DNA of 32,000 nt from the NCBI GenBank assembly GCA_900234795.1, contig LT962688.1:1170001-1202000 (forward strand). The letters are read 5' to 3'. Positions within the stretch are counted from its first letter, which is position 1, and every line of letters begins with the position of its first letter. The notes under the pieces are model-generated. The model searched no databases. It had not been told where the DNA came from and was given only the letters and a program-made list of their open reading frames with translations. The stretch comes from Methylorubrum extorquens (GTDB lineage Bacteria > Pseudomonadota > Alphaproteobacteria > Rhizobiales > Beijerinckiaceae). Both the position numbers and the translations under genes were made by a program. Of the stretch, positions 1 through 32,000 are shown in pieces.

Positions 1-89
1 AGCGGATGCGGTTGGAGGATTACAGGCTCACCGATCCTCCAGGGCTCCACCCTGGACCCACGAAAGGGCTTGCCCTTTCGAAACCCTGA

Positions 90-557
90 TTACCTTGGTC
101 GGTCCTGCTTGCGATCGACCTCCAGGCGTATGCCCCGGCCGGCCAGGAGGATTTCGGCAAGGAAGGCCAGGATCGCCAGGATGGTGCAGGCGAGCGCAAG
201 GCCGAAACAGGCGAACAGCACGGAGGCCGCGGAGGCGTCCCTGAGCGCGCCGACGAACAGGGTCAGCACGGCCGCGCCCGTCATCACGCCGCCGAGGCTC
301 GCCAGCACCACGGCGAGATCGAGCAGAAGCGAGCGCCGGCGCAGGTAGGCGAGGCGGCGGGCCAGCGTCGTCCGCGCCGCCTCGTCCGCACCGGGCAGGC
401 TGGCCGAGAGCGCGTCGACCTTGTCGGCGACGCGGCCGAGGCGGGTCGAGAACACGTTGAGCAGGGTCGCCAGCGCCGAGAGCAGGAAGGCGGGGGCGAG
501 CGCCACCTGGATGATGTGGGCGATGCTCTCGGGATCGCCCGTCGCGGTCTGGAACAT
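90..557 (-). CDS. Small integral membrane protein, DUF2721-like
   Basis: 155-aa ORF with ATG at 555-557. It has three long hydrophobic segments (IIQVALAPAFLLSALATLL, LAVVLASLGGVMTGAAVLTLFV, LFACFGLALACTILAILAFLA). It lies 15 nt downstream of, and on the same strand as, the LAB_N gene. The family name is recalled, not verified. Confidence 0.55.
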   Translation of the reverse strand: MFQTATGDPESIAHIIQVALAPAFLLSALATLLNVFSTRLGRVADKVDALSASLPGADEAARTTLARRLAYLRRRSLLLDLAVVLASLGGVMTGAAVLTLFVGALRDASAASVLFACFGLALACTILAILAFLAEILLAGRGIRLEVDRKQDRPR

Positions 558-572
558 GCCGTCGGGTTCGTC

Positions 573-902
573 TCAGGCCCGGCGGGCGCGGCGCCGCTCG
601 CGGAAGATGAGGGCGAGGTTGCGCAGGTAGATGAAGGTGGACAGCCCCTGCCCGATGATGATCACCGGCTCCCGGCGCACGAAGCCGTAGACCAGGGTCA
701 TCAGCCCGCCGATGATCGACAGGAACCAGAACGAGAGCGGCATCACGCTCTTGCCCGCCCGCTCGCTGGCGATCCATTGCAGGATGAAGCGCGAGCCGAA
801 CACGAGCTGCGCCCCGATGCCGAACACCAGCCAGAAATCGAAGCGGGTGACGAACACGTCGTAGAAATAGGCCGGCAGGTCCTCGGCGAGCTGGATCAGC
901 AT
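573..902 (-). CDS. Lipid-A-biosynthesis N-terminal (LAB_N) domain small membrane protein
   Basis: 109-aa ORF containing FGIGAQLVFGSRFILQWIASERAGKSVMPLSFWFLSIIGGLMTLVYG, the pattern typical of LAB_N domain proteins. Its start at 900-902 is 4 nt after the stop of the GT2 gene. Confidence 0.7.
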   Translation of the reverse strand: MLIQLAEDLPAYFYDVFVTRFDFWLVFGIGAQLVFGSRFILQWIASERAGKSVMPLSFWFLSIIGGLMTLVYGFVRREPVIIIGQGLSTFIYLRNLALIFRERRRARRA

Positions 903-906
903 GGGT

Positions 907-1680
907 TCACCGGCTCTCGCTGTGCGGGATTTCCTCGGCCCGGGGGGCCGGGCGGCGCCGCCGGATCAACCACCACACCCCGGCCAGATCGAGGATGCCG
1001 ACCCAGAGCCGGTCGAACATCCCGTAATTCGAGTGCCCGGTGAAGCGCGGCCGGTCCACCACGTCGCGGTGCACCACGCCGAACCCCTCGCGGGTGACGA
1101 GCGCCGGCATGAAGCGGTGAAGCGCGTCGAAATAGGGCAGCGTAAGGTAGACCTCGCGGCGAAACACCTTGAGCCCGCAGCCGGTATCGCGGGTGGCGTC
1201 CTTCAGGATCTTTCCGCGCACGCCGTTGGCGATCCGCGACTGGAACTGCTTCCAGGCCCCTTTCCGGCCGATCCGCTGCCCCTGTGCCAGACCGACCGTC
1301 GGGCCGGCCTGCTCGAGGGCGGCATAGAGCACGGGGATGAAGGACGGATCGTTCTGGCCGTCGCCGTCGAGCGTGGCGATGACGGGCGCGCGGGCACGCA
1401 GCACGCCGCTGCGCACCGCCCCGCTCTGGCCGCCGCCGCGGTCATGGCGCACCACCCTGAGCCACGGCTGCTTGGCCTGCAGGCCGCGGAGGGTGGCCAG
1501 CGTCGCGTCGGTCGAGCCGTCATCGACGTAGATGACCTCGAACGGCGCCAGGGTCTGGCAGGCATGGCCGATCTCGGCCACCAAGGCCTCAATGTTGCCA
1601 GCCTCGTTCTTCACCGGCACCACCACACTGAGGCGCGGCGGCCGAAAGACAGGATCTACGGACTGGGTCGTCGTGCTCAT
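907..1680 (-). CDS. Family 2 glycosyltransferase, polyprenyl-phosphate sugar synthase type (ArnC/DPM1-like)
   Basis: 257 aa with the GT2 signatures LSVVVPVKNEAGNI, VIYVDDGSTD and ATLDGDGQNDP. Its ATG overlaps the stop of the upstream GT-C gene (ATGA on the coding strand, 1677-1680). Confidence 0.85.
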   Translation of the reverse strand: MSTTTQSVDPVFRPPRLSVVVPVKNEAGNIEALVAEIGHACQTLAPFEVIYVDDGSTDATLATLRGLQAKQPWLRVVRHDRGGGQSGAVRSGVLRARAPVIATLDGDGQNDPSFIPVLYAALEQAGPTVGLAQGQRIGRKGAWKQFQSRIANGVRGKILKDATRDTGCGLKVFRREVYLTLPYFDALHRFMPALVTREGFGVVHRDVVDRPRFTGHSNYGMFDRLWVGILDLAGVWWLIRRRRPAPRAEEIPHSESR

Positions 1681-3473
1681 GGCGTGGAACCCGGCAGCGC
1701 GGCGTAGGCGGAGACCCCGACCGGCTTGCCGCCGTTGATGTTGAAGCCGGTGACCCGGCCGACGGGGCTAAGCGGTTGCCCGCCTTGGGCGGTCGTGAAT
1801 TCAGCGGCGAACCGGTCCTCGACCAGCACGACGCGGCAGCCGCCCTCCCGTAGGAAGGCGATGGCCTCCGCGCCGGAATTCAGCATGGCCAGATCCGTGC
1901 CGACGGTGAAGACGAGGCTCGGCTCGCGAAGGCCGAGGCTTGCCACACGCGGCGCCTCGCAGGGCAGGGCATCGCGGATCGCGGCGAGCCGCGGCGAGAC
2001 CTTGAGGCTTTGCAGCACCGGCTGGGTCAGGCCGAACACGGCGCCCGACAGCACCACCGAGGCAGCGACGGCGAGCACCAGAGCGCCCTCCCCTGCCTCT
2101 GGCCCTGTCCCTCGTCCCGCCCCTTTTCTCGCCCCGCGCGCAAAGGCGGCCCAGGCGAGGCCGGCGAGAACGCAGGCGGCGAACAGCAGCGGCAAGGCGG
2201 CCAGGGGCAGCACATGGTCGAGACGCCACGCGGCGAGGCTTACGCCCAGCGTCAGCCCGACCGGAATCAGCACGACGAGTCCCGCCACCCAGCGCGCACC
2301 CGGACGTCGTGGATCGAGCCCACCGCGCGACAGCGCCAGCACGGTGAGAATCGCCACCGCCGGCATCAGGGGGAGGACGTAATGCGGCAGCTTGGTCGGC
2401 ACCGCCTCGAAGATCAGCCACATCGGCACGATCCAGGCGAGCAGCAGCGCCACCGCCTCCTCGCCCCGCCGCGCCCAGGCGAAGGGAAGGCTGAGGGCGG
2501 CGAAGGCAGCACCCGGCCAGAAGGTGGCGAAGAAGGCCAGCGCGTAGGCGCCGGGCGGGCCCCAATGCTTCTCGGCGCCGGTGCCGACCTTGCCGAGCAT
2601 GTCGCGCCCCACCGCCTCGCCGAAGAAGGCGCCACCGCTCTTCCAGGCGATCGCCAGGAACCAGGGCGCCACGACCGCGAGCGTGATGAGGAGGCCTAAG
2701 CGCGGGCGCAGGTCGAGCAGCCAGCGGGCCGAGCCCTCGCGCAGACACAGCACGAAGGCGGCGAGCCCGGCAAAGAGCGGCACCATCGGCCCCTTCACGA
2801 GGATGCCGAGCGCGAGCCCGAGCCAGAAGACCAAGGCCGTCCCGAGCGAGGCCGGGCCGCGGCGCCGCTCCAACCGGGCGCGCCCGAGCCAGGCGCGAGC
2901 GAGCGCGCCGAACGCGGCGACCGCGCAGGCGGTGAGCAGCGCGTCGGTCTTGGCAAGGCGCGCTTCTGCCGAGAGCATGATGCAGGCGGAAAACAGGGCG
3001 GCGGCCAGCAGCGCCCGGCGTCGGTCGAGCAGGGCGAGGCCTGCCCAGTAGGTCAGCAGGATCGCCGCCAGCGCGCCGAGAAGCGAGGGGATCCGGTAGA
3101 GCCCGATCTGCGTGCGCGCCTGCGGCACACCGAGCGCCTCGCCGGCCGCGACGGCGGCGGCCTGGGTCCAGTAGATCCCGACCGGCTTCTTGTGGCGGGC
3201 CTCGGCCTGGAAGCGGATATCGACGAGGTCGCCCGTCTCCAGCATCTGCTTGGACGCTTGGGCAAAGCGCGGCTCGTCCCGGTCCATCGGCTGGAGCGAG
3301 GCAAGGCCCGGCAGGAAACTGGCGAGACCGATCAGCAGGAGCAGGAGGCAGGCGCGGAGATGGCTCGCGGCCCCGAAGGACAGCACCCGATCGCCAAGGC
3401 GCAGCGCGCTGTCGAGCGGCCAGCCACCCTCCGCCTGTGACAGCGCGGCCGGCGCGACGCCAAGGCGCGTCAT
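1677..3473 (-). CDS. GT-C fold glycosyltransferase, ArnT/PMT_2-like (family 39/83)
   Basis: Polytopic membrane protein. The first-loop motif MDRDEPRFAQASKQMLETGD..RFQAEARHKKPVGIYW is typical of ArnT-like enzymes. I place the start at ATG 3471-3473 (MTRLGVAP..). The 105 codons upstream in the track ORF look non-coding. Confidence 0.8.
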   Translation of the reverse strand: MTRLGVAPAALSQAEGGWPLDSALRLGDRVLSFGAASHLRACLLLLLIGLASFLPGLASLQPMDRDEPRFAQASKQMLETGDLVDIRFQAEARHKKPVGIYWTQAAAVAAGEALGVPQARTQIGLYRIPSLLGALAAILLTYWAGLALLDRRRALLAAALFSACIMLSAEARLAKTDALLTACAVAAFGALARAWLGRARLERRRGPASLGTALVFWLGLALGILVKGPMVPLFAGLAAFVLCLREGSARWLLDLRPRLGLLITLAVVAPWFLAIAWKSGGAFFGEAVGRDMLGKVGTGAEKHWGPPGAYALAFFATFWPGAAFAALSLPFAWARRGEEAVALLLAWIVPMWLIFEAVPTKLPHYVLPLMPAVAILTVLALSRGGLDPRRPGARWVAGLVVLIPVGLTLGVSLAAWRLDHVLPLAALPLLFAACVLAGLAWAAFARGARKGAGRGTGPEAGEGALVLAVAASVVLSGAVFGLTQPVLQSLKVSPRLAAIRDALPCEAPRVASLGLREPSLVFTVGTDLAMLNSGAEAIAFLREGGCRVVLVEDRFAAEFTTAQGGQPLSPVGRVTGFNINGGKPVGVSAYAALPGSTP

Positions 3474-3722
3474 CGGCGGGGCCCGCCCCCGATGGGTGCG
3501 GTCCGGCTCTGGCGGGGAGGAACGGGCATCGGCGGCTCGGGCGCGGATGAAAAAGGCCGGCGGACGGCCCGCGCCCCGGCCGGGCGCCGTGTCGATGATC
3601 CGCTTCGGATTGTCAAATGCGGAGATCCGCAGCGCCACCGGGTGCGGGGCCACCAGCAAAAAGCAACGCGACCATGCACTGGGTGGGTAGCCGGACCGGA
3701 AGGGCGACCCTATATTCCTCTC

Positions 3723-3917
3723 ATGGCAAACAACAGCGCAAATCCCTACACCCTCGAAATCGAAGCCTGCGAGCGCCCTGCCGGGCACTTCACCTGGGCC
3801 ATCCGCCGGAACGGCAAACTCTTCCAGCGCGCGGATCGCGTGCAGACCACGGAAGAGGCCGCAGAGCGTAGCGGGCTCGCCGCCCTGGAAAAGCTCCTCA
3901 GCGGCCGGGAGCGTTGA
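3723..3917 (+). CDS. Hypothetical small protein (64 aa)
   Basis: ATG at 3723. Third codon positions are strongly G/C, unlike the antisense ORF 3746-4066. No Shine-Dalgarno is visible. TATATT at 3706-3711 sits just upstream. There is a weak resemblance to a single YegP/DUF1508-type repeat (HFTWAIRRNGKLF..TTEEAAERSGLAALEKL). Confidence 0.4.
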   Translation: MANNSANPYTLEIEACERPAGHFTWAIRRNGKLFQRADRVQTTEEAAERSGLAALEKLLSGRER

Positions 3918-4055
3918 TCGGCCTTTTCGGTCGACTTACGCCTCAAATCCCTCAGACCTGACAAGGCTCCCGGGCTCGCGCCCGCGGGGCCTTTTCTATG
4001 CCGTTGATCGCCCGCGAGGCTCGGATAATCTCCCCCTGAAACGGGAGGCGAGACC

Positions 4056-5688
4056 ATGGCGCGCACGACGATCTACGACCGCGATCTCGACCCGAATCCC
4101 GCGAACTTCCAGCCGCTCACGCCGCTGACCTATCTCGATCGCGCCGCCCGCACCTTCCCGGACCGCGTTGCGGTGATCCACGGGCCCTTGCGCCGCTCCT
4201 ACGCCGATCTCTACGCCCGCTGCCGCCGCCTCGCCGCGGCTTTGGCCGCCCGCGGCATCGGCCGCGGCGACACGGTGGCGGTGCTGCTCGCCAACACGCC
4301 CGCGATGATCGAGTGTCACTACGGCGTGCCGATGACGGGGGCGGTGCTCAACACCCTCAACACCCGCCTCGACGCGGCGGCTCTGGCCTTCTGCCTCGAC
4401 CACGGCGAGGCCAAGGTCTTCATCGTCGATCGCGAGTTCGCGCGGATCGGGCGCGAGGCACTCGACAAGGCCGGGGTCTCGCCCCTCGTCATCGATTACG
4501 ACGACCCTGAATTCACCGGAGACAGCGCGCCCGTCGGCGAGACCGACTACGAAGATTTCCTCGCCGCCGGCGATCCCGATTTCGACTGGGCGATGCCGGG
4601 CGACGAGTGGGACGCGATCTCGCTGAACTACACCTCCGGCACCACCGGCGATCCGAAAGGCGTGGTCTATCACCACCGCGGTGCGGCCCTACTCTCGCTC
4701 GGCAACGTCATCACCGCCGGGCTGCCGCAGCACGCGGTCTATCTCTGGACCCTGCCGATGTTTCACTGCAACGGCTGGTGCTTCCCCTGGACGCTCTCGA
4801 TCGTCGCCGGCACCCATGTCTGCCTGCGGCAGGTGCGGGCGCCCGCGATGTACGCGGCTCTGGCCGAGCACGGCGTCACCCACCTGTCGGGCGCGCCGAT
4901 CGTGATGTCGACGCTGCTGAACGCCCCCGAGGCGCAGAAGCACCCCCTTCCCCGCAGGGTCCACTTCCTCACCGCCGCCGCGCCGCCGCCCGAGGCGGTG
5001 CTCGCCGCCATGGGCGAGGCCGGCTTCGACGTCACCCATCTCTACGGCCTGACCGAGACCTACGGCCCGGCGGTCGTGAATGCGTGGCACGAGGATTGGG
5101 ATGCGCTGTCCCGCGACGAGCAGGCCAGGAAGAAGGCCCGCCAGGGCGTGCGCTACCCCGTTCTGGAAGGGCTCGATGTGCGCGACCCCGAAACGATGGA
5201 ATCCCCTGCCCGCCGACGGCACCAGCCTTGGCGAGGTGATGTTCCGCGGCAACGTGGTGATGCGCGGCTACCTGAAGAACCCGGCCTCGACCGAGGCCGC
5301 CTTCAAGGGCGGCTGGTTCCGCTCCGGCGATCTCGGGGTGAAGCATCTCGACGGCTACATCCAGCTGAAAGACCGCTCGAAGGACATCATCATTTCGGGC
5401 GGCGAGAACATCTCCTCAATCGAGGTGGAGGACGCGTTGTTCAAGCACCCGGCGGTCGCGGCCGCCGCCGTCGTCGCCAAGCCCGACGCGAAGTGGGGCG
5501 AGACGCCCTGCGCCTTCGTCGAGCTGAAGGAGGGGCGGGAGGCGACCTCGGAGGAACTGGTCGCATGGTGCCGCGAGCGGCTCGCCCCCTACAAGCTGCC
5601 GCGCCACGTGGTGTTCGGCGAACTGCCGAAAACCTCGACGGGCAAGGTGCAGAAGTTCGTGTTGCGGGAGAAGGCGCGGGAGGAGTGA
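4056..5688 (+). pseudogene. Acyl-CoA synthetase / AMP-dependent ligase (ANL superfamily), frame broken by one extra base near 5203-5206
   Basis: The N-terminal part is in the frame of ORF 4056 (YTSGTTGDPKGV, YGLTETYG). The C-terminal part is in the frame of ORF 5080 ([36 protein letters not shown]). The switch lies between ..DPETME and [16 protein letters not shown]. The span is 1633 nt, which is 3n+1. Removing one C from the C4 run gives a continuous 543-aa protein. Confidence 0.85.
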
Positions 5689-5743
5689 AGTCCCAATACG
5701 CCATCCTGAAAGGGTCGGCCGGACGAGGTATGGACCGAGCGCT

Positions 5744-6107
5744 TCACTCCACGCCCAATTGCTGCGCGGCGCTCATGATCGCGGTCATGCGGTAGGGCTT
5801 CATCACCAGGACGCTCTCGCTCACCTGCCGGGGCTGCTCGGCGCTGTAGCCGGTCACGTAGATCACCGGCAGGGCCGGGTGCAGCACGCGCGCGCGCTCG
5901 GCGAGGTCCCAGCCGTCGAGCTGGCCCGGCAGGCGGATATCGGTGAACAGGAGATCGACCCGCCCGGCCCCCCTGGAGCAGGCCGTAGGCCTCTTCCGCG
6001 GTGCCGGCGCTGAGCACGGCGAAGCCGGCATCCTCGAACTCCATGGTCACGGCGCTGAGCAGCATCTCTTCGTCCTCGACGACGAGCACCGTCCGCTTGT
6101 CGGCCAT
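5744..6107 (-). pseudogene. Single-domain CheY-like response regulator, frame broken in a C6 (coding-strand G6) run at 5968-5973
   Basis: MADKRTVLVVEDEEMLLSAVTMEFEDAGFAVLSAGTAEEAYGLLQG is in one frame and AGRVDLLFTDIRLPGQLDGWDL...VIYVTGYS...VLVMKPY is in the next. An SD-like GGAGG lies upstream of ATG 6105-6107. The span is 364 nt (3n+1). G5 instead of G6 restores a 120-aa receiver. Confidence 0.8.
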
Positions 6108-6196
6108 ACGTCCCCCCTCCCACGTCTTCTTTTTATTCGACAGGCCCGCATCCGGAAGGCGCAAGAGCCGCATGCCTTTCGAGTGCGGGCCCACCC

Positions 6197-6242
6197 GCAT
6201 CATCTTTTTCCGAAAGCCGCTGGCCACCTTTCAGGATGATGC
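6197..6242. repeat. Palindrome-ended intergenic repeat, copy A (GCATCATC ... GATGATGC)
   Basis: gcatcatctttttccgaaagccgctggccacctttcaggatgatgc. The 8-bp terminal inverted arms are exact. Confidence 0.75.
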
Positions 6243-6259
6243 TCTTCGCTTTCGTTCTT

Positions 6260-6306
6260 GCATCATCTTTTTCCCGCAAGCCGGCGACCACCTTCCGGGA
6301 TGATGC
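6260..6306. repeat. Palindrome-ended intergenic repeat, copy B
   Basis: gcatcatctttttcccgcaagccggcgaccaccttccgggatgatgc. It has the same orientation as copy A and lies 17 bp from it. It ends 1 nt before the kinase stop codon (TAA, 6308-6310). Confidence 0.75.
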
Positions 6307-6307
6307 T

Positions 6308-7561
6308 TTAGCCCGCGACCGCCACCGGCGGCAGGAGCGGCGCAAAGCCCGGTTCGGCAACCGGGGCCTGACGCACTGCCGGACGGCTCACGGCCGGCGC
6401 CTGCGCCGGGAAAGACAGGCGCACCGTCGTTCCGGGCCTGCCGTCGCGCACGAAAGCGGCGCTGCCGCCCGATTGCTGCGCGAAGCCGAACACTTGGCTC
6501 AGCCCCAGGCCGGTCCCCTGCCCCAACGGCTTCGTGGTGAAGAACGGCTCGAAGGCCCGCGCCTCGACCTCCGGCGCCATGCCGGCTCCGGTGTCGGACA
6601 CTTCGACGGCGAACCCGTCGCCTTCGGGCAGGGGCCGGGTGGCGAGGGTGAGCGTGCCGCCCTCCGGCATCGCATCGCGGGCGTTGACCGCGAGGTTGAG
6701 GATCGCGCTCTCGAACTGGTTCGGATCGATCCTCACCCGCGGCAGGTTCGGGGCGAGATCGGTCTCCAGCCGGATGCGCGGGCCGATCGTGCCGCGCAGG
6801 AACTCGGCGAAGGAGGCGATCTGCGCGTTCACGTCGGTGCTGACCGGGGAGAGCGGTTGGCGGCGGGCGAAGGCCAGCAGCTTGTGCGTCATCGTCGCCG
6901 CCCGCTCGGCGCCCTTCACCGCATCGCGCAGGCGCGTGCGCAGGGGGCTCGCCTCAGGCAGGCCGCGCTCGACCCGGTCGAGGTTGAGCAGCACCACGTT
7001 GAGCAGGTTGTTGAAGTCGTGGGCCACGCCGCCGGTGAGCTGCCCGATCGCCTCCATCTTCTGGCTCTGGCGCAGGGCCTCCTCGGCCCGCGCGCGCTCG
7101 GCATTGGCGGCCTCCAGGGCGGCGAGCGCCGCGTCGCGCTCAGCGATACGGGCCTGCAGCGCCTCGTTAGCCTGCCGGAGTTGGGTCGGAGACGGCAAGG
7201 TCAGCGCCTTCGGGATCAGGACCCAGAGTGCCACCGCCGTGCCGATAGAGGCCATGCCGGTGATGAGCTTGACCGCGGCTTCGAGCCCGTAATCCGGCAC
7301 CCAGAGCGTCCAGATCGCCATGAGATGCGTCGCGCCGCAGGCGGTGATGAACACCGCGAACGACCAGAACATCCAGCCGAACACCACGTCGCGGCGGCGG
7401 GACACGAAATAGGCCAGTCCGACGGGGATCGAGAAATAGGCGAAGGCGATCAGGCTGTCGGAGACGACATGCGTCCAGATCAGCTCCGGACGCCACAGCA
7501 GACAGATGCCGTGGGGCGAAAGGTTTTCGACCTCCCACAGCCGCCGCAGAAGTTCGAGCAT
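6308..7561 (-). CDS. Sensor histidine kinase with N-terminal ETR1-like ethylene-binding membrane domain
   Basis: The C-terminal half has an H-box (QLTGGVAHDFNNLLNVV), N-box (LNLAVNARDAM), G1 (DTGAGM), F-box (FEPFFTTK) and G2 (GTGLGLS). The N-terminal part, SDSLIAFAYFSIPVGLAYFV..FAVFITACGATHLMAIWTLW, matches ETR1 [38 protein letters not shown]. I prefer the start at ATG 7559-7561 (MLELLRRLW). The track start at 7615 is an alternative. Confidence 0.85.
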   Translation of the reverse strand: MLELLRRLWEVENLSPHGICLLWRPELIWTHVVSDSLIAFAYFSIPVGLAYFVSRRRDVVFGWMFWSFAVFITACGATHLMAIWTLWVPDYGLEAAVKLITGMASIGTAVALWVLIPKALTLPSPTQLRQANEALQARIAERDAALAALEAANAERARAEEALRQSQKMEAIGQLTGGVAHDFNNLLNVVLLNLDRVERGLPEASPLRTRLRDAVKGAERAATMTHKLLAFARRQPLSPVSTDVNAQIASFAEFLRGTIGPRIRLETDLAPNLPRVRIDPNQFESAILNLAVNARDAMPEGGTLTLATRPLPEGDGFAVEVSDTGAGMAPEVEARAFEPFFTTKPLGQGTGLGLSQVFGFAQQSGGSAAFVRDGRPGTTVRLSFPAQAPAVSRPAVRQAPVAEPGFAPLLPPVAVAG

Positions 7562-7621
7562 CAACCCCGGTCCCCCGCTCCGCCGCGCACGATCCCGAAG
7601 GCTGCGCAGGCCCATGCGACA

Positions 7622-7662
7622 GCATCGTCCCGAAAGATGGCCCCAGGCTTTCGCGACGATGC
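7622..7662. repeat. Palindrome-ended intergenic repeat, copy C (inverted relative to A/B)
   Basis: gcatcgtcccgaaagatggccccaggctttcgcgacgatgc. It aligns with the reverse complement of copies A and B and has terminal arms GCATCGTC/GACGATGC. It lies just upstream of the kinase gene. Confidence 0.65.
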
Positions 7663-7858
7663 TCGAACAAAAATCCGCGGCATCGCTCCGGGTTCGATTT
7701 CCAGGACGAGGCCCGAGACATGAACGATCGGGCGCGCCGGCGAATGCGGCCTGCCCTCACCCCAAATCTCTACGCGAGACACCGGCGCCGACCAAACATT
7801 AAGTCTTACTTAACCCTATTCGCTCATCACCGAGGGTGGCTTTCGAGGGCGGGCGCGA

Positions 7859-9259
7859 GTGTCGGCGCAACGGGCAATCACGCAGGTTGAGGCTTCGCAA
7901 AGGGCCGTGCAGGGAGTCTTGCAAGGCGCCTCGCAGGGAGCCCCCGACGCGGCCTTGCAAGAGACGCCGGCCGACGCGCCCCTACGGCGCATCAGCCTCG
8001 GCAGCCTGCTGTCCGCCACGGCGCGGCGCCATCCCGACCGGATCGCGGTGGTCGACCCTGCCGACAAGCCGGATTGGAGCGACCGGCCCGCCATCACCTG
8101 GACCTATGCCGCGGCCGCCGAGATCGTGGAGCGCCTCGCCCGCGGCCTGCGGAGCTGGCGCCTGCCGCCGGGAAGCCGCATCGGCCTGTGCCTGCCGGGC
8201 TCGGCCGAGAGCGCGCTGGCGATCCTCGCCGTCGAGGCCGCCGGCCACGTCGCCTGCCTGCTCCCGGTCTCCTGGGATGAAGATCGCCTGCTTGCCGCGG
8301 CGCAGAACGTCGCGCTGAGCGCGGTGCTGACTCAGGCGCGGCTCGGCTCCGCCGCACCCGCCGAGCGCCTCTGCGCCGTCGCCGCGCGCTATTTCGGCCT
8401 GCGCTACCTCGCCGCCTTCGGCCCCGACGTGCCGGATGGGGTGATCAATCTCGACCGGTTCGTCCTCGACGGCCCTGCCGGAGAGCCGGCCGGACCGGCA
8501 CCCGCCGCGGCCGGCATCGTCAGCTTCATCGGCGGCGACCCCGAGCAACCGGTCTACCGCAGCGGCGAATCGGTGGTGGCGGCGGCGGCCGCCCATCTCG
8601 TGGCGATGCGGGTCGCGCCCGCCGAGCGCATCCTCAGCCTGATCGGCCCGCACGACCTGCGCGGCCTTGCCACCGGGCTCGCAGCGGCCCTCGTCGCGGG
8701 GGCCACGCTAGAGACGCTGCCGCTGTTCGATGGAGCCGCCTTCGCGACGGCCCTGCGCCGGCCGGGCCCGACGCATCTCGTCGCCCCCGCCTTCCTCGAA
8801 AAAAACCTCGCCGGCCGCGACCTGCCGACGGATCTGCGCTCCGTCGCCCTGGTGCACCGGGCGCCGGTCCGCTTCCCCAGCCGCAGCCGCGCCGTGGACC
8901 GGCCGCAGGGCCTGCGCCTCGAGACGGTGATCGACACCGTCGCCTTCGACGAGACGGCAATCCTCTCCGGCCGGCGCGGGACGACGGGCGACCTCTCGCT
9001 GGTGCTCGGCAAGCCGGAGCGGCTCGCCCTTCCCGCCGCCCTGCTGTCCATGAGGCGCGGCGCGGACGATCGCCTCGCCTTCCGCGGCCAAGCCTGCACC
9101 GTGACGCCGTTGCAGCGCGGAAATCGGCAGGCGATCCCGAGCGGGGTGTGGCAGGAGACGCCTTACGCGCCGGTGCTGTTCGCGGGCATCGCCACCGCGA
9201 TCGAGGTCGTGGAGCCGTCCGATTCCGCCGGCTCCCCAAAAATTTTTGCGCCTGCGTAA
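7859..9259 (+). CDS. Degenerate ANL-superfamily (AMP-binding-like) protein lacking canonical adenylation motifs
   Basis: The ORF has high GC3. Its N-terminal region matches ANL enzymes (LGSLLSATARRHPDRIAVVD...ITWTYAAAAEIVERLARGLRSW..PGSRIGLCLP). The P-loop position reads SFIGGDPEQPV instead of [ST]SGTTGxPKG. I found no YGxTE motif and no C-terminal subdomain motifs. The GTG start at 7859 is uncertain. Confidence 0.55.
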   Translation: MSAQRAITQVEASQRAVQGVLQGASQGAPDAALQETPADAPLRRISLGSLLSATARRHPDRIAVVDPADKPDWSDRPAITWTYAAAAEIVERLARGLRSWRLPPGSRIGLCLPGSAESALAILAVEAAGHVACLLPVSWDEDRLLAAAQNVALSAVLTQARLGSAAPAERLCAVAARYFGLRYLAAFGPDVPDGVINLDRFVLDGPAGEPAGPAPAAAGIVSFIGGDPEQPVYRSGESVVAAAAAHLVAMRVAPAERILSLIGPHDLRGLATGLAAALVAGATLETLPLFDGAAFATALRRPGPTHLVAPAFLEKNLAGRDLPTDLRSVALVHRAPVRFPSRSRAVDRPQGLRLETVIDTVAFDETAILSGRRGTTGDLSLVLGKPERLALPAALLSMRRGADDRLAFRGQACTVTPLQRGNRQAIPSGVWQETPYAPVLFAGIATAIEVVEPSDSAGSPKIFAPA

Positions 9260-9517
9260 TCGGGCCTGCCAACGGTGCGTTCCGCGGTGCCGTCCCCTCA
9301 AGCAGACAGATAAAAACTCGATTGGAGTAAATGACTTAGGCGAGAACCGGGGCAGCCAGGGATTCACGTCCGCGACTTGTGCGGCGCAGTTCATCCCGCC
9401 TTCAGCACAGCGATTCCATGTTCACCCAGCTCCATGGCCGGCGAACCAATCGTGGCCATGCGGGTTATCCGGGGTGCCCCTTCACACAGGGCGCGACATG
9501 GGGTAACGCTTAAGCCT

Positions 9518-9859
9518 ATGGGTGCGCTGCAACAAGTGCTTGTCGTCGATGATGGCCGCCGCGCCGTCGATCGCTCTCTTGCCGCCGACCTCGCCGGGCT
9601 CGGTTATGCAAGCGTCACCGCTTCCATCGAAGCGGCGGACGATGTCCTCGCCGTGATCGCCCGTCCTGCGGCGATCCTCCTTCAGCTCTCGTCCAGCACG
9701 AACCCGCATCTTGCTGCGCTGGCCGATCGGCTGCGCGCCCGGATGCGGGCCGGCGGCATTCCGGTCATCGAGATGGACGACGCGGGACCCCGCCCCGGCG
9801 CACCGGTCGATCTCAAGAGCCGGATCGGTCCGTACGTGCTCGCTGAGCCCGAGCTTTAG
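9518..9859 (+). CDS. Hypothetical receiver-like (pseudo-receiver) protein
   Basis: The 113-aa protein begins QQVLVVDDGRR, and Gln lies 44 residues after the DD pair, where CheY has Asp57. It is followed by a strong terminator. The start codon is uncertain because there is no clear SD. The antisense ORF 9482-9880 looks like junk. Confidence 0.45.
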   Translation: MGALQQVLVVDDGRRAVDRSLAADLAGLGYASVTASIEAADDVLAVIARPAAILLQLSSSTNPHLAALADRLRARMRAGGIPVIEMDDAGPRPGAPVDLKSRIGPYVLAEPEL

Positions 9860-9883
9860 GTCTTTCCCGTAACGGGACAATGA

Positions 9884-9907
9884 CGGCGGGCCGCGGGCCC
9901 GCCTTTT
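9884..9907 (+). terminator. Rho-independent terminator
   Basis: GGCGGGCC-gcg-GGCCCGCC followed by TTTTT. It lies between the convergent genes ending at 9859 (+) and 9926 (-). Confidence 0.75.
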
Positions 9908-9925
9908 TCATGCGCGAGCGGGCGA

Positions 9926-10123
9926 TTACGCCGCTGCGATGATCTCGCTCTCGCGGACGGCGCGTTCGGCCGAGCCGGAGCGGATCCGGTAGGAGGGCTC
10001 ACCGGTCGGATCGTCGGGCATCAGGCGGACGACTTCGCTGATCGTGCCGAAGCCCAGCCGCTCGTCGGTGGGGGACGATTGAGCGCGGCGAACCCGCTGA
10101 CCGATCTTGAACTTATGAAACAT
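9926..10123 (-). CDS. Hypothetical small protein (65 aa)
   Basis: ATG at 10121-10123 is preceded by GAGGAGA. The protein begins MFHKFKIGQRVRR and continues ..ISEVVRLMPDDPTGEPSYRIRSGSAERAVRESEI, which looks like a small beta-rich (SH3/Tudor-like) protein. The upstream 32 codons of the track ORF are not needed. Confidence 0.5.
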   Translation of the reverse strand: MFHKFKIGQRVRRAQSSPTDERLGFGTISEVVRLMPDDPTGEPSYRIRSGSAERAVRESEIIAAA

Positions 10124-10301
10124 CGATGTCTCCTCGAACGCATTCCGTCGAAGCGGGAAGCCGCTTCGGCGGAGGAGAGCCCCTTCAAGACAACGGGTCA
10201 GAGCTGGTCTCGATCGCACGTCCGACCGAAAGCGGCCCCAGCTCCGTGCCGGGGCAAGCCCACGAGCCGGGGATCCGACTCACGGGAAAGCGATAGCGCG
10301 C

Positions 10302-10670
10302 TCAGCGGCGCAGCTTGATCTTGGCTTTGCGGGCGGCGTAGCGGGCGTCCCGCTCTTCCTTCTGCTTGGCCTGCGCCTCGCGGGCACGCTCGGCGGCAGC
10401 CTCGATCTCGGCGGCCTTACGCGCCACTTCGGCCTCGCGCTCGGCGGCGGCGACGGCAGCCAGCCGCTCGGCATCGAGGCGGCGCTGCGTCTCGCGCTCC
10501 TTGACCCGCTCGTCGCGCGCAACGGCGATCGCACGGCGCTCGGCCTGGCGGGCCTGCACAGCCGGATCATCATTGGAGGGGCGGGCGCGGAAGCGGGCGA
10601 GCATGGCCTCCCGGGAGGAAGCCGAATCCTGGCGACGATCGTCGAAGGAGTTTTGTTTGGTGAAGCTCAC
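10302..10670 (-). CDS. Conserved charged coiled-coil protein (DUF6481-like)
   Basis: 122 aa with a GTG start at 10668-10670 and AAGGA 7 nt upstream. The body is Glu/Arg/Ala/Lys-rich (AERRAIAVARDERVKERETQRRLDAERLAAVAAAEREAEVARKAAEIEAAAERAREAQAKQKEERDARYAARKAK). The family name is from memory. Confidence 0.55.
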   Translation of the reverse strand: MSFTKQNSFDDRRQDSASSREAMLARFRARPSNDDPAVQARQAERRAIAVARDERVKERETQRRLDAERLAAVAAAEREAEVARKAAEIEAAAERAREAQAKQKEERDARYAARKAKIKLRR

Positions 10671-10712
10671 AGAGTGTCCTTGATCGTACCGGGTCCGGGA
10701 TGAACCACGGCC

Positions 10713-10748
10713 TTAAAAGCGCAAAGCCGCTCCAGTCCGGAGCGGCTT
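10713..10748 (-). terminator. Rho-independent terminator downstream of cspA
   Basis: On the minus strand: AAGCCGCTCC-ggact-GGAGCGGCTT followed by TGCGCTTTTAAGG. Confidence 0.7.
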
Positions 10749-10772
10749 CGACATATCGGGTTCAGGCGCGAA

Positions 10773-10982
10773 TTACGCGACTTGGAGCTGACCCGCCGAC
10801 TGCTTGCCGGAGCGACGGTCGGTTTCCATCTCGTAGGAAACCTTCTGGCCTTCGGTGAGGCCACGCAGGCCGGCGCGCTCGACGGCGGAGATGTGAACGA
10901 AAACGTCCTTCGAGCCGTCCTCAGGCTGGATGAAGCCGAAGCCCTTCTGCTCGTTGAACCACTTGACGGTGCCGATGCTCAT
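10773..10982 (-). CDS. cspA: Cold-shock protein (CspA family)
   Basis: The 69-aa protein [34 protein letters not shown] carries the RNP1 (KGFGFI) and RNP2 (VFVHI) motifs. Confidence 0.95.
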
Positions 10983-11130
10983 AGAATGTCCTTGTCTCCG
11001 CAGGATTCAGGTAGAGAGCCTTGCGCCATGCAGCGCCAGGCTATGTCGTTCGACCGATAACGAAGGAAAATGAGAACCGCCCTGCGGAGGCGTCACGGCC
11101 CAGAAAATCCGGCCTCGCATCGATAAGATC

Positions 11131-11159
11131 TATATGCGACTCGAATGAAGCTTTATCAA
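11131..11159 (-). promoter_or_regulatory. Candidate sigma70-type promoter for cspA
   Basis: On the minus strand: TTGATA (11154-11159), a 17-nt spacer, then CATATA (11131-11136), within an unusually AT-rich patch. It implies a 5' leader of about 140 nt, which is typical of csp genes. Confidence 0.4.
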
Positions 11160-11193
11160 GGCTCGTTTTATTTTTCGAGATGCAAGAATTGTT

Positions 11194-11218
11194 GGCAGGT
11201 CATTCGAAATGACCTGCC
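11194..11218. terminator. Perfect 11-bp hairpin between mfd stop and cspA promoter
   Basis: GGCAGGTCATT-cga-AATGACCTGCC. It has no clear U tract, so it could be a terminator for mfd or an operator. Confidence 0.4.
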
Positions 11219-11358
11219 GCTTCAAGCGATTCATCAACGCGCAGCGTGAGTTGAGAAGGATCTCCCACACCGCGATCTCTCGCTTATGTCGCGCGTGACA
11301 CGCCCGCTCCGCCCTCCCGCTCCGACGGCGAAGAGCCGGCGGTCTCGCGCAGACCCGG

Positions 11359-14300
11359 TCAAGCGGCCTTCTTGGCCCGCTTGGCAATCGTGACGAGCCC
11401 GCGCAGGATCTGCGTCGTCTCCTTCAGCCGCCGCGGGATGCCGTCGAGTTCGCGAATGAACACGACGCTCATGTCGGGCCGCACCTTGGCGAAGGAGCCC
11501 TGCTCCACGACCATGGCGGCGAGCCCCTGCGGGTTGGCGAAAGAACGGTTGCGGAAGTGGACCACCACGCCCTTCGGTCCGGCCTCGACCTTCTCGACAT
11601 TGGCGTCGCGGCACAGAATCTTGATGGTCACGATCTTCAGGAGCTGTTCCACCTCCGGCGGCAGCGGGCCGAAGCGGTCGATCAGCTCGGCACCGAAGCT
11701 CTCCATCTCGGCATCGTTCTCGAGGGTCGAGAGGCGCCGGTAGAGGCCGAGCCGGACGGTCAGGTCCTCGACGTAGTCCTCGGGGATCGTGACCGGAGCG
11801 CCGAGCGCGATGGTCGGCGACCACGCCTCCTCCACCGGCTCCTCAATGCCGGCCTTGAGGGCGGTGACCGCATCCTCCAGCATCTGCTGGTAGAGCTCGT
11901 AGCCGACTTCCTTGATGTGGCCGGACTGGGCATCGCCCAGGAGGTTGCCGGCGCCGCGGATGTCGAGATCGTGGCTCGCGAGCTGGAAGCCGGCGCCCAG
12001 CGTGTCGAGGCTCTGGAGCACCTTCAGGCGCTGTTCGGCCTGGGTCGTGAGCTGGCGGTTGGCCGGCGTCGTGAACAGGGCGTAGGCCCGCGCCTTCGAG
12101 CGGCCGACGCGCCCGCGCAACTGATAGAGCGCGGCCAGACCGAACATGTCGGCCCGGTGCACGATCAGCGTGTTGGCGGTCGGGATGTCGAGGCCGGATT
12201 CGACGATCGTGGTCGAGAGCAGCACGTCGTACTTGCCCTCGTAGAACGCCGTCATCACGTCCTCGAGCTGGCCCGCCGCCATCTGGCCGTGGGCGACCGC
12301 GACGGTGGTCTCGGGCATCTCGGTGTCGAGGAAGCGTTTGACCTCGGCCAGATCCTCGATGCGCGGGGCGACGTAGAACGACTGGCCGCCGCGATAGCGT
12401 TCGCGCAGCAGCGCCTCGCGGACCAGCAGCGGATCGAACGGCGTCACGAAGGTCCGCACCGCCAGCCGGTCCATCGGGGGCGTGGCGATGATCGAGAGTT
12501 CGCGCACACCCGTCATGGCGAGCTGCAGCGTGCGCGGAATCGGGGTGGCCGAGAGCGTCAGCACGTGCACGTCGGCCTGGAGCGCCTTGAGCCGCTCCTT
12601 GTGGGCGACACCGAAATGCTGCTCCTCGTCGACGATGATGAGGCCAAGATCCTTGAACGCGACGTTCTTGGCGAGCAGGGCATGGGTGCCGACGACGATA
12701 TCGACCGTGCCGTCGGCGAGCCCGGCCCGGTTCTGGCGCTGCTCGCCCGCCGAGACGAAGCGCGAGAGCTGCGCGACGTTGATCGGCAGCCCCTTAAACC
12801 GTTCGGCAAACGTGCGAAAATGCTGGCGGGCGAGAAGCGTGGTGGGCACCACCACCGCCACCTGCTTGCCGGAGATCGCCGCGGCGAAGGCGGCGCGCAG
12901 GGCCACCTCGGTCTTGCCGAAGCCGACATCGCCGCAGACGAGGCGGTCCATCGGACGCCCCGCATTGAGGTCGTCGAGCACCGCGTCGATGGCGTTGGCC
13001 TGATCCTCGGTCTCCTGGAAGGCGAAGCGGGCGGCGAATTCCTCGTAGAGCCCCTCCGGCGCCTTGAGGCTGGGGGCGGACTTCACGAACCGCGCGGCGG
13101 CGATTTTGATGAGGTCGCCGGCCATCTCAAGGATGCGGCGCTTCATCTTGGCCTTGCGGGCCTGCCAGGCGCCACCGCCCAGGCGGTCCAGCGCGACCTC
13201 CGAATCCTCGGAGCCGTAGCGGGTCAGGAGCTCGATGTTCTCGACCGGCAGCAGCAGCAGGCCGCCGGCATATTGCAGTTCGAGGCAGTCATGCGGCGCG
13301 CCCGCCGCGGTGACGGTCTTGAGCGTGACGAAGCGGCCGATGCCGTGATCGGCATGGACCACGAGATCGCCGGGCTGGAGCGCCTGCACCTCCAGGATGA
13401 TGTCCTGCGGGCGCTTGGATTTGCGCTTCTGGCGCACCAGCCGGTCGCCCAGGATGTCGCCCTCGGCCACCACCGCGAGCCGGTCGAGGGTGAAGCCGGA
13501 TTCCAGCCCCCAGACCGCGACCGCCACATCGGTGCCGCGCTTGAGCGCGTTGACCGCGGCGAAGGTGTTGATCACCGTCGGCTTCTTGAGCCCGTGGTCG
13601 GTCAGCACGCCGCAGAGCCGGTCGCGCGAGCCTTCGGACCAGGATCCAAGGATCACGTGATGCCCGGATGCCTGGAGATCCCGGATATGCGCGACCGCCG
13701 CGTCGAACACGCTGGCCGCGTCGTCGGCCCGCTCGGGCGCGAAGCTTCGCCCGGCCCTGGCGCCGCAATCGATGACTGCGCGCTCGTCGGAATCCGGCGT
13801 CGCGAAGGGGGTGAGCCGGACCACCGTGCCGGACTCGACCTTGCTCTTCCACTCGTTGGGCGTGAGGTAGAGCGCGCGCGGCGGCAGCGGCTTGTAGGGC
13901 GCGACGCCGCTCTGCGGGTTTTTCAGCGCCGCTTCGCGGGCCTGGAAATAGTCCTGGATCAGGGCGAGCCGCTCGGCGGCCGCCTCCTCCACCTGCGGGT
14001 CGAACAGCATCGGCACGTCGCCGAGATAGTCGAACAAGGTGTCGAGGCCGTCGTAGAACAGCGGCATCCAGTGCTCGAGGCCGGCATAGCGCCGGCCCTC
14101 GCTCACCGTCTCGTAGAGCCGGTCGTCGCGGGTCGCCGCGCCGAAGCTCGACAGGTAGCCTTGCCGGAAGCGCCGAATCGTCTCGGTGGTGAGCTGCACC
14201 TCGCTCATCGGCACGAGGTCGAGGGAGCGTAGGGACCCCACCGTGCGCTGCGTCTCGGGATCGAAGGCGCGGATCGATTCGAGCGTGTCGCCGAAGAAGT

Positions 14301-14949
14301 CGAGGCGGATCGGGTTCGGCAGGCCGGGCGGCGACAGATCGAGGATACCGCCGCGCACGGCGTATTCGCCCGTATCGCGCACCGTTCCCGTGCGCAGGAA
14401 GCCGTTCGCTTCCACCCAGGCCACGACCTTGTCCATCGGCACGACGTTGCCGATTGCCGCCGAGAAGGTCTCGACGGCCACGCGCGACCGCGGCGGCACC
14501 CGCTGCACCAGAGCGTTGACGGTGGTGCAGAGGATGCGCGGCTTCTCTTCCGACGAGCGCGAACGGGTCAGCCGCGACAGCGCGGTCATGCGCTGGGCGG
14601 CGATGGCCCCGTTCGGCGAGACCCGGTCGTAGGGCTGGCAATCCCAGGCCGGAACGCTCATCGCCTCGATCTCGGGGGCGACGAACTTCAGCGCGTTCTG
14701 GAAGGCATTGGAGCGGCCGGAATCGCGGGCGACGTGGACCAGCACCGCCGGCCCCTCGAACGAACCGGACAGCGCGCGGGCGAGGTCGGCGGCCACCAGC
14801 GCATCGAAGCCGTCGGGGACGCTCGCCAGCGTCGGGCTGTCGCCACGCTTGATCGCATCGAGCGCCCTGGTCAGGGGCGCCGATTTCGGCAGGGCGAAGC
14901 GCGCGGTCTGCGGCTTCGGAACGGGTGGCTTGGGTTGGGGCTTGGCCAT
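11359..14949 (-). CDS. mfd: Transcription-repair coupling factor Mfd
   Basis: About 1196 aa. Superfamily 2 helicase motifs are present (GDVGFGKTEVALRAAF, IIVDEEQHFGV, LTLSATPIPRTL, QLRGRVGRS), together with an UvrB-homology N-terminus and a CarD-like segment (GDLVVHADHGIGRF). I place the start at ATG 14947-14949 (MAKPQPKPP). Confidence 0.95.
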   Translation of the reverse strand: MAKPQPKPPVPKPQTARFALPKSAPLTRALDAIKRGDSPTLASVPDGFDALVAADLARALSGSFEGPAVLVHVARDSGRSNAFQNALKFVAPEIEAMSVPAWDCQPYDRVSPNGAIAAQRMTALSRLTRSRSSEEKPRILCTTVNALVQRVPPRSRVAVETFSAAIGNVVPMDKVVAWVEANGFLRTGTVRDTGEYAVRGGILDLSPPGLPNPIRLDFFGDTLESIRAFDPETQRTVGSLRSLDLVPMSEVQLTTETIRRFRQGYLSSFGAATRDDRLYETVSEGRRYAGLEHWMPLFYDGLDTLFDYLGDVPMLFDPQVEEAAAERLALIQDYFQAREAALKNPQSGVAPYKPLPPRALYLTPNEWKSKVESGTVVRLTPFATPDSDERAVIDCGARAGRSFAPERADDAASVFDAAVAHIRDLQASGHHVILGSWSEGSRDRLCGVLTDHGLKKPTVINTFAAVNALKRGTDVAVAVWGLESGFTLDRLAVVAEGDILGDRLVRQKRKSKRPQDIILEVQALQPGDLVVHADHGIGRFVTLKTVTAAGAPHDCLELQYAGGLLLLPVENIELLTRYGSEDSEVALDRLGGGAWQARKAKMKRRILEMAGDLIKIAAARFVKSAPSLKAPEGLYEEFAARFAFQETEDQANAIDAVLDDLNAGRPMDRLVCGDVGFGKTEVALRAAFAAAISGKQVAVVVPTTLLARQHFRTFAERFKGLPINVAQLSRFVSAGEQRQNRAGLADGTVDIVVGTHALLAKNVAFKDLGLIIVDEEQHFGVAHKERLKALQADVHVLTLSATPIPRTLQLAMTGVRELSIIATPPMDRLAVRTFVTPFDPLLVREALLRERYRGGQSFYVAPRIEDLAEVKRFLDTEMPETTVAVAHGQMAAGQLEDVMTAFYEGKYDVLLSTTIVESGLDIPTANTLIVHRADMFGLAALYQLRGRVGRSKARAYALFTTPANRQLTTQAEQRLKVLQSLDTLGAGFQLASHDLDIRGAGNLLGDAQSGHIKEVGYELYQQMLEDAVTALKAGIEEPVEEAWSPTIALGAPVTIPEDYVEDLTVRLGLYRRLSTLENDAEMESFGAELIDRFGPLPPEVEQLLKIVTIKILCRDANVEKVEAGPKGVVVHFRNRSFANPQGLAAMVVEQGSFAKVRPDMSVVFIRELDGIPRRLKETTQILRGLVTIAKRAKKAA

Positions 14950-15014
14950 CGAGCGTGCTGTATCAGGGGAAACGGATCGGGATGGGGCGTGGATCACCCG
15001 CGATCCAAACCATT

Positions 15015-15128
15015 CCCCTCATCCTGAGGTGCAGAGCGAAGATAAGCCTCGAAGGAGGGCTCCAGGGATCACACGGTCTCTGGAGCCCCCTTCGAGGCCC
15101 GCTGACGCGGGCACCTCAGGATGAGGGG
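15015..15128. repeat. 114-bp nested palindromic element
   Basis: The outer arms CCCCTCATCCTGAGGTGC (15015-15032) and GCACCTCAGGATGAGGGG (15111-15128) are perfectly complementary over 18 bp. The inner arms (15046-15065 and 15080-15098) are complementary apart from a 1-nt bulge. Confidence 0.8.
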
Positions 15129-15161
15129 GTAAGTGGAAGATAGGGAGCGCCGATCCTTGTT

Positions 15162-15458
15162 TCAGCTATGGATCGGCGCGTCGTGCCGATGGAACGCCTT
15201 GAGCCGGCGATACACCGCCGTGTCGTAGTTCTCCGGGGTCTCGTCCTCGCCCGTAAGCCAGCGGAACAGGTCGCGGTCGGGCACTTCGATCAGCGCCTCG
15301 AACTGCGTCAGCTCCTCCTCGGACAGCGCGCCGATCTCGGCATCGGCGAAGCGGCCCATGATCAGGTCCATCTCGCGGATGCCGCGGTGCCACGCGCGAA
15401 ACAGCGTGCGGCGGCGGCGCGGGTCGAGGTCGGCGCTGGTTCGGGTGGTGCCGGACAT
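15162..15458 (-). CDS. sdhE: FAD assembly factor SdhE (succinate dehydrogenase assembly factor 2)
   Basis: The 98-aa protein reads RRRRTLFRAWHRGIREMDLIMGRFADAEIGALSEEELTQFEALIEVPDRDLFRWLTG, which includes the SdhE RGxxE motif. Start at ATG 15456-15458. Confidence 0.85.
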   Translation of the reverse strand: MSGTTRTSADLDPRRRRTLFRAWHRGIREMDLIMGRFADAEIGALSEEELTQFEALIEVPDRDLFRWLTGEDETPENYDTAVYRRLKAFHRHDAPIHS

Positions 15459-15649
15459 GGGCTGTCCCCTGGTAATCCTGACCCCGCATGTAGAGGGGCG
15501 TGCGGCTCCGGGCAAACGGCGCGTCCGGCGTAAGGATCCGACGGGACGCACGCGCATGATGTCATATGCCCAGATGCGACGGAGGCACGAAGCAGGGTAT
15601 ACGGAGCCCGAGCATCGCCCACGTTTCAAAGGCCCAAGCCTCCGGTCAC

Positions 15650-17839
<2,190 letters not shown>

Positions 17840-17928
17840 CGAAGCGTTCGCATGACGCCCCCGCGCGCCGGTCGGGCAAAGCCCGCTTCCGCTACCGAAG
17901 GGAGCGCCTCGGACGCCGAATATGATCG

Positions 17929-17980
17929 CCCGTTCAGAAACCCGTTCAGAAACGAACGATCCTGAACGGGTCGTTCAGGA
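17929..17980 (+). other. Tandem 12-mer plus overlapping hairpins
   Basis: CCCGTTCAGAAA occurs twice in exact tandem (17929-17952), followed by the palindrome TCCTGAACG-ggt-CGTTCAGGA (17960-17980). CTGAACGGG (17962-17970) is also complementary to each tandem copy. Confidence 0.6.
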
Positions 17981-18207
17981 AGCCGAAGCCACCGCTCCGG
18001 ACATTCCCGACTGCGGCAACGCTGCGCGGGAAAAGGGCGTTTTCCGTTTCCGATCAGGCCTTTGCGCAGCATGGCTCGCACTCGGAACGAGCGTCGGACA
18101 AGGCAGAAAAATCGGAATTACCTTGTATCTGCCCCAATTGCCGCTTAACTGGAGATGAACAAACGGCCTCGTAGACCGGGGTGCCACTGGAAAAAAGGAG
18201 GATCGCA

Positions 18208-18534
18208 ATGTCGATCGCACCGTTCCAACGCCTGCCGGGTTCCTCCGAGAATTGGGGAGCCGATACGCTTTCCATCGAACCCTGGCTCATGCCGATCTCG
18301 GACCGCGAGACGCGCGACGAGACGTCGACGGACGCTCTGGTGAACGCCGTGCGGCAATCCTCGCGCCGGCTCTGGATCGCGGCCAACGCGCTGTGTGCGG
18401 GCCTCGCCCTGCTGGTGACGGTTCAGATCGCCAGCGATTGGTCCTCGCCGGTCGCCCGCCCTGCGGCCACCCATCAGGTCGCCGACGCGACCCCGCCGAC
18501 GCTGCCGGTCGAGAAGGCGTCGCTCCAGCACTGA
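18208..18534 (+). CDS. Hypothetical single-pass membrane protein (108 aa)
   Basis: ATG at 18208 is preceded by a strong SD (AAGGAGG, 7 nt upstream). There is one hydrophobic helix, LWIAANALCAGLALLVTVQIA. Confidence 0.55.
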   Translation: MSIAPFQRLPGSSENWGADTLSIEPWLMPISDRETRDETSTDALVNAVRQSSRRLWIAANALCAGLALLVTVQIASDWSSPVARPAATHQVADATPPTLPVEKASLQH

Positions 18535-18556
18535 GACCGTCTGCCCTCGGAACGCT

Positions 18557-19402
18557 CTACAGATCCTGGCGCGCCGGTTCACGGCGCGCCTTTTCCGTTT
18601 CTGCGGCCTCGCCTTCCTGCATCTGCGCCTGCCGCAAGGACGCGGCCATGGCCTGCAGGCCCGCCCGCGGATCCTCCGGCTGGATCACGCCCGCCGACAT
18701 CACGAGTTTGGCCGCGTCGTCCACGCTGATGCCGACCTCGACGATGTCCGTGCGCGGCAGGTAGAAGAAGAACCCCGTGGTCGGGTTCGGCGCGCAGGGC
18801 AGGAACACGCCGACATAATCCTTCGACTCGCCCCCCTCCTTCGCATGGAGCGCGCCCTGCACCTCGTTGGCCGCGGGTGCGGAGAGGAACACCACCGACC
18901 ACGTCCCCTTCACCGGAAACTCCACGAGTCCGACGGTGCGGAACGAGGTGCCGTTGGCCGAGAACAAAGTCTCGAAGATCTGGCGCAGGCCGCGGTAGAG
19001 CCCGGAGATGACGGGCGTGCGGGCCAGCAGCACCTCGCCGAACTCGACCACCGAGCGCCCAACCAGGTTGGCGGTGAGAAAGCCCAGCAGCGTCACCGCG
19101 ACGAAAGCGATGACGAGGCCGATTCCGGGGATCGAAAAGGGCAGGTAGTGGTCCGGCAGGTAGCTGACCGGCACCAGCGGCTTCACCCATCCGTCGATGA
19201 GGGCGATGAACCACCACGTGATGTAGATCGTGATCGCGAGCGGACCCGCGACGATCACGCCGGTGAGGAAGTAGGTCCGCAGCCGGCCCCGGGCGCTGAC
19301 GCGCGTCTTGGACGAGGCGGGTTCCGGAGCATCCGGAATCGGCGAGAGGGTCGGCGCCACGTATGCACCTCGAGAGACGGACGAGCGGACGGACGGATCC
19401 AT
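18557..19402 (-). CDS. DUF502 domain membrane protein
   Basis: The 281-aa protein contains [36 protein letters not shown] ... [34 protein letters not shown], the characteristic DUF502 layout. Confidence 0.8.
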
Positions 19403-19583
19403 CCCGGCCTCCGGCTCTCCGGGGCAGAGACGTAGCGGCTGCGCACGGGCGGCTCAAGAGCAACCGGTGCCGGAGGGCGGATTGAGTGGTGCGCGAGGCA
19501 ACTTGATCGGGGCCCGAGAAATCTTACCTCGGAACAGCCCGCTGTGGCCAAGGTTCAGCGATAAGTTTCAGGGAGAAGACCCG

Positions 19584-20018
19584 ATGCACGTCACCATCGA
19601 ACAGGCGGAAAAGGCGATTCAAGCGGCCCGCGCCAAGGCGGTCGAACTCGGCACCCAGATGTGCATCGCGATTGTCGATTCGGGCGGCAACCTCAAGGCC
19701 TTCCACCGCATGGACGGCGCCTGGGTCGGCTCGATCGACATCGCGCAGAAGAAGGCCAAGACCGCCGTCTTCTTCGGCATGAAGACCGGCCAAATCGGCG
19801 CCCTGTCGCAGCCCGGCGGCTCGCTCTACGGCATTGAGCACTCGAACCAGGGCCTCATCACCTTCCCCGGCGGCATCCCGATCGTCGATGCGGATGGCGA
19901 AATGTCGGGCGCGATCGGCGTCAGCGGCTCGTCGGTGGAGAACGATGACGCGGTAGCGCTCGCAGGCGCCAGCGCGATCGGCGACACCGAGCTGCCCGAC
20001 CACCCCTGGCGCACCTGA
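19584..20018 (+). CDS. GlcG/HbpS-like (DUF336) heme-binding-type protein
   Basis: 144 aa with ATG at 19584 after GGGAGAAG. The protein reads [36 protein letters not shown]...[30 protein letters not shown]. Confidence 0.8.
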
Positions 20019-20028
20019 TTCGTTGGCA

Positions 20029-20061
20029 GGCGCATCGATCCGAAGGCTGGATCGATGCGCC
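20029..20061. terminator. 13-bp perfect hairpin between convergent genes
   Basis: GGCGCATCGATCC-gaaggct-GGATCGATGCGCC lies between the stop at 20018 (+) and the glmS stop at 20079 (-). Neither side has a U tract. Confidence 0.5.
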
Positions 20062-20078
20062 GGCGGTATTCCCGCCGC

Positions 20079-21905
20079 TCACTCCACCGTGACGGACTTG
20101 GCCAGGTTGCGCGGCTGATCGACGTCTTTCCCCATGAAGACGGCGGTGTGGTAGGCGATGAGCTGGATCGGCACCGCGTAGACGATCGGCGCGATCACCG
20201 GGTCCACATCCGGCATGGTCAGCGTCGCCAGCGTGTCGAGCCCGGCGGCCGCCGCGCCCTTCGCGTCGCCGACGAGGATGATCTTACCGCCGCGGGCGGC
20301 AACCTCCTGCATGTTCGAGACAGTCTTCTCGAAGATGGCGTCGTGCGGTGCGATCACGATCACCGGCACACTCTCGTCGATCAGGGCGATCGGCCCGTGC
20401 TTGAGTTCGCCCGCCGCGTAGCCTTCCGCGTGGATGTAGCTGATTTCCTTCAGCTTCAGCGCACCTTCGAGCGCCATCGGGTAGCTCGTGCCGCGGCCGA
20501 GATAGAGCACGTCGCGGGCCTTCGCGATCTCGCGGGCGAGCCCCTCGACCTCGGCCTCCATCTTCACGGCCTCCGCCATCAGGCCGGGAGCTGTGATGAG
20601 CGCATCGACGACGGCGCGCTCGCGCTCCGCGCTCAGCGTGCCGCGGGCGCGCCCGGCGGCCAGCGCGAGGCAGAGCAGCACTGTAAGCTGGCAGGAGAAG
20701 GCTTTGGTCGAGGCGACCCCGATCTCGGGCCCGGCGAAGGTCGGCATCACCGCCGACGACTCCCGGGCAATGGTCGAGGTCGGCACGTTGACGACCGCCA
20801 GCGTGTGCTGGCCCTGTGCCTTGGCGTAGCGCAGCGAGGCGAGCGTGTCGGCGGTCTCGCCCGATTGCGAGATCACGAGCGTCAACCCGTCCCGCTCCAG
20901 CGGCGGCTCGCGGTAGCGGGTCTCGGAGGCGACGTCGATCTCGACCGGCAGCCGCGCCAAAGTCTCGAACCAGTATTTGGCGACGAGGCCGGCATAGTAC
21001 GCGGTGCCGCAGGCGGTGATCGAGAGGCGCGAGAGCCGGGCGAAATCGAAGGGCAGTTCCTCCTGCAGAACAACCTGACCGCGCGCCATATCGATGTAGT
21101 GGGCCAGCGTGCGGCCGACGACCTCCGGCTGCTCGTGGATTTCCTTCGCCATGAAGTGGCGGTGGTTGCCCTTGTCGACGAGAAAAGCCTGCGTCGCGAT
21201 TTTTTGGCGCGGCCGGCGAACCACAGCACCGGCGATGTCGCGGATTTCGGCGCCGTCGCGGGTCAGGATCGCCCAATCGCCCTCTTCGAGATAGGTGATC
21301 TCATCGGTGAAGGGCGCGAGCGCCAGCGCGTCCGAGCCGAGAAAGGTCTCGCCCTGTCCGAAACCGATGGCGAGCGGCGCGCCGTGGCGGGCGCCGATCA
21401 GGAAACCGTCCTCGCCCGCAAACAAGAAGGCCAGGGCGAAGGCGCCGTGCAGGCGCGGAAGCGCCGCCTCGACCGCGGCCACGGGCCCGAGCCCCTGCCC
21501 CATCAGGTGGCTGACGAGCTGCGCCACGACCTCGGTATCGGTCTCGCTCTCGAAGCGCGCGCCCGCTGCTTCGAGTTCGCTCTTCAACTCGCGGAAATTC
21601 TCGATGATGCCGTTATGGACCACCGCCAGCCGCTCGGTGGCATGGGGGTGGGCATTGGTCTCGTTGGGGCGTCCGTGCGTGGCCCAGCGGGTATGGCCGA
21701 TGCCGATCGCGCCCGGAAGCGGCGACTGGACCAGCTTGAGCTGAAGGTTCGAGAGCTTGCCCTCGGCCCGGCGGCGGTCGAGCCGTCCGTGCTCCAGGGT
21801 GGCGACACCCGCCGAATCGTAGCCGCGATATTCGAGCCGCCGCAGCGCCTCGACCAACGCGTCCGCGACCGACTCACGCCCGACGATGCCGACGATTCCG
21901 CACAT
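20079..21905 (-). CDS. glmS: Glutamine--fructose-6-phosphate aminotransferase (isomerising)
   Basis: 608 aa. It starts MCGIVGIVG (N-terminal nucleophile Cys2), has two SIS domains, and ends ...KDVDQPRNLAKSVTVE. Confidence 0.97.
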   Translation of the reverse strand: MCGIVGIVGRESVADALVEALRRLEYRGYDSAGVATLEHGRLDRRRAEGKLSNLQLKLVQSPLPGAIGIGHTRWATHGRPNETNAHPHATERLAVVHNGIIENFRELKSELEAAGARFESETDTEVVAQLVSHLMGQGLGPVAAVEAALPRLHGAFALAFLFAGEDGFLIGARHGAPLAIGFGQGETFLGSDALALAPFTDEITYLEEGDWAILTRDGAEIRDIAGAVVRRPRQKIATQAFLVDKGNHRHFMAKEIHEQPEVVGRTLAHYIDMARGQVVLQEELPFDFARLSRLSITACGTAYYAGLVAKYWFETLARLPVEIDVASETRYREPPLERDGLTLVISQSGETADTLASLRYAKAQGQHTLAVVNVPTSTIARESSAVMPTFAGPEIGVASTKAFSCQLTVLLCLALAAGRARGTLSAERERAVVDALITAPGLMAEAVKMEAEVEGLAREIAKARDVLYLGRGTSYPMALEGALKLKEISYIHAEGYAAGELKHGPIALIDESVPVIVIAPHDAIFEKTVSNMQEVAARGGKIILVGDAKGAAAAGLDTLATLTMPDVDPVIAPIVYAVPIQLIAYHTAVFMGKDVDQPRNLAKSVTVE

Positions 21906-22090
21906 GGCCGATCCTGAAGCCGTTGATCAGAGGCGCCGTTCCATCCCGTGATGGGATGTCCGCCCGAGGCGAGGCTTCCTGCGGTGCAAGGGGAGCCCGA
22001 CCTTGAGCTTGGCGCGGATGGAAGGGCTTGTACGGATCGCGGCGTGAGAAGGCTAGCACCCAGCCGCCGCAAGCCTTTCGGCTCGGCCGC

Positions 22091-23476
22091 TCAGCTCTTC
22101 TTCGCCTCGCGGGCCGCCTTGGCGGCCTTTAGGGTCTGGCGCAGGGTCTTAGCTGCCCCTTCGCGGGTGACCTGCCGCCCCCGCGCGACGGCGAGCGCAT
22201 CTGCCGGCACGTCCCGGGTGATGACCGAACCGGCCCCGACCAGCGCACCCGCGCCGACGCTGACCGGCGCCACCAGCGCCGAGTTCGAGCCGATGAAGGC
22301 GCCCTCGCCGATGAACGTGCGGTGTTTCGACACGCCATCGTAGTTGCAGGTGATGGTGCCTGCGCCGATATTGGCGCCCGCTCCGACCTCGGCGTCACCG
22401 AGATAGGTCAGATGCGAGGCCTTGGCACCCGCATGCAGGGTCGCGTTCTTGATCTCGACGAAGTTGCCGAGATGGACGCCCGCCTCCAGCACAGCACCGC
22501 CGCGCAAGCGCACATGTGGGCCGATATCGGCGCCCTCCATCAGCCGGGCGTCGTGCAGGTGCGAGAAGGCGCGGATGGTGCAGCCGTCGCCGATGACGAC
22601 GCCGGGGCCGAACACGCAGTGCGGCTCGACGACGACGTCGCGGCCAAGGATCGTATCAACGCTGAGAAACACCGTTTCGGGCGCGATCAGCGTCGCCCCG
22701 CCGAGCTGAGCCGCCCGGCGCAGGCGTGCCTGAATCGTCGCCTCGGCCTGGCTGAGCTGCACCCGGTCGTTGACACCCTGTGCCTCCGCCTCGGCCACGG
22801 GCACCACGGCAACGGAGAGCCCGTCGGCAGCGGCGAGCGCCACCGCGTCGGTGAGGTAGTACTCGCGGTTAGCGTTGTCGTTGCCGATCCGCTCCAGCAG
22901 CGACAAGGCGTGCGCACCCGACAGCGCCATCAGCCCGGCATTGGACAGGCGCACCGCCCGCTCCTCCTGTGAGGCGTCCTTCTCCTCGCGGATTGCCAGG
23001 ACGTGGCCCCCTTCCGTCAGCACGCGCCCGTAACCGGTCGGGTCGGCGGCCTCGAAGGCCAGCACCGCCACCGCCGCGCCCCCACGCAGGGGGGCACGCA
23101 GCCGGGCAAACGTCTCGGCCGTGACGAGCGGCGTGTCGCCGAAGGCCACGAGCACGTCCTGCCCCCCCTCTAGCGCCGCGCGGGCGGCGAGCACCGCGTG
23201 GGCCGTGCCGAGCCGCTCGGCCTGCGGATGGACGCTGGCGCCGGGCGCAAGCCGCTCGATCTCGCGGACGATGTCCTCGCGGTCCGGCTCGACCACCACA
23301 GCGAGGCGGGAAGCGCCCGCCTCCTGCACCGCGGCGAGCACGTGGCCGAGCATCGAGCGGTTGGCGAGCGCGTGAAGCACTTTGGGCCGGTCGGAGCGCA
23401 TCCGTACGCCCTTGCCAGCCGCCAGCACGATCGCGGTGAAGCCGCTCTCCGCCCCGTGGTTCGCGCCTGCCGTCAT
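22091..23476 (-). CDS. glmU: Bifunctional UDP-N-acetylglucosamine pyrophosphorylase / glucosamine-1-phosphate N-acetyltransferase
   Basis: 461 aa. The N-terminus has LAAGKGVRMRSDRPKVLH, and the C-terminal half has left-handed beta-helix hexapeptide repeats. Confidence 0.95.
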   Translation of the reverse strand: MTAGANHGAESGFTAIVLAAGKGVRMRSDRPKVLHALANRSMLGHVLAAVQEAGASRLAVVVEPDREDIVREIERLAPGASVHPQAERLGTAHAVLAARAALEGGQDVLVAFGDTPLVTAETFARLRAPLRGGAAVAVLAFEAADPTGYGRVLTEGGHVLAIREEKDASQEERAVRLSNAGLMALSGAHALSLLERIGNDNANREYYLTDAVALAAADGLSVAVVPVAEAEAQGVNDRVQLSQAEATIQARLRRAAQLGGATLIAPETVFLSVDTILGRDVVVEPHCVFGPGVVIGDGCTIRAFSHLHDARLMEGADIGPHVRLRGGAVLEAGVHLGNFVEIKNATLHAGAKASHLTYLGDAEVGAGANIGAGTITCNYDGVSKHRTFIGEGAFIGSNSALVAPVSVGAGALVGAGSVITRDVPADALAVARGRQVTREGAAKTLRQTLKAAKAAREAKKS

Positions 23477-23693
23477 CGAAATCCGCTTCCTGCCGTCTGG
23501 GAGTGCTTCACGAAACGAGCGGTCACCCGATCGCCCTCCCCTGCTAGCCGCGACGGGGCAAGCAGAAGCGCAGTGAAAGACACTGAATCTAGGGCCCGTT
23601 TAGCCGATCGGACGGCAGGCGCGAAGAGCACACGGAAGGGCGCCGGTATAGCGGGGCAAGCGGCGCGAGGTTGAGTCCGCACCTGAGGGAGCC

Positions 23694-23873
23694 TCACCAC
23701 GGCAGGCAGCGGATCTGAAGCAGATCCTCCGCGCTCACCCGGATACCGAACGCCAGAACGCGCCAAGCCGGCATCGTCGCGAGGCCGAGGCCGGCGGCGA
23801 GGACGAGCCAGGGCCAAGCCCGCAGTAGAGTCTTCGTGTCCCGGCGCAGGCCGCCCTCTCCCGCCCCCCTCAT
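23694..23873 (-). CDS. Possible 59-aa membrane peptide coupled to the DUF2243 gene
   Basis: The ATG at 23871-23873 overlaps the DUF2243 stop (ATGA on the coding strand). GC3 is high, and there is one hydrophobic helix, AWPWLVLAAGLGLATMPAW. No homology is recognised. Confidence 0.35.
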   Translation of the reverse strand: MRGAGEGGLRRDTKTLLRAWPWLVLAAGLGLATMPAWRVLAFGIRVSAEDLLQIRCLPW

Positions 23874-24412
23874 CGCCGCAGCGCGGCGGGAGCCGCCCCG
23901 GCCTGCCGGCGCCCCGTCCGCAGCAGCCAGAGGCCGCCCAGCAGCATGGCGAGGCCCCAGGCGAGGAAGCCGAGATCCCAGGCCAGCCAATGTGCCCGGT
24001 CCACCTGCTCGTTGACGTGGTGCACGCCGAGCCACTGGTGGTCGATCAACCCTTCGACGAGATTGAACAGCCCCCAGCCGACGAGAAGGCTGCCGGCGAG
24101 CGCCCGGTTCGACCAGCTGAGATGCCGCCCCCGCGCCCGGCGCCACAGGATGAACAGCCCGACCACGACGAAGACGTAGGTCGCGCTGTGGAAAATCCCG
24201 TCCCACAGCGTGTTGAGTTCGAGGTTTTCGATCGAGATGATCGGGTACCAGGAACTCAGCATGTGGTGCCATTGCAGCACCTGATGCAGCACGATGCCGT
24301 CGAAGAAGCCGCCGAGGCCGAGCCCGAACAGCACGCCCGCCGCGACCGGGAAGTCGGCCCCCTCCGTCGGCGCGGGAGCGCTCGCTTGATCGCGCATGGC
24401 CGCCGGCCTCAC
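23870..24412 (-). CDS. DUF2243 family membrane protein
   Basis: The motif GGFFDGIVLHQVLQWHHML and four hydrophobic helices are present. The start is either GTG 24410-24412, which overlaps the MBL stop (GTGA), or ATG 24395-24397. Confidence 0.75.
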   Translation of the reverse strand: MRPAAMRDQASAPAPTEGADFPVAAGVLFGLGLGGFFDGIVLHQVLQWHHMLSSWYPIISIENLELNTLWDGIFHSATYVFVVVGLFILWRRARGRHLSWSNRALAGSLLVGWGLFNLVEGLIDHQWLGVHHVNEQVDRAHWLAWDLGFLAWGLAMLLGGLWLLRTGRRQAGAAPAALRR

Positions 24413-25308
24413 GGTGAACGGTAGGCGGAGCCGTCCTCGGCCCGCGCCGGGGTCTCGACGTAGCGGCCCTGGTCCGGCACGGCGACGCGCTCGAAATCTT
24501 GCGCCAGCGCATCGAGGCCGCGGCGCAGCTCCGGCCCGTGGAGGGCGCGTCCGTGGCCCGTCACCGCTCGTTCGGGCTTGAGCGCCGCGAGGCTGCGCAC
24601 CGAGCTGCCCGCGGCCGGCCAGTCGATGGTCAGATACATCGGCGGGCCGTGCACCTCCGGCTCCTGGGTGGCCACGGCATAGGCTGATTCCTGGGCGGTG
24701 GTGACGAAGGCGTCACCCACGATCAGGCTGCCATCGGCCTCGCGCCAGAACGAAACGTGGCCCGGCGCGTGGCCCGGCGTATGGAGCCAGCGCCAGCCCG
24801 GCATCGGCGGCACGCTGCCGTCGGCGGGCAGCATTTGCAGGCGCGACGACACGTTCACGGGCTTGGTGGGGTAGAGCGGCGCGATGCGCGCCATCAGACC
24901 GCCACCGACGCTCGGATCCGGCGTCGGGTAGGCGGCGCTGCCGTCGAGATAGGGGCGTTCGAGCCCATGGGCGTAGACCGGGGTGTCCCACTCTTCCGCC
25001 AGATCCTCCAGCACGCCGACATGGTCGAAATGGCCGTGGGTCAGCACGATGGCCGCCGGGCGCGCACCCTCGCCGAAGCGGGCGGCGGCGGCGCTGCGGA
25101 TCGCGGCCTTCGAACCCCGAATGCCGGCATCGACGAGGACCCAATTGCGGTCACCCGCGCCGGGGGAGCCGACGAACACGACGTTGGCCAGCACGAGGCG
25201 GCGATAGGCGAGATCGGGCGCGATCTCGTGGGTGCCGTCGTCGCGCTCGGCATCGGCCCGCGGATCGTCGGCGCGGGCCTCGCGGCTGATCGGGATCTGC
25301 TGCGCCAT
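24409..25308 (-). CDS. MBL-fold metallo-hydrolase
   Basis: The metal motif is LTHGHFDHVG (HxHxDH) and a later HTPGHAPGH is present. I chose ATG 25306-25308, which is preceded by AGGAGAAGG. The 46 upstream codons of the track ORF are dropped. Confidence 0.85.
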   Translation of the reverse strand: MAQQIPISREARADDPRADAERDDGTHEIAPDLAYRRLVLANVVFVGSPGAGDRNWVLVDAGIRGSKAAIRSAAAARFGEGARPAAIVLTHGHFDHVGVLEDLAEEWDTPVYAHGLERPYLDGSAAYPTPDPSVGGGLMARIAPLYPTKPVNVSSRLQMLPADGSVPPMPGWRWLHTPGHAPGHVSFWREADGSLIVGDAFVTTAQESAYAVATQEPEVHGPPMYLTIDWPAAGSSVRSLAALKPERAVTGHGRALHGPELRRGLDALAQDFERVAVPDQGRYVETPARAEDGSAYRSP

Positions 25309-25638
25309 GGCCTTCTCCTGTGCGAGGTTAAGACGGGAGCCGGCGAGCGTTCCGGCTGTGCGGGAAGGGGCGTCACGGGAAGGCTGGCGCGAAAGCTTTG
25401 TTCCCGCCCCGCGACAGGACAGAAACGACGACCGCGGAGCATTCATTCGGAAACCGAGCGCGCGCGCTCCGGTTGGAAGTCTATTCGTCGCCAGGGCGAC
25501 CCGGCCTTTGCGATCTCAGGGCCCGTCACCGTGCCGTTGCTGTCCCGTGCCGCCGTCTCGATGCCTCTGTCACGCGGCTGCCGAGCGGCGGCTTCATGAT
25601 CGGCCTTCCGCAAAACCCTCGATTCCGGACCCGCTGCC

Positions 25639-26379
25639 GTGAGTGATCCCACCTACCCGCCCCTCGACAGGCTCAAGCCCGTGGCCTTCGGTCTCTGGAT
25701 CGTGGACAGCGGCCCGATCCACGCCGCCGGCCTGCCGCTGCCCGTGCGCATGACCGTCGTGCGGCTTGCCGACGGCGGCGTCTGGCTGCACTCGCCGACC
25801 CGCTACGATGCGCGCTTGCACCGCGAGATCGAGGCGCTCGGGCCGATCCGCCACCTCGTCGCGCCCAATGTCGGGCACTGGGCCTATCTGAAGGAATGGC
25901 AGCGGCATTGCCCGCAAGCCCTGACCTGGGCCGCCCCGAACCTGCGCGAGCGCCGGCAGGTCCGTCAGGCGGGCGTGCGGCTCGACCGGGATCTCGGCGA
26001 CGCGGCTCCGCCCGAATGGGCCGACGACCTGTTGCAAATCGTGGTGCCCGGCGGCTTCGGCTTTCGCGAAGTCGCCTTCTTCCACGCTGCCTCGGCGACG
26101 CTGATCCTGACCGACCTCGTGCTGAACCTGGAACCGGAGAAGCTCCCGCCCCTGTTGCGCCCGCTCCTGCGGATCGCCGGGGCGACCGCGCCCGACGGGC
26201 GGGCGCCGATCTACCTCAGGCTGGTGGTGCGGCTGCGCAAGCGCGACGCCGCCCGTGCCGCAGCGCAGCTCGTCGCCCTGTCGCCGGAGCGGGTGGTGTT
26301 CAGCCACGGCGCTTGGTTCGACCGGAACGGCACAGCCGAACTGCGCCGCTCCCTCCGCTGGTTGCTCGACCAAGGCTAA
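25639..26379 (+). CDS. DUF4336 domain protein (MBL-like fold)
   Basis: 246 aa reading LWIVDSGP..LPVRMTVVRLADGGVWLHSPT...IRHLVAPNVGHWAYLKEWQ...FFHAASATLILTDLVLN. The GTG start at 25639 is uncertain. Confidence 0.7.
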   Translation: MSDPTYPPLDRLKPVAFGLWIVDSGPIHAAGLPLPVRMTVVRLADGGVWLHSPTRYDARLHREIEALGPIRHLVAPNVGHWAYLKEWQRHCPQALTWAAPNLRERRQVRQAGVRLDRDLGDAAPPEWADDLLQIVVPGGFGFREVAFFHAASATLILTDLVLNLEPEKLPPLLRPLLRIAGATAPDGRAPIYLRLVVRLRKRDAARAAAQLVALSPERVVFSHGAWFDRNGTAELRRSLRWLLDQG

Positions 26380-26402
26380 TCGAGCGCTTCTCTGCCGATC
26401 GC

Positions 26403-26601
26403 TCAGGCGTTCGTGCGCCCGCGGTGATCGGGATCGACTCCGCCCTCCGGCGTGGTCTCGTTCTCGACATCACCCTCGAAGGTGGAATCTCCCCTCGATC
26501 GCCTCCGGGTCGGTTCCGGTCAGCCCCTTCGACTGCCCGATGCCCGGATTGCCCTTCAGGTCGGCATCGCTCGGCGTATCCGTCTTCAGATGCTTCGACA
26601 T
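26403..26601 (-). pseudogene. Small acidic protein (about 65 aa), frame broken in the C4 run 26491-26494
   Basis: MSKHLKTDTPSDADLKGNPGIGQSKGLTGTDPEAIEG continues sensibly only in the next frame (DSTFEGDVENETTPEGGVDPDHRGRTNA, stop at 26403-26405). The span is 199 nt (3n+1). Confidence 0.55.
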
Positions 26602-26750
26602 GCGAACGTCGTCTCCCGGTGTCTCGGTTTGAGTCCGGGCAACCGGGGTTCTCGGAGGGTGTTCCAGGCGCATCCTGTCTCACCCGCGCAAGCGAAGCCG
26701 GGCTCGTCCACGGGAATCCTTCGTTCTCGAGCGCTCGTGAGGATCGCAGC

Positions 26751-27646
26751 TCACGGCGCCTGCGGCGTCGTGTCCTCCCGCTGCGCCCGGCGCAGGACGT
26801 CGAGCAACGCGCCCTCGATGAGCAGGGCGGAGCCGTAATGGAACTCGATGTCGAAGGCATGCCGGGAGTTCATGGAGAGCGAGGCGCTCTGCATCGCGAC
26901 GAGCCGCCCCGCCTCGTCGAACAGGCCCGAGCCGGAGCCGCCGTAGCCGTCGTTGCAATCGTGGCGGGCCCGCCGGATGCCGCCTTCCGTCGGCGGGTCG
27001 ATCCGGCGCACGGTGCAGGTCTCCAGGCTGCTGTCGCCCCGGTAGTTCTGGTGGCCGCCGGGGGCGACCAGGGTCACGGCGAGAGACAGGTCGCCGGTGG
27101 AGAGGGCGGGGGGGGCGCATCGGGCACCGGCTGGCGCGGCGCCTCGGCCGGTCGCACGAGGCGCAGCAGCGCCCAATCGTCGGTGATGTGGAGGCGCGTC
27201 GCGTCCGCGGCGACGCCGAGATGCAGGCTCTCGGCGACGAAATCGTAGTTGCGGCCGCCGATCTGGAAGTAGCAGTCGCCGACGGCCCGCGTCGTTTCGA
27301 GCTGCCGGTTGCGGAAGTTGTGCGCGTTCAGCATCACGAGCGACGGCGTGCCGATCAGCCACGCGGCGGCCGCCTTCTGCGGCACCCCGTCCGAACGGCG
27401 GCACCAGAGGACGCCCGCGCCGGGATAGCGGGCGCGGTCGCTGCTCGTCAGGTCGCGGCGCCCGTCCTGGGGATAGAGCGCCGCCGTTTCGGTGATGTCC
27501 CGTGCGCGCTCTCGGGTCGGGGCTGGGGAAACGGGCAGCGGGTGCGGCGCATCGTCTCCGAGTGCGGTACCGCCCCCGGCCCAAACCACGAGGGCGAGGA
27601 GCCCGCACACCGCCAGCCTCCCCTGCGCGCGCTGCCCCTGCGCCAT
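26751..27646 (-). pseudogene. mxaW: Secreted trypsin-like (S1, Trypsin_2-type) serine peptidase at the mxaW position, frame broken at G8 tract 27108-27115
   Basis: ATG at 27644-27646 follows GGGAGG. A signal-like N-terminus is present (MAQGQRAQGRLAVCGLLALVVWAGGGTALG). The His motif LIGTPSLVMLNAHNF and the Asp motif DDWALLRL are in frame A, and the Ser motif GYGGSGSGLFDEAGRLVAMQS is in frame B. The span is 896 nt (3n+2). The gene symbol is assigned only from position, divergent from mxaF as published for M. extorquens AM1. Confidence 0.7.
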
Positions 27647-27812
27647 GGCCGACAAGCCTCCCGCTTGGTCGGGCCGCTTCGCGAGGGCCCGTTGACGACA
27701 ACGGTGCGATGGGTCCCGGCCCCGGTCAAGACGATGCCAATACGTTGCGACACTACGCCTTGGCACTTTTAGAATTGCCTTATCGTCCTGATAAGAAATG
27801 TCCGACCAGCTA

Positions 27813-27842
27813 AAGACATCGCGTCCAATCAAAGCCTAGAAA
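27813..27842 (+). promoter_or_regulatory. mxaF promoter (-35 AAGACA, -10 TAGAAA)
   Basis: AAGACA (27813-27818), an 18-nt spacer, then TAGAAA (27837-27842). This would put the transcription start about 170 nt upstream of the mxaF ATG. That matches my recollection of the mapped AM1 mxaF start and hexamers. Confidence 0.6.
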
Positions 27843-27887
27843 ATATAGGCGAAGGGACGCTAATAAGTCTTTCATAAGACCGCGCAA

Positions 27888-27907
27888 ATCTAAGAATATC
27901 CTTAGAT
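27888..27907 (+). promoter_or_regulatory. Inverted repeat in the mxaF 5' leader
   Basis: ATCTAAG-aatatc-CTTAGAT has 7-bp perfect arms and lies about 40-60 nt downstream of the predicted start site, in an AT-rich patch. Confidence 0.4.
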
Positions 27908-28016
27908 TCATGATGCGGCACTTCGGATGACTTCCGAGCGGGCCTGGAACCTCAGAAAAACGTCTGAGAGATACCGCGAGGCCGAAAGGCGAGGCGGTTC
28001 AGCGAGGAGACGCAGG

Positions 28017-29897
28017 ATGAGCAGGTTTGTGACATCAGTCTCGGCCTTGGCGATGCTGGCGCTCGCGCCGGCCGCGCTGTCGAGCGGGGCCTACGCCAAC
28101 GATAAGCTGGTCGAGCTGTCGAAGAGCGACGACAACTGGGTGATGCCCGGCAAGAACTACGATTCGAACAACTTCAGCGACCTGAAGCAGATCAACAAGG
28201 GCAACGTGAAGCAGCTTCGGCCGGCTTGGACGTTCTCGACCGGCCTGCTGAACGGCCACGAGGGTGCGCCGCTCGTCGTCGACGGCAAGATGTACATCCA
28301 CACCTCGTTCCCGAACAACACCTTCGCTCTCGGCCTCGACGATCCGGGCACGATCCTGTGGCAGGACAAGCCGAAGCAGAATCCGGCCGCCCGCGCCGTC
28401 GCCTGCTGTGACCTCGTCAACCGCGGCCTCGCCTACTGGCCCGGCGACGGCAAGACCCCCGCGCTGATCCTCAAGACCCAGCTCGACGGCAACGTCGCCG
28501 CCCTCAACGCCGAGACCGGCGAGACGGTGTGGAAGGTCGAGAACTCCGACATCAAGGTCGGCTCGACGCTCACGATCGCCCCCTACGTCGTCAAGGACAA
28601 GGTCATCATCGGTTCCTCGGGCGCCGAGCTCGGCGTGCGCGGCTACCTGACCGCCTACGACGTGAAGACCGGCGAGCAGGTGTGGCGCGCCTATGCCACG
28701 GGTCCGGACAAGGACCTGCTGCTGGCCTCCGACTTCAACATCAAGAACCCCCATTACGGTCAGAAGGGCCTCGGCACCGGCACCTGGGAGGGCGATGCCT
28801 GGAAGATCGGCGGCGGCACCAACTGGGGCTGGTACGCCTACGATCCGGGCACCAACCTGATCTACTTCGGCACCGGCAACCCGGCGCCGTGGAACGAGAC
28901 CATGCGTCCGGGCGACAACAAGTGGACGATGACGATCTTCGGCCGCGATGCCGATACGGGTGAAGCCAAGTTCGGCTACCAGAAGACCCCGCACGACGAG
29001 TGGGACTATGCCGGCGTCAACGTCATGATGCTCTCCGAGCAGAAGGACAAGGACGGCAAGGCCCGCAAGCTGCTGACCCACCCGGACCGCAACGGCATCG
29101 TCTACACGCTCGACCGGACCGACGGCGCGCTCGTCTCGGCGAACAAGCTCGACGACACGGTCAACGTGTTCAAGTCGGTGGATCTCAAGACCGGCCAGCC
29201 GGTGCGCGATCCCGAATACGGCACCCGGATGGACCACCTCGCCAAGGACATCTGCCCCTCGGCGATGGGCTACCACAACCAGGGTCACGACTCGTACGAT
29301 CCGAAGCGTGAACTGTTCTTCATGGGCATCAACCACATCTGCATGGATTGGGAGCCCTTCATGCTTCCCTATCGTGCGGGTCAGTTCTTCGTCGGTGCGA
29401 CGCTGAACATGTATCCGGGCCCGAAGGGCGACCGTCAGAACTACGAAGGTCTCGGCCAGATCAAGGCGTACAACGCGATCACCGGCGACTATAAGTGGGA
29501 GAAGATGGAGCGCTTCGCCGTGTGGGGCGGCACCATGGCCACCGCGGGCGACCTCGTCTTCTACGGCACGCTCGACGGCTACCTGAAGGCGCGCGACTCC
29601 GACACGGGTGATCTTCTCTGGAAGTTCAAGATCCCGTCCGGCGCCATCGGCTACCCGATGACCTACACCCACAAGGGCACGCAATACGTCGCCATCTACT
29701 ACGGCGTCGGCGGCTGGCCGGGTGTGGGCCTCGTGTTCGACCTCGCCGACCCGACCGCCGGTCTCGGCGCGGTGGGCGCCTTCAAGAAGCTCGCCAACTA
29801 CACCCAGATGGGTGGCGGCGTGGTGGTGTTCTCGCTCGACGGCAAGGGTCCCTACGACGATCCGAACGTCGGCGAGTGGAAGTCGGCCGCCAAGTAA
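28017..29897 (+). CDS. mxaF: PQQ-dependent methanol dehydrogenase large (alpha) subunit, Ca-type
   Basis: ATG at 28017 follows GAGGAGA. A signal peptide ends ..[13 protein letters not shown]. The vicinal Cys pair (VACCD) and the catalytic region [11 protein letters not shown] are present; DYAG is the Ca-type MxaF pattern, not the XoxF pattern DYDG. The gene is followed by mxaJ, mxaG and mxaI. Confidence 0.97.
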
Positions 29898-29937
29898 GGC
29901 CTGAAGCCGGAACTGCCTGACGGCAGATGCGAACCGC

Positions 29938-29963
29938 CCCTTCCCCGCTCATTCGGGGGAGGG
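29938..29963 (+). other. GC-rich stem-loop 40 nt after the mxaF stop
   Basis: CCCTTCCCCG-ctcatt-CGGGGGAGGG forms a 10-bp stem with one G-U pair. There is no U tract. Confidence 0.5.
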
Positions 29964-30161
29964 ACGGGGCCCAGATGGCGCGGGCACGAACGGCCCGTGA
30001 CGGTCCGCGCCACCTCATGTCCCTCTCCGCAGACCCTCGTCCCGCGCGCCGCCGACGTCGCGCAGGCGATCGTCGGCACGGGGAGATGCGCCAAGGGCAG
30101 GTCTCAGCCGAAAAAGCCCGGCGCCAAGATTTCATAAGAATAAGCCAGAGGAAACGAACCT

Positions 30162-31064
30162 ATGTCGCTCGTGAACGGACGGCGCCGTACAGCCGCATCG
30201 GTCGTCGCTCTGACCGCTGCCCTGACCGCCTTCGCCGCCCTGTGCGCACCCGCCCAGGCGCAGGACACGAAAGCCACCTCGAAAGCCGCCGAGGCCGCGA
30301 AACCCGATGCCGGGACCTTGCGCGTCTGCGCCGCCGAGCAGCCGCCACTCTCGATGAAGGACGGCTCGGGGCTGGAAAACCGCATCGCGACGACGGTGGC
30401 CGAGGCCATGGGCCGCAAGGCCCAGTTCGTATGGCTCGGAAAGCCCGCGATCTACCTCGTGCGCGACGGGCTGGAGAAGAAGACCTGCGACGTGGTGATC
30501 GGGCTCGATGCCGACGACGCCCGCGTGCTGACCAGCAAGCCCTATTACCGCTCGGGCTACGTCTTCCTCACCCGCGCCGACAAGGATCTCGACATCAAGT
30601 CCTGGTCCGATCCGCGCCTGAAGGACGTCAGCCACATGGTGGTCGGCTTCGGCACGCCCGGCGAGGCGATGCTCAAGGATATCGGCCGCTACGAGGAGGA
30701 CATGGCCTACCTCTACTCGCTGGTGAACTTTCGCGCGCCGCGAAATCAATACACGCAGATCGATCCGGCCCGAATGGTGAGCGAGGTCGCCACCGGCAAG
30801 GCCGAGGTCGGCGTGGCCTTCGGGCCCGACGTCGCCCGCTACGTGCGCGACTCCTCGACCAAGCTGCGCATGACCCCCGTGCCCGACGACACGCAGGCCA
30901 GCGACGGACGGAAGATGCCGCAGAGCTTCGACCAGGCGATGGGCGTGCGCAAGGACGACACCGCCCTGAAGGCGGAGATCGACGCCGCCCTGGAGAAGGC
31001 CAAGCCGAAGATCGAGGCGATCCTGAAGGAGGAGGGCGTGCCCGTGCTGCCCGTCTCCAACTGA
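30162..31064 (+). CDS. mxaJ: MxaJ, periplasmic solute-binding-like protein of the methanol dehydrogenase system
   Basis: 300 aa with ATG after GAGGAAA and a signal peptide ending ..CAPAQA/QD. It occupies the position between mxaF and mxaG. Confidence 0.9.
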   Translation: MSLVNGRRRTAASVVALTAALTAFAALCAPAQAQDTKATSKAAEAAKPDAGTLRVCAAEQPPLSMKDGSGLENRIATTVAEAMGRKAQFVWLGKPAIYLVRDGLEKKTCDVVIGLDADDARVLTSKPYYRSGYVFLTRADKDLDIKSWSDPRLKDVSHMVVGFGTPGEAMLKDIGRYEEDMAYLYSLVNFRAPRNQYTQIDPARMVSEVATGKAEVGVAFGPDVARYVRDSSTKLRMTPVPDDTQASDGRKMPQSFDQAMGVRKDDTALKAEIDAALEKAKPKIEAILKEEGVPVLPVSN

Positions 31065-31206
31065 TCCCGACCGAGAGCCGTATCCGACCTGATGGCATCA
31101 GGCCGGCGCCTCTAAATCTTTGTTTTAACACGCTTTCTTTCGCAGAACCGGCGCCCACTTCGTCGGAAAGCGTCCTAAACGTGTGCTGAGGACCAAGAAC
31201 AAGACG

Positions 31207-31800
31207 ATGATGAACCGCGTAAAGATCGGAACCGCCCTTCTCGGCCTCGCGCTCGCCGGCATTGCCCTGCCCGCGCTCGCCCAGCCGCAATCCGGGCCGC
31301 AGACCGGCGTCGTGTTCCGCAACACCGTGACCGGCGAGGCGCTCGACGTGTCGCAAGGCAAGGAGGGCGGCCGCGACACGCCCGCCGTGAAGAAGTTCCT
31401 CGAGACCGGCGAGAACCTCTACATCGACGACAAGTCCTGCCTGCGGAATGGCGAGAGTCTGTTCGCGACCTCCTGCTCGGGCTGCCACGGCCACCTCGCC
31501 GAGGGCAAGCTCGGGCCGGGTCTGAACGACAATTACTGGACCTACCCGTCCAACACCACGGATGTGGGCCTGTTCGCCACGATCTTCGGCGGCGCCAACG
31601 GCATGATGGGCCCGCACAACGAGAATCTGACGCCCGACGAGATGCTTCAGACCATCGCCTGGATTCGCCACCTCTATACGGGGCCGAAGCAGGACGCCGT
31701 CTGGCTCAACGACGAGCAGAAGAAGGCCTACACGCCCTACAAGCAGGGCGAAGTCATCCCGAAGGACGCCAAGGGCCAGTGCAAGCCGCTGGACGAGTGA
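31207..31800 (+). CDS. mxaG: Cytochrome cL, electron acceptor of methanol dehydrogenase
   Basis: A signal peptide (..LPALA/QPQ) and the single heme motif CSGCH are present. I chose the start at the ATGATG at 31207 rather than the track GTG at 31183. Confidence 0.9.
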
Positions 31801-31905
31801 TCCTTCGGGGTTTCGGGCCGGGCTCGAACCGGCGCGATCGAGGGGGCGGGATCGCCGCTCGCGACAAGTCCCAAGAAGAGCAAGTCCCATAAAGTGGAGG
31901 AAACC

Positions 31906-32000
31906 ATGAAGACCACTCTCATCGCCGCCGCCATCGTCGCCCTGTCCGGCCTCGCCGCCCCGGCGCTCGCCTATGACGGCACCAAGTGCAAGGCCGCGGG
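31906..32000 (+). CDS. mxaI: Methanol dehydrogenase small (beta) subunit, 5' fragment truncated by the window end
   Basis: ATG at 31906 follows GGAGGAAACC. The translation MKTTLIAAAIVALSGLAAPALA/YDGTKCKAAG matches the known MxaI signal peptide and mature N-terminus as I recall it. Confidence 0.85.
   Translation, partial: MKTTLIAAAIVALSGLAAPALAYDGTKCKAA

Follow-up and report, generated by a model that had tools for sequence, protein, structure and literature searches.

Arabidopsis ETR1 and ERS1, like other plant ethylene receptors, possess a three-helix, copper-dependent ethylene-binding domain followed by a histidine-kinase-like domain, and plant ethylene signalling proceeds mainly via CTR1 and not by phosphotransfer (PMC11819568). 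Functional ethylene-binding domains have been defined by seven required residues (PMC11819568), and the roles of Asp25, Cys65, His69 and Lys91 of ETR1 have been described (PMC10266040). Related receptors also occur in bacteria. In SynEtr1 of Synechocystis (slr1212), the kinase activity signals to a response regulator. In the alphaproteobacterium Azospirillum brasilense, residues 1-130 of AzoEtr1 bind 14C-ethylene, disruption of the gene abolishes binding by cells, and biofilm formation and the colonisation of roots both decrease in response to ethylene; D35A and C75A mutants of this protein were made as variants predicted to lack ethylene binding (PLoS Genet 2025, PMC11819568). The A. brasilense locus used in our comparison (L042) encodes a 525-aa protein and an overlapping 135-aa receiver, as in the AzoEtr1 paper. 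According to earlier surveys, many plant-associated proteobacteria carry ethylene-receptor genes. Outside surveys that list bacterial taxa, a full-text literature search returned no paper tying Methylobacterium or Methylorubrum to an ethylene receptor.

The locus described here lies in a 32,000-nucleotide stretch of DNA from Methylorubrum (formerly Methylobacterium) extorquens, which we refer to as the window (Table 1). The initial annotation had reported a reverse-strand gene for an ETR1-like histidine kinase, and this open reading frame is present with a translation that matches the quoted protein exactly. The product is organised as an ethylene-binding domain, a signalling helix, a DHp domain and a catalytic domain, in that order. 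An alternative, longer reading frame begins at an ATG at 7615; sequence comparison shows that close homologues and AzoEtr1 start where the ATG at 7561 stands, with a purine-rich stretch immediately 5' of this codon. The protein is 99-100% identical to M. extorquens proteins whose NCBI name is merely 'ATP-binding protein', and the PF25487 label is already precomputed on those listed homologues that keep the sensor region.

Table 1. Features of the kinase gene, its product and its surroundings, with positions in the window and the basis of each assignment.
Feature	Residues	Position	Strand	Basis or remark
Sensor histidine kinase gene, 417 aa		6308..7561	-	ORF and translation; Pfam ETR1_N, HisKA, HATPase_c
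P-H-G-x-C-x-x-W motif ahead of helix 1	16-23	7493..7516	-	conservation and alignment
Ethylene-binding domain proper, three membrane helices (predicted)	26-122	7196..7486	-	PF25487, residue alignment, AlphaFold2, hydropathy
Equivalent of ETR1 D25, helix 1	D35			ten-sequence alignment
Equivalent of ETR1 Y32	Y42			ten-sequence alignment
Equivalent of ETR1 I35	I45			ten-sequence alignment
Equivalent of ETR1 P36	P46			ten-sequence alignment
Equivalent of ETR1 I62	I72			ten-sequence alignment
Equivalent of ETR1 C65, helix 2, Cu(I) ligand position	C75			ten-sequence alignment
Equivalent of ETR1 H69, helix 2, Cu(I) ligand position, i+4 from C75	H79			ten-sequence alignment
Equivalent of ETR1 K91, helix 3	K98			ten-sequence alignment
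Signalling helix / coiled-coil linker (predicted)	125-172	7046..7189	-	AlphaFold2
DHp / HisKA domain, phospho-accepting His181 in GGVAHDFNNLL	173-235	6857..7045	-	HisKA, CckA core match
Catalytic ATP-binding domain; N, G1, F and G2 boxes	279-387	6401..6727	-	HATPase_c
Two tandem REP-like palindromic repeats filling the kinase-receiver gap		6197..6307	.	repeat families D1 and D6
Third REP-like palindrome copy, upstream of the kinase gene		7621..7663	.	I6, D1; pattern search
Single-domain response regulator gene, 120 aa when intact		5744..6107	-	Response_reg over two frames
mxaF, mxaJ, mxaG		28017-31800		~20.4 kb from the kinase gene

The proposed kinship with ethylene-receptor N-terminal domains is borne out by the Pfam profile ETR1_N (PF25487), which is matched along its full length (profile positions 1-97 of 97; E = 1.1e-38) at 131.8 bits against a curated cut-off of 27 bits. 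In a BLASTP comparison with the plant ethylene receptor P0126, 36% of 101 aligned residues are identical (E = 2e-18). Membrane segments are compositionally biased, which calls for general caution about a resemblance to ETR1 that arose by chance from hydrophobic helices. The statistics of the profile (E = 1e-38) and of BLASTP, against the plant receptor and even more against AzoEtr1 (E = 3e-52), nevertheless exclude such an origin, and the conserved key residues include polar and charged ones; we therefore give this explanation practically no weight. The alignment with P0126 runs uninterrupted through helices 1 and 2, and its only gap, of three residues, falls in the loop that joins helices 2 and 3. 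Because of this gap, the earlier statement that the domain aligns with ETR1 without gaps is true only of the stretch quoted in its support, namely helices 1 and 2.

To locate individual residues, we used an alignment of ten sequences that includes the plant receptors P0122, P0125, P0126 (labelled 'ethylene receptor'), P0133 from Elaeis ('probable ethylene response sensor 1') and P0146 from Mangifera ('ethylene receptor 1s'), all obtained from the profile search. The pair C75/H79 falls on the Cu(I) ligands C65/H69 of ETR1 with the same spacing, and also on C75/H79 of AzoEtr1, as the initial annotation had proposed for the plant protein; the equivalents of Asp25, Tyr32 and Pro36 that it named are likewise found in the alignment with plant receptors (D35, Y42 and P46). 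Seven ETR1 residues, D25, Y32, I35, P36, I62, C65 and H69, were reportedly found by Wang et al. in 2006 to be required for ethylene binding. The residues of the M. extorquens protein at these seven positions, and K98 in addition, are invariant across 71 bacterial species proteins (Table 1).

The domain had been described as plant-type, but it is better called bacterial-type, because its identity to proteobacterial and cyanobacterial domains is 49-61% and that to plant domains only about 35%. The plant receptors share with it the predicted three-helix arrangement of their copper-dependent domain, the key residues and the histidine-kinase-like domain that follows, yet they differ in overall identity (~33-36%), in a helix 2-3 loop that is three residues longer and in a CxC N-terminus; they also contain a GAF domain, to which ETR1 adds a fused receiver, neither of which is present in the M. 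extorquens protein. SynEtr1 and its cyanobacterial relatives have the bacterial-type domain with PHGxC and 49-59% identity, figures that come from cyanobacterial members other than SynEtr1, whereas SynEtr1 itself is also a light sensor and has extra domains. The closest characterised relative is the bacterial AzoEtr1, likewise from an alphaproteobacterium. Its domain is 59% identical over residues 16-145 without gaps, has the same numbering for D35, C75, H79 and K98 and the same PHGxCxxW motif, and is followed by a histidine kinase output and then by a single-domain receiver gene. The two systems diverge beyond the sensor. AzoEtr1 has 525 aa with a PAS domain between sensor and kinase, which is absent from the M. 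extorquens protein, and the kinase cores are 29% identical, with the H-box AHEMSQPLN in AzoEtr1 and AHDFNNLLN in M. extorquens. The Azospirillum receiver gene overlaps the kinase stop, whereas in M. extorquens a 200-bp gap with two REP-like repeats intervenes, and the receivers are 34% identical. With a kinase core of such low identity and no PAS domain, the output logic of AzoEtr1 is therefore not simply transferable to M. extorquens.

The bacterial proteins share one element, P-H-G-x-C-x-x-W, that precedes helix 1. This motif does not vary among the 71 species proteins or among 50 close homologues, and falls outside the PF25487 model; plants have CxC in its place. Its cysteine, C20, is a single invariant residue aligned with the N-terminal CxC of plant receptors, whose counterparts in ETR1, C4 and C6, link the dimer by disulfides. 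No description of the motif was found in the literature examined, and it may represent one small item that is new.

The remainder of the protein is a histidine kinase core. HATPase_c was matched at 1.3e-16, HisKA reached 25.6 bits, slightly under its Pfam cut-off of 26.9, and the core matched the crystal structure of CckA (5idj) at 1e-46. The NCBIfam model PRK13557 was also matched (3e-72), in part of the model only. The protein shares with CckA and PRK13557 the kinase subtype, in both DHp and catalytic domains, but differs from them in having neither PAS domains nor a fused receiver. An identity with CckA was rejected, because the scores with PRK13557/CckA-type models are far under the equivalog cut-offs (244 against 631 and 213 against 1000). 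The kinase boxes comprise H181, N293, D323/G325/G327, FFTTK and GTGLGLS, and their residues are invariant in the 50 close homologues with the exceptions of F341, which is nearly invariant, and T350; H181 to N185 are all invariant, as are P117, P123 and S124. No GAF, PAS or receiver domain was detected in the 417-aa protein, GAF and Response_reg having been sought at E values up to 1. Pfam and the AlphaFold2 model thus agree with the initial annotation on a direct coiled-coil fusion of the sensor to a HisKA/HATPase core lacking GAF and receiver domains, with HisKA just below its cut-off.

The AlphaFold2 model, which was built from a 50-sequence alignment (mean pLDDT 78.6), places two short helices at the N-terminus, followed by long helices at 25-55, 62-87 and 91-120. 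The hydropathy profile has three peaks, in line with the three hydrophobic helices previously noted. The predicted helix breaks at residues 121-124 (L-P-S-P) and is succeeded by a single unbroken helix (125-200) that contains His181, with pLDDT up to 96, by a second DHp helix (207-232) and by the alpha/beta catalytic domain. Of the two loops, the first (SRRRD) carries a positive charge and the second carries none; a topology with the N-terminus out and the C-terminus in fits both the hydropathy and these loop charges. Sequence and profile searches for a solved structure of an ethylene-binding domain gave none, and yielded weak GPCR noise only.

The stand-alone receiver that had been placed about 200 bp downstream is indeed there, starting at 6107, 200 bp past the kinase stop. 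In the window, however, the match to the Response_reg profile is spread over two reading frames, and comparison with the complete genome CP021054.1 (99.85% identical) traces the split to one extra G at ~5973, in a run of seven G at 5968-5974. This could mean that the system is decaying in the source strain, with the receiver a true pseudogene and the kinase an orphan without working output; a real frameshift would therefore imply that the pathway is broken in that strain. We regard such decay as distinctly unlikely. The same comparison finds another extra G at ~5206, inside the neighbouring acyl-CoA synthetase gene, and independent read-based assemblies lack further homopolymer bases present at 26491 and 27108-27109 (two), so that five extra bases occur at four homopolymer sites within ~23 kb of the window, a signature of sequencing error. 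No frameshifted product of the receiver or of the acyl-CoA synthetase is on record in public assemblies. In all five related contigs (L001-L005) the receiver is intact, with 120 aa, and the kinase reading frame is itself intact in the window, encoding a protein identical to that of other strains (identical in L002-L005 and 99% identical in L001). Because of the four further homopolymer insertions in the window, the frameshift in the receiver is probably an assembly or sequencing error.

The intact receiver has a conserved acidic pocket, D56, T85 and K103. Nine further genomes of several genera have a receiver gene directly downstream of the kinase gene and in the same orientation, with gaps of ~12 to 200 bp, and the kinase-receiver pair is seen in Methylorubrum podarium, Methylorubrum zatmanii, three Methylobacterium species, Astrobacterium, a Beijerinckiaceae genome and a Novosphingobium genome. 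Among NCBIfam models matched by the receiver only, CpdR came out best, yet with a score far under its cut-off. The REP-like repeats in the gap between kinase and receiver form strong hairpins (z = -2.9), and a search with the REP-like pattern found 3 matches against 0.03 expected. A sigma-70 scan indicated no promoter, and the sole terminator-like site is on the opposite strand and uninformative.

Proximity to the mxa genes had also been pointed out. These genes are present about 20 kb away, with mxaF running from an internal ATG at ~28017 to 29897 and encoding the Ca-type DYA motif, but the functional weight placed on this distance does not hold. Between the kinase gene and mxa lie mfd, recG, a DUF502 gene, glmS, glmU and a gene for a metallo-beta-lactamase-fold protein; because these are unrelated housekeeping genes, we see no functional link between the kinase and mxa, and rejected it.

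The ethylene-binding domain is neither rare nor newly observed in bacteria. A scan with one genome per species gave at least 600 stretches, 597 of them confirmed, so that at least 597 species genomes carry the domain, and an exhaustive HMMER search with residues 1-135 yielded 8361 cluster representatives with E <= 1e-3, of which 1618 had E <= 1e-30. Among the matches listed are Methylorubrum, Methylobacterium, Bradyrhizobium, Sphingomonas, Novosphingobium, Azospirillum and many cyanobacteria, as well as Acidobacteria, Verrucomicrobia, a Methylococcaceae genome and groundwater genomes. The domain is combined with different partners: the 71 full-length relatives mostly contain the kinase ATPase (68/71), about half have a fused receiver (36/71) or PAS (~33/71), and few have GAF (2/71) or GGDEF/EAL (1/71), and the minimal sensor-kinase form recurs across several lineages. 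With so many species genomes and clusters and with Pfam labels already in place, the protein is, as judged from its sequence, an uncharacterised member of a known, large ethylene-receptor family.

This wide distribution also bears on the question of which signal is sensed. The domain may hold copper but be tuned to something other than host ethylene, such as another small unsaturated or pi-acceptor molecule (an alkene or CO), the state of the membrane with respect to copper or redox, or ethylene of microbial or photochemical origin; the fold would then have been recognised correctly, but plant hormone sensing would be the wrong interpretation. Other strained alkenes and pi-acceptors are also ligands of ETR1. 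Many of the lineages that carry the domain are from soil, groundwater or aquatic habitats and have no known plant link, so that the natural ligand or its source need not be the plant host; the varied outputs among the full-length relatives (PAS, fused receivers, GGDEF/EAL) point in the same direction, and the authors of the AzoEtr1 study considered that ethylene could be a microbial and not a plant signal (PMC11819568). Against a different signal stand the invariance of all the ethylene-binding residues and the fact that the members described as tested in the literature examined, ETR1, SynEtr1 and AzoEtr1, bound ethylene. These two observations concern the ligand and not the source of the ethylene. 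M. extorquens, for its part, lives as a coloniser of leaf surfaces, where it is exposed to plant ethylene. On balance we hold a signal other than host ethylene to be rather unlikely, although somewhat less so than decay of the system.

We consider it likely that the product of the gene is a membrane-bound sensor histidine kinase belonging to a two-component system, with a true ethylene-binding domain as its input, and that it operates by a mechanism that we propose from the conserved residues, the predicted fold and the conserved gene pair. The protein would dimerise in the inner membrane, where the three helices of each subunit would hold Cu(I) via Cys75 and His79 of helix 2, helped by Asp35 of helix 1. 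We infer that this copper binds ethylene, a gas readily soluble in membranes. The resulting change might travel through an Asp35-Lys98 bridge to helix 3, and from there across the LPSP break into the predicted helix 125-200 that bears His181. Autophosphorylation of His181 would thereby be altered; judging from ETR1 and SynEtr1, the effect of ethylene is most likely to lower it. The transfer of phosphate to Asp56 in the downstream 120-aa receiver would shift accordingly; lacking an output domain, this receiver must work via protein contacts or via a further relay. In Azospirillum, the corresponding system governs biofilm formation and the colonisation of roots.

A more far-reaching reading, which we put forward tentatively and hold to be doubtful, is that M. 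extorquens perceives host ethylene via this minimal receptor and its receiver and thereby switches colonisation behaviour (such as attachment, biofilm formation or readiness for stress) as the plant undergoes stress or ripens, and that PHGxCxxW forms a second functional site, serving for instance periplasmic copper acquisition or disulfide dimerisation. Our results leave the general picture of the family unchanged, as such domains are already known to be widespread in bacteria and to be functional there. If the protein works as predicted, a genetically tractable bacterium that lives on leaves would sense a gaseous plant hormone directly, and the result from the root coloniser Azospirillum would be extended to the leaf surface. 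The protein, with a sensor, one helix and a kinase, would then also offer the simplest known architecture for studying how ethylene binding leads to kinase control.

The receiver gene downstream of the kinase is broken into two frames in the window by an extra G, as seen by comparison with the complete genome CP021054.1 (99.85% identical). The receiver is intact in all five other contigs examined, as a protein of 120 aa (or 152 aa in an alternative call), and the kinase of these contigs is identical to ours in four cases and 99% identical in the remaining one (L001). A second insertion cuts off the AMP-binding domain of the acyl-CoA synthetase from its C-terminal domain; this gene is unbroken in related genomes (543-545 aa). 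Surplus bases were also found at two further places, one of them within a Trypsin_2-family gene (27108-27109). Taken together, these four insertion sites point to homopolymer errors in the source record of the window.

Coordinates of the features discussed, in the window
Feature	Position	Context
One-base insertion (extra G in G run)	5968-5974	Within receiver gene 5744-6107, minus strand; comparison with CP021054.1
Single-base homopolymer insertion	about 5206	In acyl-CoA synthetase gene 4056-5688, plus strand
Surplus bases in C and G runs	26491 and 27108-27109	Comparison with three independent read-based assemblies
REP-like palindromic repeats (AGCATCATCC...GGAAAAAGATGATGC)	6197-6243, 6260-6307, 7621-7663	Both sides of kinase gene
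Divergent neighbour of kinase (466 aa)	7859-9259	Plus strand
mxaF, then mxaJ and mxaG	27927-31800	
P-H-G-x-C-x-x-W motif	7493-7516	Kinase residues 16-23, N-terminal to helix 1

Two tandem REP-like copies occupy the gap between kinase and receiver in the window, and this gap is just 12-60 bp in several other species. The repeats flanking the kinase form strong hairpins and have no U-tract. Some M. extorquens genomes carry an inserted ParE-toxin gene pair that separates the receiver from the acyl-CoA synthetase (L001 5831-6333, L003 5831-6342; both are related contigs); this pair is absent from the window and from CP021054.1. The divergent neighbour is kept at the same position in all related loci; its residues 53-173 match only the first third of an AMP-binding domain, and no match to the C-terminal domain was found in it.

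A 655-aa database protein with PAS domains, P0037, shares residues 155-417 of the window kinase at 98% identity, as its final 263 residues. The junction coincides with the conserved stretch that leads into the H-box. The protein derives from a single 4971-bp Logan contig and is either a chimera created during assembly or the product of a recent domain swap.

The initial annotation had placed methanol-oxidation (mxa) genes about 20 kb from the kinase locus. The presence of mxaF, then mxaJ and mxaG, confirms such a cluster at the end of the window. MxaF carries the Ca-type DYA motif and probably starts at an internal ATG near 28017; mxaG encodes cytochrome cL with CSGCH present.

The P-H-G-x-C-x-x-W motif of the kinase is invariant across 71 bacterial species and in AzoEtr1, the Azospirillum brasilense ethylene receptor, and is not covered by the Pfam ETR1_N model. 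Plant receptors, in contrast, have CxC at that place and lack the bacterial motif. The motif may provide a dimerisation cysteine or an additional metal site.
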